Part shown: positions 1-14,349 of the stretch, piece by piece
How the letters are laid out: every line of letters begins with the position of its first letter
How positions within the stretch are numbered: the first letter of the stretch is position 1
IMG/VR virus record: IMGVR_UViG_2585427756_000019
Length of the DNA stretch: 14,349 nucleotides
Strand: one strand, 5' to 3'
From: a virus
Lineage: Duplodnaviria; Heunggongvirae; Uroviricota; Caudoviricetes
The notes under the pieces: generated by a model
Told to the model about the DNA's origin: nothing
The model's database searches: none
Seen by the model: the letters and a program-made list of their open reading frames with translations, nothing else
Position numbers and translations under genes: made by a program

Positions 1-176
1 TATACGCGCTGTATCTCTTTCTTCAGCCAGTCATCGCGCTGCGCACGGGCACTGCGTTTATCCGGATGATGTCGCTGTTGCTGACAGTGGTAATACGTTG
101 ACGGGGCAATATGCAGTTCGCTGCATAGCGGTCCGACCCCGTACTGCTCACGCAGCTTATCCAGCAGTGGCATCAT
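1..176 (-). CDS. IS3-family transposase OrfB, N-terminal part only (truncated by window edge)
   Basis: Minus-strand translation from 176 gives [58 protein letters not shown]..., a conserved IS3-family OrfB N-terminus. It is in the -1 frame overlapping the OrfA stop. Confidence 0.8.
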
Positions 177-499
177 TTTTTCCAGAGGCGGTCGAACTCC
201 GCCTTCGCAAAATAAGCGGAAGCCTGGCGAAGGATATCGTTACTGCGGCGCAGTTCACGATTTTCACGCTCCAGCTCTTTCAGACGCTGACGTTCAGCGG
301 TGGTGAGCCCTCCATCACCGCCCCCGGTATCCCGCTCATGCTGGCGAACCCAGACACGCAGAGTCTCCGGCGTACAGCCAATCTTTGGAGCAATGGAACA
401 AATTGTCGCCCATTGTGAGTCATATTCGCCCTGACTTTCCAGAACCATACGGACTGCCCGTTGACGGACTTCAGGGGAAAAACGAGTATTTTTAGTCAT
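173..499 (-). CDS. IS3-family transposase OrfA (helix-turn-helix and leucine-zipper subunit), IS629-like
   Basis: The 108-aa [59 protein letters not shown]... matches my recollection of IS629/IS1203 OrfA. It starts 5 bp inside the inverted repeat after an AGGA ribosome-binding site. Confidence 0.9.
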
Positions 500-553
500 C
501 CTGTTTACCTCTTTCTCAGGAAGTTTAGTCTCCAGGATTCCCGGGGCGGTTCA

Positions 554-1253
554 AACTGTACGTCGACTGATACAGCGGATTAACGAGATAATGATTTACG
601 CTGTAAACACTGGTCTGATTGATGCCAATCCAGCATCGGGGGTTGGGATGGCCTTTGAGAAGCCCAAAAAGCAAAACATGCCAACATTGCGGCCAGAAGA
701 ATTGCCGAAGCTGATGCGTTCTTTAGCTATGTCAAACCTATCTGTTTCGACTCGCTGTCTCATTGAATGGCAACTCCTGACACTTGTGCGTCCTTCTGAA
801 GCCTCTGGTGCTCGTTGGGCAGAGCTCGATCTTGATACAAAGCTCTGGACTATTCCGGCAGAGAGAATGAAAGCCAAACGAGAGCACATTGTTCCTTTAT
901 CACCCCAAGCTTTAGATATTTTGGAAGTGATGAAGCCCATCAGTGCTCATCGTGAACATATTTTTCCTAGCAGAAATGATCCTAAGCAATCAATGAATAG
1001 CCAAACTGCTAATGCAGCTTTAAAACGTATTGGTTTTGGAGGAAAGCTAGTTGCTCATGGCCTCCGATCTATTGCAAGTACAGCAATGAATGAAGCTGGG
1101 TTCAATGCGGATGTTATTGAAGCAGCTTTAGCTCACAGTGATAAAAATGAAGTTCGTAAAGCCTATAATCGTTCAACCTACCTGGTTCAAAGAAAAGATT
1201 TAATGAACTGGTGGGGATTATTTTGTATTAGTTCGAAGAGTGTGAATAAATGA
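554..1253 (+). pseudogene. int: P4-family tyrosine integrase, C-terminal catalytic part only; 5' part separated by the IS insertion
   Basis: The reading frame is open from the first base after the IS repeat (554) to the stop at 1251-1253. It contains the HxxR box (HGLRS) and the C-terminal VRKAYNRSTYLVQRKDLMNWW motif typical of P4-type integrases. The ATG at 591 in the ORF track is only the first in-frame Met. Confidence 0.8.
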
Positions 1254-2887
1254 ATACTTATAAGCAAACCATTAAACAAAAATCAAGATTAAACATATGG
1301 GAAACAGCTATCGCAAGGTTGACAACCCAAGCTGAGAGCTCAAGAATCTTAGAATCAAACTATTTAACAAATCTTATAGATTTTTGTTGGAAAGATACAC
1401 TAAATCAAGTTGCTATATATGATGAGAGCATTGTATTACGCAATGGTTATAATTGGGTGCAAAAAATAAGTGATAGTTATAAACCTAAAGCTGCAAGTGA
1501 ACTAAAGATTGCTTTCTTTTGCGGCCCTGAACCAGAAAATGACTTGGATATACTCTTATCATTAGATGTTAGAATAGAAAATATCTGGGCTTTTGAAATT
1601 GATAACAATTCATATAACACTGCCTTACAAAAAGCTAAAGAGTTCTATCCAAAATTAAAAATATTCCCTGGTTCTATTGGGGAGTTTTTTAAAACCACAC
1701 ATCATACCTTTGATATTATTTACCTTGATTTTACAAGTTCGTTATTGACTAAAAAGAGCCCTCCCCTTGGAGTAATAAACTCTGTATTTGACAATCAGGC
1801 CCTATCAGACTTAGGGGTGTTAATTGTAAACTCTTGCGAACCCGATGCTAACGAAGATAACGCAACATTTCTTGCAAGTTATTTCATGAATCACGAAATA
1901 ATTGAATCATCTGTAATTAACAAAACTAATGATGATGATTATGATGATAACTATGATTATTTTTCACTTTTTATTGAATCCCCCACATCACAAGGATACG
2001 ATGATATAAAGTCATTAGCAAAAGTTATAAAGACTAACATATCCGGAGCGTACTCTGCCTTTTCAACAAGTTATGTAATGCACTATGCTTCAATGATTAG
2101 TCCAACACTTCGTTTTCTACAAAATAACTCATTAAAAAGACAATTATTTAATGATAAAAAAGCTGAAGTAACTGCAACCTTTGCAGAAATTGGATCAACT
2201 GACTTTTTCAAAACATTAATATCAACAGATGGTGAAGCATCGTCCCCCTCCATTTTAGGAAACAGATTCCTAGATAATGAAAGCTACCCATTCTGGAATT
2301 TCATTGATTCATTAAATGGCTCAGGAACAAGTATTTCATCTTACTTTAAGAGCTTTTTCACCACCGCTAAAGAAGGTGTATCCATTTTAAATGCCGTGCA
2401 ATTTCGGGAATCATTTCACTCAATGCTTACAGGAGCTAGAAAGCTATTATCTCAGCGAATGCTCAATGCAATACCCCAAATAATAAAAGCAATTCCTGAT
2501 GCTAGAGGTGGTTTATTCTGTGACATTCCTTTACCCCACCTTTGGTTAGAGGTGGCACTTAATCAGTTAGGTGCACCATACCATGTAAACGTGAAAATGC
2601 ATAATCGATGGAAATATAAAGCAAAAACTCGCACAATGCATACGGACTTATTTGTTTTTGATAGATGCAGAGGTTTTTATGACTCAATGCCTATGATAGA
2701 TCAATACGAAACGATTCTTACTAACATCGAAGAACAAATTTTCGCTAGGTGTTGTATTGATATTATTGGTAAGCAATGTCGTTGGCCAACTCCAAAACTT
2801 TATTTTGGTTCGAACCTAATTGGAATAAACGAGTCTGATTGGTCTGAGTTCGCCGAACTTCGTGAAAGAGAAATTATAAAAGAATAA
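1250..2887 (+). CDS. Hypothetical 545-aa protein of unrecognised family; cargo gene in the int-cos slot of the satellite (candidate anti-phage defence protein)
   Basis: Long uninterrupted ORF whose ATG overlaps the integrase stop (ATGA at 1250-1253). Spot counts give about 22-32% GC, against clearly GC-rich backbone. The N-terminal third shows a beta-alpha alternation with FFCGPEPEND and FDIIYLDF motifs (Rossmann or methyltransferase-like, tentative). There is an acidic DDDYDDNYDYF tract mid-protein. No family assigned. Confidence 0.8.
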   Translation: MNTYKQTIKQKSRLNIWETAIARLTTQAESSRILESNYLTNLIDFCWKDTLNQVAIYDESIVLRNGYNWVQKISDSYKPKAASELKIAFFCGPEPENDLDILLSLDVRIENIWAFEIDNNSYNTALQKAKEFYPKLKIFPGSIGEFFKTTHHTFDIIYLDFTSSLLTKKSPPLGVINSVFDNQALSDLGVLIVNSCEPDANEDNATFLASYFMNHEIIESSVINKTNDDDYDDNYDYFSLFIESPTSQGYDDIKSLAKVIKTNISGAYSAFSTSYVMHYASMISPTLRFLQNNSLKRQLFNDKKAEVTATFAEIGSTDFFKTLISTDGEASSPSILGNRFLDNESYPFWNFIDSLNGSGTSISSYFKSFFTTAKEGVSILNAVQFRESFHSMLTGARKLLSQRMLNAIPQIIKAIPDARGGLFCDIPLPHLWLEVALNQLGAPYHVNVKMHNRWKYKAKTRTMHTDLFVFDRCRGFYDSMPMIDQYETILTNIEEQIFARCCIDIIGKQCRWPTPKLYFGSNLIGINESDWSEFAELREREIIKE

Positions 2888-2902
2888 ATCTCCACGCGCG
2901 CA

Positions 2903-2921
2903 GTGCTTTCCCCGCCTCGCC
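2903..2921. other. cos: P2/P4 cos cohesive-end sequence (19 nt)
   Basis: GTGCTTTCCCCGCCTCGCC is the exact reverse complement of the P2/P4 cohesive end GGCGAGGCGGGGAAAGCAC (recalled). It lies between the cargo gene and psu, as in P4. Confidence 0.8.
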
Positions 2922-2945
2922 CCCCCCCTTTGCGGGGGGGGTTTT
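2920..2945 (+). terminator. G/C homopolymer hairpin (C9-tttgc-G8) followed by TTTT; possible terminator for the cargo gene and/or part of the cos packaging region
   Basis: Run of 9 C at 2920-2928, loop TTTGC, run of 8 G at 2934-2941, then TTTT at 2942-2945. Confidence 0.4.
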
Positions 2946-3023
2946 AATGCAGTTGCACTGACACGCTCAGACCGCGCCGGGAATGGCGCGGTTTGCAGAA
3001 AATGAGGCAGGGAAACGCATGCA

Positions 3024-3056
3024 AAGCCATGCACCTTATCGATGCATGGCTTTTTT
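3024..3056. terminator. Stem-loop with flanking T/A tracts between the convergent cargo gene and psu; candidate bidirectional terminator
   Basis: AAGCCATGCA (3024-3033), 9-nt loop, TGCATGGCTT (3043-3052), followed by a T run to 3056 on the plus strand. On the minus strand it is followed by TTTG. Confidence 0.45.
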
Positions 3057-3086
3057 CAGTAAAAACGGGCGGATTTTCGGGGAATT

Positions 3087-3659
3087 TTACACTGACTGAC
3101 GTGATGCAAGTTGCGCACTTTTACGCGAAAAAATCATGTTCTGCGCAGGGGTGAATTTTTCACGGCTGTCATCCACCGAAGCCACGTCAGGCCTGAATCC
3201 GATGGTCGTTAAAATGTCGCTATCCTGTGCGGAATAATTAATTTTTTCACCCTTCGCAAGCCAGGACAGAAGGGCTTCACGCAGGGCATCTGTGGCACGC
3301 TGTATGGCACAGTTTCGGGCAATGGCCGTCAGCTCACTGTAGCCCATCAGCTCCGGTGCCAGTGCGGCCGCCAGTACTGTGCCGTGCTGCTGCATAAAAT
3401 CATTCAGCCGGTCGCGGATGCTGATGTGCTGAACGGCTTCATGCGAACGAATATAACGACCGGCGGCCTGATTCACCTGCCATTTTCTGACTTCGATAAT
3501 ATTGCGTAATTCGTCCAGGCGGCTGACGTTTCTGCCTTCTCCTGACAGAAGCCGCAGATATTCCTGTTCGGCCGCTGCCAGCTCATTTTTGCGTTGCAGC
3601 CATGCTGCTTTGTTATTCTGACAGGTGTCAAAGGCCTGCTGTAAGGCTGTGCTTTCCAT
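3087..3659 (-). CDS. psu: Polarity suppression protein Psu (capsid decoration / Rho antagonist), P4-like
   Basis: 190-aa ORF beginning MESTALQQAFDTCQNNKAAWLQRKNELAAAEQEYLRLL..., matching P4 Psu in length and recalled sequence. It is last in the sid-delta-psu operon. Confidence 0.9.
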   Translation of the reverse strand: MESTALQQAFDTCQNNKAAWLQRKNELAAAEQEYLRLLSGEGRNVSRLDELRNIIEVRKWQVNQAAGRYIRSHEAVQHISIRDRLNDFMQQHGTVLAAALAPELMGYSELTAIARNCAIQRATDALREALLSWLAKGEKINYSAQDSDILTTIGFRPDVASVDDSREKFTPAQNMIFSRKSAQLASRQSV

Positions 3660-3732
3660 CGTTATCTCTTTCTCATCATGCTGAAGAATAAAAATACGGT
3701 GTGCGGCGACGGCCGGGGTTAACCGGCAGCCC

Positions 3733-4233
3733 TCATTCCAGACGCAGCGAATATGATTGTGTTTTTAACCGTACTGGCGGCAGTTCCTGTTTTTCATGCA
3801 GGCGTTCTGCCAGTTCGTCCGGCGTGACCGGGCGGACAATGAAGCGGGTGATGGTCTGAAGCGTTTTAAACACCAGACCACAGTCCGGATCCGTGCACAC
3901 ATAAAAACGCTCGGTGACTTCCTGAGACAGACGCCGCGATGTTCTTGACAGCGCAAGGCCTTTACATCTCCGACAACAATATCCGGTAACAAGCATTCTT
4001 TTCGGGCGTTTCATACTGCCGGAGGCTGACGTCAGTGAATCGCGGTATCTCTGTTTGCCTGAAATGTATTCCATTCCTGAATCTTTACTGTCAGAGAAAA
4101 AGCTTTCACTCGCTTCAAATGTCGCAGAGCAATAAATATTCCGGCACTGTGCAATCATTATCTTGGTGCCATCGTCCATGAAATGTGCGCGACGGGTGTG
4201 AGCAACATGTCCACACGACGGGCAGTAAATCAT
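3733..4233 (-). CDS. delta: Delta late-gene transcriptional activator (tandem Ogr-like zinc-finger domains), P4-like
   Basis: 166 aa with two Cys-rich Ogr-type modules (MIYCPSCGHVAHTRRAH...QCRNIYCSATF and ...YCCRRCKG...YVCTDPDCGLVF). Its start overlaps the sid stop (ATGA at 4230-4233). Confidence 0.9.
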   Translation of the reverse strand: MIYCPSCGHVAHTRRAHFMDDGTKIMIAQCRNIYCSATFEASESFFSDSKDSGMEYISGKQRYRDSLTSASGSMKRPKRMLVTGYCCRRCKGLALSRTSRRLSQEVTERFYVCTDPDCGLVFKTLQTITRFIVRPVTPDELAERLHEKQELPPVRLKTQSYSLRLE

Positions 4234-4964
4234 GACAGCAGTCCTCTGGCCTTAAGCTCTGCTCCCTGCTGGTCTATTTTGTCCTGCCACACCTTGCGCT
4301 GTGCCGGTGTGCCTGCCACCTCATAATCCATGTGCGGGAGTGTTGCCGCTGACAGTCCGGTCAGCCGGAGAACCGGCTCGCCGGTGAGGCTGATTTGCAT
4401 CTGTTTAATTTTCTGTTCCAGCGATGATTTCACCTGCTGCATGACAGCTTTATCGGGTGCGACGTAGCCCTGATGGCCGGTGGTGTTGGCGAGCGGATTT
4501 TCCTGTACCAGGATACTCAGATGCATTGCCCGGACAAGCGCCTCACAGGTTTCATTCAGGGCGTGTTCCAGCTCATGCTCTGCATACAGACTCAGAAGGT
4601 GATGATGTGCCTTCCGGTAGGCGGTGGCCGTGCTGTCACACGCCCCTTTCAGGCGTTCACGTTCGAAATTCAGCACCACGGCCAGATTGTCATATTCCTG
4701 TACCAGCTCCCGGCGTGCCACGCGCTCAATGTGGCGCTGTTTCAGCTCGTCGCTCAGGACACCACCGGCTGCACGAAAGGCCGTGCGCCAGTCGTCAGCG
4801 TCGTTTCCGTTGGCCTGCGTCAGCGCATTTTTTTCCTGCTCTGCCCGTTCAATGGCCGTGATGGTCTCATCCATCAGGCGGGCGTTCTCAAGATGAGCGG
4901 CTCTGGCCTTTTCCAGTTGTGCCAGTGCGGGTTGCAGATATTCAGGGATGGTGTTGTCAGACAT
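4230..4964 (-). CDS. sid: Sid external scaffold / capsid size determination protein, P4-like
   Basis: Start assigned to the second Met (MSDNTIPEYLQPALAQLEKARAAH...), which gives 244 aa as in P4 Sid and is preceded by GAGGAG at 7-nt spacing. The upstream ATG at 4982 overlaps that ribosome-binding site. Confidence 0.9.
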   Translation of the reverse strand: MSDNTIPEYLQPALAQLEKARAAHLENARLMDETITAIERAEQEKNALTQANGNDADDWRTAFRAAGGVLSDELKQRHIERVARRELVQEYDNLAVVLNFERERLKGACDSTATAYRKAHHHLLSLYAEHELEHALNETCEALVRAMHLSILVQENPLANTTGHQGYVAPDKAVMQQVKSSLEQKIKQMQISLTGEPVLRLTGLSAATLPHMDYEVAGTPAQRKVWQDKIDQQGAELKARGLLS

Positions 4965-5036
4965 TTTCCGGCTCCTCGTCACTTCAGGTTAAGAAAATTG
5001 TGACGTACACCGGACAACAACACGACGCATTGCAGA

Positions 5037-5054
5037 TGTGCCAGCCCTGACACA
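5037..5054 (-). promoter_or_regulatory. Psid-type late promoter activator site: TGT-N12-ACA dyad (Ogr/Delta binding element)
   Basis: TGTgccagccctgacACA has perfect TGT-N12-ACA spacing. On the minus strand a CACAAT -10-like hexamer lies about 46 nt downstream of the dyad centre, putting the dyad near -55 of a predicted start about 27 nt upstream of the sid ATG. Confidence 0.55.
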
Positions 5055-5133
5055 GGAGACTCATCCTCACACCGGCAAGCCAGGAAAAGGTCGCAGGAAA
5101 AACCGGCTTACTGTTTGTTTTTTTATATTTTAC

Positions 5134-5237
5134 TGTTCACCTCTGTTCACCATAAGAAAAAAGATAAGTAATACAGTAAGTTAAAGGGTGAACAATCGCA
5201 GTAATGACTGTTCACCGTCTGTTCACCACTGTTCACC
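5134..5237. repeat. ori: ori-like iteron cluster: six copies of the octamer TGTTCACC (five direct, one inverted), candidate alpha-protein binding sites
   Basis: TGTTCACC at 5134-5141, 5144-5151, 5209-5216, 5220-5227 and 5230-5237; GGTGAACA (inverted) at 5187-5194. This matches the recalled P4 ori with six type I repeats, located between Psid and the rightward operon. Confidence 0.7.
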
Positions 5238-5516
5238 CGTTGATGGGCTTTTTGTGCTGTTTATTACTGTTTATTTTTATTAATTCGCCGGGAATGAATA
5301 AGAAAAAACGATTTGTATTTCACTATAAAAATTACGAATTGCTTTAAGTGGCTTTAAATGACTTTAAGTGGAGATGAACAAAAAACACACAAGCATTGTA
5401 AGGCTGCCGGAACAAATCCCCCCTGTTGCGTCTGCCAAAAATATTCACAAAATAAAGCGCTACCCGAAGCCGGACGGACTTATCCGGTGCTGTATGGACA
5501 TTAACGAGGTAGCCCG

Positions 5517-5783
5517 ATGCAAGCTGTTTTTTCTTCCCCGTCTCCCGCCCCTGTGACGCCACTGATGCCGCTGCCGGACATCACGCAGGAACGTTTTTTA
5601 CGTCTGCCGGAAGTAATGCACCTGTGCGGCCTGTCACGCTCGACCATCTATGAACTCATCCGTAAGGGGGAATTTCCGCCGCAGGTGAGTCTTGGCGGTA
5701 AAAATGTGGCCTGGCTGCACTCTGAAGTCACCGCATGGATGGCCGGGCGCATTGCCGGACGCAAACGGGGGTACGACGCATGA
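5517..5783 (+). CDS. vis: AlpA/Vis-family small DNA-binding protein (excisionase / transcriptional regulator), P4 orf88-like
   Basis: 88 aa with a GAGG ribosome-binding site 7 nt upstream. The core [47 protein letters not shown] is characteristic of the AlpA helix-turn-helix family. Confidence 0.8.
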
Positions 5784-5875
5784 TGATGCCCGCTCTGCAA
5801 AAACTCCCTTTTTCTGGCTTGCCTTTTTTCGGCATTTGCGGATATAGTTTTCCCGCTGCCGCAAAATCGGCAGCC

Positions 5876-6171
5876 GGGCGTGGAAACCCGAGCAATCTAA
5901 CGGCGACATATGACGCGCCATGCGTCTTTTTTTGTGTCGCAATCAACGCCACAGAGCGCCAGATTATGGTGTGGTGTGTGGTCAGTCGAGCAGATGGCAC
6001 TCCGTGCATCCTGCCCGCGTCCGCTCATTATGCCGCAGGGTCAATGGTAGCTCAGGCGGGGCAGCCTCCGGGCTGGCCGGTATCCGTTAGAGCCGGTATT
6101 TCCACCCCCGTCTGGGCTATCGCCATCGAGCGTGGAAACTCCGGCGATAGCGTAACCTGCTATCTAACGGA
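5876..6171 (+). ncRNA. cI: Putative P4-type RNA immunity leader (cI-like RNA region with seqA / seqB / seqC complementary elements); boundaries approximate
   Basis: Two similar segments containing CGTGGAAAC...ATCTAACGG (5876-5903 and 6129-6171) flank a segment CCGTTAGAGCCGGTATTTCCACCC (6085-6108) that is largely their reverse complement. This recalls the seqA-seqB-seqC arrangement of the P4 immunity region downstream of vis. Confidence 0.35.
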
Positions 6172-6181
6172 GGCTGCCATC

Positions 6182-6379
6182 ATGGCTACAACCCTTACCC
6201 CTTCACACCCTGAATTTGTCTTTGTGTTTGCGGCTGTCCGTCGCGCAGACCGTCATCCCCGTATCTGCATGCTTCGCACCGTCGCCGGTGATGAACGCAG
6301 TGCCCGCCGTTCCCTTGTCCGTGACTATGTGCTCTCCCTTGCTGCCCGTCTGCCGGTGGTGGAGGTGTCCCGTGCGTAA
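6182..6379 (+). CDS. Small hypothetical protein of the satellite left operon (position of P4 kil/eta); 65 aa
   Basis: ATG preceded by GGAGG at about 8 nt. The stop overlaps the start of the next ORF. The ORF-track 214-aa call (5735-6379) is an over-extension through GC-rich sequence. Confidence 0.4.
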
Positions 6380-6659
6380 TAAAAAAGCCCCTCAGACCGT
6401 CTCAGCACGTCATGACGCCCGTGAACACCTCAGCATTGAGGCTTACCATAAGCTCAACCGCGCCAGCGCCGTATCCCAGTTTGTTGGGGGTGATTTGATT
6501 CACCGTGAACTCTCCGGCCTGCATCAGCTCTACATTCCGCATATTTTCAGCTACCTGAATGAAGATATTGATTTTGTGCTGAATGAGCTGAAAGCCAAAG
6601 GCCTGTGCCGCGATTTTCTCGCCCAGCAGAAAGACCGGGGAGACAGGACGCATGTTTGA
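6372..6659 (+). CDS. Epsilon-like small protein (P4 helper-derepression protein position); 95 aa from a GTG start
   Basis: GTG start 4-5 nt after GGAGGTG. The 95-aa product ([28 protein letters not shown]...) agrees in length and position with my recollection of P4 epsilon. Its stop overlaps the next start. Confidence 0.5.
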
Positions 6660-7107
6660 TTTTCCCCAGCCCGGTGAGATTTACCGTTCTGCCGGTTTTC
6701 CCGATGTGGCCGTGGTCGGCATTCTGGAAGACGGTATTCCGTGGGAAATGCCGTACCGCTGCCCGGACATTGTCTGGAACCCGTACCGCCGTAAATTCAG
6801 TATCCTTGTGCGTATCCTCGCTGACGGGCGCACCACAGACATCCCGCTGGGGCGTTTTCTGCGGGAATTTACCTGTGACCGTCCTGACCTGTTTAAACGC
6901 AGCCCCGTAAACCGGCATGCGGTACTGAAAGAAATGGCCGGAGACCCGGAATTACAGAAATGGCGGGAGAAATATCTGGATATTTACCCGCAGGACACTG
7001 TTCCGGTCAGCCGGGCGGCACCGGTGGCGCGGGAATGGCGGGAAATTCCCCGCACGGAGCCTGACCCGGAAATCACCCCGGATAACAGTTACCGCAATTA
7101 TCTGTAA
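6652..7107 (+). CDS. Hypothetical protein, P4 orf151-like
   Basis: 151 aa, exactly the recalled P4 orf151 length. Start overlaps the upstream stop (operon coupling). Confidence 0.7.
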   Translation: MFDFPQPGEIYRSAGFPDVAVVGILEDGIPWEMPYRCPDIVWNPYRRKFSILVRILADGRTTDIPLGRFLREFTCDRPDLFKRSPVNRHAVLKEMAGDPELQKWREKYLDIYPQDTVPVSRAAPVAREWREIPRTEPDPEITPDNSYRNYL

Positions 7108-7242
7108 TTAAAAAACGACACCCGAAAAATTAAATGTGCGTATTCGCGCAGGGATACGCACGTCTTCAGGAGACGCAGATATGCCTTATCAGTTAATGCA
7201 ACCGGCACGGAATGCAGTCATCTGTCACAGGGAGGAAAACAA

Positions 7243-7563
7243 ATGAAAACACCCTTACCGCCCGTCTTACGCGCTGCCCTTTACCGTCGCGCTGTCGCCT
7301 GTGCCTGGCTGACCGTGTGCGAACGTCAGCACCGCTACCCGCATCTCACCCTTGAGTCACTGGAAGCGGCCATCGCCGCTGAGCTGGAAGGCTTTTATCT
7401 GCGCCAGCACGGTGAGGAAAAAGGGCGTCAGATAGCCTGTGCCCTGCTGGAAGATTTAATGGAATCCGGCCCCCTGAAGGCCGCGCCGTCGCTGTCCTTT
7501 CTCGGGCTGGTTGTGATGGATGAACTCTGTGCCCGTCACATAAAAGCGCCGGTACTGCACTGA
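7243..7563 (+). CDS. Hypothetical protein immediately upstream of alpha (P4 orf106-like)
   Basis: 106-aa ORF with GGGAGG ribosome-binding site about 8 nt upstream. Same strand and operon as alpha. Confidence 0.65.
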
Positions 7564-7577
7564 AGGAGAACAACACC

Positions 7578-9911
7578 ATGAAAATGAACGTAACCGCCAC
7601 CGTCAGCCATGCGCTCGGCCACTGGCCGCGTATTCTCCCGGCGCTGGGGATTCAGGTGCTGAAAAACCGTCATCAGCCCTGTCCGGTCTGTGGCGGGAGT
7701 GACCGCTTCCGTTTTGATGACAGGGAGGGGCGCGGCACCTGGTACTGCAATCAGTGTGGTGCCGGTGACGGCCTGAAACTGGTTGAAAAGGTGTTTGGTG
7801 TCTCCCCGTCCGACGCGGCCGCAAAGGTGGCTGCCGTGACCGGCAGCCTGCCCCCGGCTGACCCGGCAGTGACGGCTGCCGCCGGTGCTGAAACAGACGC
7901 TGCCCGGAAGAACGCCGCCGCACTGGCACAAACCCTGATGGCGAAAACCCGTCCCGGAACCGGTAACGCCTACCTGACCCGCAAGGGCTTTCCCGGCCGG
8001 GAATGCCGGATGCTGACCGGCACACACAGAGCCGGTGGCGTGAGCTGGCGTGCCGGTGACCTTGTGGTGCCACTGTATGACGACAGCGGCGAACTGGTTA
8101 ACCTTCAGTTAATCAGTGCTGACGGCCGTAAGCGCACCCTGAAAGGCGGACAGGTCAGGGGCACCTGTCACACCCTTGAAGGACAGAATCAGGCCGGAAA
8201 ACGTCTGTGGATAGCGGAGGGATACGCGACCGCACTTACCGTGCATCACCTGACCGGTGAAACGGTGATGGTGGCGCTTTCTTCCGTGAACCTCCTTTCT
8301 CTGGCCAGCCTTGCCCGGCAGAAGCATCCGGCCTGTCAGATTGTCCTTGCCGCAGACCGTGACCTCAGCGGTGACGGCCAGAAAAAAGCCGCCGCAGCCG
8401 CAGATGCGTGTGAAGGTGTTGTTGCCCTGCCGCCGGTCTTCGGTGACTGGAATGATGCCTTCACGCAGTACGGCGGGGAGGCCACCCGTAAGGCCATTTA
8501 CGATGCCATCCGGCCACCGGCTGAAAGCCCGTTCGACACCATGAGTGAAGCGGAGTTTTCCGCCATGAGTACCAGCGAAAAGGCCATGCGTATCTATGAG
8601 CATTACGGCGAGGCGCTCGCGGTCGATGCCAACGGCCAGCTTCTGTCCCGCTATGAAAATGGTGTCTGGAAGGTGCTGCCGCCACAGGACTTTGCCCGGA
8701 ATGTGGCCGGGCTGTTTCAGCGGCTGCGCGCGCCGTTCTCCTCCGGGAAGGTGGCCTCCGTGGTGGACACCCTGAAGCTGATTATTCCGCAGCAGGAAGC
8801 CCCCTCCCGCTGCCTGATTGGCTTTCGTAACGGCGTGCTCGACACGCAGAACGGCACGTTCCACCCGCACAGTCCGTCACACTGGATGCGTACCCTGTGC
8901 GATGTGGATTTCACCCCGCCGGTGGAAGGGGAAACGCTGGAAACCCACGCCCACGCGTTCTGGCGCTGGCTTGACCGTGCCGCCGGTGGCCGTGCGGAAA
9001 AACGCGACGTGATTCTGGCCGCACTGTTTATGGTGCTGGCAAACCGCTATGACTGGCAGCTCTTTCTGGAGGTGACCGGTCCCGGCGGCAGCGGCAAAAG
9101 TATCATGGCCGAAATAGCCACCCTGCTGGCCGGGGAGGATAACGCCACGTCGGCCACCATTGAGACGCTGGAATCCCCGCGTGAACGTGCCGCGTTAACT
9201 GGCTTCTCACTGATACGCCTGCCGGACCAGGAAAAATGGAGCGGCGACGGAGCCGGACTCAAGGCCATCACCGGCGGCGATGCAGTGTCCGTTGACCCGA
9301 AATACCGGGATGCGTACTCCACGCATATCCCGGCGGTGATTCTGGCCGTGAACAATAACCCGATGCGCTTCACCGACCGCAGCGGCGGCGTGTCACGCCG
9401 GCGGGTGATTATTCACTTCCCGGAACAGATAGCCCCGCAGGAGCGCGACCCGCAGCTTAAGGACAAAATCACCCGCGAGCTGGCGGTCATCGTGCGTCAC
9501 CTGATGCAGAAGTTCAGCGACCCGATGCTCGCCCGGTCACTGCTTCAGTCCCAGCAGAACTCAGACGAGGCACTGAACATCAAACGGGATGCCGACCCGA
9601 CGTTTGATTTTATCGGCTATCTGGAAACCCTGCCGCAGACCAGCGGCATGTATATGGGGAACGCCAGTATCATCCCGCGTAATTACCGTAAATACCTCTA
9701 TCACGCCTATCTGGCCTACATGGAGGCAAACGGCTACCGGAATGTACTCAGTCTGAAAATGTTCGGGCTGGGGCTGCCGGTGATGCTGAAGGAATACGGA
9801 CTGAATTACGAGAAGCGCCATACCAAACAGGGGATACAGACCAACCTGACACTGAAAGAGGAAAGCTACGGCGACTGGCTGCCAAAATGTGACGCCCCTG
9901 CAACAACCTGA
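7578..9911 (+). CDS. alpha: Alpha protein: bifunctional primase / SF3 helicase with C-terminal origin-binding domain, P4-like
   Basis: 777 aa, the P4 alpha length. N-terminal zinc-binding motif CPVCGGSDRFRFDDREGRGTWYCNQCG, Walker A GPGGSGKS at LEVTGPGGSGKSIMAEIA, AAGGAG ribosome-binding site upstream. Confidence 0.95.
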   Translation: MKMNVTATVSHALGHWPRILPALGIQVLKNRHQPCPVCGGSDRFRFDDREGRGTWYCNQCGAGDGLKLVEKVFGVSPSDAAAKVAAVTGSLPPADPAVTAAAGAETDAARKNAAALAQTLMAKTRPGTGNAYLTRKGFPGRECRMLTGTHRAGGVSWRAGDLVVPLYDDSGELVNLQLISADGRKRTLKGGQVRGTCHTLEGQNQAGKRLWIAEGYATALTVHHLTGETVMVALSSVNLLSLASLARQKHPACQIVLAADRDLSGDGQKKAAAAADACEGVVALPPVFGDWNDAFTQYGGEATRKAIYDAIRPPAESPFDTMSEAEFSAMSTSEKAMRIYEHYGEALAVDANGQLLSRYENGVWKVLPPQDFARNVAGLFQRLRAPFSSGKVASVVDTLKLIIPQQEAPSRCLIGFRNGVLDTQNGTFHPHSPSHWMRTLCDVDFTPPVEGETLETHAHAFWRWLDRAAGGRAEKRDVILAALFMVLANRYDWQLFLEVTGPGGSGKSIMAEIATLLAGEDNATSATIETLESPRERAALTGFSLIRLPDQEKWSGDGAGLKAITGGDAVSVDPKYRDAYSTHIPAVILAVNNNPMRFTDRSGGVSRRRVIIHFPEQIAPQERDPQLKDKITRELAVIVRHLMQKFSDPMLARSLLQSQQNSDEALNIKRDADPTFDFIGYLETLPQTSGMYMGNASIIPRNYRKYLYHAYLAYMEANGYRNVLSLKMFGLGLPVMLKEYGLNYEKRHTKQGIQTNLTLKEESYGDWLPKCDAPATT

Positions 9912-9918
9912 CCCACCT

Positions 9919-9944
9919 GACCGGCATCTGCCGGTCTTTTTTTT
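9919..9944 (+). terminator. Rho-independent terminator after alpha
   Basis: GACCGGC / GCCGGTC stem with a 4-nt loop, followed by eight T (9937-9944), starting 8 nt after the alpha stop. Confidence 0.65.
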
Positions 9945-9960
9945 ATCCCGACATCCCCCG

Positions 9961-10260
9961 AAGGTGAACAATCCAGTGTTCACCCTTCACCGTATATTCA
10001 CCCGTTATCATACTGAAATTAAAAGAGAAAAACGAAAGGTGAACAGTGTGAACAATCAAATCAAAAAAAACTTTTTTCTTCCTGAGTGATTTCAGTACGG
10101 GGGATTAATCACCGGTATGAGTCACACCGACAGAATGCCGGAGGTGAAGAATCGAATGTTCACCCTTCACCCATTATTCACCACCTATCACTCTGAAATA
10201 AAAGGAGAAAAAAGAAAGGTGAACAGTGTGAACAGTTCTTTCGAAAAAAAATTTTTTTCC
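9961..10260. repeat. crr: crr-like cis replication region: two roughly 120-bp direct repeats at 180-bp period, each with TGTTCACC / GGTGAACA iterons
   Basis: Units 9961-10082 and 10141-10260 align with high identity at an offset of exactly 180 bp. Each carries GGTGAACA, TGTTCACC, GGTGAACA and GTGTGAACA motifs. This matches the recalled P4 crr (two 120-bp repeats, 60-bp spacer) about 4.5-4.8 kb from ori. Confidence 0.7.
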
Positions 10261-10513
10261 TGTACGATATAGCATCAATCCAAGTAAAAATGCGCTTTCA
10301 TTTCACATTAACTTACAGCCATTGGTATACGATTAGGTATACGCACAAAAACTGAATTAAACAAAATCATTAAAAATCAAAGCAATACAATATTTATTCA
10401 AACTCCGCCAGCCATGATTGGACGGTGTAAGGACAACACCAACAAAAACAGGAAGTTAGAAGTCTCAGCAAAACACCGACCAGACGGTGAGGAGACATAA
10501 AAGGATACGCAAA

Positions 10514-10565
10514 GGAGCCGCGGCTCCTGGTAACATGAAAGCCCACAGATGTGGGCTTTTTCGTT
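10514..10565. terminator. Two tandem stem-loops downstream of the autotransporter stop (perfect 14-bp palindrome GGAGCCGCGGCTCC and AGCCCAC..GTGGGCT followed by TTTTT on the plus strand)
   Basis: Palindrome at 10514-10527. Hairpin at about 10540-10560 with T5 on the plus strand. Sits between convergent transcription units. Confidence 0.4.
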
Positions 10566-10570
10566 GATGG

Positions 10571-13500
10571 TCAGAACGACCAGTTCACACCAGCTACCGC
10601 GTTCCACGGGGATTCCACACCGGCACTATGGCTATACCCCACCCCAAGATGCCCGCTTAACGTACTGCTGAATGAGGCTTTAATACCTGCCTGGTATATT
10701 CCACGTCTGCCCGACAAATAATTGACGAAATTACCGTCACTATTCACTTTCACCCGGTTATCATCGACAAATTCTTTGCGCACAGCCGCCTTCAGCCACG
10801 GCTCAACTTCCATACCGTTCCCCAGACGCATGTTGTAACTCAGCGTTGCGCCCAGTTCACGATATATACTGCGGGTATCGACTGATTTCGATTTCATGCC
10901 ATTGGATAAATGATATTCGGGGTTATCAGCGGTGAACCCCGTTAACGATGCATACGGCGTCAGGTTCCAGTTACCATCGGTAAATCGCATCCCGGTTTCA
11001 ATGTGACCGCCCAGCCCGTTGCTGTGGTAACTGCCATTGGCGGCTCCACCGCTGCTCATTTTACCTGCTACGTTACTTTTAAAACGGTTCAGCTTCACGA
11101 CACCGTCCAGATAGAAACCACTTTCATGTTCCCAACTGGCATAGCCGCCCAGAGAATAACTGCCCACACTGCCATGTCCTCCGCGATCAAAACCGATATG
11201 TGAATGGGAATAGCCCATAAAAGCGCCTAGCGTGGTAATTCCTTCAGGAATATCATTACGGCTGTCGATCCCCACTGTCATTCCGGTCAGCGTCTGCTCA
11301 AACCCGGCACCCGCATCGGTGGTGACATTATTACGGGTGTTATACGTCGCCCCCCAGACATTATTGTTGTGTGGACTCGCTTTCATTATGTTCAACCGCT
11401 CGCGAATACTGTTTAGCTCAGCATCAAATACCAACGGTAATGTTGCTGCCATATTGAGTACGGCTGCCGTAGAAGGCGTAATGCGTTTCTCCGGAACGGG
11501 TGTCGGCGTTGGATCGGGAGTAGGGTCTGGTTTTGGATTTGGGTCTGGCTTTGGATCGGGTTTTGGGTCTGGCTTTGGATTTGGGATGGGGTCCGGGTTG
11601 GGTTTGACATCATTGGTCAGGTTCCAGTTGCTGTTGCCGTCACTTTTCAGGACATACTCATAGGTCCCAAGATCAACGAAACCGCCGGTATTGCCCAGCG
11701 TAAACGAAGCATCCCCTCCCCCTGTTTTCACCAGCGTCATCGCGTCGTCAGACTGTGGGCTGACGCCGGTATCCTGAACAAAGATTTTAAAATTACCAGT
11801 GGCGTTGTTGTTGACGACCAGTTGATCGCCCCGGGAGCCTGCAACGTTGGTATGCAGGTAGAAATTACCGCTACCGGAAAGTTCATTGGTTGTCAGCGTA
11901 TTGTAGATACCGTTAGTTGTGGCAGGCGCTGCTGTTTGTGCTGACAAATAAACATCACCGTCGTTGAGTAGCAAACTGTTTACTCTATATTCGCAGTTGC
12001 TGGTACCTGCACAGGAATTATTGCTGTTAAGCCAGACACTGCCCCGGCTGGCAGCCGTCAGGTCGGCAAGCGTGGTATCGACGCCATTTCCCAGAGTCAA
12101 TGTCGCGCTATCGGTAATCCGGACCGCCCCTTCGAGTTTAACTGGCGTAACATTATCCCGTGGCGTCATTAACGACAGGCTTCCTGTCGCGCCACTGACC
12201 GATGCATCCGCCAGCGTACCTGCGTAGACGATTGCCGTACCGCCAGCGACCTGGAGATCTTCTGCCCGGGCCAGAGCCTGAAACTCATCTTTTGACCGCC
12301 CAAGGGTATATTGCCCGCCAGAGTTAACCTTTGTGGCGGAGTCCTGACCCAGGTTTTGCATTGCCCCACCCTTGCCAACCGTGGAGTCGCGAGCTTCGGT
12401 ACCTGCTAATACCAATAAATTACCGCCATTTTCCAGCAACATATTGGTCGCTAAATTGCCGGAAATGGAAAAAGTACCGTACTGGTGAGTACCGCTGATT
12501 TCAATACCGTTAGCCGTGCTCGTCTGGAGAGCGGCACCGCTGTTCTGGACGATATCTGTCGCTTTGCCATTATCGTTGACTGTCAGCGTACCGCCTTCAT
12601 TGATCTTTGTTTTTATTGCCTCTCCGTTAGCTGAAACTGTTTGTATTCCGCCGTCGTTAATTGTTGTCTCATTCGCCACACCCTCGACAATTTGTTCACC
12701 GCCGGTGAGCGTCGTGCCTGTCGCAGTGGCTTTTGTTTTGACGATCTCCCGTCCGCCCATATTGACCTGTGTTTTGTCAGAAGAGGTGTCTGACTCCACG
12801 GTTAACACGCCGCCATTTGCCAGCAGGATATTGTTCGCCGCACCCTGCTCGATGCTGAACGCGACGCCATCCGCGCGTGTTCCTGTGACCCGCGTCGCCC
12901 TGGTGGTTGCAACCAAAGCGCCCTGGCTACTCTGCTGTATCCCCGTTGCGCTGCCTTTCTCCCGCACATCGAGTGTGCCGCCGTCATTAAGCACCGAGTT
13001 TTCAGCCAGACCGCCCTCATTAACTACCTGTGAACCCCCATTAATAATGGAACCTTCCGCTGTCCCGTTTGCCATAATTTGTTGTAGGCCAGAGACGATA
13101 TCGGTATTGATTGCCTTACCATAATTCTGAACGGTTTGCGTGCCACCATTGATGTGTGTTTTCTCTGTTGACCCACCATCAACAATTTGTTCACCACTTT
13201 CGATATTTGCTTCAGTGGCTAAACCATATACCGTTTGCTTGCCACCTTTGATATTTGCTTTATCAGAAGTGGCACTGGCATATATTGTTTGGGTGCCAGC
13301 ACTATTGAGTACAGTGCCAACATCTTTTCCATAAACATCCATTTTGCCGTTGGCATTAATAATCGTGTCAACTGCGCGGGAACCAGTGACGACTGTTAAT
13401 GAGCCAGCGTTTTCCAGCACTACATTTTTAGCTTCTGAATTCCTGATGTAGAAAGCATCACCATAACTGTTGGTTCCTTCGATAAGTGTTCCGGAGGTCG

Positions 13501-13718
13501 TGGAAGCAATTAATGCGCCGCCGGATTGTTGCTCAACATGCTTAGCCTCACCACCGTCCTGAACCTCCAGAACGCCGCCATTATTAAGTCTGGTGCTATC
13601 TGTTTTAGCCTCCTTCTGGACAATCAGCTTACCGCCAGTATCAATGGTAGTATTTTTCGCCGAGGTTTTAGCCACTACCGTCAGTTCGCCGGTATTTTCC
13701 AGCACAACATAATTAGCC
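10571..13718 (-). pseudogene. AIDA-I/Ag43-type autotransporter adhesin (beta-helical passenger, Pro-rich linker, C-terminal beta-barrel); 5' end removed by the IS10 insertion
   Basis: C-terminus ...NAVAGVNWSF is an autotransporter barrel signature. Linker PNPDPIPNPKPDPKPDPKPDPNPKPDPTPDPTPTPVP. The passenger has Gly-rich beta-helix repeats. The apparent N-terminus MCIHLNLMIFTKIIRGF is encoded by the IS10 end and there is no signal peptide, so the ORF is a fusion artefact. Confidence 0.85.
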
Positions 13719-14349
13719 CTGATGAATCCCCTAATGATTTTGGTAAAAATCATTAAGTTAAGGTGGATACACATCTTGTCATATGATCAAATGGTTTCGC
13801 GAAAAATCAATAATCAGACAACAAGATGTGCGAACTCGATATTTTACACGACTCTCTTTACCAATTCTGCCCCGAATTACACTTAAAACGACTCAACAGC
13901 TTAACGTTGGCTTGCCACGCCTTACTTGACTGTAAAACTCTCACTCTTACCGAACTTGGCCGTAACCTGCCAACCAAAGCGAGAACAAAACATAACATCA
14001 AACGAATCGACCGATTGTTAGGTAATCGTCACCTCCACAAAGAGCGACTCGCTGTATACCGTTGGCATGCTAGCTTTATCTGTTCGGGCAATACGATGCC
14101 CATTGTACTTGTTGACTGGTCTGATATTCGTGAGCAAAAACGACTTATGGTATTGCGAGCTTCAGTCGCACTACACGGTCGTTCTGTTACTCTTTATGAG
14201 AAAGCGTTCCCGCTTTCAGAGCAATGTTCAAAGAAAGCTCATGACCAATTTCTAGCCGACCTTGCGAGCATTCTACCGAGTAACACCACACCGCTCATTG
14301 TCAGTGATGCTGGCTTTAAAGTGCCATGGTATAAATCCGTTGAGAAGCT
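13719..14349 (+). mobile_element. IS10 (IS4 family; Tn10-type), outside end plus 5' half of the transposase, continues past window end
   Basis: From 13719 the sequence reads CTGATGAATCCCCTAATGATTTTGGTAAAAATCATTAAG..., the IS10 terminal sequence as I recall it. Confidence 0.9.
13826..14349 (+). CDS. IS10 transposase, N-terminal part (open to window end)
   Basis: ATG at 13826 translates to MCELDILHDSLYQFCPELHLKRLNSLTLACHALLDCKTLTLTELGRNLPTKARTK..., the IS10 transposase N-terminus. Not listed in the ORF track because there is no stop in the window. Confidence 0.9.
   Translation, partial: MCELDILHDSLYQFCPELHLKRLNSLTLACHALLDCKTLTLTELGRNLPTKARTKHNIKRIDRLLGNRHLHKERLAVYRWHASFICSGNTMPIVLVDWSDIREQKRLMVLRASVALHGRSVTLYEKAFPLSEQCSKKAHDQFLADLASILPSNTTPLIVSDAGFKVPWYKSVEK

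Follow-up and report, generated by a model that had tools for sequence, protein, structure and literature searches.

The left end of a 14,349-bp stretch of Escherichia coli DNA (hereafter the window) raises the question of whether an insertion sequence (IS) has broken the integrase gene (int) of a P4-like satellite and, if so, what this means for the mobility of the satellite and for the expression of the cargo gene directly behind int. A preliminary description, made from the letters of the window, had proposed that an IS629-like element sits inside int, that the satellite is probably immobilized with its cargo domesticated in the chromosome, and that cargo expression may have been rewired.

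The window is the whole draft contig JOSN01000074.1 (14349 bp) of E. coli 2_222_05_S3_C2. This strain was sampled in April 2009 from a child of less than 1 year in rural Tanzania, in a study of resident E. coli, and belongs to ST10, phylogroup A, serotype O15:H4 (Table S1, PMC6222053). The left end of the contig lies inside IS629 and the right end inside IS10, both being IS-induced assembly breaks; IS629 is only partly visible in the window because JOSN01000074.1 breaks inside it. At the other end, the outside end of IS10 occupies 13719-14349 (CTGATGAATCCCCTAATGATTTTGG...), with RNA-OUT at 13764-13833 (Rfam, 98.8 bits). This IS10 interrupts the autotransporter gene ypjA/ehaD, which encodes 1526 aa in IS-free genomes and of which about 1050 C-terminal codons (10571 to about 13718) are left in the window.

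Identity and anatomy of the insertion sequence

The features of the left part of the window are as follows.

1-553, minus strand: left 553 bp of IS629 (IRL, orfA, start of orfB), with 100% identity to many copies
1-173, minus strand: 5' part of IS629 orfB (DDE/rve transposase part), assigned from orfB of the complete copy in L002, the remainder lying off the contig
102-218, minus strand: ALIL pseudoknot, the programmed -1 frameshift signal between orfA and orfB (Rfam RF01497, 120.2 bits; gathering score 50)
173-499, minus strand: IS629 orfA, 108 aa, helix-turn-helix transposase part (PF01527 HTH_Tnp_1, E 6e-13; NCBIfam transpos_IS3)
529-553, minus strand: terminal inverted repeat IRL, 25 bp, TGAACCGCCCCGGGAATCCTGGAGA, from the comparison of the ends of the L002 copy
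554-556, unstranded: right-hand copy of the target-site duplication AAC, 3 bp, from the L002 junctions against the uninterrupted int in L001
555-1253, plus strand: int 3' fragment, codons 170-401 plus stop, of a P4-type tyrosine integrase (PF00589, E 2.7e-31; NCBIfam PRK09692 positions 170-394)
591-1253, plus strand: residual 220-aa open reading frame (ORF) from the first ATG past the IS, as annotated by the gene caller

Of 5426 complete E. coli genomes, 3717 contain IS3-family elements that match window 1-553, in many cases at 100% identity. A full copy is present in OZ038772.1 (L002), a finished 5.19-Mb chromosome bearing the identical junction, where it measures 1310 bp (8654-9963; the offset from window to L002 coordinates is 9410). 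All 1310 bp of this copy align at 99.9% identity to the "insertion sequence: IS3 family IS629" annotated in Stx phage records, which sharpens the earlier "IS629-like" to IS629 proper. The two 25-bp ends of the L002 copy agree at 23/25 positions (TGAACCGCCCCGGG..), giving an imperfect repeat of the 5'-TG...CA-3' type, and the repeat ends exactly at window position 553, as the preliminary description had it. Additionally, the complete orfB in L002 (8696-9583) encodes 295 aa with rve domains. Collectively, the near-full identity, the TG...CA ends, the orfA/orfB arrangement with its -1 frameshift and the 3-bp duplication place this element in IS629.

The element had also been read as a hint of an enterohaemorrhagic (EHEC) background. 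This hint does not hold, since about two thirds of the complete E. coli genomes contain this IS family, 100%-identical copies are found in non-EHEC strains, and the present host is a commensal-type E. coli.

Position of IS629 within the integrase gene

The structure beyond the contig end was taken from L002 and from NZ_CP098203.1 (L001), which carries an intact int of 1206 nt (401 aa) starting 185 bp downstream of ssrA. Five complete RefSeq genomes carry the same satellite without the IS, with an uninterrupted 401-aa int at the same site. The order in L002 is smpB, ssrA (7598-7960), int nt 1-509 (8145-8653), IS629 (8654-9963) and int nt 507-1206 (9964-10663). The IS thus lies inside int with the 5' part of the gene displaced leftward, as had been predicted from the window, and leftward extension recovered the other IS end, the AAC duplication and the int 5' part. 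The attachment site had been expected at a tRNA gene; attachment is instead beside the tmRNA gene ssrA, both in L002 and in the IS-free elements.

AAC is present at both flanks of the IS in L002 and once in the uninterrupted int. The event is a simple IS629 transposition with a 3-bp duplication and zero DNA deleted. Window 554-1253 is 100% identical to nt 507-1206 of the intact gene (L001 12012-12711). Position 554 (A) closes codon E169 and at the same time opens the AAC duplication. The next codon, T170, begins at 555, from where the frame is open to the stop at 1251-1253. The int frame therefore continues after the IS without a stop, as previously described, with its first whole codon at 555 rather than 554.

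Five assemblies share the right junction without a difference over 80 bp: L002, L005, L008, L009 and the window itself (L007). JOSM, JOSN and JNQN are three colonies from one stool sample, and OZ038772.1 and CAJCTQ01 are unrelated records. These junction-bearing assemblies were recovered via exact-protein look-ups; a search for the IS-int junction among RefSeq complete E. coli genomes found none carrying it, and the five best matches were IS-free. For the left junction, the N-terminal int fragment reads through AC|T into the IS and stops after 12 IS-encoded codons, which yields a 182-aa ORF. Three accessions, which bear the names of E. coli 2-222-05_S3_C2 and C3, record exactly this 182-aa fusion protein, and the 220-aa C-terminal ORF has three accessions that run parallel to them. 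Because the fusion is recorded for the same colony set, the left junction should also be present in the window's own clone, a conclusion drawn from protein records and from the other assemblies.

The window itself shows a single IS end and the contig stops inside the IS, and deletions caused by IS629 are known in O157 (PMC9943667), so that an IS-mediated deletion or rearrangement might have removed or relocated the int 5' part and attL, rather than merely displacing them by 1.3 kb. This reading is highly improbable: the complete L002 chromosome, with the identical junction, has int nt 1-509 directly beyond the 1310-bp IS with AAC duplicated, and the 182-aa fusion, possible only with that left junction, comes from the same colony set. 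An assembly artefact, in which a short-read draft contig bounded by the repeats IS629 and IS10 would end in a repeat-induced chimera with the IS not truly beside int, has a negligible probability in view of the exact IS terminus, the proper 3-bp duplication and the agreement of separate assemblies, one of them a finished chromosome. The identical 80-bp junction in five assemblies therefore disposes of both alternatives.

The target sequence just left of the duplication, GGGGCTCTTGA, resembles the IS tip GGGGCGGTTCA at 8/11 positions (L001 12000-12014; L002 8639-8653). It is inverted relative to the adjacent IS end, with the 3-bp AAC between, and the arrangement resembles an end-to-end IS3-family circle junction. 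Only three such end-like sites exist in the 1206-bp int, counting both strands. IS911 is described as inserting beside end-like sequences, and the present target, as a single case, recalls this behavior.

Fate of the integrase protein

In alignments to solved structures of related integrases, the arm-binding domain corresponds to residues 8-93 and the central (core-binding) domain to residues ~105-212; on this alignment, the split at codon 170 falls inside the core-binding domain. The upstream product of 182 aa keeps the arm-binding domain together with two thirds of the core-binding domain and ends in the 12 IS-encoded residues. The downstream fragment contains the end of the core-binding domain and the entire catalytic domain, and it has no start codon before ATG 591. 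Consensus scans detected no promoter of this fragment itself. The int frame stays open backward into the IS to nt 465; an IS-internal start giving an IS-Int fusion was considered and rejected, as in-frame ATG, GTG and TTG are absent between nt 465 and 591.

A functional P4-type integrase unites arm-binding, core-binding and catalytic domains in one polypeptide, and neither product of the interrupted gene does so. Moreover, Pfam domains and the gene content of the window and of related loci revealed no second integrase, and hence no full-length int elsewhere in the same element. In these assemblies, a "phage integrase family protein" of 220 aa and a "hypothetical protein" of 182 aa represent the two halves of one IS-disrupted gene.

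Organization of the satellite

The element is a P4-like satellite integrated just downstream of ssrA (tmRNA). Its remaining features are as follows.

1250-2887, plus strand: hotspot cargo gene, 545 aa, intact, whose ATG overlaps the int stop (ATGA 1250-1253)
2903-2921, minus strand: GGCGAGGCGGGGAAAGCAC, which we take to be the P2/P4 cos cohesive-end sequence (exact 19/19 match to a P2-type 19-nt query; 0.01 expected by chance)
3087-3659, minus strand: psu, 190 aa, same length as in P4
3733-4233, minus strand: delta, 166 aa, same length as in P4
4230-4964, minus strand: sid, 244 aa, same length as in P4
5517-9911, plus strand: left operon (Pfam, Rfam and P4 ORF-length match)
5517-5783, plus strand: vis/alpA
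5780-6379, plus strand: ash-family ORF (Ash/Icd-like)
5842-5894: c4-a1b1 targets (Rfam)
5855-5932: isrK (Rfam)
6040-6127: CI/C4 RNA (Rfam)
6372-6659, plus strand: epsilon-like ORF, 95 aa
6652-7107, plus strand: orf151
7243-7563, plus strand: orf106
7578-9911, plus strand: alpha primase-helicase, 777 aa
about 9960-10300, unstranded: crr-like direct repeat pair with TGTTCACC-type iterons (sequence reading and local alignment)
10321-10343, unstranded: tandem arm-type repeats ATTGGTATACG ATTAGGTATACG (local alignment)

The P4-like core set of psu, delta, sid, alpha, epsilon/ash, alpA/vis and int is present in conserved order, with int interrupted. All three genes of the psu-delta-sid helper-exploitation operon (3087-4964, minus strand; PF07455, PF04606) are intact and identical in DNA to the IS-free element. 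The two crr-like repeats, of ~190 bp each, are rich in TGTTCACC/GGTGAACA iterons, and the arm-type repeats ATTGGTATACG ATTAGGTATACG recur in direct and inverted form just upstream of int (L002 8072-8094). In P4, the annotated crr and the arm repeats of attP are laid out in the same way. Homology to L001 ends near 10561, which marks the right end of the element. A search of L002 for an exact attL/attR repeat of >=12 bp between the ssrA 3' region and the DNA beyond alpha, as the crossover core beside the ssrA terminator, found none; it turned up just the 23-bp pair of arm-type repeats and, at the two borders, terminator hairpins similar to each other.

Two further observations concern this region. 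The P4 immunity RNA set (c4-a1b1, isrK and C4/CI, 5842-6127) lies within or overlaps the ash-family ORF at 5780-6379. In addition, a C9-TTTGC-G8 hairpin at 2920-2941 stands immediately next to cos. The window and L002 disagree on the length of its homopolymer, which is the one indel in 11 kb; the hairpin may be a bidirectional terminator or a sequencing-prone tract.

The cargo gene and its link to int

Fold searches place a class I SAM-methyltransferase fold of generic type at about residues 85-220 of the cargo protein, and sequence searches against Pfam, PADLOC, NCBIfam and PDB gave no match. The protein matches no described anti-phage defence family in PADLOC, Pfam or NCBIfam, and its hotspot location is the sole argument for such a role. 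Table S1A of Rousset et al. 2022 (PMC9122126) lists it (WP_021572920) as a "hypothetical" system of one gene; we found no record in the literature of its having been tested.

The same ssrA backbone carries other cassettes in other strains, namely a SIR2 gene cassette in the orientation of int, an AAA ATPase and DUF4435 pair opposite to int, and a DEAD-box helicase opposite to int. An alignment of int 3' ends shows that homology between the cassette variants ends right after the MNWWG codons (~window 1216), which leaves only ~33 nt of cassette-specific DNA ahead of the cargo ATG. The boundary of the exchangeable cassette, as compared with L012, L013 and L014, thereby lies inside int (window ~1216-1253), and the last ~12 int codons vary by cassette, with Int lengths of 395, 398, 401 and 403 aa. 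A homologue of the cargo in a Rahnella P4-like satellite, 68% identical, begins 11 nt after int, and the Vibrio and Salmonella homologues stand alone, away from an integrase. The coupling of the cargo to int, already claimed from the window, is borne out by the ATGA overlap, the short cassette-specific upstream DNA and the Rahnella arrangement.

Expression of the cargo gene

These arrangements support the view that the cargo is normally transcribed together with int or from within int. As there is almost no cassette-specific DNA upstream, the gene probably depended on transcripts that run in from int. Any transcript started at the int promoter now has 1.27 kb of untranslated antisense IS to cross, and for this reason a polar effect on the cargo would be expected as the likelier outcome; a rewired expression, as suggested in the preliminary description, is possible.

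IS629 is antisense to int, and its IRL end (orfA side) faces the cargo. The outward -35 with which IS3-family elements form hybrid promoters sits in IRR, as established for IS911, IS2 and IS3. Since IRL faces the cargo and the -35-bearing IRR faces away, by analogy with these elements an IS-derived promoter for the cargo is not favored. Consensus promoter scans gave 7 sites in the window against 7.6 expected in shuffled sequence, and 2 against 3.1 across the whole IS and int in L002, no excess in either case, and such promoter and terminator scans, with counts at or below the shuffled expectation, miss even the native int promoter. The lone plus-strand sigma-70-like site near the junction (563-592, 9/12) is weak and consists entirely of native int sequence.

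A rather strong competing possibility, though one we would not bet on, is that the insertion is real and leaves the cargo unaffected, with a promoter inside the retained int 3' part (554-1249) and the IS striking mobility only. Hotspot cassettes are found in either orientation relative to int (PMC9122126; cassette variants above), defence cassettes are active when cloned with their native upstream DNA (PMC9122126), cargo homologues stand alone in the Vibrio and Salmonella elements, and the weak site at 563-592 lies within native int. However, promoter-like sites are no commoner here than in shuffled sequence, and a 4-nt overlap such as ATGA, or a gap as short as the 11 nt in Rahnella, is what co-transcribed genes typically show. 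Furthermore, the free-standing Vibrio homologue lies in a co-directional array of small genes that appears integron-like, and integron cassettes are usually promoterless. A polar effect of the IS on the cargo thus continues to be the outcome that we expect.

Probable loss of excision

Excision of P4 requires Int together with Vis. Given this requirement, and with int cut midway through its core-binding domain, the satellite bearing int::IS629 can, by analogy, very probably no longer excise or reintegrate by its own means and would be stranded in the chromosome. Neither int fragment would be expected to recombine att sites. In principle, a related element might provide Int in trans.

The stranding would be less than complete if the IS were excised precisely, with the help of the IS-excision enhancer (IEE), or if Int of a related element acted on the satellite. 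The latter route is opposed by the fact that P4-family tyrosine integrases normally act on their own arm and core sites. As for the former, genes interrupted by IS629, lacZ among them, are restored when IEE promotes excision of the element (PMC9397093), and IEE is reported in >30% of E. coli assemblies (PMC9943667). The AAC duplication and both int halves are undamaged, and precise excision would restore wild-type int; the lesion is therefore reversible in principle where IEE is present. Overall, it is unlikely that either route keeps the satellite from being truly stranded.

Age and rarity of the insertion

A comparison with the IS-free element in L001 shows that both int halves, the cargo, psu, delta, sid, vis, orf95, orf151, orf106 and alpha are identical in DNA, and that only the ash-family ORF differs. 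As the int halves and nearly all satellite genes are identical to the IS-free copies, the insertion is recent, and on this sequence comparison the IS629 lesion is young and the only visible defect of the element. The allele is also rare: the intact Int protein was matched exactly in 810 contigs and the 182-aa fusion in 5, and the 220-aa ORF was found in 13 contigs that were read, 6 by the cluster table. The earlier term "domestication" for the cargo is thus overstated, given a rare allele (5 versus 810 contigs) with no further decay.

Other lesions occur in related copies, as listed below.

C445T (Q149*) in int: L003, L011 and L024
+1 insertion in int after nt 540: L004
-1 deletion in int at nt 496: L006
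-1 deletion in int at nt 402: L023
a different IS3-family IS (121-aa and 301-aa ORFs) between delta and sid, cutting delta to 148 aa: L018, L021 and L023

The look-up with the 220-aa ORF selects disrupted int by construction (a cargo look-up, with 969 index blocks carrying the cargo, added further copies) and single-base indels in assemblies can be sequencing errors, so these copies show recurrence and not frequency. A further frameshift candidate, L010, was discounted; its housekeeping genes nadK and recN are also split, which suggests sequencing errors.

It could be argued that int knockout is selectively favored here, in that the promoterless cargo is co-transcribed with int and loss of Int locks a useful cargo in place. 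If so, the at least five independent int lesions (IS629, Q149* and the frameshifts at nt 402, 496 and 540) would be recurrent adaptive events and not decay. P4 Int is reported to autorepress the int promoter, and under such selection the point-mutation alleles would also relieve this autorepression. We regard this reading as very unlikely. The recurrent int lesions fit what has been published on defective P4/P2 elements, whose mobility genes decay and whose defence genes are kept intact (PMC13586616). Collectively, int::IS629 is at most a first step in that direction and not an established domesticated island.

Discussion

The locus is very probably explained by a simple transposition of IS629 into int codon T170 of an ssrA-linked P4-like satellite, with AAC duplicated. 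Along the usual IS3-family route, OrfAB transposase would have been made by -1 frameshifting, and copy-out and paste-in would have followed, with insertion into codon T170 duplicating the 3 bp and deleting nothing. The IS runs antisense to int, and it is the left end, with IRL and on the orfA side, that borders the int 3' part. The gene is left as a 182-aa N-terminal fragment and a promoter-distal catalytic fragment that lacks a start codon; with neither fragment recombining att sites, the satellite would be unable to excise or reintegrate itself. Its other modules (cos, psu-delta-sid, the CI RNA immunity region, vis, epsilon, alpha, crr and the arm sites) are intact and identical or nearly so to the IS-free element. 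The cargo gene is likewise intact, and incoming int transcription, having to cross the antisense IS, would be subject to a polar effect.

Taken together, this is an ordinary case, each part of which is already known: the element IS629, the P4-like satellite that carries cargo in its hotspot, and the disruption of a gene by an IS. Its relevance is mostly to annotation: when satellites are detected or their mobility is predicted in these strains, this element should be counted as non-autonomous. The allele is also a natural int-null of an otherwise perfect P4-like satellite that has IS-free twins. Comparison with these twins could test the dependence of the cargo behind int on the int promoter, and the int-null satellite could show what a stranded satellite still does to its P2 helper. 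As one lineage, it illustrates early steps of a satellite decay that has been described at large scale.

Comparison with known systems

The IS copy itself is no different from the catalogued IS629 of O157:H7 and Stx phages (iso-forms reported as IS1203/IS3411), with the same 1310 bp, the 25-bp imperfect repeats starting with TG, the -1 frameshift pseudoknot between orfA and orfB, and the 3-bp duplication. In O157, 62% of IS629 copies lie in prophages or prophage-like elements (PMC3271280). What is particular here is the location, in int of an ssrA-linked P4-like satellite, and the non-EHEC host of ST10, phylogroup A.

P4 integrates at a tRNA-Leu site, whereas the present element lies beside ssrA. 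Gene order is the same as in P4 (NC_001609), as are the ORF lengths of sid (244 aa), delta (166 aa), psu (190 aa), epsilon (95 aa) and alpha (777 aa), and orf88/vis, orf151, orf106, cos, the crr-type repeats, the arm-type repeats and the CI/C4 RNA are likewise present. The same gene order and features are found in the P4-like satellites of Enterobacterales (PMC8628076, PMC10085698). In contrast to the 440-aa Int of P4, Int has 401 aa here and is interrupted; the hotspot holds a single 545-aa gene in place of cII-beta-gop. The int-psu defence hotspot of P4-like satellites is itself known (Rousset et al. 2022, PMC9122126; PMC13586616), and the cargo occupies the same position beside cos.

Finally, defective P4/P2 elements (PMC13586616; Bobay et al. 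2014 via PMC8628076) show the same knockout of a mobility gene with the cargo untouched. They differ from the present case, where one very recent lesion is the sole flaw of the element and alleles with a disrupted int form a small minority.

Follow-up and report, generated by a model that had tools for sequence, protein, structure and literature searches.

The variable slot of a P4-like satellite, contained in the 14,349-nt stretch of DNA analysed here (the window), holds a single gene encoding a 545-aa protein. The N-terminal half of this protein has the predicted fold of a class I SAM-dependent methyltransferase. We propose that the protein is a stand-alone, horizontally mobile enzyme and most likely a single-gene anti-phage effector of the satellite, of the abortive-infection type; we assign this reading a probability of roughly 55%. 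An anti-phage role is a credible candidate on the grounds of guilt by association and of one distant relative, in which the same module is fused to a retron-type reverse transcriptase (RT).

The cargo gene and its slot

The cargo ORF is a real, conserved gene. At its own base composition, 545 stop-free codons would occur with a probability of ~7e-19, and the longest open run in the remaining five frames across the ORF is 66 codons. Its GC content is 33.9% (21-43% across 100-bp windows, with a GC3 of 26.4%), as opposed to 56.1% for the satellite backbone between 2888 and 10000. The first-pass annotation had described a long ORF of foreign composition; the ORF and the contrast in GC both hold, but its figure of 22-32% GC was slightly low. 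Neither the ORF list nor Rfam revealed a second gene or an ncRNA hidden in the slot.

The same annotation placed this gene as the sole cargo of the int-cos hotspot within a P4-like backbone, with a start codon overlapping the integrase stop, and our results agree with it on each of these points. The layout runs from an int remnant through the cargo gene and the cos-proximal region to Psu (Table 1). Pfam matches on the backbone comprised Psu, Delta, AlpA/Vis, Ash, DUF5375 and the alpha primase-helicase, Rfam matches in the window were to C4 antisense RNA and isrK, and the P4 clone of Rousset et al. (Table S2A) has exactly the same cos-proximal sequence as the window at 3121-3200. The overlap between int and the cargo gene reads ATGA, an arrangement suggestive of an operon with translational coupling. 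The identical 4-bp overlap was found in E. coli NCTC9699, in Klebsiella aerogenes and also in Photorhabdus, where the ORF was called in this analysis.

To the left, the variable slot is bounded by the final ~35 nt of the int remnant. A 90%-identical int is found in strain A20 with a different cargo, and the two sequences diverge at window position ~1217, ahead of the cargo gene. The right edge is the conserved cos-proximal region before psu. A terminator-like site lies within this boundary, just 3' of the cargo stop. Slot content differs among otherwise similar satellites, with other cargo next to the A20 int and gop-beta-cII in P4.

Of the integrase, just the C-terminal part remains, a point that the first-pass annotation overlooked. 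Its intact relatives are 401 aa long, and an IS3-family element covers positions 1-542 of the window. Because the IS removes the 5' half of int together with its promoter, expression of the copy in the window is uncertain.

Table 1. Coordinates of the cargo gene, its protein regions and its flanks in the window
Feature	Position	Strand	Basis and remarks
Tyrosine integrase, C-terminal remnant	543..1253	+	Pfam Phage_integrase; homology to intact int begins at 543
ATGA overlap, integrase stop/cargo start	1250..1253	+	Sequence; cargo ATG at 1250, integrase TGA 1251-1253
Cargo gene	1250..2887	+	ORF list and translation; 545 aa; ATG start; stop codon 2885-2887
N-terminal helical segment, aa 1-80	1250..1489	+	Secondary structure; basic, pI 9.1
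Predicted class I SAM-dependent methyltransferase (Rossmann-like) domain, aa 81-246	1490..1987	+	
Motif I (SAM loop) A-F-F-C-G-P-E-P-E-N-D, aa 88-98	1511..1543	+	Conservation in 98 members
E116, acidic residue ending strand beta-2	1595..1597	+	Kept in 94/98 members
Motif IV F-D-I-I-Y-L-D-F-T-S-S, aa 154-164	1709..1741	+	F154 and D160 invariant
All-helical middle region, aa 247-415	1988..2494	+	Secondary structure; basic, pI 9.4
C-terminal alpha/beta region, aa 416-545	2495..2884	+	
P4 cos-proximal non-coding region, conserved	2888..3086	.	Compared with P4 clone, Rousset Table S2A
Terminator-like site, GC-rich hairpin and T-run	2920..2948	+	Terminator scan; common to P4
Psu	3087-3659	-	Pfam

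Predicted fold and conserved residues

The first-pass annotation considered the function not visible in the sequence and suggested structure prediction followed by a fold search. This view proved too pessimistic. The AF2 model of the cargo protein (pLDDT 91.3, pTM 0.93) and the fold search assigned to the N-terminal half the fold of class I SAM-dependent methyltransferases, with Trm1 and Tyw2 as the nearest relatives. The predicted structure displays the seven-strand Rossmann-like arrangement, and the top fold matches of the domain are RNA-modifying enzymes. The motif I glycine loop, the acidic residue after beta-2 and the motif IV catalytic residue of class I enzymes are all present. SAM-dependent transferase chemistry is thus a predicted, candidate activity of the protein.

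At the sequence level, Pfam and NCBIfam returned no match at E<=1, including none to a curated methyltransferase model, and none of the 5027 component models of PADLOC-DB v2.0.0 matched at the same threshold; PHROGs likewise contained no match. A few homologues gave sub-threshold methyltransferase matches (E 0.02-0.04). PDB sequence searches, run as a profile and with each half separately, found nothing significant, the best profile match having an E value of 0.44, and the BFVD viral fold library yielded generic methyltransferase domains only, at TM <0.2. Across Pfam, NCBIfam, PADLOC, PHROGs and the PDB, the protein has no confident match to a housekeeping or other non-defence family or to a known defence system, in line with the initial failure to place it in any recognised defence family.

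The C-terminal half had no solved structural relative in the PDB fold search, and the middle region at aa 247-415 was also without a match. When the C-terminal domain was searched by itself as a profile, all matches were fragments from within the family, and no new architecture emerged; this half was found only alongside the predicted methyltransferase domain. A PD-(D/E)xK or HNH nuclease in the C terminus was considered and rejected, as no such fold match was found.

Conservation was counted in 98 diverse family members with 21-68% identity. Residues Y4, K9 and R13 of the N-terminal segment are invariant. The SAM loop, GPEPxND, is atypical for class I methyltransferases; G92, P93, P95, N97 and D98 are kept in 94-98 of the 98 members (97 for G92, all 98 for P95 and 97 for D98). 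E116 occupies what we take to be the ribose-binding position of class I methyltransferases. In motif IV, F154 and D160 are found in 98/98 members and D155 in 97/98. Thus, the putative cofactor-binding and catalytic positions (the GPEPxND loop, E116 and F154-D155...D160) are conserved. The substrate-contact residues are not fixed, because motif IV varies past D160, with F/A, C/T, G/S and P/S at positions 161-164. An m5C-type catalytic cysteine in this motif was rejected: although position 162 is Cys in 68/98 members, the whole clade of the window protein has Thr there.

Conserved residues of the C-terminal region comprise C424-D425, R453, Y456, K459, M463, D466, D471, C473-R474, Q496, R500, D504 and R540. 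A structural Zn site formed by C91/C424/C473/H445 was also considered and rejected, since these residues are lost in distant members. The whole protein is acidic (pI 5.3), with a pI of 4.2 for the methyltransferase domain, and contains no recognisable nucleic-acid-binding domain.

Family distribution and proposed function

The family is rare, accounting for 544 clusters among 1.84 billion protein representatives, and 180+ full-length homologues were identified. Its members nearly always share the same stand-alone two-domain architecture and move as a single gene. The gene is present in 5 of 5426 complete E. coli genomes, and the exact cargo protein was found on 430 contigs, from E. coli and Salmonella. 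It occupies the int-psu/delta slot in the same manner in satellites of five enterobacterial genera (Escherichia, Klebsiella, Rahnella, Pectobacterium and Photorhabdus), which answers a check that the first-pass annotation had proposed.

The slots through which the gene travels on its own are known to harbour defence genes. In P2-like prophages, a 41%-identical homologue lies in the G/FI moron slot, between the tail-fibre assembly and sheath genes; the complete E. coli genomes lack this homologue. A lambdoid prophage homologue adjoins HNH and KAP-NTPase genes. In Vibrio, the homologue is a single-gene integron cassette between attC-like repeats, with split or frameshifted copies in some strains. 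In Bacteroidota, Avs2, Septu (PtuA and PtuB) or Gabija (GajB) are direct neighbours at 7 of the 24 genome-scan loci examined, a raw count; at most genome-scan loci, the three nearest neighbours include no known defence gene. No conserved partner gene was found across the contexts examined, nor was a sensor, antitoxin or regulator visible. By raw counts, the family is associated with defence islands and hotspots, and its homologues reside mainly in such islands and mobile-element slots rather than outside them.

One distant family member, P0238, consists of a retron-type RT fused in frame to this module, which lies C-terminal to the RT. The RT matches PADLOC RT-Protease_XI at 4.9e-130, and the module is found at the site where relatives bear protease, TIR, Mrr or cyclase effectors. 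Judged from sequence, the module in this lineage stands in for the toxic effector domain that a retron RT would otherwise carry. Directly upstream of the start of the RT is an inverted repeat. Two independent assemblies contain the fusion, and they represent one lineage only.

The gene had been proposed as novel, and this holds in part. Rousset et al. 2022 (Cell Host Microbe; PMC9122126) list in Table S1B a P4-hotspot system #41, 'Spermine_synth | SAM_MT', with 35 occurrences in E. coli. It is a single-protein system in the same int-psu slot and, with two substitutions in the printed part of its sequence, essentially the same protein. Its sequence is absent from the systems tested in that paper (Table S2). 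What is new is not the observation but the family and its probable mechanism. The accessible part of the DefensePredictor supplements does not mention the family, nor do two integron-screen preprints or another language-model screen, and a full-text search of the papers available for a Trm1-like or methyltransferase defence gene returned nothing relevant. Identity with the validated V. parahaemolyticus cassette VP1817 was rejected, as no member of the Vibrio cluster is so named; this comparison was by name alone.

The proposed effector would work as follows. In the lysogen, the gene would be co-transcribed with int. Upon infection, the C-terminal and helical regions may recognise a phage cue or substrate, and the catalytic domain would then use SAM to alkylate, probably N-methylate, a macromolecule. 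The substrate would more likely be RNA or DNA than a protein or small molecule, and its alkylation might block phage replication or host translation. Since the protein is acidic and devoid of a recognisable nucleic-acid-binding domain, it may instead act on a protein or small molecule.

We suggest more tentatively, and at less than even odds, that these proteins make up an enzymatic class new among immune effectors. Its members would arrest phage in a self-contained manner, by SAM-dependent alkylation of nucleic acid or another essential macromolecule, with the C-terminal fold acting as a sensor or substrate clamp. The module would be portable, found alone in P4/P2 hotspots and integrons and, in a new type of retron, in the effector role. 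To our knowledge, known immune effectors rely instead on cleavage, NAD/nucleotide depletion or membrane damage.

The label used by Rousset et al., together with weak matches of some members, suggests spermidine-synthase-like enzymes. The catalytic domain is acidic, and some homologues adjoin GNAT, formyltransferase or DegT sugar-modification genes, or transporters. The gene could accordingly be an accessory SAM-dependent transferase unrelated to phage, acting on a small molecule, a polyamine-like compound, a protein or a surface sugar, that confers a niche advantage and hitchhikes in the hotspot. We consider this unlikely. The metabolic neighbourhood is not conserved across loci, whereas members of the family recur in defence-gene reservoirs of four different classes and as neighbours of Avs2, Septu or Gabija; the retron-effector fusion further argues against it, as do the great rarity and patchy occurrence of the family, a pattern characteristic of defence genes.

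Satellites, prophages and integrons often bear orphan methyltransferases. Given its fold, its conserved SAM and catalytic positions, its presence on these same elements and the absence of a nuclease partner, the cargo protein might be an orphan nucleic-acid methyltransferase serving the mobile element. Constitutive methylation of satellite, helper or host DNA (or RNA) would then provide anti-restriction or expression tuning, an anti-defence or epigenetic role. We find this rather improbable, because the protein matches no DNA methyltransferase family or RM/BREX/DISARM/MADS component by sequence, its best fold matches are RNA-modifying enzymes, and a protective methylase would be less expected than a toxic effector in the effector position on a retron RT. 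Anti-restriction methyltransferases are common in phage genomes, yet a tblastn search of 50,697 phage records found the family absent. A selfish stabilisation gene (addiction/toxin-like), retaining its element without a role in phage immunity, would fit a single gene on mobile elements, the effector-like place in the retron fusion and the cost suggested by the broken Vibrio copies, but is very improbable, as no antitoxin-like partner or small adjacent ORF was seen in any context examined and as an antidote-less toxin would hinder the free exchange of integron cassettes and hotspot cargo.

The cargo gene is thus a well-supported candidate for a single-gene defence effector. If protective, it would found a new defence family with no recognisable chemistry other than the SAM-dependent transfer of its Trm1-like domain, and without a partner nuclease; we know of no such system in current defence catalogues. 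Protection would also reveal what this domain of unknown fold does. The module is spread over several mobile platforms (satellites, P2-like and lambdoid prophages, integron cassettes and a retron fusion) and would then illustrate cleanly how a single effector is shuffled between them. As a compact single-gene system of E. coli and Salmonella, it is directly testable in standard strains.

Comparison with known systems

Trm1, the tRNA (guanine26-N2)-dimethyltransferase (PDB 3axt, 2dul), has the fold closest to the N-terminal half of the cargo protein, but the two show no sequence-level similarity. Trm1 lacks the motif prolines and glycine of the cargo family, and its C-terminal domain is not matched by the cargo C-terminal half. 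By both sequence model (PF02005) and C-terminal tRNA-binding domain, the cargo protein falls outside the Trm1 family. The setting of Trm1 is housekeeping, whereas that of the cargo gene is mobile and defence-linked.

The methyltransferases of RM, BREX (PglX), DISARM and MADS have no PADLOC or Pfam match in the cargo protein, which has no nuclease, helicase, PglZ or other partner and appears to function and move alone. Nor does it resemble a Type IIG-like RM enzyme, as its C-terminal half has no nuclease-fold match and the satellites have no adjacent nuclease gene.

Among RT-effector retrons (PADLOC XI RT-protease, XII RT-TIR and I-C RT-Toprim), the P0238 module is fused C-terminally to an RT of this clade, and none of the PADLOC retron models matched by P0238 has a methyltransferase-fold effector. 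The window gene, in contrast, is not a retron: the window contains no RT (ORFs, Pfam) and no retron ncRNA (Rfam).

P4 gop-beta-cII and further hotspot cargo that has been validated, including PARIS, TIR-NLR and RT-nitrilase, share the slot and the cos-side boundary sequences with the cargo gene and are unrelated to it in sequence. In the P4 clone, gop-beta-cII has the opposite orientation, whereas the cargo gene runs in the same direction as int, whose stop codon it overlaps.

The cargo gene and its satellite

The cargo ORF starts with ATG and runs for 545 codons without interruption. A stop-free run of this length has a chance of ~7e-19 at the ORF's own base composition, and the longest open run in the remaining frames of the interval is at most 66 codons. 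The first-pass annotation had placed the cargo start over the integrase stop and had called the gene foreign in composition. Both claims hold: the cargo ATG and the integrase-frame TGA share an ATGA, and the GC content is 33.9% (GC3, 26.4%) versus 56.1% in the satellite backbone (2888-10000).

The P4-like backbone described earlier also stands. Pfam finds AlpA/Vis, Ash, and DUF5375 in the flanks in addition to the proteins tabulated below, and positions 3121-3200 are identical to P4 sequence cloned by Rousset et al. (2022; PMC9122126). Rfam hits to C4 and isrK, the immunity RNAs of P4, together with the a1/b1 target of C4, confirm that the P4-type immunity region is intact. What had been missed is that only a remnant of the integrase is left, because an IS3-family element occupies the left end of the window. 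The element abuts the integrase at ~543, and the N-terminal ~180 codons are gone; this junction was absent from the complete E. coli genomes of our collection. The satellite has probably lost the ability to excise, and the promoter of int, which would drive the cargo gene, has been displaced.

The match to a 90%-identical integrase of E. coli A20 ends at window position ~1217; this is where the variable slot begins on its left side. Between 900 and 1253, the GC content of the integrase falls from ~0.48 to 0.37 toward the 3' end, nearing that of the cargo gene. The recombination edge of the slot falls within int, so the 3' end of int may have arrived together with the cargo. At the right end of the window, a 1,067-aa ORF adjoins an IS10 match; it is probably a YpjA/EhaD-like autotransporter (1,526 aa in NCTC9699) truncated by IS10.

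Features of the window, of the cargo protein, and of the retron fusion locus
Feature	Position	Strand	Source or remark
IS3-family element end	1-542		
ALIL frameshift pseudoknot of IS3-family element	102-218	-	
orfA of IS3-family element	173-499	-	
Integrase, C-terminal remnant	from ~543		
Cargo ORF	1250-2887	+	ORF listing and translation
ATGA, cargo ATG/integrase-frame TGA overlap	1250-1253	+	sequence
GC-rich hairpin and T-run, 3' of cargo stop	2920-2948		terminator scan
Psu	3087-3659	-	Pfam
Delta	3733-4233	-	Pfam
Further low-GC stretch (sid-vis)	5100-5400		non-coding, GC 0.33-0.37
C4 antisense RNA, its a1/b1 target, isrK	5842-6127	+	Rfam
Alpha primase-helicase	7578-9911		Pfam
Further low-GC stretch (3' of alpha, near presumed right end)	10050-10500		non-coding, GC 0.33-0.37
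1,067-aa ORF	10571-13774	-	
IS10 RNA-OUT match	13764-13833	-	
Cargo protein, N-terminal helix	Y4, K9, R13		invariant
Cargo protein, motif I loop	G92-P93-x-P95-x-N97-D98		conserved across 98 representatives
Cargo protein, after strand beta-2	E116		conserved across 98 representatives
Cargo protein, motif IV	F154-D155, D160		98 representatives; F154-D155 conserved, D160 invariant
P0238 fusion gene	L046 2012-5386 (also L047)		metagenomic
15-nt inverted repeat, just 5' of likely RT start	L046 2556-2570/2694-2708		

A two-half family with a predicted methyltransferase fold

The cargo protein matched no model at E<=1 in Pfam, NCBIfam, PADLOC v2, or PHROGs, and PDB sequence searches found nothing. The protein belongs to no PADLOC v2 defense family, in keeping with the initial reading, which recognized no known defense family in it. 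Among 1.84 billion cluster representatives, only 544 were retrieved by a profile search at E<=1e-3, and 241 at E<=1e-30. Nearly all of the 544 are 500-560 aa long and cover both halves, and searching with a profile built on just the C-terminal region recovers nothing beyond fragments of this family. Thus, the two halves form one obligate unit, here termed the module. In one homologue (P0177, 777 aa), the full module is fused at its N-terminal side to a domain resembling poly-gamma-glutamate hydrolase (PF05908).

The fold predicted for the cargo protein is that of a class I SAM-dependent methyltransferase; this structural assignment is new here, as is a C-terminal half without a solved structural relative. 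Cofactor and catalytic positions are conserved over 98 representatives sharing 21-68% identity. The F-D-x-x-x-L-D motif with its invariant Asp resembles the (D/N)PP(Y/F) and D-P-F motifs of amino-group methyltransferases and, likewise, the catalytic Asp of aminopropyltransferases, both likenesses being judged from established features of these families. The residues following D160 differ among members (F/A, C/T, G/S), and therefore we assign no specific acceptor. Overall the protein is acidic (pI 5.3), but its helical segments at the N terminus and in the middle are basic.

Genomic contexts and a retron fusion

The gene is real and conserved, and its family is thinly spread. It occurs at 100% identity in 5 of 5426 complete E. 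coli genomes; the exact protein lies on 430 Escherichia contigs, and its cluster reaches Salmonella and E. albertii. Only 27 of ~100,000 species-representative genomes had matches, and these are dispersed among Gammaproteobacteria, Bacteroidota, Firmicutes, and Methanosarcina. The family was also found on three plasmids and six IMG/VR contigs, and the cargo gene in none of 50,697 phage records.

A search of other P4-like satellites, proposed at the outset, located the gene in the same slot in five genera (E. coli NCTC9699, Klebsiella aerogenes, Rahnella, Pectobacterium, and Photorhabdus), directly 3' of a 396-401-aa integrase and 5' of psu/delta. The 4-bp integrase/cargo overlap recurs in E. 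coli, Klebsiella, and, by our own ORF call, Photorhabdus. These satellites adjoin ssrA/smpB wherever the upstream flank was recovered (all except the Klebsiella contigs). By position, the gene is P4-hotspot cargo.

Other platforms carry homologues. In P2-like prophages of E. coli drafts (L012 7871-9529, L013, L014), one with 41% identity lies between tail-fibre assembly and sheath genes, a site corresponding to the Z/fun moron position of P2; none of the 5426 complete E. coli genomes has it. Homologues adjoin HNH and KAP-NTPase genes in an Aeromonas lambdoid prophage and reside inside an integrase-relaxase island in Salmonella. In Vibrio parahaemolyticus (L002 7811-9760), the homologue forms a 1.8-kb single-gene cassette with attC-like repeats on both sides in the chromosomal integron array; in some strains it is broken into two ORFs of 249 and 282 aa (P0409/P0410), which points to decay. 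Immediate neighbors in Bacteroidota include Avs2 (Pedobacter, Bacteroides), Septu PtuA/PtuB (Chryseobacterium, Flavobacterium), and Gabija GajB (Sunxiuqinia). The family is thus associated with defense islands and resides repeatedly in defense reservoirs. It does so as an autonomous single gene, with no recurring partner across the examined contexts. Certain loci have unrelated neighbors, such as sugar-modification genes and transporters. These few metabolic-looking neighborhoods, and a spermidine-synthase-like label, would fit an accessory enzyme unrelated to phage, a reading that we consider unlikely given the variety of defense contexts.

P0238, among the longer members (1,124 aa), joins a retron-type RT in frame to the complete module; two independent metagenome assemblies encode it identically. 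The RT part hits PADLOC RT-Protease_XI with an E-value of 4.9e-130 and also matches RT-TIR_XII and RT-Toprim_I-C. The closest relatives of this RT bear trypsin-like protease, TIR, Mrr-like, or cyclase domains where P0238 has the module, which places the module in the effector slot. The inverted repeat upstream of the RT is as expected for retron a1/a2 arms, and the locus may represent an undescribed retron type with a predicted methyltransferase-fold effector. This fusion, known from one lineage only, is evidence independent of the neighborhood argument. Together with the gene's absence from the 50,697 phage records and the lack of a DNA-methyltransferase signature in the cargo protein, it makes an orphan methylase serving the mobile element in anti-restriction or epigenetic roles more doubtful still. 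A selfish stabilization gene is highly improbable.

Proposed function and comparison with known systems

We favor a stand-alone defense effector, with a probability of about 0.55. Such an effector would protect against phage by SAM-dependent alkyl transfer, probably to a nucleic acid, and its non-catalytic regions would recognize the trigger or the substrate. The Trm1/Tyw2 ranking among predicted fold matches suggests RNA as the acceptor; given the acidic pI, a protein or a small molecule may also serve. That the family represents a truly new effector chemistry is a tentative proposal.

The protein was listed by Rousset et al. as P4-hotspot system #41, "Spermine_synth | SAM_MT", a one-protein system seen 35 times; the systems tabulated there as tested do not include its sequence (PMC9122126). 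In the literature, with supplementary tables covered in part, we found no account of a functional assay on the family. As the gene in its slot has been public since 2022, the locus itself is no discovery; new here are the structural assignment, the breadth of defense contexts over phyla and platforms, and the retron fusion. The cargo is a hotspot-borne single-gene defense candidate, and a truly new effector chemistry would make it a weightier finding.

The cargo protein is not a member of the RM, BREX, DISARM, or MADS methylases, and the copy in the window does not belong to a retron. Nor is the protein a Trm1 family member: the sequence models give no match, its motif IV is different, and its C-terminal half bears no relation to Trm1. 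Judged from the predicted model, Trm1 is nevertheless the known protein that the cargo appears most to resemble, as a transferase of the class I SAM-dependent type.

Follow-up and report, generated by a model that had tools for sequence, protein, structure and literature searches.

Defence genes of P4-like satellites are exchanged at a hotspot between int and psu (PMC9122126; PMC13586616). As described in the searchable parts of these two papers, the hotspot shares with the locus analysed here its backbone, the slot occupied and an AT-rich single-gene cargo; likewise shared are a variable part that ends a few nucleotides from cos and the many alternative cargos of sister elements. Rousset et al. 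2022 (PMC9122126), in the text that is searchable, proposed that exchange proceeds via the cos end and a second homologous event. Both papers delimit the hotspot by gene, from int to psu, and their searchable text uses neither 'breakpoint' nor 'mosaic'; at the present locus, by contrast, the left edge falls within the int ORF and precedes the catalytic Tyr codon. The int also differs from that of the described hotspot: it is of the ssrA/CP4-57 type, its protein is 37% identical to P4 Int, and it is disrupted by an IS3 element.

Phage P4 itself (NC_001609) has the same gene order of int, accessory block (cII-beta-gop in P4) and cos. In its int, too, the C-terminal extension is very AT-rich (GC3 0.30 and GC1+2 0.19 over the last 40 codons) and abuts a 36%-GC accessory block. 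P4 differs in carrying gop/beta/cII in place of this cargo, in its integration site, in the length of its int (439 aa) and in having no GC3 drop before the last 40 codons. Because the literature already documents cargo exchange at the P4 hotspot well, what we add is mainly a corrected and more precise boundary; the biology itself is that of an ordinary hotspot. With a probability of roughly 0.75, a unit reaching from ~1131-1156 to ~2895 moves among P4-like backbones by recombination.

A P4-like satellite with an interrupted integrase

The stretch of DNA analysed here (the window; 14,349 nucleotides) represents a P4-like satellite of E. coli, with ssrA as its integration site. The core genes psu, delta, sid and alpha are present in the P4 order, the Pfam domains Psu, Ogr_Delta and primase (Alpha) are found, and Psu, Delta, Sid and Alpha are 97.6-99.5% identical to the P4 proteins (Psu 99.5%, Delta 97.6%, Sid 98.0%). 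A cos of the P2/P4 type is also present: the 19-mer at 2903-2921 is the exact reverse complement of GGCGAGGCGGGGAAAGCAC (the P4 left end), the P4 genome ends match, and the hairpin past cos gives a terminator-like match. Relatives carry the element at ssrA; an attR, sought as a copy of the ssrA 3' end of at least 16 nt, was not found within the window.

The region between int and cos is the accessory (defence) hotspot of this satellite. The cargo gene sits between int and cos/psu and is replaced by an unrelated gene in a near-identical element (L002, see below), and among elements the slot holds ten cargo types, SIR2, NACHT, AAA+DUF4435, ABC-3C and a restriction enzyme included. The features are as follows.

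1-553, minus strand: end of an IS3-family insertion sequence; its inverted repeat ends at 553 and it cuts int at 553/554
173-499, minus strand: InsE-like HTH transposase ORF (Pfam HTH_Tnp_1), inside the IS3-family element
554-1130, plus strand: int body fragment, ssrA-type (CP4-57-like) tyrosine integrase, codons ~170-361 (Pfam Phage_integrase)
1131-1253, plus strand: cargo-linked int tail, with the junction at 1131-1156 (signature sites; GC change point at 1139)
1235-1253, plus strand: Shine-Dalgarno-like GAAGAG (1235-1240) and ATGA stop/start overlap (1250-1253), read from the sequence, inside the int tail
1250-2887, plus strand: cargo gene, 545 aa, GC 0.34
2888-2895, no strand: right-hand limit of the variable block, where homology starts again at (c)gcgcgca
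2896-2941, no strand: conserved GCGCGCA, P2/P4 cos 19-mer (2903-2921), G+C hairpin and T run (2921-2941) and TTTT
3087-3659, minus strand: psu (Pfam Psu), conserved backbone right of the hotspot
3733-4233, minus strand: delta (Pfam Ogr_Delta), conserved backbone right of the hotspot
4230-4982, minus strand: sid-like gene (98.0% aa identity to P4 Sid), conserved backbone right of the hotspot

The int fragment starts at 554 because the IS3-family element, 99.8% identical to thousands of annotated E. coli copies, ends at 553. The window holds int codons ~170-401 only, with no functional integrase and att sites; in five complete genomes the same element has an uninterrupted 401-aa int. IS3 has inactivated int in this copy and left the cargo intact, and since int is broken, excision by the element's own integrase should be impossible.

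What is left of int matches Pfam Phage_integrase (PF00589, E = 2.5e-31). The motifs named in the initial annotation, HGLR (1056-1067), VRKAYNRSTYL (1152-1184) and MNWW (1203-1214), are all in frame as claimed, and the C-terminal HxxR, His and Tyr of a tyrosine recombinase are all present (HGLR, LAH, AYNR). HGLR belongs to the body, and the LAH histidine motif (1128-1139) falls mostly within the cargo-linked tail. That tail also contains the codon that we take to be the catalytic Tyr, by analogy with lambda Int and XerC (1164-1166), the WWG (1209-1217) and a hypervariable C-terminal extension (1218-1250).

The early fall in GC does not date the arrival of the cargo

GC content across the region is as follows.

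554-840: 0.477
841-1253: 0.395
841-1096: 0.418
1097-1253: 0.357
cargo, 1254-2887: 0.340
2888-7500: 0.537

The profile is not uniform, and the AT-rich block noted initially does exist and does stop just short of the cos 19-mer. The proposed start of that block at 841 did not hold: in a likelihood change-point analysis over 554-3400, BIC favours three segments (GC 0.45, 0.338 and 0.547) with breaks at 1139 and 2889, and position 841 is never selected, even with five segments allowed.

The earlier fall is seen at synonymous sites. In this int the best GC3 change is at codon 298 (window 942; permutation p = 0.011), and cutting at 888 gives a GC3 of 0.418 before and 0.248 after (Fisher p = 0.0015); codon positions 1 and 2 of this int show no matching fall in GC where GC3 drops. 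The same step, from 0.479 to 0.326 at codon 280 (window 888), is common to 77 of 78 homologous ints of Enterobacterales, whatever the cargo, and therefore cannot mark or date the arrival of this one. The fall near 841, originally read as a cue to that arrival, is this clade-wide step: the softer AT enrichment from ~888 affects synonymous sites and is a trait that ssrA P4-type ints share across their entire clade.

As to the origin of the trait, low GC3 from codon 280 could be the footprint of many past cargo swaps that imported AT-rich DNA, their left crossovers scattered through the 3' third of int, that is, a recombination and linkage gradient beside a diversifying hotspot. We entertain this as a tentative possibility. 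Synonymous and overall allele identity falls steadily toward the hotspot, as mean pairwise identity among E. coli ints illustrates.

48-887: 0.872
888-1096: 0.835
1097-1157: 0.792
1158-1217: 0.726
1218-1253: 0.272

Crossover ends, too, are scattered, falling in different pairs at 409, 553, 628, 694, 746, 832, 865, 1096 and 1106. Four related integrases that are not beside a P4 hotspot have no step, even though AT-rich DNA follows two of them; their last-third GC3 is 0.29-0.53 (a single terminal bin falls below 0.33) against 0.17-0.30 here. In P4 int, AT richness is limited to the last 40 codons. These outgroup controls, however, number only four; the genera share an abrupt step at a single codon position, which one ancestral event would explain equally well, and some Serratia and Mixta members are without it.

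The left edge lies inside int, close to the catalytic tyrosine

Placement of the left edge rests on three elements. L001 is the same element with an intact int and is identical to the window across 554-2922; L002 (E. coli NCTC9066) carries an unrelated cargo that has no homology to this one (blastp E > 7); L008 (K. aerogenes) carries a homologous cargo. L001 and L002 are identical in the int body (1.00), part in the tail (0.58) and agree again on the psu side of cos (0.98). Between L001 and L008 identity is 0.84 in the body, 0.90 in the tail, 0.83 (nucleotide) in the cargo and 0.69 on the psu side.

From the start codon to the equivalent of window position 1096, the L001 and L002 ints are ~99.6% identical (four mismatches). 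The window itself differs from L002 at one position across 554-1096, and this one falls in 841-1096; a segment so close to that of an element with a different cargo did not come with this cargo. All eight sites that unite L001 and the Klebsiella same-cargo int against every other-cargo E. coli int lie at 1157-1239, and 40 of 41 'E. coli-type' sites in int lie at or before 1130. The cargo-linked tail therefore begins at ~1131-1156. The initial annotation had put the int breakpoint at ~841 and the exchanged part of int at ~400 bp; identity to the different-cargo int persists to 1096, and the junction at ~1131-1156 leaves only ~100-120 nt. Its broader proposal, that the cargo is exchanged as a single block together with the int 3' end, with edges inside int and beside cos, is supported by the comparison of L001, L002 and L008.

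A maximum chi-square test on this triplet places the breakpoint at 1107-1112 (chi2 = 184, permutation p < 0.0005). The discontinuity at 1097-1112 may belong to the history of L002 instead of that of this element, and the sequences leave L001, L002 or L008 as the lineage that may be recombinant. A left edge at 1096-1112 is seen in two independent pairs; a Pantoea pair is 99.4% identical across 585-1106 and 0.72 thereafter. Comparison with L003 gives ~0.98, falling to 0.85-0.92 near 746-830. Among E. coli ints in general alignable homology ends at 1129-1217, and their tail divergence over 1112-1253 is mostly in 1158-1253. Two BLAST alignment ends, at window 884 (H40) and 1081 (H39), were rejected as breakpoints, each being an IS5/IS1 insertion with the rest of the satellite deleted.

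Several same-cargo pairs from different genera are more similar in the tail than in the body (e.g. 0.92 vs 0.74, 0.92 vs 0.76 and 0.86 vs 0.76); some same-cargo pairs are not, such as L063/L064 (0.73 vs 0.84). Same- and different-cargo pairs differ in the tail (Mann-Whitney p = 0.036) and not significantly in the body, this and the other p-values being indicative only because the sample (12 loci chosen by hand and a single genome from each species) is small and its members are phylogenetically non-independent.

It could be argued that there is no mosaic here: int and cargo would have co-diverged vertically, only relatives such as L002 being recombinant, and the AT-rich tail would reflect ancestral composition or selection (an AT-rich regulatory or H-NS-bound region, or the cargo translation initiation region). 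The L001-L008 identities of body, tail and cargo are indeed broadly alike, and selection on the tail is to be expected since it holds the Shine-Dalgarno sequence and start codon of the cargo. We nevertheless consider this unlikely. The L008 body is nearer to other E. coli ints (0.87-0.90) than to that of L001, and the L001 body is closest to L002, L003 and L015, whereas the L001 and L008 tails are by far each other's closest; on the psu side L001 again sides with L002 (0.98) and not with L008 (0.69). As the closest relatives differ between body and tail, the histories differ in at least one of L001 and L008.

That a single recombination at ~841 brought the last ~400 bp of int together with this cargo is very improbable: GC does drop there, GC3 does step at 888-942 and the L003 identity drop does indicate that some crossovers reach that far in, but 841-1096 has its one mismatch to the unrelated-cargo L002, no cargo-specific signature site precedes 1157, the GC3 step accompanies many cargos in 77 of 78 homologues, the change-point analysis never selects 841, and such an event is contradicted for the most recent exchange.

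A model for exchange of the int tail together with the cargo

In 13 sequences with differing cargos (the window and 12 loci) the variable part stops 7-8 nt short of the cos 19-mer, and L001/L002 identity is back to 0.96-1.00 (~98% overall) from ~2898.

In our preferred reading, exchange of the unit from ~1131-1156 to ~2895, the unit would comprise the last ~100-120 nt of int (Tyr codon and C-terminal extension), the ribosome-binding site of the cargo and the 545-aa cargo gene itself. The sequence patterns point to homologous recombination as the probable route. The right crossover could fall anywhere in the conserved cos/psu flank, and the visible edge would therefore be sharp; the left crossover would fall within the homologous but diverged int 3' end, and its edge would therefore be staggered between lineages. 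The resulting int would be a working chimera in the relatives, taking Arg/Lys/His-x-x-Arg from the body and the last His and the Tyr from the tail. Surveys that take the cargo as what lies 'between int and psu' overlook the int C-terminus and catalytic Tyr as part of what varies, which matters for int phylogenies and for cassette engineering.

The ATGA overlap reported at 1250-1253 is present, and the translational coupling of int and cargo that it was said to imply is plausible but not required, some copies of the same cargo being without it. The overlap occurs in L008, L092 and L002, the last with its unrelated cargo, and is absent from L010 and L012. For this cargo, copies from E. coli, Klebsiella and Photorhabdus have it; in those of Rahnella and Pectobacterium the cargo begins 11-17 nt past the int stop. 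In the window, coupling to translation of full-length int cannot operate because IS3 has broken the gene. A promoter scan over 450-3100 returned 7 sites against 7.1 expected from shuffles, so that no cargo promoter can be claimed.

The cargo protein and its distribution

The cargo is, we infer, a stand-alone protein of the SAM-methyltransferase fold. A class I (Rossmann-type) core occupies residues ~85-220, between domains that have no structural match, and the protein is likened to class I SAM-dependent RNA methyltransferases (Trm1, RsmD-like, TYW2 and cap guanine-N7 methyltransferases); matches in a viral fold library are weak and mostly to methyltransferase domains. The SAM-binding motifs are atypical, with FCGPEPEND in place of GxGxG, and the invariant GPEPxND, E116 and D160 would be compatible with cofactor binding, if of an atypical kind. 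Pfam and NCBIfam, methyltransferase models included, gave no family match, and neither did PADLOC models at E <= 0.01. A profile search against PDB sequences returned nothing below E = 0.098 and reached TrmR/YrrM only at E = 0.5.

In the searchable portion of Rousset et al. 2022 (PMC9122126), a table lists this protein (WP_021572920) as a 'hypothetical' hotspot system. The accession was not found in searchable literature text, and the protein is not among the new systems named in the accessible text of Moura de Sousa et al. 2026 (PMC13586616). According to the same text, eight unknown P4 hotspot loci were picked at random, and six of them gave protection against phages.

The cargo recurs as a lone gene in accessory loci of P4, P2, prophages and cassette arrays. 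Outside E. coli, its carriers at the P4 hotspot belong to four genera (Klebsiella, Rahnella, Pectobacterium and Photorhabdus), and it also occurs at the P2 tail-region accessory locus and in a Vibrio cassette array. In an Aeromonas prophage it has HNH and KAP NTPase genes as neighbours in the accessory (moron) region. A family so widespread and unannotated in accessory loci of phages and satellites is a reasonable candidate for phage defence, and the cargo is probably an antiviral gene.

Two wider readings may hold, at rather less than even odds. P4-type cassettes might each carry their own integrase C-terminus (the catalytic Tyr and a cassette-specific extension after WWG), so that each defence swap would rebuild int as a chimera and would leave, over the long term, the clade-wide synonymous AT enrichment that begins at codon 280. 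Separately, the cargo might represent a novel antiviral system of one gene, with an RNA-methyltransferase-like fold as its basis, that is common to P4, P2, lambdoid prophages and cassette arrays.

The satellite and its disrupted integrase

The backbone of this P4-like satellite of E. coli is close to that of phage P4, and its integrase gene (int) has been cut by an insertion sequence.

Features of the window (identities are to the phage P4 protein)
1-553: end of an IS3-family element
554-1253: fragment of int, tyrosine integrase (codons ~170-401 left after the IS3-family cut)
1250-2887, + strand: cargo gene (545 aa, methyltransferase-like)
2903-2921: P2/P4 cos 19-mer
3087-3659, - strand: psu, 99.5%
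3733-4233, - strand: delta, 97.6%
4230-4982, - strand: sid-like gene, 98.0%
7578-9911, + strand: alpha-type primase, 98.7%
10571-13774, - strand: AIDA/Ag43-type autotransporter, 1067 aa (AIDA repeats, Pertactin, Autotransporter beta-domain)

The integrase is of the ssrA/CP4-57 type, with just 37% identity to P4 Int, and in five complete E. coli genomes this element lies directly downstream of ssrA with its int whole, encoding 401 aa. As the uninterrupted reference we used L001, which is identical to the window over 554-2922 (its position 4001 is window 554; coordinates below 554 are window-equivalents on L001). With int inactivated by the IS3-family insertion, the window copy should not excise with its own integrase, yet its cargo matches that of intact elements at 100% identity. 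In strains L007, L013 and L014 the same int is interrupted by IS1 and IS5 at other points, and in two of these cases the whole satellite is lost. The autotransporter gene downstream of alpha lies where the second P4 accessory locus, the less populated of the two, is found (primase to attR).

The compositional step inside int is a clade trait

The initial annotation described a low-GC block, acquired with the cargo, that starts at about 841 within int. The block is real: GC is 0.477 over 554-840, 0.418 over 841-1096, 0.357 over 1097-1253 and 0.340 in the cargo, against 0.537 to the right of 2888. The int motifs and ATGA overlap noted with it are likewise all present. However, change-point analysis puts its preferred breaks at 1139 and 2889, and 841 is never selected. 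The softer, earlier fall is confined to third codon positions: for GC3 in the window int, the change point is best placed at codon 298 (window 942; permutation p = 0.011), with no matching fall at codon positions 1+2.

We compared 78 intact homologues from Enterobacterales (nine E. coli elements, no two with the same cargo; three loci of other genera that share the window's cargo; one genome per species). The GC3 drop is common to 77 of them, with a mean of 0.479 before codon 280 and 0.326 after; codon 280, window 888, is the family-level change point. Moreover, the int of L002, the E. coli NCTC9066 element, differs from that of the window at one position only over 841-1096, though the L002 cargo is unrelated. 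Composition near 841 is therefore a trait of the clade and no marker of this cargo's acquisition, and the GC argument for a cargo-linked stretch there falls. The step is missing in four related integrases away from the P4 hotspot (of a Klebsiella phage, a Vibrio phage and a Salmonella island, and phi467 IntA), and P4 Int is AT-rich in its last 40 codons only. Taken with the gradient of divergence along int, this is consistent with recurrent swaps that extended into int and left their footprint over a long time, a reading we regard as tentative and somewhat doubtful; a single ancestral event, or selection, may instead lie behind the step.

The exchanged block probably takes in the 3′ end of int

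From the int start codon to 1096, L001 and L002 differ at just four positions; differences are dense from 1097, and ~98% identity returns from ~2898. When L008, a Klebsiella aerogenes P4-like element with a homologous cargo (85% aa), is added, the nearest relative of L001 switches at 1107-1112 (maximum chi-square; chi2 = 184, permutation p < 0.0005). The eight sites at which L001 matches L008, unlike all eight other-cargo E. coli ints, all lie at 1157-1239. Of the 41 sites at which L001 goes with most E. coli ints and not with L008, 40 lie no further than 1130. These signatures place the probable junction in the window int at 1131-1156, a position that fits the shift in composition at 1139; the discontinuity at 1097-1112 may mark where L002 underwent a swap of its own. 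HGLR (1056-1067) falls on the body side, and on the tail side are the greater part of LAH (1128-1139) and the putative catalytic tyrosine codon (1164-1166).

At the right edge, the window and 12 loci agree: in all 13 sequences cargo-specific DNA runs up to (c)gcgcgca and so ends 7-8 nt short of the cos 19-mer. In the window this conserved flank is only 7 nt (2888-2894) away from the cargo stop codon. The edge matches the cos-proximal boundary shown by Rousset et al. 2022 (PMC9122126), whose authors proposed two events, one of them at the cos end and the other homologous. The mosaic int first proposed, with one block edge inside the gene and the other at cos, stands with its left edge moved from 841 to 1131-1156. 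Cargo swapping as such is already familiar from the P4 defence hotspot; what is refined here is the extent of the cassette, which, judging from these alignments, takes in the integrase's catalytic C-terminus.

Over 554-3100 the window and L001 differ only at 2923, 2927, 2934 and 2939, all within a G+C hairpin (2921-2941) just 3′ of cos. The changes convert cgcccgc/gcggggcgg, found in the nine other loci with the identical cos 19-mer, to a C8/G8 stem. Either they compensate each other in a terminator-like hairpin, or they are an artefact of sequencing through homopolymers.

Body and tail of int appear to have different histories

Identity of L001 to L002 and to L008
int body: 1.00; 0.84
int tail: 0.58; 0.90
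cargo: unrelated; 0.83 (nt)
psu side of cos: 0.98; 0.69

By int body, L008 lies closer to E. coli ints other than that of L001 (identity up to 0.90). This, with the contrast between tail and body, points to different histories for the two parts; L001, L002 or L008 could each be the recombinant lineage. Several same-cargo pairs across genera have tail identity well above body identity (0.92 against 0.74 for Tatumella and E. coli, 0.92 against 0.76 for Erwinia and E. coli), a pattern not present in every such pair (overall test p = 0.036, pairs non-independent). Mean pairwise identity among the nine E. coli int alleles declines stepwise from 5′ to 3′: 0.872 (48-887), 0.835 (888-1096), 0.792 (1097-1157), 0.726 (1158-1217) and 0.272 (1218-1253). 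BLAST alignments of these alleles stop at window-equivalent 1129-1217.

The ints of a Pantoea pair (L050/L067) are 99.4% identical over window-equivalent 585-1106 and 0.72 thereafter, a drop coinciding with the E. coli L001/L002 discontinuity (1096-1112), as might be expected if crossovers favour a spot in the conserved NEAGFN-coding stretch. Further high-identity tracts stop at 409, 553, 628, 694, 746, 832 and 865, so that int is mosaic along its whole length. The tail WWGTFTYK(S/N) is common to the ints of L055, L060, L061 and L069 (Mixta, Winslowiella, Pantoea); GC downstream of int is 0.44-0.53 in the last three and 0.37 in L055, against the usual ~0.33, and these hotspots are perhaps empty or hold something else.

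Expression and distribution of the cargo

The ATGA overlap joins int to the cargo in the E. coli, Klebsiella and Photorhabdus copies, and to the unrelated cargo of L002. In Rahnella and Pectobacterium the cargo starts 11-17 nt past the int stop with its own SD; in the window a GAAGAG precedes the cargo ATG by 9 nt. Promoter hits over 450-3100 were at chance level. Co-transcription of int and cargo is likely in intact elements. Translational coupling, suggested initially from the overlap, is possible, but it is not conserved across copies and int is broken in the window.

The cargo protein has no match in Pfam, PADLOC or NCBIfam; its AlphaFold model is confident (pLDDT 88, pTM 0.92). All except one of its 180 homologues are unnamed, and they occur all over Proteobacteria and in Methanosarcina, Paenibacillus and myxobacteria, as a lone gene in each context recorded.

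Contexts of the cargo family
P4 hotspot: Klebsiella, Rahnella, Pectobacterium, Photorhabdus
P2-like phage, tail-fibre assembly/sheath gene interval: L018:5001-6659
Salmonella integrase-relaxase island
Vibrio parahaemolyticus cassette-like array: L022:5001-6620
Aeromonas lambdoid prophage, adjoining HNH and KAP-NTPase genes: L105:7001-8704

The homologues in L018, L022 and L105 are distant (39-48% aa), and their P2-like, cassette-like and lambdoid slots indicate a family that moves among accessory slots of unrelated mobile elements. The cargo is entered as 'hypothetical' in the hotspot table of Rousset et al. (PMC9122126), and is missing among the new systems named by a 2026 study, according to which phage protection came from six of eight unknown P4 loci chosen at random (PMC13586616). 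Our best guess from genomic context is an antiviral role. A different uncharacterised cargo in this slot, that of NCTC9066 (L002:4691-6376), has no family match and encodes a 561-aa membrane protein whose N-terminal ~200 residues resemble multiple membrane helices.

Follow-up and report, generated by a model that had tools for sequence, protein, structure and literature searches.

Methyltransferase-fold cargo in the int-psu interval of a P4-like phage satellite: probably a novel type of single-protein anti-phage enzyme

Experiments have established the int-psu locus of P4-like phage satellites as a reservoir of anti-phage systems (Rousset et al. 2022, PMC9122126). In a 2026 study (PMC13586616), eight P4 cargos without annotation were picked at random; six of them gave protection from phages and two did not. 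A defense function has thus been seen for the majority of the cargos of this slot that were assayed. Methylation is used for self-marking in MADS, an eight-gene operon in which MAD2 is an N6-adenine DNA methyltransferase (10.1101/2023.03.30.534895). Single-gene cargo of the P4 hotspot and effectors fused to the reverse transcriptase (RT) of retrons are already known; the type of effector considered here was not found described in either setting.

We analyzed a stretch of DNA of 14,349 nucleotides, hereafter the window, which is a P4-like phage satellite, and studied the protein encoded between its integrase and psu genes (the window protein). Conservation within its family, genomic contexts, and fusions in distant relatives point to a probable anti-phage enzyme of a new type that consists of a single protein. 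A literature search for a methyltransferase-type single-gene defense or an equivalent retron fusion found nothing equivalent.

In total, 180 homologues of the window protein were collected, and 118 sequences were aligned for the AF2 model. The family was searched for with a profile in 1.84 billion representative sequences (clusters at 50% identity). The percentages of residue conservation given below refer to an alignment of 133 representatives of clusters at ≤ 50% identity. In the Pfam survey, 45 members were compared at E ≤ 10; 29 families were found, and the 25 most-shared ones were considered.

The features of the satellite and of the window protein are shown in Table 1. The 5' part of the integrase gene is absent from the window. 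The initiation codon of the next gene overlaps the integrase stop codon (ATGA), and the two genes are one transcription unit. The GC content of this second ORF is about 33-35%, compared with 52-60% in the flanks and the rest of the satellite, that is, about 20 points lower. Given the low GC content, the ATGA overlap with the integrase gene, and the hairpin downstream, 'cargo' is the right word for the ORF. In the window the cargo gene is flanked by int and psu, as it is in Rahnella. An element with 99.7% identity is located beside ssrA (the tmRNA gene) in five complete E. coli genomes, in which the cargo protein is 100% identical and is annotated as 'hypothetical protein' (WP_021572920.1); a literature search found no paper that names WP_021572920. 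The int-cargo-psu satellites adjoin ssrA in E. coli and occupy the same smpB-side site in Rahnella, and the gene takes the same int-proximal slot in the satellites of both. In ORF and domain searches, no RT was found within the 14-kb window and no retron near the window protein.

Table 1. Features of the P4-like satellite and of its cargo protein (positions in the 14,349-nt window; residues of the window protein)
Feature	Position (nt)	Strand	Basis or remark
P4-type tyrosine integrase, 3' part (catalytic half)	591-1253	+	Pfam Phage_integrase, E 2.5e-31
Cargo ORF, 545 aa and stop codon	1250-2887	+	Translation
N-terminal helical segment, residues 1-78	1250-1483	+	AF2 model: helices 7-24, 36-53, 59-75
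Predicted class I methyltransferase-fold (Rossmann-like) domain, residues 79-250	1484-1999	+	Contains the region flagged earlier, 1490-1850
Atypical motif I loop C91-G-P-E-P-E-N-D98, after strand 1	1520-1543	+	Alignment
E116, C-terminal end of predicted strand 2	1595-1597	+	AF2 model, TrmR alignment, and conservation
Strand 4 and motif IV equivalent, F154-D-I-I-Y-L-D160-F-T162	1709-1735	+	Alignment
Poorly conserved insert of variable length, residues 296-350	2135-2299	+	Column identity 0.16-0.30
Conserved C-terminal core, residues 416-510	2495-2779	+	Lies inside the 296-residue domain
Strong terminator-like hairpin, 8 G-C pairs (C8-TTTGC-G8; also given as 2920-2941), followed by TTTT	2920-2951	+	33 nt past the cargo stop codon
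psu (polarity suppression protein), other border of the hotspot	3087-3659	-	Pfam Psu, E 3.9e-88
delta, Ogr/Delta zinc-finger gene	3733-4233	-	
sid-like gene	4230-4982	-	
Icd-like gene	Between the sid-like gene and alpha, in left-to-right order		
alpha primase	7578-9911	+	

The AF2 model of the 545-aa protein had a mean pLDDT of 93.4 and a pTM of 0.94. Its secondary structure elements (β87-90, α95-104, β112-116, α119-132, β137-141, α143-149, β154-160, α172-181, β185-196, α202-212, β217-219, and β241-243) follow the order β1-αA-β2-αB-β3-αC-β4-αD-β5-αE-β6-β7 of class I SAM-dependent methyltransferases. A previous, sequence-only reading of this DNA had proposed a Rossmann or class I methyltransferase-like fold, with alternating strands and helices, for the 'N-terminal third' of the protein. 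The three motifs that it quoted are present in the translation, namely LKIAFFCGPEPEND at residues 85-98 (nt 1502-1543), NIWAFEID at residues 111-118 (nt 1580-1603), and FDIIYLDFTSS at residues 154-164 (nt 1709-1741). The alternation is found in the model between residues 87 and 243 in the class I methyltransferase order, and the Rossmann-like sheet, for the absence of which the prediction was checked, is present. The proposed fold is borne out by the model, by the structural matches, and by a marginal but consistent sequence signal. The proposed location was right for the fold and too narrow for its extent, as the predicted domain covers about residues 79-250 and continues past nt 1850 to about nt 1999; the term 'N-terminal third' does not hold literally, as a 78-residue helical segment, in which Y4, K9, R13, and T25 are near-invariant, precedes the domain.

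All 60 structural matches listed were SAM methyltransferases, aminopropyltransferases, or methyltransferase-like proteins, and the best ones were Trm1, TYW2, and spermidine synthases. Foldseek was in agreement: its best matches were SAM methyltransferases, and RsmD/YhhF was among the matches. At the sequence level, the window protein had no match in Pfam, NCBIfam, PHROGs, or PADLOC 2.0.0 (in the last, no family at E ≤ 1), nor by phmmer against the PDB. In the Pfam survey, the recurrent matches among the 25 most-shared of the 29 families were all sub-threshold and fell only in the methyltransferase clan (1-5 of the 45 members each); they included Spermine_synth (5/45), Methyltransf_25, Methyltransf_30, and Methyltransf_31, and Cons_hypoth95 (PF03602) was matched in 2/45. 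With the full-length profile, TrmR was the sole match in the PDB (E 1.4); with the profile of the domain only, it was the best match at E 0.016, which alone is non-significant. In the TrmR alignment, E116 falls on the Glu of strand 2 and D160 on the Asp of strand 4, and the same two residues align to the equivalent residues of spermidine synthases. The mad2 methyltransferase model of PADLOC was matched by three of the 45 members, with E 1.6e-6 at best; P0176 matched it at E 1.4e-4. The domain almost certainly has a class I methyltransferase-type fold.

The putative cofactor site departs from the textbook pattern, as the previous reading had stated. A GxGxG-type motif I is not present; the loop (C-G-P-E-P) contains a single invariant Gly, with prolines where glycines are usual, and is strongly conserved regardless (G92, 99%; P93, 92%; P95, 100%; N97, 96%; D98, 99%). 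DPPY/NPPY is missing, and strand 4 likewise lacks the wider (D/N/S)PP(Y/F/W) at its end, which reads L-D160-F-T-S in the window protein; close relatives continue after D160 with F-T, distant ones with G-C, A-C, or S-T. Because the position that follows D160 is variable (F/G/A/S), the chemistry is not assignable. Class I methyltransferases other than the DNA and amino-group enzymes mostly have no DPPY/NPPY. The absence of (D/N)PP(Y/F), which is specific to amino-group methyltransferases, thus says little.

From such features, the sequence-only reading had favored a SAM- or nucleotide-binding sensor over an active methyltransferase. Conservation does not bear out this preference, as cofactor and catalytic positions are 97-100% conserved in the 133 representatives. 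N111 and E116 in the strand-2 region are each conserved at 97%, and D155 and Y158 at 99% and D160 at 100% in the strand-4 region; N194 reaches 94%. The cofactor-site positions rank among the most conserved of the whole protein. Strand 112-116 ends in the acidic residue expected to bind the SAM ribose hydroxyls, E116, and in the model E116 and D160 are in the canonical ribose-binding and motif IV positions. Judged from the alignment, this is the conservation pattern of a specific, selected pocket, and an active transferase would explain it no less well than a ligand sensor would. We consider catalytic activity of the domain slightly favored on this pattern and rank the enzyme above the sensor, which is its main rival.

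The rest of the protein is a C-terminal domain of about 300 residues (296), for which a PDB search, Trm1 included, found no relative among solved structures. Its core matches the cofactor site in conservation, with an identity of 0.78-0.81 at residues 421-435 and 466-480, and contains the near-invariant D425, R453, Y456, K459, D466, D471, R474, R500, and D504. The insert at residues 296-350 varies from 27 to 99 aa across homologues. In PDB profile, Pfam, and structural searches, the core showed no nuclease or hydrolase fold or motif. Two candidates were dropped: a PD-(D/E)xK nuclease, for which there was no fold match, and a zinc site, for which there was likewise no fold match and C473 was not conserved. 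The C-terminal domain of Trm1 binds the substrate and takes no part in catalysis. As that domain holds tRNA, the C-terminal domain of the window protein is taken, by analogy, as the substrate-binding half; holding the substrate is its most likely role, and a second catalytic site in the C-terminal region is possible.

Two distant members of the family, P0238 (1124 aa, found in two assemblies) and P0262 (785 aa), both metagenomic, consist of a retron-type RT joined at its C-terminus to the complete module; the window protein has no such fusion. These were the only two RT fusions found; they come from independent assemblies and are 34% identical to each other. Residues 352-764 of P0262 align to family positions 16-502 with an hhalign probability of 99, and the near-invariant residues of the family are kept in the RT-fused modules. 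The RTs match the PADLOC single-gene retron models RT-Protease_XI, RT-TIR_XII, and RT-Toprim_I-C with E-values from 1e-130 to 1e-111. Their nearest RTs (45-52% identity over the RT) carry other domains at the same C-terminal position, namely Trypsin_2, TIR_2, CHAT, DUF4435, pP_pnuc_1 (pPIWI-associated nuclease), and DUF4062, and such RT-fused domains have been described as retron effectors (Mestre et al. 2020, PMC7736814). An Rfam scan gave no credible match to a retron ncRNA beside either fusion; type XI retrons have been reported without a recognisable ncRNA (PMC7736814). As an immune RT can carry this module where others carry a protease, TIR domain, or nuclease, the module is most simply explained as an immune effector. 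The RT fusion is the strongest single argument for a defense role, and it also speaks against a self-marking DNA methyltransferase.

The profile search gave 523 clusters at E ≤ 1e-3, among them 240 at E ≤ 1e-30; nearly all of the 523 share an architecture of 500-560 aa. Members were found in Enterobacteria, Vibrio, Aeromonas, Pasteurellaceae, Burkholderiales, Myxococcota, Paenibacillus, and Methanosarcina, and homologues are about 35-48% identical to the window protein. The patchy spread from Enterobacteria to Methanosarcina and Paenibacillus, at about 40% identity, indicates horizontal transfer. The gene is rare: it was found in 5 of 5426 complete E. coli genomes, at seven loci in IMG/VR, and on three plasmids. 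The clusters of the family (about 520 at 50% identity) span bacteria and archaea. The gene is 1.6 kb long.

In every context examined the gene is solitary, and the idea of a conserved partner gene was rejected, as none was found in 10 contexts. In the chromosomal integron of V. parahaemolyticus, attC-type repeats flank the gene, which forms a cassette by itself. In an Aeromonas prophage, it lies between lambda O/P and NinB, beside HNH and KAP NTPase genes; in an IMG/VR contig, it lies between a replication gene and DUF968 (a prophage replication/nin-type region); and in Salmonella, it is part of an integrase-relaxase island. Lone insertions were seen in Mannheimia, Melittangium, Methanosarcina, and Paenibacillus. 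The contexts in Mannheimia and Melittangium and that of P0088 are not obviously defense islands, and some loci lie among ordinary metabolic genes.

From the fusions, the contexts, and the distribution, an immune role of the family appears rather probable to us. The combined reading, in which the window protein would be a self-contained anti-phage effector that acts as a SAM-dependent transferase and is carried as int-psu cargo, stands in our estimate at even chances. Against it speak the atypical motifs I and IV, the contexts that are not obviously defense islands, the small number of RT fusions, both metagenomic and with no ncRNA match beside them, the two P4 cargos that gave no protection, and the failure of the window protein to match any defense model of PADLOC 2.0.0. 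Each chain of about 500-560 aa has three parts: a short helical N-terminus, a divergent Trm1-like methyltransferase fold, and the C-terminal domain. We infer that the cofactor pocket binds SAM or a SAM-like nucleotide and that D160, aided by the N-terminal helix and the C-terminal core, would catalyze modification of a nucleic acid or nucleotide with a methyl group or another group derived from SAM. Phage infection would unleash this activity or make it relevant, and phage propagation would be blocked. The variable insert may be a source of trigger or target specificity. As the window protein stands alone, with no RT, it must sense or be regulated in another way than the fused modules.

The main rival is that the methyltransferase fold is dead and serves as a SAM or nucleotide sensor or a regulatory module, with the C-terminal core as the effector, e.g. 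a hydrolase or nuclease that depends on metal and has a novel fold. Immune proteins often contain Rossmann modules that sense ligands, which favors such an arrangement, as do the atypical Gly loop, the missing (D/N)PP(Y/F), the position after D160 that is not fixed in the family, and a C-terminal core whose conservation equals that of the cofactor site, with many invariant Asp and Arg residues and no structural relative. However, invariance extends beyond the binding positions to those that serve catalysis in class I enzymes (D160, D155), no nuclease or hydrolase fold or motif emerged from the searches of the core, and the C-terminal domain of Trm1, the best structural match, binds substrate and does not catalyze. 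We regard the sensor as unlikely, yet less so than the other two alternatives. The first of these, which we hold to be improbable, is that the protein is a non-immune accessory enzyme, either a methyltransferase for RNA, protein, or small molecules or an aminopropyl or aminocarboxypropyl transferase, riding in variable regions and bringing some other benefit to the host or the mobile element. The best structural matches are indeed housekeeping tRNA and small-molecule enzymes, Spermine_synth recurs below threshold in five members, and some loci lie among metabolic genes; integron cassettes and prophage morons carry many non-defense functions as well. Against this stand the patchy distribution with its indication of horizontal transfer, the presence of the gene at exactly the int-psu position of P4-like elements from two genera, the fusion of the entire module to retron-type RTs in the effector position, and the rarity in E. 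coli, which is typical of swapped defense cargo.

Orphan DNA methyltransferases are frequent on mobile elements, and together with the weak mad2 matches this could suggest an enzyme that shields satellite or host DNA from restriction (anti-restriction or self-marking). We consider this very unlikely: the protein has neither (D/N/S)PP(Y/F/W) nor a PCQ/ENV catalytic motif, none of N6_Mtase, MethyltransfD12, and DNA_methylase is among the 25 most-shared Pfam families at E ≤ 10, a search of 50,697 deposited phage genomes found no homologue, and a fusion in the effector slot of a retron is unexpected for a self-marking enzyme. The DNA methyltransferase was rejected on motifs and match ranking.

The preferred reading, a self-contained transferase effector, can be extended to the whole family, tentatively and with clearly less confidence. 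In this extension, the family would be a new class of immune effector of bacteria and archaea, in which a Trm1-like transferase together with a domain of unseen fold modifies a nucleic acid or nucleotide of the phage or the host. Equally tentatively, it would be used alone (in P4 satellites, integron cassettes, and prophages) or as the effector of an RT, with the methyltransferase fold as the weapon and not as the self-marking half. If the defense role is true, the chemistry of the effector would lie outside the usual nucleases, NADases, proteases, and pores, i.e. a SAM-dependent transferase used offensively; the fusions would define a new retron type, RT-methyltransferase-like; and a recurring 'hypothetical protein' would receive a name for studies of P4 satellites, integrons, and prophages. 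The analysis also adds a confidently predicted domain of about 300 residues without a relative among solved structures.

Among the known systems, Trm1 (tRNA guanine26-N2-dimethyltransferase; PDB 3axt and 2dul; PF02005) likewise has a class I fold with a single-Gly motif I, and it is similarly built of two parts, a methyltransferase domain and a C-terminal substrate-binding domain. In both proteins, the Asp at the end of strand 4 is followed by an aromatic residue (here D160-F161). The strand-4 motif of Trm1 is DPFG. The window protein has D-F-T instead of D-P-F-G, is only 9-15% identical in sequence, and had no TRM match among the 25 most-shared of the 29 Pfam families (45 members, E ≤ 10); its C-terminal domain has no structural counterpart in Trm1. 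Thus, neither membership in Trm1 by sequence nor a Trm1-type C-terminal tRNA-binding domain was found. Moreover, the window gene is mobile, patchy cargo, whereas Trm1 is a housekeeping gene. In the case of RsmD (16S rRNA m2G966 methyltransferase; Cons_hypoth95, PF03602), FDIIYLD resembles FDLIFLD, as the sequence-only reading had pointed out; however, DPPF/DPPY is absent from the window protein, RsmD consists of a single domain of about 190 aa, and more than 200 other class I enzymes are at least as similar to the window protein. With MAD2, a weak local similarity of about 70 residues in the motif I-III region is shared by 3/45 members, whereas the window protein itself gave no match and no other mad genes lie nearby.

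A methyltransferase-fold module in the C-terminal slot is absent from the 13 described retron types, and in the reported fusions of UG25/UG35 RTs, which form another RT group, the methylase is at the N-terminus (PMC9226505). Compared with the single-gene retrons (I-C, RT-Toprim; XI, RT-protease; XII, RT-TIR), the module of P0238 and P0262 takes the place of Toprim, protease, or TIR; the window protein differs from these in having no RT. It matches no described int-psu hotspot system and no PADLOC model, and of the new systems named in PMC13586616 (Crouga, Bandua, Aernus, Toga, Reve, and Hailong), none has its domain make-up. Its gene nevertheless occupies the identical slot of the int-psu hotspot systems and, like them, is a low-GC single-gene cargo swapped between otherwise near-identical satellites.

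The left end of the window (positions 1-542) is a multi-copy repeat, which was found at some 24,000 sites in 3779 E. coli genomes and on plasmids as well, and within which the open reading frame for an IS3-type transposase N-terminus lies. The P4 integrase gene has lost its 5' 495 bp to the repeat, and thus only the catalytic half of the integrase is left in the window; in five complete E. coli genomes that carry the identical cargo gene in a near-identical satellite, the integrase is intact (401 amino acid residues). As the repeat stands in place of the 5' part of the integrase gene, the satellite in the window has probably been immobilised. At the other end, the window matches the reference satellite locus up to position 10561 and not further right. 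The right flanks therefore differ: the window has an autotransporter adhesin gene, whereas the five complete genomes have glaH at that position.

Within the satellite, the cargo and psu genes converge, and the hairpin between them could serve as a bidirectional terminator. In P4-type elements, the place of the hairpin is the cos-proximal region. In the methyltransferase-fold domain of the cargo protein, model confidence (pLDDT about 72-81) and conservation (0.17) are both at their lowest in the acidic loop, and homologues differ in its length and composition.

Features of the window and of the loci of homologues
Feature	Position	Strand	Remarks
IS3-type transposase N-terminus	window 173-499	-	HTH_Tnp_1, E 6e-13
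Acidic low-complexity loop	window 1925-1969 (residues 226-240)		NDDDYDDNYDYF; between strands 6 and 7
Hairpin	window 2920-2951		C8-TTTGC-G8, then TTTT; very G+C-rich
Ag43/AIDA-type autotransporter adhesin, 1067 aa	window 10571-13774 (within 10562-14349)	-	TIGR01414, E 2e-96
attC-type repeats	L002 (V. parahaemolyticus) 7811-7962 and 9611-9781		TAACAAA...GCGTTA
Reverse transcriptase fusion P0238	L012 2012-5386		
Reverse transcriptase fusion P0262	L014 504-2861		

The homologue from V. parahaemolyticus (48% identity to the cargo protein) is a single-gene cassette of the chromosomal integron, flanked by attC-type repeats, and its neighbouring cassettes encode acetyltransferases, T5orf172, PLDc_2, and an ADP-ribosyltransferase Tse2-like protein. 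The family member in one IMG/VR contig (L021) has a catalase gene upstream and, 2 kb downstream, a D12-class N6-adenine DNA methyltransferase gene (9797-10660). Because this arrangement was seen only once, it is probably a coincidence.

Several family members carry additional domains or extensions. At the N-terminus, P0176 (777 amino acid residues) is fused to a poly-gamma-glutamate hydrolase domain (Gamma_PGA_hydro, E 3e-40) and P0257 has a MYND zinc finger; in P0110 and several other members, the C-terminus is extended by about 100-180 unannotated residues. In two metagenomic proteins, P0238 and P0262, the complete methyltransferase-like module is joined to a retron-type reverse transcriptase. 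The first 240 called residues of P0238 look like an over-extension of the open reading frame at its start, and the underlying region may contain an ncRNA; no Rfam match was found there. None of the 13 described retron types combines a reverse transcriptase with a methyltransferase-like module as these two proteins do.

Follow-up and report, generated by a model that had tools for sequence, protein, structure and literature searches.

The locus described here raises the question of why a run of nine C's, followed by TTTGC, eight G's and four T's, stands at the edge of a cohesive-end (cos) site, and whether this string is a transcription terminator, part of the DNA read by a terminase, or a flaw in the deposited sequence. 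It lies in a 14,349-nt stretch of viral DNA (Caudoviricetes; IMG/VR record IMGVR_UViG_2585427756_000019), referred to below in its entirety as the window. Our overall answer, to which we assign a probability of roughly 0.7, is that the window carries a P4-type cos site in which an inverted repeat beside the cohesive end would be recognized as duplex DNA, and that the C9/G8 string is a private and probably artefactual allele of that repeat.

The Satellite and Its Gene Layout

The plus strand of the window corresponds to the minus orientation of P4, and its genes follow P4 order from psu to alpha. These are psu, which closes the P4 late operon and reads towards cos (3087-3659, minus strand; Pfam Psu, 3.9e-88), delta (3733-4233, minus strand; Pfam Ogr_Delta), an ORF at the position of sid that is syntenic with P4 (4230-4982, minus strand), an AlpA-type gene to the right of that ORF (Pfam AlpA), a P4 immunity RNA region (Rfam c4-a1b1, isrK and C4), and the alpha primase-helicase gene (7578-9911; Pfam primase/D5 domains). 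Over the cos-psu spacer and the 3' end of psu, P4 and the window share 97.7% DNA identity. An earlier reading of this DNA from its letters alone (the sequence-only reading) had named the element a P4-type satellite, and psu, delta, sid, the C4/CI immunity RNA and alpha bear this out.

A single 545-aa cargo gene (1250-2887, plus strand), identical to WP_021572920.1, occupies the P4 hotspot, its start overlapping the int stop codon by 4 nt. It is annotated as hypothetical in relatives, has no match in Pfam, PADLOC or NCBIfam, and lies next to cos in only 5 of 5,426 complete E. coli genomes. WP_021572920 is listed as a one-gene "hypothetical" system in a supplementary table of Rousset et al. 2022 (PMC9122126), and the gene is a candidate defence gene that has been catalogued but is uncharacterised. 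As in the psu-int hotspot, where variable cargo adjoins cos, the cargo ends at 2887 and homology resumes at 2896. The int-cargo-cos slot proposed earlier is thus correct, and was already in print, since int-cargo-cos-psu is the P4 hotspot layout of the same paper (PMC9122126), which lists this cargo.

In close relatives the satellite lies between ssrA and ypjA or glaH and has an int of 401 aa. In the window, the int ORF adjoining the cargo encodes only the 220-aa C-terminal part, an int 3' fragment (554-1253, plus strand) with the catalytic domain alone (ORF 591-1253; Pfam Phage_integrase, 2.5e-31). The interruption is the terminal part of an IS3-family insertion sequence (1-553, minus strand), which contains an ORF at 173-499 on the minus strand and an Rfam ALIL frameshift pseudoknot at 102-218 on the same strand (120 bits), and which megablast matches to "IS3 family transposase / AL1L pseudoknot" in thousands of E. 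coli records; homology to uninterrupted int resumes at about 553. The same insertion is found in GCA_964038535.1 (OZ038772.1), GCA_000704145.1 (JNQN01000072.1) and an ENA metagenome contig. In the first two, rve/HTH_Tnp_1 genes lie between the two int halves, and in OZ038772.1 the other half lies upstream of the IS.

At the opposite end of the window, homology to intact ypjA stops at 13718. Just beyond, in the region 13719-13833, Rfam identifies RNA-OUT, the IS10 antisense RNA (13764-13833, minus strand, 98.8 bits). An IS10 end appears, from this arrangement, to truncate the ypjA/ehaD autotransporter gene, whose ORF (10571-13774) encodes 1067 aa versus 1526 aa in relatives.

The Cohesive-End Sequence and Its Normal Flank

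The sequence GTGCTTTCCCCGCCTCGCC has one exact match in the window, at 2903-2921 on the plus strand, and no match was found in 200 shuffled versions of the window, even with up to three mismatches. Reverse-complemented, it is P4 bases 1-19 and P2 cosL and cosR (5'-GGCGAGGCGGGGAAAGCAC-3'), the 19-nt cohesive-end sequence quoted in PMC3931495, and the P2 record annotates cosL and cosR on this 19-mer. The register also agrees with both genomes. P4 bases 19-1 fall on 2903-2921 and P4 base 11624, the last of the linear genome, on 2922, and a Blast alignment pairs window 2924 to 3100 with P4 11622-11447 at 97.7% identity; the P2 junction is alike, with ...GTCAGCGCGCA before the 19-mer, CGCCCGCTTCACGGGGCGGTTTTAATGCA... 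after it, and GCGCGCA as the left flank. The cos assignment made from the letters alone therefore survives the alignment with P4 and P2 that had been suggested as its check, and the 19-mer is confirmed as the P2/P4 cohesive-end sequence, of which both the sequence and the meaning were already known. Judging from the ends of the linear records, we infer that the plus strand is nicked 5' of 2903 and the minus strand between 2921 and 2922. With the minus-strand nick at 2921/2922, the inverted repeat would start where the duplex begins at the psu-side end of the genome, at its first base pair.

How the flank normally reads was determined by scanning IMG/VR for the exact 19-mer, which gave at least 120 loci, about 100 of them P2-like and 19 P4-like; all of these comparison sites were picked by the exact 19-mer, and their diversity is thereby limited. 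Every listed site (at least 120), as well as P4 and P2, continues from the 19-mer with [C/T]GCCCGC, five variable bases, a GGG[G/T]CGG-like arm, and then TTTTAATGCAG.TGCA. Column information over 119 listed cos sites outlines a block at 2896-2957, about 61 bp in all (7 + 19 + about 35), an extent in line with the 55 bp of conserved cos DNA that PMC9594776 and PMC3931495 cite from Ziermann & Calendar 1990. The cos region is the only region common to P2 and P4 (PMC9122126; PMC9594776).

Within the block, the left flank GCGCGCA (2896-2902) has columns 97-100% conserved over the 119 listed sites, and homology to all other P2/P4-type elements begins there, matches to E. coli P4-like elements starting at position 97 of a query taken from 2800. 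On the other side of the 19-mer, the left arm of the repeat is as invariant as the 19-mer itself (among the 119 listed sites, G2923 100%, G2927 97%, and C2928-T2929-T2930 100%), whereas the right arm is looser (64-96%), with C2938 conserved at 92%. The right part of the core (TTTTAATGCAGTTGCAC, 2942-2958) includes a small palindrome, TGCA-GT-TGCA, and among the listed P2-like and P4-like sites its TTTTAATGCA columns are conserved at 0.87-1.00 and TGCA at about 0.9. Measured against this consensus, the window matches the left flank at 7 of 7 positions and has TTTTAATGCAGTTGCA in register, but its arms deviate at G2923, G2927 and C2938 and contain one added base, where near-identical relatives are all canonical.

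The C9/G8 String Is Private to the Window

The window reads ...cgcgcgca GTGCTTTCCCCGCCTCGCC ccccccc tttgc gggggggg tttt aatgcagttgcactgac..., so that on the plus strand C9 covers 2920-2928, TTTGC 2929-2933, G8 2934-2941 and TTTT 2942-2945. The sequence-only reading had described this string as following cos. It is indeed present, but it is not merely adjacent, because the first two C's (2920-2921) double as the final two bases of the 19-mer. The arms form an 8-nt inverted repeat that is 100% complementary, and the RNA fold is a 9-pair stem of -21.4 kcal/mol (z = -2.6). No other G or C run in the window exceeds 6, and 1.39 Mb of related loci contain just 10 G/C runs of at least 8. The normal form at 2920-2945 is CC-CGCCCGC-TTTGC-GGGGCGG-TTTT.

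C9/G8 is present in none of the 120 listed IMG/VR cos sites (at least 120 loci), and of 651 complete E. coli genomes in which the region is present, not one has the window allele, the best being five at 96.0% identity. A pattern tolerant of run length, CCTCGCCCCCC..TTTGCGGGGGG..TTTTAATG, had no hit in viral, genome and metagenome collections. Patterns for a single arm matched only two distant P2-like sites (L143 and L145; left arm CCCCCGC) and one metagenome site (L147; G7 right arm), none of them with both arms altered. No recorded protein corresponds to the minus-strand ORF that runs across the hairpin (2816-3034).

From relatives to window, the hairpin shows four changes: G2923 and G2927 have both become C, C has become G at 2938/2939, and one G has been added. 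In a base-by-base comparison with three of the five best genomes, Z0117EC0055, MMC-J-0105 and LC-1302-2020, the four mismatches in the matched stretch are these hairpin changes. They are the only differences from OZ038772.1 (a chromosome) and from JNQN01000072.1 (a draft that is also in IMG/VR), each over 7,254 nt (window 1-7254), and from the ENA metagenome contig over 3.1 kb (window 415-3517); these three belong to the lineage of the window, as they carry the same IS3-family insertion in int. Over longer stretches, Z0117EC0055 (10.0 kb, window 543-10561) differs in the satellite body (553-10413) by the four hairpin changes and a SNP at 6039, MMC-J-0105 (13.2 kb) by the four changes, the SNP at 6039 and one 4-nt indel at 10413, and GCA_036881515.1 (11.8 kb) by the four changes and two positions at 10413-10414. 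Three mismatches at 548-552 in these last three comparisons were not counted, as they fall at the IS junction, an alignment edge.

Two polymorphic sites elsewhere in the satellite may be recorded here. At 6039, its sole substitution outside the hairpin, the window has G and both MMC-J-0105 and Z0117EC0055 have A, with GCA_036881515.1 sharing the base of the window; the position is one base before the Rfam C4 match (P4 CI-type immunity RNA, 6040-6127). At 10413-10414, where relatives have CAAT or 9 nt, a small indel polymorphism falls in the spacer that separates alpha from the host flank; it may be in or near an attachment-site repeat.

Judged by these comparisons, C9/G8 is a one-off departure from a flank that is otherwise conserved, carried by no other copy examined. 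The idea that an unusual pure G/C stem is a feature of this kind of cos site consequently has to be given up: the normal form is CGCCCGC...GGGGCGG, and the homopolymer stem is a single-sequence anomaly at two of the most conserved flank positions rather than a property of P4 cos.

Artefact or Mutation

Because no other copy carries C9/G8, it is most likely either a sequence error or a very recent mutation. Of these, an artefact of sequencing or assembly, confined to this site in a G+C-rich palindrome, is the most likely origin, at somewhat better than even odds. The signature is error-like in that the three substitutions are all G/C transversions that extend a homopolymer, accompanied by a 1-nt change in length. 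The sequence-only reading had warned that homopolymer runs are prone to sequencing error and that their lengths deserve confirmation; the warning was well placed, but the matter is not one of length alone, since it is three G/C substitutions that make the homopolymers in the first place. General homopolymer noise was ruled out as a cause, because A8 and T8 runs elsewhere in the window agree with relatives and the remainder of the window has no other indels relative to near-identical relatives. With the window otherwise clean, an artefact would need to be specific to the hairpin site. Counting against an artefact is the fact that the changes at 2923 and 2938/2939 are complementary, so that pairing is kept, and the stem energy is -21.4 kcal/mol in the window versus -13.6 kcal/mol in the canonical form. 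A stronger paired stem would also result from selection on a hairpin or from hairpin-templated repair.

The competing explanation, possible but a good deal less than an even bet, is that C9/G8 is real, a recent mutation that altered several bases of the cos flank after the IS in int had immobilised the satellite. Such a mutation would either inactivate or alter terminase recognition, as part of decay or domestication, or be tolerated because the inverted repeat is preserved. It would account for a window that is otherwise error-free against near-identical relatives and for the complementary changes at 2923 and 2938/2939 with their stronger stem, and the split int means that selection on cos may be relaxed. 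A partial counterpart also exists in a separate data set, as in the metagenome P2-type cos L147:107-179 the right arm is G7 while the left arm is normal; the C-to-G change there is thus either natural, as rare variation, or a recurrent context-specific error. Against a real allele stands the clustering of the changes: all four lie within 17 nt, and the remainder of the 7.25 kb is unchanged relative to three assemblies of the same lineage. Our own arithmetic gives such clustering a chance of about 1e-7 under independent mutation, which rules out independent drift. The substitutions are, in addition, all G:C to C:G, the rarest class of spontaneous mutation in E. coli, and no second assembly with C9/G8 was found among the 651 E. 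coli genomes or in the viral, genome and metagenome collections.

Two more specific routes to this sequence were considered and set aside. As a donor for gene conversion, C8TTTGCG8 was sought in one genome per species across 185,579 species, and the 3 matches, in Methylobacterium and two Lewinellaceae MAGs, are all unrelated. A hairpin-templated (quasi-palindrome) template switch would predict CCGCCCCGC or GCGGGCGGG and not homopolymers. Three Logan contigs from independent short-read assemblies (L128, L129 and L135) share an end base in the left arm (...CCTCGCCCGCC), 30 nt into the block common to P2/P4 cos sites. A hairpin-related assembly break was rejected as the reason, a repeat break of a k=31 graph being the probable one, so that these contigs say nothing about the hairpin; the shared end is consistent with such a graph breaking where a genome has more than one cos-bearing element.

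If real, C9/G8 changes, on the alignment, two near-invariant bases beside the nick. That it is a genuine rewrite of invariant nick-side bases, which preserves and strengthens the stem and has become fixed in a satellite that does not excise, seems improbable to us. If this were true, C9/G8 would be a ready-made natural mutant of the cos flank, with which one could ask what P2 terminase reads beside the nick, sequence or shape; alternatively, it would mean that stranded satellites disarm their own cos site.

P2-type packaging is reported to need excision and circularisation, and the intact integrase on which these depend is lacking in the window. Without a working integrase the satellite should not excise and circularise, so that "packageable", the term inferred earlier from the cos sequence, is unproven. 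It is also overstated in view of an allele that alters two near-invariant flank positions.

Sequence or Hairpin

The repeat has two possible roles, as a sequence or as a folded structure, and natural variation among cos sites distinguishes between them. In 80 distinct alleles of the 6-bp stem CCGCCC/GGGCGG, 87.3% of cells are paired versus 87.1% in shuffles, compensatory change is essentially absent with a covariation score not above controls, and 30 of the 80 lack one of the six stem pairs (alignment columns 29 and 42). L143 and L145, distant P2-like cos sites with a variant 19-mer, have CCCCCGC as the left arm and, as the right, GTGTAGG, which is not complementary to it. On this evidence the repeat is kept as a sequence and not as a selected secondary structure. 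An invariant left arm by the nick, together with the absence of covariation, points to duplex DNA recognized by terminase, and the inverted repeat fits sequence-specific duplex recognition, as we infer it. Of the two functions suggested in the sequence-only reading, a part in the terminase recognition region is accordingly the better-fitting one, given the conserved core and the lack of covariation.

Recognition and nicking of P2/P4 cos by the helper terminase are established knowledge. In our reading, window 2896-2957 is the cos site that belongs to a P4-type satellite integrated in an E. coli-like chromosome, at ssrA-ypjA. By analogy with P2 and P4, its duplex of about 55-61 bp would be recognized by the helper terminase (P2 gpM/gpP). 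The enzyme would nick the two strands at the positions deduced above, 5' of 2903 on the plus strand and between 2921 and 2922 on the minus strand, to leave 19-nt 5' cohesive ends. The repeat that begins at the minus-strand nick, with the normal form CCGCCC-GCTTTGCG-GGGCGG followed by TTTTAATGCAG, would belong to the recognition sequence and would act there as sequence-specific duplex DNA rather than as a folded hairpin. C9/G8 would then be a private allele of that repeat, likeliest a site-specific sequencing or assembly artefact and less likely a recent complex mutation.

The other suggested function, a terminator insulating the cargo from the late operon, is unlikely. The hairpin and T-run would form a plus-strand intrinsic terminator that stops int-cargo transcripts at cos and so shields the convergent late operon (psu-delta-sid) from antisense read-through. 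The location is suitable, with the stem 33 nt downstream of the cargo stop codon, and a pattern scan flags the window allele on the plus strand (8 G-C pairs, tail TTTTAATG) and also the canonical allele of OZ038772.1, the latter only marginally with 6 pairs; the T-run is four T's followed by AAT. However, canonical forms are weak as terminators (-13.6 to -9.1 kcal/mol, a 6-bp stem, an 8-nt loop and four U's). Upkeep of the stem by compensatory change, as expected of an intrinsic terminator, is not seen in the 80 alleles, and the pair broken in 30 of them argues in the same direction. The exact sequence is conserved well beyond the T-run (AATGCAGTTGCA) and also in the invariant left arm, which fits recognition by a protein better. 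Furthermore, P2 has a separate annotated terminator, tQ, about 140 nt before cos, and in P4 gop and beta point away from cos, so that no known transcript reaches cos from that side. The terminator proposal thus comes down to a match at the level of pattern, although a minor moonlighting role where the cargo points towards cos may exist.

A better terminator-like hairpin lies 80 nt further on. This is the third inverted repeat of the region, AAAGCCATGCA / TGCATGGCTTT followed by a T6 run, situated between cos and the psu stop codon (3023-3056, plus strand). Its 11-nt arms are 100% complementary, it has A3 and T6 flanks, the T6 beginning at 3051, and it is identical in P4; by its sequence it looks like a bidirectional terminator. 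The pattern scan missed it, which we attribute to a 9-nt loop, as the limit of the scan is 8. Between the two, in the cos-psu spacer, lies a second inverted repeat, CAGACCGCGCC / GGCGCGGTTTG (2968-2995; 11 nt, 91% complementary), which is also present in P4 and is weakly conserved in many P2-like elements at the same distance from cos. An Rfam search of 2890-3060 gave no family.

Extrusion of the repeat as a DNA hairpin or cruciform whose shape the terminase reads at the nick site is very improbable: the inverted repeat does begin exactly at the minus-strand nick and the complementarity of its arms is retained in the window allele, but natural variants ignore pairing (80 alleles; L143 and L145; L147), the right arm drifts while the left is invariant, and a 6-bp stem with an 8-nt spacer would make a poor cruciform. 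Recognition as duplex sequence thus remains our preferred reading of the repeat.

Comparison with Known Systems

One of the closest known systems is the cos site of P4 (NC_001609 / X51522; junction 11624 and 1), which has the same 19-mer in the same register, the left flank GCGCGC[A/G] and TTTTAATGCAGTTGCACTGAC, and the same placement, with an accessory hotspot on one side and psu on the other. The two differ in the repeat, which is CGCCCGC-TTTGC-GGGGCGG in P4 and CCCCCCC-TTTGC-GGGGGGGG in the window, and in the hotspot, which holds gop/beta/cII in P4 and one 545-aa gene in the window element. The integrase differs as well, that of the window being of another type, inserting at ssrA and IS-split. 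The hotspot described by Rousset et al. 2022 (PMC9122126) has the same int-cargo-cos-psu order, the cargo in the window being one without a recognised domain. As the cos site is textbook material and the int-cargo-cos layout is published, nothing new follows from either. It should be noted that C9/G8 itself provides no basis for inferring structure, termination or packaging competence, and should be treated as unverified.

P2 cos (NC_001895, cosL 1-19 / cosR 33575-33593) and about 100 listed P2-like sites share with the window the 19-mer, the 7-bp left flank and TTTTAATGCA. Their left arm is CGCCCGC, the canonical form, their loop is TTCAT or TTCGT in place of the TTTGC of the window, and divergence sets in beyond 2957. 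The P2 hotspot (old/tin) and that of the P4 type flank cos on opposite sides. P2 terminase is reported to prefer circular monomers.

Rho-independent terminators resemble the repeat in having a G+C-rich stem and a T-run on the plus strand, flagged in both window and canonical alleles. Unlike them, the repeat has only four T's and no covariation, and its tail and left arm are conserved at the level of sequence. The cos site of lambda (cosQ-cosN-cosB) is a functional analogue only, with 12-nt rather than 19-nt ends, no sequence similarity and a terminase of a different family. In lambda, as is well established, a nicking site is accompanied by recognition DNA mainly to one side, and it is in this arrangement, a nicking site with a terminase-recognition flank mainly on one side, that the two systems are alike.

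Follow-up and report, generated by a model that had tools for sequence, protein, structure and literature searches.

Replication of the satellite P4 requires two regions in cis, ori and crr, which are bridged by the alpha protein through looping. It is independent of DnaA, DnaB, and DnaG and is restrained by Cnr, which acts on alpha. In P4 alpha, a DnaG-type primase domain and an SF3 helicase are joined to a winged-helix domain at the C terminus (PMC2777425); alpha uses the winged-helix domain to bind the repeats of the origin, which it then unwinds and primes (PMC4234260). P2 cox-boxes, spaced 10 to 11 bp apart, lie upstream of the P4 promoter PLL, and the Cox protein of P2 binds there and derepresses P4 (PMC3936717). 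A genome survey of P4-like elements never found them as plasmids (Moura de Sousa and Rocha 2021, PMC8628076).

Here, we analyzed a cluster of six octamers in a 14,349-nucleotide stretch of DNA, which we refer to in its entirety as the window. The original prediction, made from the sequence alone, had proposed that this cluster is an origin of the P4 type. We found that it is the already-described P4 origin, an ordinary example and not a new one. Judging from its sequence, we estimate a probability of about 93% that the cluster serves as the primary replication origin (ori, or oriI) of a P4-type satellite, carried here as a P4-like prophage at ssrA.

RESULTS

Six octamers lie between sid and vis

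Exact matching placed five direct copies of the octamer TGTTCACC on the plus strand (5134-5141, 5144-5151, 5209-5216, 5220-5227, and 5230-5237) and one inverted copy on the minus strand (5187-5194), in agreement with the count, orientation, and coordinates originally given. Together, these six type I iterons make up the ori core (5134-5237, plus strand). Neighboring direct octamers are 10 to 11 bp apart, and an AT-rich spacer of 35 bp occupies 5152-5186. The stretch had also been described as AT flanked, and this was borne out on both sides (GC content of 0.22 to 0.32): GC content is 0.28 to 0.32 at 5100-5199 and 0.22 to 0.28 at 5250-5374, versus 0.54 to 0.58 farther out. The tract that adjoins the iterons at 5250-5335 (GC content of 0.22 to 0.28) is a candidate unwinding region.

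The octamers do lie between Psid and vis, as had been proposed. Their left neighbor is sid (4230-4964, minus strand; 244 amino acids [aa]), which starts at 4964, and their right neighbor is vis/ORF88, of the AlpA family (5517-5783, plus strand). A TGT-N12-ACA dyad of the Delta/Ogr type is found upstream of sid, on the Psid side (5037-5054), and a second TGT-N12-ACA dyad is found upstream of vis, on the PLL side (5397-5414); such dyads are not overrepresented in the window (7 occurrences versus 3.6 expected) and were used as landmarks only. A sigma-70 promoter scan of 4900-5600 found no promoter; since Psid and PLL both depend on activators, this negative result carries no information. One terminator-like hairpin, at 5187-5216, was rejected, as it consists of the inverted octamer pairing with the next direct one; such predictions occurred at chance frequency (1 found versus 0.9 expected).

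The exact octamer occurs 13 times in the whole window, versus 0.59 times expected by chance, and none of 200 dinucleotide-preserving shuffles gave 13 copies, the highest count in a shuffle being 3. When up to one mismatch was allowed, 33 copies were found, versus 12.2 expected. At the chance rate, only ~0.004 copies of TGTTCACC are expected per 104 bp, and the presence of six is therefore far beyond chance. Two further exact copies (12693-12700 and 13188-13195, plus strand) lie outside the P4-derived DNA, in the repetitive passenger domain of ypjA, and are probably coincidences of a coding repeat rather than iterons.

The cluster is identical to the P4 origin in its repeats and their spacing

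An alignment with the P4 ori had been set beforehand as a test of the assignment, and the region passed it: positions 4900-5600 of the window are 97.4% identical over 701 bp to positions 8947-9647 of the P4 sequence X51522. This segment is part of a 7.3-kb tract (window positions 2924-10257) that is 98.2% identical to P4 (X51522/NC_001609, 11622-4291, reverse strand). The feature annotated in P4 as "origin of DNA replication" (X51522 9086-9809) has its counterpart at 4738-5461, with 97.4% identity. The six "ori type 1 repeat" features of X51522 coincide one for one with the octamers of the window and are identical to them, and in a pairwise alignment all six octamers and every distance between them are those of P4. 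The proposal that octamer number and placement agree with the P4 origin was thus upheld with regard to sequence, spacing, and the position between sid and ORF88/vis. Around ori, 313 of 321 aligned columns are identical to P4, and the eight substitutions all fall outside the repeats. Only two of them are within 5134-5237, both in the AT spacer (5152 T>A and 5156 T>G), and this version of the spacer is common to other natural Escherichia coli elements.

The replication partners of ori are intact

The window encodes an intact alpha protein of 777 aa (7578-9911, plus strand), in which a primase and an SF3 helicase precede a winged-helix origin-binding domain at the C terminus; the protein matches P4-family primase models. 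It is identical to P4 alpha at 766 of 776 residues, and its residues 671 to 770 are identical (100/100) to the crystallized origin-binding domain of P4 (PDB code 1KA8). The copy-number regulator that acts on alpha, cnr (ORF106, DUF5375; 7243-7563, plus strand), encodes 106 aa that are 100% identical to P4 ORF106. Downstream of alpha, a putative rho-independent terminator, t-alpha (9919-9944, plus strand), was transferred from the P4 annotation by alignment. It is followed by the cis replication region, crr (9958-10257), composed of two 120-bp direct repeats (9958-10077 and 10138-10257) that are 60 bp apart. Each repeat contains five type I copies. The reported recurrence of the octamer downstream of alpha was therefore accurate, with 5 exact and 5 one-mismatch copies at 9963-10234; these occupy the positions annotated in P4, and the degenerate octamers are the same copies that are degenerate in P4.

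The remaining P4 genes vis, eps, orf151, sid, delta, and psu are also intact and are 97.6 to 99.5% identical to their P4 counterparts. A cohesive-end sequence, cos (2903-2921, minus strand), is identical to that of P4 over 19 nucleotides (nt), being the reverse complement of the P4 left end. The counterpart of the P4 CI RNA and its targets lies in the immunity region at 5842-6127 (plus strand), where we obtained Rfam matches to c4-a1b1 (5842-5894), isrK (5855-5932), and C4 antisense RNA (6040-6127). Because this region is intact, the resting prophage should not express alpha.

The prophage is integrated at ssrA and its integrase is disrupted

In the best-matching complete genomes, the order of the element is ssrA, int (401 aa), an open reading frame (ORF) for a hypothetical protein of 545 aa, cos, psu, delta, sid, and ori, followed by vis, the immunity region, eps, orf151, cnr, alpha, crr, attR, and ypjA. 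The original prediction had described the integrase as disrupted, and this is the case in the window: the end of an IS629 copy (1-554) displaces roughly the first 169 codons of int. What follows is the C-terminal remnant of an ssrA-type integrase (555-1253, plus strand), from codon ~170 onward, which was called as an ORF of 220 aa and matches only positions 182 to 394 of the 413 in the integrase profile. The IS629 end carries an ALIL frameshift pseudoknot at 102-218. The same element in another genome (L003) has an uninterrupted int of 401 aa (WP_001702960.1), and every protein compared between the two is identical except for one (a 214-aa ORF, 99.5%). None of the complete E. coli genomes searched contains the IS629/int junction. 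Because L003 has an intact int and the junction is absent from the searched genomes, the IS629 insertion looks recent.

At the other end of the prophage, the P4-homologous sequence runs exactly to the end of crr (10257), after which an ssrA-type attP takes the place of that of the P4 type. The right prophage end (10320-10414, plus strand) consists of the arm-type repeat ATTGGTATACGATTAGGTATACG (10320-10342) and a degenerate copy of the 3' end of ssrA (~10398-10414), which represents attR. The 23-nt arm-type repeat, a tandem repeat of GGTATACG, is present at both prophage ends, the copy in L003 lying at 5433-5455 between ssrA and int. Past attR, the ypjA/ehaD autotransporter adhesin gene (10571-13718, minus strand) is truncated by IS10 (13719-14349, with RNA-OUT at 13764-13833), which leaves ~1,049 of its 1,526 codons.

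The 545-aa ORF between int and cos (1250-2887, plus strand) is 100% identical in L003 and had no match in Pfam, PADLOC, NCBIfam, or PHROGs. The slot that it fills is occupied by Drt4 or a DEAD-box helicase in related elements and by gop, beta, and cII in P4; we consider the ORF a candidate orphan defense gene.

As in P4-like satellites, psu, delta, sid, alpA/vis, epsilon, and alpha are colocalized in P4 order, and cos is present. An intact integrase next to psu is a further criterion for such a satellite (PMC8628076), and here the integrase is not intact. Since int is interrupted and only its C-terminal remnant is left, we regard the element as a defective, nonexcisable P4-like member and not as a different kind of element. 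The original prediction had gone further, to an autonomous alpha-dependent replicon. The replicon itself is preserved, with ori, crr, alpha, and cnr all intact as sequence. Its autonomy is doubtful: autonomous replication needs excision, and with int disrupted, excision should not occur without a source of Int in trans.

The octamers are conserved across genera

The ori region is present in 1,007 of 5,426 complete E. coli genomes, and all 1,206 places at which it occurs are chromosomal. Among these E. coli matches, none of the RefSeq records examined carries an annotation of ori or crr. We also searched one genome per species for the iteron arrangement and obtained six loci in other species, from Klebsiella, Citrobacter, Raoultella, Rosenbergiella, Oceanisphaera, and one contig of a metagenome-assembled genome (MAG). 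An alpha homolog was found at five of these six loci, with a C-terminal domain 47 to 88% identical; the MAG contig (L010) had no alpha match. In a footprint of six divergent sequences with a mean identity of 63%, 43 of the 48 columns within the octamers were invariant, and mean conservation was 0.97 in the octamers, 0.69 in the spacers, and 0.56 in the flanks. Octamers that are kept alongside alpha homologs with a conserved C-terminal domain are the signature of a protein-binding site that coevolves with its binding domain.

Several of the loci differ in their layout or state. The MAG contig (URND01000141.1) belongs to UMGS1151, labeled "uncultured Clostridiales," and contains a P4 ori that differs little from the E. 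coli version; it is most likely a misbinned or contaminating enterobacterial contig. In Klebsiella (L006:6928-7156), Citrobacter (L007:3486-3713), and Oceanisphaera (L008:6894-7102), eight octamers are clustered ~50 bp downstream of an alpha-like gene, and these alpha-like genes align with P4 alpha only from residue ~327 or ~485. Going by its sequence, this cluster looks like a single combined ori/crr-like cluster, that is, another replicon layout with the same binding-site specificity. In the selC-site element of E. coli 2013C-4830 (L015), whose ori is at ~7529 (minus strand), a duplication of 11 bp (CTGTTCACCGT) has added a seventh iteron, and the first copy is degenerate; this element also has a stop codon within alpha and a frameshift in psu. 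In O157:H7 Z1814, the inverted octamer copy carries a point mutation.

The type 2 repeats may form a cassette matched to the helper

Three repeats phased at 10 bp, the "ori type 2 repeat" features of P4, lie at 5339-5371 on the minus strand and read TTAAAGTCA, TTAAAGCCA, and TTAAAGCAA. On that strand, they fit the P2 cox-box consensus TTAAA(G/C)NC(A/C), and they are probably a site for the Cox protein of the helper upstream of PLL rather than a site for alpha. In other P4-like satellites (L014, L015, L004, and L009), E. coli elements among them, a patch of ~90 bp (~5297-5385) is swapped for other repeat blocks, and the iterons, flanks, and Vis are unchanged where this occurs. A clear phasing of three 10-bp repeats is seen in the O157-type block and in that of Raoultella. 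Only 439 of the 1,007 ori-bearing E. coli genomes keep the P4-type version of the patch.

We compared these cassettes with the Cox-target regions of helper phages. K-mer sharing was too blunt for this purpose and missed even the P4/P2 positive control; thus, we used local alignment, scored in 40 comparisons with six helpers against 300 shuffles per cassette that preserved mononucleotide content only. In the positive control, the P4-type cassette matched the P2 Pe/Pc switch with a z score of 8.0 (0/300 shuffles reached the score). The O157-type cassette matched the attP region of WPhi (z = 7.6; 0/300) and matched neither the P2 switch (z = -1.3; 298/300) nor the P2 attP (z = -1.1; 292/300), and the L004-type cassette matched the switch of ESSI2_ev239 (z = 4.8; 0/300). 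No covariation with the cassette allele is seen for alpha, cnr, vis, delta, eps, or orf151, each of which is at least 97% identical across alleles; the immunity region alone diverges in parallel with the allele, in a small sample.

The Cox protein of WPhi is reported not to activate P4 (PMC5009727), and the cassette may therefore be a sensor specific to a helper lineage. Based on these alignments, we tentatively suggest, at somewhat less than even odds, that the type 2 block is a swappable cox-box cassette outside the origin proper, whose alleles are matched to lineages of P2-like helpers, with a P2-type allele in the window and in P4 and WPhi- or ESSI2-like alleles in most other E. coli satellites. 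We found no description of helper-matched cox-box cassettes in the literature searched, the coverage of which was incomplete. If the suggestion is correct, the ori/PLL control region encodes which helper wakes the satellite and triggers origin firing, and such cassettes could help explain the specificity between satellites and helpers.

DISCUSSION

Alternative explanations for the cluster

That the octamers are a chance or low-complexity repeat devoid of function is scarcely credible, given 13 copies in the window versus 0.59 expected, a number that 0 of 200 shuffles reached, and given octamers that are conserved across genera while the spacers drift. A more specific proposal is that their main role is as operators for the control of the divergent late promoters Psid and PLL by alpha together with Cnr, and that initiation does not take place there. 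Their location invites this idea, as they sit in a 550-bp divergent intergenic region between the dyads at 5037-5054 and 5397-5414. However, the dyad pattern shows no enrichment across the window (7 versus 3.6 expected), and the P4 annotation assigns the replication origin to this same region. Moreover, the octamers recur in crr, downstream of the alpha terminator and away from the late promoters, and in Klebsiella, Citrobacter, and Oceanisphaera they cluster ~50 bp past the stop of the alpha-like gene and not between late promoters. We therefore consider a mainly regulatory role very improbable.

A stronger challenge is that the cluster is the P4 ori by descent and nothing more, a dead relic in a decaying element locked by IS629, in which the iterons no longer support replication. 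The split int, the second insertion sequence (IS10) 3.4 kb to the right in ypjA, the existence of a decaying relative in 2013C-4830 (internal stop in alpha and frameshifted psu), and the fact that P4-like elements have never been seen as plasmids (PMC8628076) would all fit such a history. Nevertheless, no replication component is damaged, all of them are at least 98% identical to those of functional P4, and the insertion is apparently recent, since int is uninterrupted in L003 and the junction is in no complete E. coli genome searched. Furthermore, ori firing needs alpha, ori, and crr and not Int. On balance, a dead relic appears unlikely, and we favor an origin that is still competent for replication.

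How the origin would work

In an origin of this type, the C-terminal winged-helix domain of alpha would bind the TGTTCACC iterons at ori and those in crr, 4.7 kb away. The phasing of 10 to 11 bp would set neighboring alpha sites, or protomers, on one face of the helix. The SF3 helicase of alpha would then open the AT-rich DNA beside the iterons, and its primase domain would prime synthesis. Replication would depend on ori and crr as cis-acting sites and on alpha as a trans-acting protein, and Cnr would keep alpha in check. The Cox protein of a P2-type helper could activate PLL via the adjacent cox-boxes and, possibly, lead to origin firing. For the element studied here, we infer alpha binding, firing, and continued replicon competence by analogy with P4.

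Without excision, firing would take place in situ in the chromosome and not on a free plasmid. By the same analogy, in situ firing upon helper infection is the most likely behavior of the locked element, and helper infection might cause an integrase-dead element that retains intact ori, crr, alpha, and cos sequences to be amplified in situ. The intact set of ori, crr, and alpha also marks this IS-damaged satellite as a recent cripple rather than an old relic. As for the origin itself, we have reidentified the textbook P4 origin, which is present in ~1,000 E. coli genomes, and the practical value of doing so lies in annotation.

Comparison with known replicons

The closest relative of this locus is the P4 ori, which it resembles in the number, orientation, sequence, and spacing of the iterons, in their position between sid and ORF88/vis, in the layout of crr, and in the presence of a 777-aa alpha, cnr, and three type 2 repeats. 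The differences from P4 lie in the rest of the element: its alpha has ten substitutions, none of them in the crystallized binding domain; its ssrA-targeting integrase shares only 39.5% identity with P4 Int; its int is interrupted by IS629; and it carries the 545-aa orphan ORF where P4 has gop, beta, and cII. With the P4-like satellites of Enterobacterales, a family that the survey defines by its proteins (PMC8628076), the element shares a chromosomal location and the order int, cargo, psu, delta, sid, vis (alpA), eps, and alpha. More distantly, it resembles pSC101, P1 oriR, and the lambda ori, in which helically phased direct repeats also lie beside an AT-rich tract and are bound through a winged helix by an initiator that the replicon encodes. 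The P4-type replicon differs from these three systems in that its initiator itself carries primase and SF3 helicase activities (PMC2777425) and in that it needs a second iteron cluster, crr, in cis, 4.7 kb away.

Follow-up and report, generated by a model that had tools for sequence, protein, structure and literature searches.

A stretch of 14,349 nucleotides (IMG/VR record IMGVR_UViG_2585427756_000019, here called the window) carries, between coordinates 5876 and 6171 and in the sequence surrounding them, what is very probably an RNA-based immunity module belonging to a P4-like satellite prophage in E. coli. At the sequence level the module has every feature looked for in P4-type RNA immunity, and its six pairing blocks differ from those of P4 in a coordinated way, from which a different immunity specificity is predicted.

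Organization of the immunity region

The gene order of the window is that of P4, with psu, delta, sid and vis followed by the module and then by kil, epsilon, orf151, orf106 and alpha. Genes psu (3087-3659), delta (3733-4233) and sid (4230-4982) are on the - strand, the last being named by its position and by the P4 gene order, without a family match. The vis/orf88 gene (5517-5783, +) codes for an AlpA-type HTH protein equivalent to P4 ORF88 (Pfam Phage_AlpA, 7e-21). On the other side lie epsilon (6372-6659), orf151 (6652-7107), orf106 (7243-7563) and the alpha primase-helicase gene (7578-9911), all on the + strand; together they form the putatively controlled operon (6372-9911), with matches to Pfam Derepression, Zn_Ribbon_Prim, Toprim and D5_N. 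An earlier note on this DNA, made from the sequence alone, had placed a possible immunity module after vis and ahead of the small ORFs and alpha, and it does lie there, between vis/orf88 and kil, epsilon, orf151, orf106 and alpha.

A promoter scan identified a sigma-70 promoter at 5819-5848 (+; TTGCCT, an 18-nt spacer and TATAGT) as the sole promoter-like site within 5400-6700. It is the predicted equivalent of P4 PLE, from which it differs by one base, and its -10 element is the one marked '-10 consensus' in P4 record X02534. Next comes an IsrK-like short leader RNA (5855-5932, +) consisting of two hairpins, a linker and a terminator, and containing seqA. The Rfam isrK model (RF01394) is matched here from end to end with 75.4 bits (gathering threshold 50), and the c4-a1b1 target model (RF03163) scores 51.9 bits at 5842-5894 (+), also above its gathering threshold. 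SeqA (5880-5903, +), recovered through inverted repeats I2 and I11, has an a-block GTGGAAA (5880-5886) and a b-block TCTAACGG (5896-5903); in the predicted fold of the first 78 nt, the a-block occupies the loop of the second hairpin and the b-block is in the single strand after it. Directly 3' of seqA, and making up the 3' end of the isrK model, a terminator scan found an intrinsic terminator (5912-5935, +) with a 6-bp G+C-rich stem (5912-5926) and a run of seven T, by its position the equivalent of P4 t1. In P4-like phages the seqA RNA has been identified with IsrK and the CI RNA with C4, and CI-dependent termination has been described (PMC4825925; PMC3632133).

A spacer of 107 nt separates the leader terminator from the CI RNA gene (6040-6127, +; structured core approximately 6046-6125), which belongs to the C4 antisense RNA family and matches the full-length Rfam model (RF01695) with 76.2 bits (gathering threshold 45). 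The three RNA families isrK, c4-a1b1 and C4 are thus all present in the P4 arrangement, on the + strand. The predicted fold of CI has a long stalk, a minor hairpin, a major hairpin and a 3' CCA, with a minimum free energy of -48.1 kcal/mol (z -4.7) that none of 200 shuffles equalled. A stalk ending in CCA is expected for an RNase P substrate, and both CI and C4 are such substrates (PMC5499578). Outside the blocks the CI sequence is that of P4, the sole difference being at 6039, just upstream. SeqB (6084-6105, +) is placed by the Rfam structure line, the fold, and inverted repeats I1, I2, I8 and I11; its b' block CCGTTAGA (6084-6091) is in the loop of the major hairpin and its a' block TTTCCAC (6099-6105) is in unpaired sequence 3' of the hairpin.

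SeqC (6132-6170, +) repeats the a-block GTGGAAA (6132-6138) and the b-block TCTAACGG (6163-6170), the two blocks here being set apart by an inserted 19-nt hairpin (6146-6164), with a CCGGC at 6141-6145 that gives extra pairing. Its b-block overlaps the Shine-Dalgarno sequence GGAGG (6169-6173) of kil (6183-6379, +, ATG at 6183), a gene for a 65-aa Icd-like protein (NCBIfam phage_ICD_like) that by analogy with P4 would be the first translated from PLE transcripts. In the free mRNA the GGAG of this Shine-Dalgarno sequence (6169-6172) is predicted to be paired with CUCC (6139-6142) just 3' of the seqC a-block, with a probability of being unpaired close to zero, so that an opening event may be needed for kil translation even without CI. 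Inside kil, at 6182-6338 (+), is the equivalent of the Rho-dependent terminator timm, recognized by homology, with two mismatches, to the P4 fragment at X51522 8365-8209 (PMC3177188). The terminator functions of t1 and timm are predictions here, from sequence and homology.

All three of the elements described in the earlier note, two similar ones around a reverse-complementary centre, were recovered, as seqA, seqB and seqC. The complementarity had been called imperfect, which is true only of the stretch between the blocks, where seqB forms a hairpin stem of CI. Within the two blocks it is perfect over 7 and 8 bp for both targets, giving 15 bp with seqA and the same with seqC, or 30 pairs in total. 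Duplex prediction, suggested at the time as a check, gave stable pairing of seqB with seqA (-32.9 kcal/mol, z -4.4; equalled by none of 1000 dinucleotide-shuffled targets) and with seqC (-31.9 kcal/mol, z -3.1; 7 of 1000 as good). When both strands of the whole window were scanned, seqC was the best + strand partner of the seqB core, and only the trivial antisense of seqB and one - strand site near 13704-13714 scored better. Alignment to the P4 immunity region, the other comparison suggested, is ungapped with 94.8% identity between 5780-6400 and X51522 8767-8147. The P4-type reading as seqA / cI-seqB / seqC is borne out by Rfam, the alignment to P4, the gene order and the intermolecular covariation described below, all of which agree.

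The strength of the isrK match (75.4 bits), and the fact that this RNA has its own terminator, raise the question of whether the 5855-5932 RNA acts in trans like IsrK of Gifsy-1, opening the read-through transcript for the first ORF, or as a decoy that titrates CI. The IsrK mechanism has been described and the homology noted (PMC4825925), and in S. Typhi a requirement for the IsrK-like elements of P4-like prophages has been reported (PMC3632133). Action in trans would also fit the almost fully paired kil Shine-Dalgarno sequence, and the short RNA, having the a- and b-blocks of seqC, would compete for CI. However, the seqA and seqC blocks are identical and not complementary, so the short RNA is unable to pair directly with seqC, and although the structural homology to the isrK model is present, a repeat search found in 5855-5932 no complementarity to the kil ribosome-binding region beyond that mediated by CI, the mark sought for opening in trans. 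We consider either role unlikely, and it would add to, not replace, the CI-mediated immunity that we favour.

Predicted specificity and its variation among relatives

The window differs from P4 at 32 positions over 621 nt, and 18 of the 32 fall inside the six blocks, which together span 45 nt (binomial P = 5e-13). All 18 are compensatory. The a-block of seqA and seqC is GTGAGAA in P4 and GTGGAAA in the window, with a' in seqB changing from TTCTCAC to TTTCCAC; the b-block is TTCACAGG in P4 and TCTAACGG in the window, with b' changing from CCTGTGAA to CCGTTAGA. This coordination of the block differences is a point that had been missed in the earlier note. Because the differences lie in the pairing blocks and are compensatory, the window copy is a putative alternative specificity allele and not a degraded copy of P4, and because the block changes are coordinated in three elements, we expect the prophage and P4 to be heteroimmune. 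The window copy should confer immunity against itself but none against P4, and P4 in turn should lack immunity to the window copy.

Cognate duplexes are predicted at -26 to -32 kcal/mol for the window and P4 alike, as compared with -12.7 kcal/mol for window CI with P4 seqA and -21.8 kcal/mol for window CI with P4 seqC. Most of the latter value comes from the conserved CCGGC core, which is a hairpin stem in folded CI. Given this residual pairing there may be partial cross-immunity between the window element and P4. In P4 genetics, single mismatches already weaken immunity.

Relatives were assembled from 15 E. coli loci picked across the identity range, at least 120 metagenome loci and at least 120 IMG/VR loci, the latter two sets being found with a CI-backbone pattern validated on the window and on known loci. 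The three elements were parsed in 229 loci (among L124-L378). All 15 of the E. coli loci have isrK and C4 matches in the same order, and all 30 pairs are kept in 219 of the 229 parsed loci. These 229 contain at least six a-alleles, at least 14 b-alleles, at least 32 target combinations and at least 35 CI types; as the pattern fixes part of the CI backbone the sample is biased, and the allele counts are lower bounds and the frequencies not population estimates.

Permuting CI among the 46 distinct types lowers the mean number of pairs from 29.2 to 21.7 of 30 (sd 0.46), with a maximum of 23.3 in 2000 permutations. Among 93 distinct rows, double compensatory changes are found at 12 of the 15 pair positions for seqA and again for seqC, and pairing in register is 98-100%, versus 33-58% with the partner slid by one to three columns. 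In the covariation with CI, seqA is 98-99% paired, as are 100% of the cells in the seqC a-block and 98.7% of those in its b-block. Pairing of seqB with seqA and with seqC alike is thus strongly supported by comparison among relatives.

Four further loci in the sample are of the window type (GTGGAAA with TCTAACGG) and fully matched, and 43 E. coli records match window 5840-6185 with at least 99% identity. There are also mixed types in E. coli, with locus L124 combining the P4 a-block with the window b-block and L125 the window a-block with the P4 b-block. The immunity blocks are modular in their distribution, and b-alleles are shared inside two groups of a-alleles, GTGAGAA/GTGGAAA and GTAGGAA/TTGGCGT/TTTGCAG.

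Approximately 4% of the loci are chimeric (L128, which is E. coli O145:H28 RM12581, and L145, L169, L202, L224, L235, L263, L338, L375 and L377), having either seqA (8 of the 10) or seqC mismatched to the resident CI. Locus L235, for example, has the CI and seqC of the window together with a P4-type seqA. The chimeras look as if they had arisen by recombination between seqA and cI.

We regard it as an evenly balanced proposition that immunity in P4-like satellites follows a combinatorial two-block 'address code', whose blocks are kept in agreement at three sites and shuffled by recombination while the leader DNA remains an open reading frame (eta). If each combination of a- and b-blocks were a separate heteroimmunity group, the satellites would form, at the level of populations, a system of dozens of types that do not repress one another. 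The block sequences provide a simple scheme for typing P4-like satellites into predicted immunity groups, which bears on their ability to coexist in a host or to displace one another. No survey of re-assorting a/b immunity alleles was found in the literature searched, and the subject is possibly unsurveyed; a large census of P4-like elements makes no mention of the immunity RNA (PMC8628076).

Overlapping coding, proposed regulation and state of the prophage

A long ORF of 199 aa in the kil frame (5780-6379, +), present in the ORF list and called by PGAP in relatives, runs across seqA, t1, CI and seqC from an ATG that overlaps the stop codon of vis (ATGA, 5780-5783). It probably corresponds to P4 'eta', and we take it to fit the account of eta (Forti 1999) in which late-promoter transcripts translated through the leader escape immunity. 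In 98% of 193 distinct leaders the kil frame stays open beyond the PLE start, which the other two frames do in 0.5% and 1.6%. Although the spacers vary from 62 to 108 nt, the interval between this start and the kil ATG is divisible by three (0 mod 3), and the indels are multiples of three, in 187 of the 193. The openness of the kil frame and the sizes of the indels point to a leader DNA that is under a coding constraint as well as an RNA-pairing constraint.

In most of the E. coli relatives (L124-L131, L133-L136) PGAP places a 182-199-aa 'host cell division inhibitor Icd-like protein' over the RNAs, and at some other loci an 'ash family protein' is annotated across them; the RefSeq records of the same E. 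coli relatives (L124-L131, L133-L136) contain no ncRNA annotation over the CI or IsrK-like RNAs. The overlapping eta frame explains the long 'Icd-like protein' of RefSeq, although the NCBIfam phage_ICD_like match is restricted to aa 161-208 of the 199-aa ORF, its last 48 aa. In this way RefSeq-style annotation hides the immunity RNAs beneath an over-long 'Icd-like protein' CDS.

It could be argued from these annotations (a 199-aa 'Icd-like protein' in RefSeq and a 137-aa 'cI/ash' protein in old P4 records), from the PGAP calls in most E. coli relatives and from the conserved frame with its indels in multiples of three that the region is simply protein-coding and that the repeats are incidental to the coding sequence. 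However, the Icd domain accounts for just the end of the ORF, the same DNA is well above threshold for three structured-RNA families, and complementary pair changes across three separate sites are not predicted by coding constraint, so that we give this explanation hardly any credence. More plausibly, the ORF and the RNA module coexist, with eta as an overlapping further layer whose translation is confined to late-promoter transcripts.

Sequence, structure, homology and covariation bear on the module directly, and its activity is inferred from the genetics and biochemistry of P4, in which CI is said to act at seqA/t1 and seqC/t4, to block kil and to involve timm (work of Sabbattini in 1995, Forti in 1995 and 1999, and Briani in 2000). 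By this analogy, the constitutive promoter at 5819-5848 would drive transcription of the leader, from which the CI RNA (core approximately 6046-6125) would be excised, with RNase P cutting on the 5' side of the tRNA-like, CCA-ending stalk. CI would present two recognition blocks, one (b') in the major loop and the other (a') immediately 3' of that loop, and their pairing with seqA on the nascent leader would increase termination at t1 (5912-5935), CI thereby being autoregulated. Pairing of CI with seqC over the kil ribosome-binding site would lead to termination near seqC (P4 t4), and with kil translation prevented Rho could terminate at timm inside kil. As a result the epsilon-alpha replication operon would be off in the lysogen, and likewise in any superinfecting element that shares its specificity. 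Late-promoter transcripts from upstream, being translated through the whole leader as the eta ORF, would escape this control. The analogy draws in part on published CI-dependent termination in P4-like phages (PMC4825925).

The t1 stem has a probability of 0.84-0.97 in nascent-RNA ensembles without CI, and equilibrium folding therefore does not explain an enhancement of t1 by pairing. Removal of an antiterminator by CI was considered as a mechanism at t1 and rejected, masking of the blocks raising the probability of the t1 hairpin only from 0.84 to 0.95.

Insertion sequences are found at both ends of the window. At the left an IS3-family frameshift pseudoknot (ALIL, 120 bits) at 102-218 (-) marks the IS, and window 1-542 is absent from the closest relatives; the integrase ORF nearby (591-1253, +) has the C-terminal half only (NCBIfam profile positions 182-394 of 413). 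At the right an IS10 RNA-OUT (98.8 bits) at 13764-13833 (-) abuts the 5' end of an autotransporter gene (10571-13774, -; 1067 aa, AIDA/pertactin, ypjA/EhaD-like). Homology to other strains ends at 13718, and the IS10 insertion may thus have cut the start or the promoter of the autotransporter gene. A 545-aa ORF (1250-2887, +) between the integrase fragment and psu had no match in Pfam, PADLOC or NCBIfam. It is a candidate uncharacterised cargo or defence gene, and the integrase-psu interval is the position of the anti-phage hotspot of P4-like elements (Rousset et al. 2022; PMC9122126).

The prophage is judged from its sequence to be partly decayed. With a truncated integrase next to the IS3-family element at one end and IS10 at the other, the module may be a silent relic, that is, intact in sequence as a result of recent acquisition and yet silent or without a role in a defective, IS-flanked prophage. 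On the other hand, promoter, seqA, t1, CI and seqC are intact with 30 of 30 pairs preserved, psu, delta, sid, vis, epsilon and alpha are full length, and the same 13-kb segment is present at 99.9% identity in other strains. Moreover, P4 kil is toxic, and loss of immunity would probably be harmful while alpha and kil are intact. A relic is accordingly quite improbable to our minds, and we prefer a module that would still confer immunity.

Comparison with known immunity systems

IsrK/STnc1160 of Gifsy-1 (Hershko-Shalev et al. 2016, PMC4825925) resembles the window in having a short terminated isoform and a read-through transcript, with a C4-like processed RNA downstream. However, it sits in a lambdoid prophage, where it trans-activates translation of orf45-anrP and hence the antiterminator AntQ (PMC4825925), and it is not reported as an immunity switch.

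Phages phiKO2 (in CI and part of the leader) and PY54 match the window CI with 77-78% identity, next to Icd-like genes, and N15 was not among the phage-record BLAST matches. The CI/c4-like RNAs of N15, phiKO2 and PY54 control an anti-repressor or anti-immunity operon and not satellite replication. On E. coli plasmids (H76-H93) there are 993 places with CI/C4-like sequences, annotated 'ash family protein', that share 71-81% identity with all or part of window 6041-6185; these are presumably c4-type modules of P1-like or other plasmids.

In P1 and P7 the difference in immunity reflects compensatory changes in c4 and its targets. The immI region of these phages (Citron and Schuster 1990; Rfam clan CL00128) encodes the c4 antisense RNA and its targets a1b1 and a2b2, with icd and ant lying downstream. 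It shares with the window the RNA family, the recognition by two blocks (a' and b'), one target on each side of the RNA gene, and a downstream target that overlaps the ribosome-binding site of an Icd-like gene; RNase P processing is common to C4 and CI RNAs (PMC5499578). In contrast, P1 uses its switch to control the antirepressor Ant, by repressing icd translation and through polarity, whereas the output in the window would be the satellite replication operon, and the window, unlike P1, has an intrinsic terminator (t1) directly after the upstream target.

The closest counterpart is P4, whose immunity region was reportedly studied by Deho, Ghisotti, Forti, Sabbattini and Briani between 1992 and 2002. 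It is arranged as PLE - seqA - t1 - cI/seqB - seqC - kil/eta - timm, gives the same Rfam matches, and has the promoter, terminator, CI backbone, kil and flanking genes in common with the window. A classic and well-studied antisense-RNA immunity switch, in itself offering little that is new, is thus present and intact in sequence in an E. coli prophage. The module is of a known kind, and what is new in it relative to P4 is its predicted specificity allele.

Follow-up and report, generated by a model that had tools for sequence, protein, structure and literature searches.

Stem-loops located between the cistrons of polycistronic mRNAs are known to set differential expression within operons, as exemplified by the REP hairpins of malE-malF, the papB-papA pair, and the 3' hairpins of the T7 early mRNAs. 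The operator of T4 gene 43 is a hairpin lying immediately 5' of the Shine-Dalgarno sequence, and its ligand is the replication protein itself. Among phage satellites, P4 serves as the model, and a large share of enterobacterial genomes contain P4-like elements, the replication of which depends on alpha dosage and on the balance between Cnr and alpha. To our knowledge, no cis element has been assigned to the partitioning of left-operon expression past the CI RNA immunity switch. The hairpin at the orf151/cnr junction described herein offers a concrete and mutable candidate site for such a second control point.

The DNA analyzed in this study (hereafter the window) was a stretch of 14,349 nt from a virus of the Caudoviricetes, recorded as IMGVR_UViG_2585427756_000019. 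The region 6000-8000 showed 98.2% identity over its full length to satellite phage P4 (X51522 / NC_001609), and the window is, by its sequence, a P4-type satellite prophage. Window positions were converted as 14547 minus the P4 coordinate, with the + strand of the window representing the left (replication) operon of P4. The features of this operon relevant to the present work are compiled in Table 1; the epsilon gene lies after the immunity leader and before orf151, and 135 bp separate orf151 from ORF106/cnr.

Table 1. Features of the left operon around the orf151/cnr junction, in window coordinates.
Feature	Position	Strand	Remarks
c4-a1b1	5842-5894	+	Rfam match, immunity leader
PLE -10 hexamer	ends 5848	+	Promoter scan
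isrK/seqA	5855-5932	+	Rfam match, immunity leader
t1	5912	+	Called by terminator scan
C4/CI RNA	6040-6127	+	Rfam match, immunity leader
orf151	6652-7107	+	Gene; hairpin at its 3' side in every hairpin-bearing locus
Spacer, orf151 stop to hairpin	7108-7133	+	A/T-rich, single-stranded; length differs among relatives
RNA stem-loop	7134-7163	+	12-bp stem, 7134-7145 with 7152-7163; P4 (X51522) nt 7384-7413, complementary strand
Left arm of perfect 8-bp inverted repeat	7136-7143	+	GTGCGTAT
Hexaloop	7146-7151	+	GCGCAG; family consensus GCRCAG
Right arm of perfect 8-bp inverted repeat	7154-7161	+	ATACGCAC
Conserved block YUCAGGAGAC	7164-7174	+	Includes Shine-Dalgarno AGGAG (7168-7172) of the next cistron
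21-codon ORF	7181-7246	+	TGA (7244-7246) overlaps cnr ATG (7243-7245)
ORF106/cnr (DUF5375)	7243-7563	+	First intact gene of the replication block, which the initiation region serves
alpha	7578-9911	+	After cnr; followed by t-alpha and crr
t-alpha	9919-9945	+	Called by terminator scan

A preliminary description of this DNA had pointed out a perfect 8-bp inverted repeat with a 10-nt loop between orf151 and ORF106. The repeat was indeed present, with a 10-nt spacer between the arms GTGCGTAT and ATACGCAC, although the span of 7137-7162 given for it was off by one base and should read 7136-7161. Perfect 8-bp repeats with loops of 3-12 nt numbered 14 in the window versus 2.1 ± 1.5 in dinucleotide shuffles, and since about two are thus expected by chance, a single repeat of this size taken alone was not significant; its reality as a feature follows from the conservation and covariation presented below and not from the length of the repeat. 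The dyad itself is not new, as it has been on record since 1984: in GenBank, the P4 entry X02534 (Lin 1984) labels its positions 3656-3690, which correspond to window 7132-7166, an "imperfect region of dyad symmetry" and marks a "-10 consensus" at window 7103-7108, with no function attached to either of them.

When folded as RNA, the + strand formed a 12-bp stem closed by a hexaloop and including two G·U pairs in the P4-type sequence (U7135·G7162 and U7144·G7153). The predicted free energy was -17.5 kcal/mol as compared with a mean of -7.2 kcal/mol for dinucleotide shuffles (z = -4.9), and this fold accounted for 77% of the ensemble, whereas the - strand folded more weakly (-10.7 kcal/mol). 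In its stem of 12 bp, which is stable and rich in G+C, and its loop of only 6 nt, the hairpin displays what an intrinsic terminator would. Nevertheless, the + strand 3' of the hairpin reads GTCTTCAGGAG / GUCUUCAGGAG without a T tract, and a terminator scan covering 5500-10300 called t1 and t-alpha and not the hairpin. A canonical intrinsic terminator was rejected on these grounds, in agreement with the preliminary description, which had noted that no T tract follows the repeat.

The same description had placed the repeat in a 135-bp intergenic gap. Both the length of the gap and its place between orf151 and ORF106 were correct, but the gap is not simply intergenic, as it contains an AGGAG beginning 6 nt past the 10-bp core of the hairpin and a 21-codon ORF with this Shine-Dalgarno sequence of its own, whose ATG at 7181 lies 19 nt 3' of the P4-type hairpin. 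In an E. coli element with 76% identity (L005), the same hairpin and Shine-Dalgarno sequence are followed by a complete gene of 86 aa (phrog_10110), the overlap of which with cnr is like that of the P4 ORF, and an alignment with the phrog_10110 gene revealed that P4 retains both ends of it and has lost the middle. Most relatives carry such a gene of 85-90 aa (phrog_10110) 3' of the hairpin, and a second lineage (L173) harbors a relic of 24 codons with the identical ATGA overlap with cnr. The 21-codon ORF of P4 is accordingly recognizable as a deletion relic of the 85-90 aa gene, and what had been read as a gap in P4 can be re-read as the remnant of a gene still present in most relatives. Neither relic has lost its Shine-Dalgarno sequence or its AUG, in both the ATGA overlap is kept, and translation running on into cnr is, to judge from these elements, preserved even where the 86-aa-type protein has been lost. 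Since the gap holds a Shine-Dalgarno sequence together with the relic ORF or the 86-aa gene, the hairpin forms part of the translation-initiation region of the first cistron in the replication block.

To assess conservation, loci were gathered through homologues of ORF151 from reference genomes, metagenomes, IMG/VR, and individual assemblies. The hairpin was found just 3' of orf151 in every checkable locus with an ORF151 identity of at least 48% (~165 loci with 42 distinct intergenic sequences), where checkable denotes that enough sequence was retained 3' of orf151, and where the co-occurrence of hairpin and orf151 is biased by the sampling of every locus through ORF151. These loci were distributed over ~13 genera, namely Escherichia, Kluyvera, Scandinavium, Citrobacter, Salmonella, Edwardsiella, Hafnia, Buttiauxella, Cedecea, Serratia, Yersinia, Tenebrionibacter, and Intestinirhabdus, so that the check proposed earlier, conservation in P4 and its relatives, gave a clearly positive result. 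The hairpin is not universal in P4-like satellites, because it was absent from two orf151-like lineages at a greater distance (L021/L022 and L091, with identities of 46% and 40%) and from an element without orf151 (L006), in which the neighboring genes simply overlap.

The mean column identity reached 0.90 in the hairpin, 0.94 in its loop, and 0.92 in the Shine-Dalgarno block, as compared with 0.67 at the third codon positions of orf151 and 0.69 in the spacer. Five of the six loop positions and the next G (GCRCAG + G; alignment columns 15, 16, and 18-21) were invariant in all of the 18 distinct hairpin variants. A covariance model built from the alignment, R1, recovered the hairpin with 52 bits (E = 2e-15) and detected exactly one copy per element; neither the rest of the window nor P4 contained a further copy, and the helper phage P2 gave no match. 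A cmscan of the whole window against Rfam release 15 at E ≤ 1 returned no match in 7100-7250, its matches elsewhere in the window being ALIL, RNA-OUT, C4, isrK, and c4-a1b1. A full-text literature search, outside the classic studies of P4 transcription and the review of 1993, retrieved nothing on the hairpin site. The hairpin is probably an uncatalogued element and, albeit of an ordinary kind, a candidate for entry into the databases as a new RNA motif.

The pairing was then evaluated in a loop-anchored alignment of the 18 distinct variants. Paired cells accounted for 89.8% of the alignment, 6 of the 12 pairs were changed on both sides, and none of 500 shuffles matched the observed pairing or covariation, while the pairing collapsed in slid registers. 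The substitutions were instructive: one stem pair passes from G-C in P4 through G·U in L020 to A-U in L090, an Edwardsiella element (L027) contains a tandem U·G/G·U in the stem, and at the top of the stem a change from UC to CU exchanges U·G/C-G for C-G/U·G. The group of Yersinia and L090 has a shifted stem sequence that is still fully paired. Exceptions were 2-3 uncompensated mismatches in the middle of the stem in the Hafnia/Buttiauxella/Cedecea group and a single C·A mismatch in each of L082 and L087. RNAalifold, applied without constraints on the alignment to the whole stretch between the stop codon and the AUG, returned the hairpin as the sole consensus structure. Furthermore, G·U pairs outnumbered A·C pairs by 33 to 6, and the sense (+) strand is therefore the strand that folds. 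With compensatory pairing on one strand, the hairpin qualifies on this alignment as a structured cis-regulatory mRNA element, and we put the probability that it is a functional element of the sense-strand RNA at about 0.8. The preliminary description had favored an RNA structure or a protein operator over a terminator, and of these the RNA structure is borne out by this selected sense-strand fold, which the covariation, the RNAalifold consensus, the G·U excess, and the difference in folding energy between the strands support in common.

The strand asymmetry also bears on an explanation at the level of DNA, according to which the repeat would be a palindromic operator or promoter, a leftward antisense terminator, or a mere chance repeat. 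The half-sites TGCG...CGCA do occur at constant spacing, the minus strand of the P4 type reads the hairpin and then ATTTAATTTTT / AUUUAAUUUUU, the "-10 consensus" of Lin lies nearby, and repeats of this size arise about twice by chance in a sequence as long as the window. However, the chance repeat was ruled out because the hairpin is conserved across ~13 genera. A palindromic DNA operator, the protein operator of the preliminary description when taken in the DNA sense, was not favored either, given that the G·U excess points to + strand RNA, the invariant center is asymmetric between covarying arms, and compensatory changes fall at positions that would be mere "spacer" in an operator. As for an antisense-strand terminator, the minus strand folds much more weakly, and the Hafnia and S. 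fonticola types do not share its T-richness. The promoter scan called no sigma-70-like site at the hairpin, and the "-10" of Lin (TGTAAT) is neither accompanied by an acceptable -35 hexamer nor called by the scan. An explanation of this kind thus seems very improbable.

With respect to the next cistron, the 10-bp core ended 18-19 nt 5' of the functional AUG in 20 of 20 representatives, a constancy that over so short a stretch is owed partly to common descent and to the ordinary constraint between Shine-Dalgarno sequence and AUG. This cistron is variable, as the hairpin can be followed by an 85-90 aa gene, directly by cnr, or by a short relic ORF, and among the relatives 22 to 48 nt separated the stop codon from the core; the overall arrangement suggests that the hairpin is loosely tied to the downstream start. 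A conserved loop adjacent to a ribosome-binding site is also what a translational operator would present, and such an operator is the leading rival to the mechanism that we prefer below. A protein would bind the invariant loop together with the stem and, at 19 nt from the AUG, block or assist the 30S subunit at the first replication-block cistron, and cnr and alpha would be affected in turn by translational coupling at the ATGA overlap; the binder could be encoded by P4 (ORF151, Cnr, or alpha) or be a host factor. In accordance with this idea, GCRCAG and the next G stay invariant even between clades with different stems, conservation extends over the hairpin and the Shine-Dalgarno block as one unit, the spacing to the AUG is kept whichever gene follows, and the relic ORFs retain their Shine-Dalgarno sequence and AUG together with a stop codon that overlaps the start of cnr. 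All the hairpins found also follow orf151, but this co-occurrence is biased by the sampling via ORF151. Moreover, ORF151, the 86-aa protein, and Cnr possess no recognizable RNA-binding domain, and the hairpin covers neither the Shine-Dalgarno sequence nor the AUG. On balance, we regard a translational operator as rather unlikely, and a site directed at the polymerase in the manner of nut as a still smaller possibility.

A host regulator that could act in this region is CsrA, a dimer of which would repress downstream translation by occupying two sites at a distance of 17 nt, CAGGGAU where the loop meets the stem and the CAGGAG of the Shine-Dalgarno sequence. The SELEX consensus of CsrA is reportedly RUACARGGAUGU, and CAGGGAU at 7149-7155 matches its CARGGAU core; bridging by the dimer is optimal at ~18 nt between sites, a second GGA overlapping the Shine-Dalgarno sequence would be expected 10-63 nt away, and in the P4-type clade such a GGA follows after 17 nt. 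Against such a target, the GGA is lost in 5 of the 18 hairpin variants (GGGC or GGGU), and the Shine-Dalgarno sequences of Yersinia, L090, and S. fonticola (AAGAGAG, AAAGAGA) contain no GGA. In addition, the GGA of the hairpin is base-paired in the predicted fold instead of being exposed in the loop, and the invariant part is GCRCAG with the next G and not GGA. These points leave a CsrA target improbable.

Other structures and pairings in the vicinity were set aside as well. A second small hairpin, GUCUUCAGGAGAC (7162-7174), could mask the Shine-Dalgarno sequence, but the corresponding GUCCUC, GUGCUC, and ACCCUC of relatives lose the pairing, and an enclosing helix between AUCUGU and GCAGAU (7100-7105 with 7175-7180) was not conserved. 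Pairing of the loop with CCUGUGC in cnr (7298-7304) is a 7-mer match expected by chance in 4 kb and was absent in the distant clade, and a loop pseudoknot with codons 2-3 of the next ORF was possible in some lineages only. The mimicry of a tRNA or of an RNase P minihelix was dismissed since ARAGORN finds none and there is no T-loop. An RNase III site would require about two helical turns (roughly 20 bp) as compared with a stem of at most 12 bp, and the single copy of R1 per element and its absence from P2 speak against a REP/BIME repeat.

On the side of transcription, the distance from PLE, measured from the end of the -10 hexamer at 5848 or the start of the isrK model at 5855, is ~1.31 kb to the 3' side of the hairpin (7163) and ~4.09 kb to t-alpha. 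The early transcripts from PLE are reportedly 4.1 and 1.3 kb long, and the hairpin may correspond to the end of the shorter one, a match that rests on these reported transcript sizes. This agreement would also suit a site of factor-dependent attenuation or antitermination, at which the hairpin pauses or terminates the polymerase without a U tract, serves as the point to which Rho-ended transcripts are trimmed back, or acts as a nut/put-like RNA that modifies the polymerase, possibly with ORF151. Unconventional terminators are known in the left operon of P4, where t4 is said to be Rho-independent but atypical and timm Rho-dependent, and boxB-type elements likewise combine a conserved loop with a stem that covaries. 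On the other hand, there is no U tract, and no boxA-like element was found; a lambda nut was rejected in view of the 12-bp stem, the GCRCAG loop, and the lack of a conserved boxA-like block in the spacer. Nor can the hairpin be equated with the known attenuation signals of the leader. The timm site maps elsewhere, to X51522 8365-8209 or window 6182-6338 (PMC3177188), and the hairpin lies outside the PLE-timm leader with its seqA-seqC sites. The CI RNA (seqB) showed no special complementarity to the hairpin region: its predicted duplex with 7100-7250 amounted to -44.7 kcal/mol versus a mean of -68.5 kcal/mol for 150-nt windows of the operon, among the weakest of all, and a CI RNA target was rejected. 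Factor-dependent attenuation or antitermination consequently appears unlikely to us.

The explanation that we prefer is a post-transcriptional boundary. A cis-acting stem-loop would form in the sense-strand polycistronic mRNA of the left operon, transcribed from PLE/PLL, at the point where the promoter-proximal genes, namely the immunity leader, epsilon, and orf151, give way to the replication block, in which the relic ORF or the 86-aa gene is followed by cnr and alpha. By resisting 3'-to-5' decay, the hairpin would act as a gate at this junction and define or stabilize the 3' end of a promoter-proximal RNA of ~1.3 kb. Because the hairpin cannot terminate transcription alone, this 3' end would arise at an exonuclease barrier after processing or factor-dependent termination. 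Since the hairpin abuts the ribosome-binding site and its loop is sequence-specific, a factor probably binds it and would set translation or the passage of transcripts into cnr-alpha. A boundary at this position would lower cnr and alpha relative to the upstream genes, much as the preliminary description had proposed for alpha in a suggestion made plausible by the location of the hairpin, the net result being a fixed or regulated ratio between the upstream products and the dosage-sensitive Cnr and alpha. We consider the boundary and 3'-end-stabilizer mechanism somewhat short of an even chance. The conservation of the loop fits a specific binding site better than simple stabilization, because a plain exonuclease barrier needs no invariant loop.

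A more specific proposal is that ORF151 and the hairpin behind its gene constitute a dedicated pair of regulator and RNA site, working as an N/nut-like gate for the polymerase or the ribosome or as an autogenous translational operator. It is based on the position of every hairpin found behind orf151, in loci sampled through ORF151, and on a structure model of ORF151 that predicts a Tudor-like barrel resembling the RNA-polymerase-binding domains of CarD, UvrD, and Mfd. We hold this pairing to be a long shot. If true, the pair would decide the passage from the immunity/derepression half of the operon into its cnr-alpha replication half and would represent a previously unrecognized control point in P4-like satellites.

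Taken as a whole, the hairpin is probably a small control element placed before the replication genes, and the gain is incremental, as intercistronic regulatory hairpins are familiar and the dyad had been recorded in 1984. Among the known systems, it resembles the intercistronic stem-loops in that it is stable, belongs to the sense strand, and lies between two cistrons after a stop codon without a U tract, and by analogy it sits where shorter and full-length transcripts would diverge. Unlike them, it occurs in a single copy, has a stem too short for classical RNase III, and carries an invariant loop. With the operator of T4 gene 43 and the coat-protein operators of MS2/PP7 it shares a conserved loop on a covarying stem next to the ribosome-binding site of a replication block, and the distance of ~18-19 nt from its end to the AUG is similar to the geometry of the gene 43 operator. 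It differs from these operators in having no sequence similarity to them, in excluding both the Shine-Dalgarno sequence and the AUG, and in preceding a first cistron that is variable or degenerate. Compared with lambda nut/boxB, it is likewise a short hairpin with a sequence-specific loop and a variable stem, located in an early operon just past a small regulatory gene, but its 12 bp and 6-nt loop contrast with the 5 bp and GNRA-like pentaloop of boxB, and neither a boxA nor an arginine-rich N-like protein was seen. Finally, the immunity RNAs of P4 (seqA/IsrK-like, CI/C4, and seqC, with t1, t4, and timm; Rfam matches within 5842-6127) belong to the same operon of the same phage and, like the hairpin as predicted here, operate at the RNA level, while the hairpin differs from them in having no Rfam match and no special complementarity to CI and in lying outside the leader, ~1 kb further downstream.

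The rightward RNA stem-loop between orf151 and cnr is bordered on its downstream side by a short ORF of 21 codons, whose TGA overlaps the cnr start codon as ATGA. A gene of 85-90 aa (phrog_10110) separates orf151 from cnr in most P4-like relatives, and the 21-codon ORF is a relic of this gene after an internal deletion. A second relic, of 24 codons and with the same ATGA overlap with cnr, was identified in the P4-like locus L173, and two further loci of the comparison set, L176 and L086, hold truncated versions of the gene.

On the upstream side, the final 30 nt of orf151 together with TAATTAAAAA past its stop codon (window 7078-7114) were nearly invariant among the relatives, wobble positions included, with a column identity of 0.8-1.0 vs 0.67 at third codon positions overall. 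This conservation hints at an additional nucleotide-level constraint adjoining the hairpin. TGTAAT, designated as a -10 consensus in Lin's 1984 annotation of P4, falls inside the same stretch. Further upstream, orf151 contains direct copies of a AGAAATGGCGGGA-like sequence, two of which correspond to the "direct repeat 5/5'" of the P4 record; at the protein level these copies give (K/E)W(R)E motifs that recur in a predicted disordered tail.

On the minus strand (window 7128-7169), AUUUAAUUUUU comes after the hairpin of the P4 type, an arrangement resembling a weak terminator that would act on antisense transcription running leftward. The hairpin fold in this orientation amounted to only -10.7 kcal/mol, and the T-richness after it was not conserved in hairpins of the Hafnia or the S. 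fonticola type. In the locus from E. coli 02E060 (L004), the insertion point of an IS66-family element lies within the left arm of the hairpin, where P4 homology restarts at TATTCGCGCAGG, and orf151 and everything further upstream are replaced from there. An identical junction was found in a second genome, H40.

As listed in the table below, perfect 8-bp inverted repeats with short loops also occur elsewhere in the window, which holds 14 of them vs approximately 2 expected from shuffled sequences. Some of the others are probably terminators, such as those near the 3' end of psu, within crr and within IS10.

Features located around the hairpin and elsewhere in the window (window positions unless stated)
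Feature	Position	Strand	Remark
Further perfect 8-bp inverted repeats	2129; 2920-2990; 3025-3060; 7829; 9963; 10538; 13732		short loops
Three AGAAATGGCGGGA-like direct copies (12-13-mers)	6930-7043 (starts 6930, 6956, 7031)		within orf151
21-codon ORF	7181-7246	+	own AGGAG upstream
IS66-family element, ISCro1-like	L004 2440-2510		equivalent to 7140/7141
IS3-family fragment and adjoining 220-aa ORF	102-499 and 591-1253
545-aa ORF	1250-2887		between integrase remnant and psu
AIDA/Ag43-like autotransporter, 1066 aa	10571-13833	-	just past crr
RNA-OUT (IS10 outer end)	13764-13833	-	98.8 bits

Insertion sequences were also found towards both ends of the window. At the right, the autotransporter, which comprises AIDA repeats, Pertactin and Autotransporter beta-domain, is adjoined by the IS10 outer end, and IS10 continues beyond the window edge. 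At the left, the IS3-family fragment contains orfA with HTH_Tnp_1 and an ALIL frameshift pseudoknot (120 bits). The catalytic domain is all that the 220-aa ORF beside it contains of a phage integrase; this insertion sequence therefore appears to have truncated the integrase of the prophage. The neighboring 545-aa ORF gave no Pfam match; it stands where P4 carries gop-beta-cII, a position described in the literature as a hotspot of genes for anti-phage defence.

Follow-up and report, generated by a model that had tools for sequence, protein, structure and literature searches.

A probable IS10 insertion in the ypjA/ehaD adhesin gene of a natural Escherichia coli lineage

Near the right-hand end of the stretch of DNA analysed here (14,349 nucleotides, referred to below as the window), the reading frame of an autotransporter adhesin runs into the outside end of the insertion sequence IS10. 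This raises the question whether the break is a genuine transposition event or an artefact of assembly or cloning, and what it would mean for the adhesin. We think it very probable that an IS10-right-type outside end was brought into ypjA/ehaD by genuine transposition in a natural E. coli lineage. The case joins a known element, a known gene and a known consequence, and it is ordinary, already known biology.

The junction can be placed to the base. Read directly from the window sequence, the IS10 outside end (CTGATGAATCCCC...) starts exactly at base 13719, and the plus strand reads ...ACAACATAATTAGCC up to base 13718 and CTGATGAATCCCCTAATGATTTTGG... from base 13719 onwards; in a longer context the two sides are ...CAGCACAACATAATTAGCC and CTGATGAATCCCCTAATGATTTTGGTAAAAATCATTAAG..., and the near junction can also be written as ACATAATTAGCC followed directly by CTGATGAATCC. 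Uninterrupted ypjA at the same point instead continues from ...ACATAATTAGCC into TCCCCTCCGG, as found in eight fetched loci and in one locus with an IS10 171 bp away, and one of the loci with this reading has a SNP further on. Since the intact ypjA alleles diverge from the window exactly there, the break coincides with the first base of IS10. The 631 bases from 13719 to 14349 are identical throughout (631/631) to IS10-right of Tn10 from plasmid R100, whereas IS10-left differs from them at eight positions. The initial annotation had described the autotransporter ORF as running into the IS10 outside end at 13719, and the exact terminus together with the complete identity to IS10-right confirms this.

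Further features of this end identify the element. The characteristic terminus CTGATGAATCCCCTAATG..., as found in this member of the IS4 family, is present from 13719, and the window holds bases 1-631 of the 1329 bases of IS10 on the plus strand (13719..14349), outside end first, until the element is cut by the contig end; its RefSeq label is 'IS4-like element ISVsa5 family'. The terminal inverted repeat of the outside end, CTGATGAATCCCCTAATGATTTT, was read from the sequence at 13719..13741 (plus strand), with its terminus set by comparison with intact ypjA alleles and its length being that usual for IS10. The antisense RNA of IS10, RNA-OUT, is encoded on the minus strand at 13764..13833, where Rfam model RF00240 matches over its full length (model positions 1-70 of 70) with 98.8 bits, compared with a gathering score of 41, and an E value of 4.5e-20. 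As is typical of IS10, it overlaps the start of the transposase gene, whose 5' part occupies 13826..14349 on the plus strand; it begins with ATGTGCGAACTCGAT at IS10 base 108, covers about 174 of 402 codons before the contig end, and has been called as a partial transposase of 175 amino acids in the deposited contig. IS10-right of Tn10 thus has all of these in common with the window: bases 1-631, the outside end, RNA-OUT and a transposase start at base 108.

The nine bases that flank the IS10 end, TAATTAGCC (13710..13718, plus strand), are presumed to be the target and, with it, one of the two copies of the 9-bp duplication that is expected; the target consensus of IS10 and its 9-bp duplication are cited in PMC4574204. 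Compared with the consensus NGCTNAGCN, the site matches four of six specified positions, and one half of it, T.AGC, is perfect. Among the window positions outside IS sequence, 3.7% score equally well and 0.9% have a perfect half-site. With the relaxed consensus NPuCNNNGPyN (PMC4574204), three of four specified positions fit. Judged by these frequencies, the fit appears better than chance, but modest, in line with the earlier remark that the nine bases before the junction partly fit the IS10 target preference.

The interrupted gene is ypjA, the homologous gene being listed in RefSeq under this name as 'adhesin-like autotransporter YpjA/EhaD', and it sits beside an ssrA-linked island, as it does in other E. 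coli. The insertion would fall between codons 478 and 481 and split the gene. What remains in the window is a remnant on the minus strand at 10571..13718 that comprises codons 479-1526 and the stop codon, corresponding to 1048 residues (A479-F1526) of the intact protein of 1526 residues. The initial annotation had held that the IS10 end truncates the autotransporter gene at its 5' end, and this is borne out by the comparison with the intact 1526-aa allele, relative to which the first 478 residues are gone. According to Pfam, the remnant retains seven AIDA stretches, where intact YpjA has twelve AIDA repeats, so that five are lost, and these are accompanied by a Pertactin domain (PF03212, the autochaperone region), a Pro-rich linker and the autotransporter beta-domain PF03797 at ORF residues 806-1045 (E 3e-46). 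The beta-helical passenger, recognized by the AIDA stretches and PF03212, and the beta-barrel of a type Va autotransporter are therefore both discernible. The AIDA repeats, the Pertactin domain, the beta-barrel and the genomic position are features that the window copy shares with YpjA/EhaD, an AIDA-I-type, self-associating-like autotransporter adhesin of type Va; unlike the window copy, intact YpjA/EhaD also has the first 478 residues and, at its N-terminus, the signal peptide MNRTSPYYCRRSVLSLLISALIYAPPGMA.

The reading frame does not end at the junction. On the minus strand an ORF of 1067 amino acids extends from 13774 to 10571; its ATG lies inside IS10 and it passes into YpjA at A479. The IS10-derived 5' extension (13719..13774, minus strand) contributes 18 complete codons and two bases of codon 19, and the ORF hence begins with MCIHLNLMIFTKIIRGFIR, which agrees with the earlier statement that the frame has no signal peptide and that its first 18 codons are IS-derived. 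No Shine-Dalgarno sequence is evident for the ATG at 13774, which lies within the 3' arm of the stem of RNA-OUT. The gene caller chose a GTG start at 13703..13705 (minus strand) instead, which leads to a contig gene call at 10571..13705 and a 1044-aa product that begins with MLENTG.... An N-terminal Sec signal peptide was found in the window ORF with neither of these two possible starts, as judged by eye. Neither of the two fusion ORFs, of 1067 and 1060 amino acids, was on record in exact-protein look-ups. The 1044-aa product was considered as a diagnostic of the IS10 allele and rejected, as it is common to many genomes with a broken ypjA.

In type Va autotransporters, Sec export via the N-terminal signal peptide precedes the insertion of the barrel and the display of the passenger (see also PMC9289746). 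The downstream part of the split gene retains the larger share of the beta-helical passenger together with the beta-barrel and the autochaperone region, but it has lost the Sec signal peptide. Because of this loss the protein is expected to reach neither the periplasm nor the outer membrane, and the adhesin would be null. The inactivation proposed in the initial annotation is in this way supported through the missing signal peptide, with the loss of function deduced from sequence. The copy in the window is best described as a pseudogene of the YpjA/EhaD family and not as a functional member of it.

Loss of the 5' part need not mean that the remnant is silent. RNA-OUT points out of IS10 into the ypjA remnant in the sense direction. 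Its promoter pOUT would likewise point outward and be sense to the remnant, and read-through beyond RNA-OUT may transcribe it. A generic sigma-70 promoter scan of window positions 13500-14000 found no site, and the assignment of pOUT is based on the literature and on the match to RNA-OUT. Transcription from pOUT that continues into adjacent genes has been documented (PMC9330008). As in the activation of acrEF by IS10 pOUT in Salmonella (PMC9330008), the outside end abuts the gene with pOUT and RNA-OUT in sense orientation; the difference is that the downstream sequence is here a 5'-truncated coding region. Since this remnant has neither a signal peptide nor a good ribosome-binding site, transcription would not restore YpjA function, and any product begun at the IS-borne ATG or at the GTG (13705) would stay in the cytoplasm and have no function.

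How far the junction can be trusted depends on the contigs that contain it. The window is byte-identical to a whole draft contig of 14349 bp, JOSN01000074.1 (GCA_000713735.1), whose left end lies in IS629 and whose right end lies in IS10; the caution in the initial annotation about a window or contig edge was therefore justified. The contig has the same gene coordinates as the window and, like its sisters, was identified by exact-protein look-ups with the integrase fragment of 220 amino acids and an ORF of 47 amino acids. Ends that both lie in insertion sequences usually indicate multi-copy repeats in a short-read assembly. That the window stops 631 bp into IS10 would accordingly reflect an assembler that could not resolve repeated IS629 and IS10 copies, and IS10 is presumably multi-copy in the source genome. 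A sister contig of 15493 bp, JNQN01000072.1 (GCA_000704145.1), shares the IS629 end with the window, has an identical junction between ypjA and IS10, spans the complete IS10 of 1329 bp including the full 402-aa transposase with its DDE_Tnp_1 domain, and stops on the last base of the element (...GGGGATCTCTCAG). Compared with the window, it has a private T-to-G change and does not have the GC-hairpin variant of the window. This variant lies at 2918-2941, between the convergent genes for a 545-aa protein and psu, and reads GCCCCCCCCCTTTGCGGGGGGGG only in JOSN01000074.1, while all 17 other loci of that scan (19 loci were fetched in all) have the form GCCCGCCCGCTTTGCGGGGCGG; it is homopolymer-like and probably a local sequencing or assembly error, as a sign of draft quality. 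Because each of the two assemblies has private sequence differences, they were produced independently, and the support for the junction comes from two closely related drafts that may derive from one sample; the accession series may belong to a multi-colony sequencing project on clinical E. coli of 2014. Searches of 5,426 complete E. coli genomes, of the plasmids in PLSDB, of the GTDB representatives and of metagenome contigs from JGI did not find the near junction. A third sister contig, JOSM01000229.1 (equivalent to window positions 50-11962), has three private substitutions and stops inside ypjA at 11962 with neither an IS nor another visible cause.

The sister contig also permits a look at the IS10 allele as a whole. 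Compared with IS10-right of R100, its copy has four substitutions (C1249, G1268, T1271 and A1272) that lie near the inside end, at 15413-15436 of the sister contig (IS10 bases 1249-1272), and they are accompanied by two amino-acid changes in the transposase, S381L and T389A. The substitutions at 1249-1272, which R100 IS10-right does not have, are common to natural plasmid copies as found in pCP131-IncHI1 and pAQU1. From the copy in E. coli ET12567, the single laboratory copy compared, the sister allele differs at five positions (C203, C1249, G1268, T1271 and A1272). These comparisons speak modestly against an origin of the allele in a laboratory host. The sister allele was also considered as a mosaic of IS10-right and IS10-left produced by repeat collapse, which would imply Tn10; this was rejected, as the same allele occurs in complete natural plasmids.

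These observations bear on the possibility, raised in the initial annotation, that the junction is an artefact, either an assembly chimera of ypjA and IS10 reads or an IS10 that hopped from a Tn10-bearing cloning or propagation host. The closeness of the junction to the contig end is suggestive in this respect, as are its occurrence in only two related drafts, at least one local assembly error (the hairpin at 2918-2941) and the well-documented hopping of IS10 into cloned DNA in laboratory strains (PMC4574204). A chimera, however, would not be expected to break at IS10 base 1 beside a consensus half-site, nor would the identical junction be expected in a second assembly with different private errors. 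Moreover, the DNA comes from the whole-genome draft of an E. coli whose chromosome looks like wild type in this region, and it is no vector insert; its flanks are native non-K-12 sequence with an ssrA-linked P4-like satellite and an IS629-disrupted integrase. Finally, the sister IS10 allele does not correspond to the ET12567 copy and agrees at 1249-1272 with the natural plasmid copies. With exact terminus, second assembly, native flanks and a natural-plasmid-like allele all pointing the other way, we regard an artefact as extremely improbable, and the earlier suspicion is not sustained.

If the event is genuine, we may be looking at a solo IS10 or at one end, the right, of an entire Tn10, which consists of two inverted IS10 copies around tetR, tetA, tetC and tetD. 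A complete Tn10 in ypjA, with IS10-right, tet genes and IS10-left, would agree with the layout in R100, where an IS10-right-type outside end forms the outer boundary of the transposon just as it abuts ypjA here, and the sister contig breaks off exactly at the inside end, the point from which sequence internal to Tn10 would differ from the flanks of other IS10 copies. Neither junction contig, on the other hand, has sequence past the inside end of IS10, solo IS10 copies are far more numerous in E. coli genomes than Tn10 (up to about 45 places per genome), and the element in the resolved parallel case described below (CP148483) is a solo IS10. We therefore consider Tn10 unlikely, if worth keeping in mind, and it would alter the size of the insert and not the effect on ypjA. 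Less probable still is a rearrangement promoted by IS10 or Tn10, either an intramolecular transposition with an adjacent deletion or inversion or a recombination between two IS10 copies, by which the 5' third of the gene would be deleted or located elsewhere and no 9-bp duplication would exist. Such an event would suit the fact that neither junction contig extends beyond IS10, one stopping within the element and the other on its last base, so that the far junction is unseen, and these breaks suggest that several copies were available for recombination. It would also suit the search for the upstream product. A simple insertion predicts that TAATTAGCC is duplicated at the far end of IS10, that the far side reads ...CTCTCAG (or ...TCATCAG) and then TAATTAGCCTCCCCTCCGG, with the flank TAATTAGCC-TCCCCTCCGG after the element, and that the upstream product would be YpjA 1-481 with a TGA made by the junction. 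YpjA 1-481 and its edge variants of 478-480 amino acids are not contained in a collection of 15 billion proteins that includes both assemblies, homology searches for N-terminal fragments with queries of 481 and 75 amino acids gave only fragments of unrelated length, and the far-junction string TCAGTAATTAGCCTCCCCTCCGG is absent from GTDB representatives and metagenome contigs. That YpjA 1-481 is missing comes as a mild surprise if the insertion was simple, unless fragmentation or assembly errors affect the region. But little can be concluded from the lack of one exact protein string when drafts are fragmented and error-prone, and the third sister contig breaks off within ypjA without any visible cause. 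The target half-site suits a primary insertion, though an intramolecular event would also pick a target, and the sole fully resolved case of IS10 in ypjA is a simple insertion with duplication. Among these three versions, a solo IS10 with its duplication is the most likely, and the consequence for ypjA is the same whether a solo IS10, a Tn10 or an IS10-mediated deletion or inversion is assumed.

The resolved parallel case concerns the chicken E. coli strains Z1323CEC0004 and Z1323CEC0002 (CP148483 and CP148498), in which an independent solo IS10 was inserted into a hotspot within ypjA. In CP148483 the IS10 copy, located at 6849-8177, is flanked on either side by TGCTTAGCC, and both junctions as well as the clean 9-bp duplication are resolved. 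This locus serves as a positive control, in that it displays the form which a simple insertion in ypjA takes once it is resolved. The same perfect hotspot, which was identified by a scan for GCTNAGC, is present in the window at 13539..13547 (plus strand), 171 bp from the insertion, and is unused there. Both insertions hit ypjA with IS10, and in both the outside end is turned towards the 3' portion of the gene; unlike that of the window, the insertion in the chicken strains lies at the perfect site, 171 bp away, and is an independent event. The two chicken strains contain IS10 at about 40 places each.

For the insertion in the window, most likely a simple transposition of IS10, a relative age can be deduced from a second insertion sequence at the opposite contig end. 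The last 553 bp of an IS629 occupy 1..553 on the minus strand and interrupt the P4-like integrase, with the 3-bp duplication AAC at 554-556. Within this region (1-556) the orfA of IS629 lies at 173-499 and, according to Rfam, the ALIL frameshift pseudoknot at 218..102, both on the minus strand; in a locus from a complete genome the element measures 1310 bp and has AAC on either side. Three other drafts and the complete genome OZ038772.1 share this integrase-disrupting insertion, which thereby serves as a lineage marker. Positions 1-13718 of the window are 99.97% identical to OZ038772.1, IS629 included, and all differences fall into one hairpin. Both OZ038772.1 and CAJCTQ01 carry the IS629 marker and have an intact ypjA of 1526 amino acids. 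Since IS629-marked relatives keep ypjA intact, the IS10 event is younger than the IS629 insertion and specific to the sub-lineage of JOSN and JNQN. The remnant sequence is identical to the matching part of the intact gene in a close relative, and because it shows no further decay the event is recent. The junction between ypjA and IS10 can hence be useful as a lineage marker that is younger than the shared IS629 insertion.

YpjA/EhaD has been reported to promote biofilm formation (PMC9289746, PMC12547504). In annotation, ypjA of this isolate should be marked as an IS10-disrupted pseudogene, and the isolate should not be counted as EhaD/YpjA-positive in surveys of adhesins. In other genomes the gene is also often broken, by IS1 insertions (among the top matches) or by point mutations, and such alleles yield gene calls of 384-446 amino acids together with the 1044-aa call (eight loci). 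Sequence comparison thus suggests that natural decay of ypjA is frequent. One may go further and view ypjA as a recurrent target of adaptive inactivation by mobile elements, because many frameshifted alleles and several IS1 hits are found besides the two independent IS10 hits, which lie 171 bp apart and share one orientation; in the window allele, pOUT might also drive a passenger/barrel fragment that has no signal sequence but some residual or toxic activity in the cytoplasm. We regard this extended view as highly doubtful. For the interpretation of other drafts it is relevant that contigs which end in IS copies hide the second junction, and that it takes long reads to separate an insertion from a rearrangement.

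The left part of the window belongs to the P4-like satellite. Between the P4-like integrase and psu, an ORF of 545 amino acids is located at 1250-2887 on the plus strand, for which no match was found in Pfam, PADLOC, PHROGs or NCBIfam. In P4-like satellites the slot between integrase and psu takes up variable cargo, and an anti-phage gene that is so far uncharacterised may be encoded by this ORF. Several strains match the window except for one internal segment, and the features annotated in them include, by name, SIR2, DEAD/DEAH helicase, AAA ATPase with DUF4435, or SEC-C proteins. Because psu, delta, an Icd-like gene, a primase and an immunity region are present, the element appears to be an otherwise intact P4-like satellite with a broken integrase. 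The P4-type immunity region extends from 5842 to 6127 on the plus strand and, according to Rfam, contains the c4-a1b1 targets (5842-5894), isrK (5855-5932) and the C4 antisense RNA (6040-6127).
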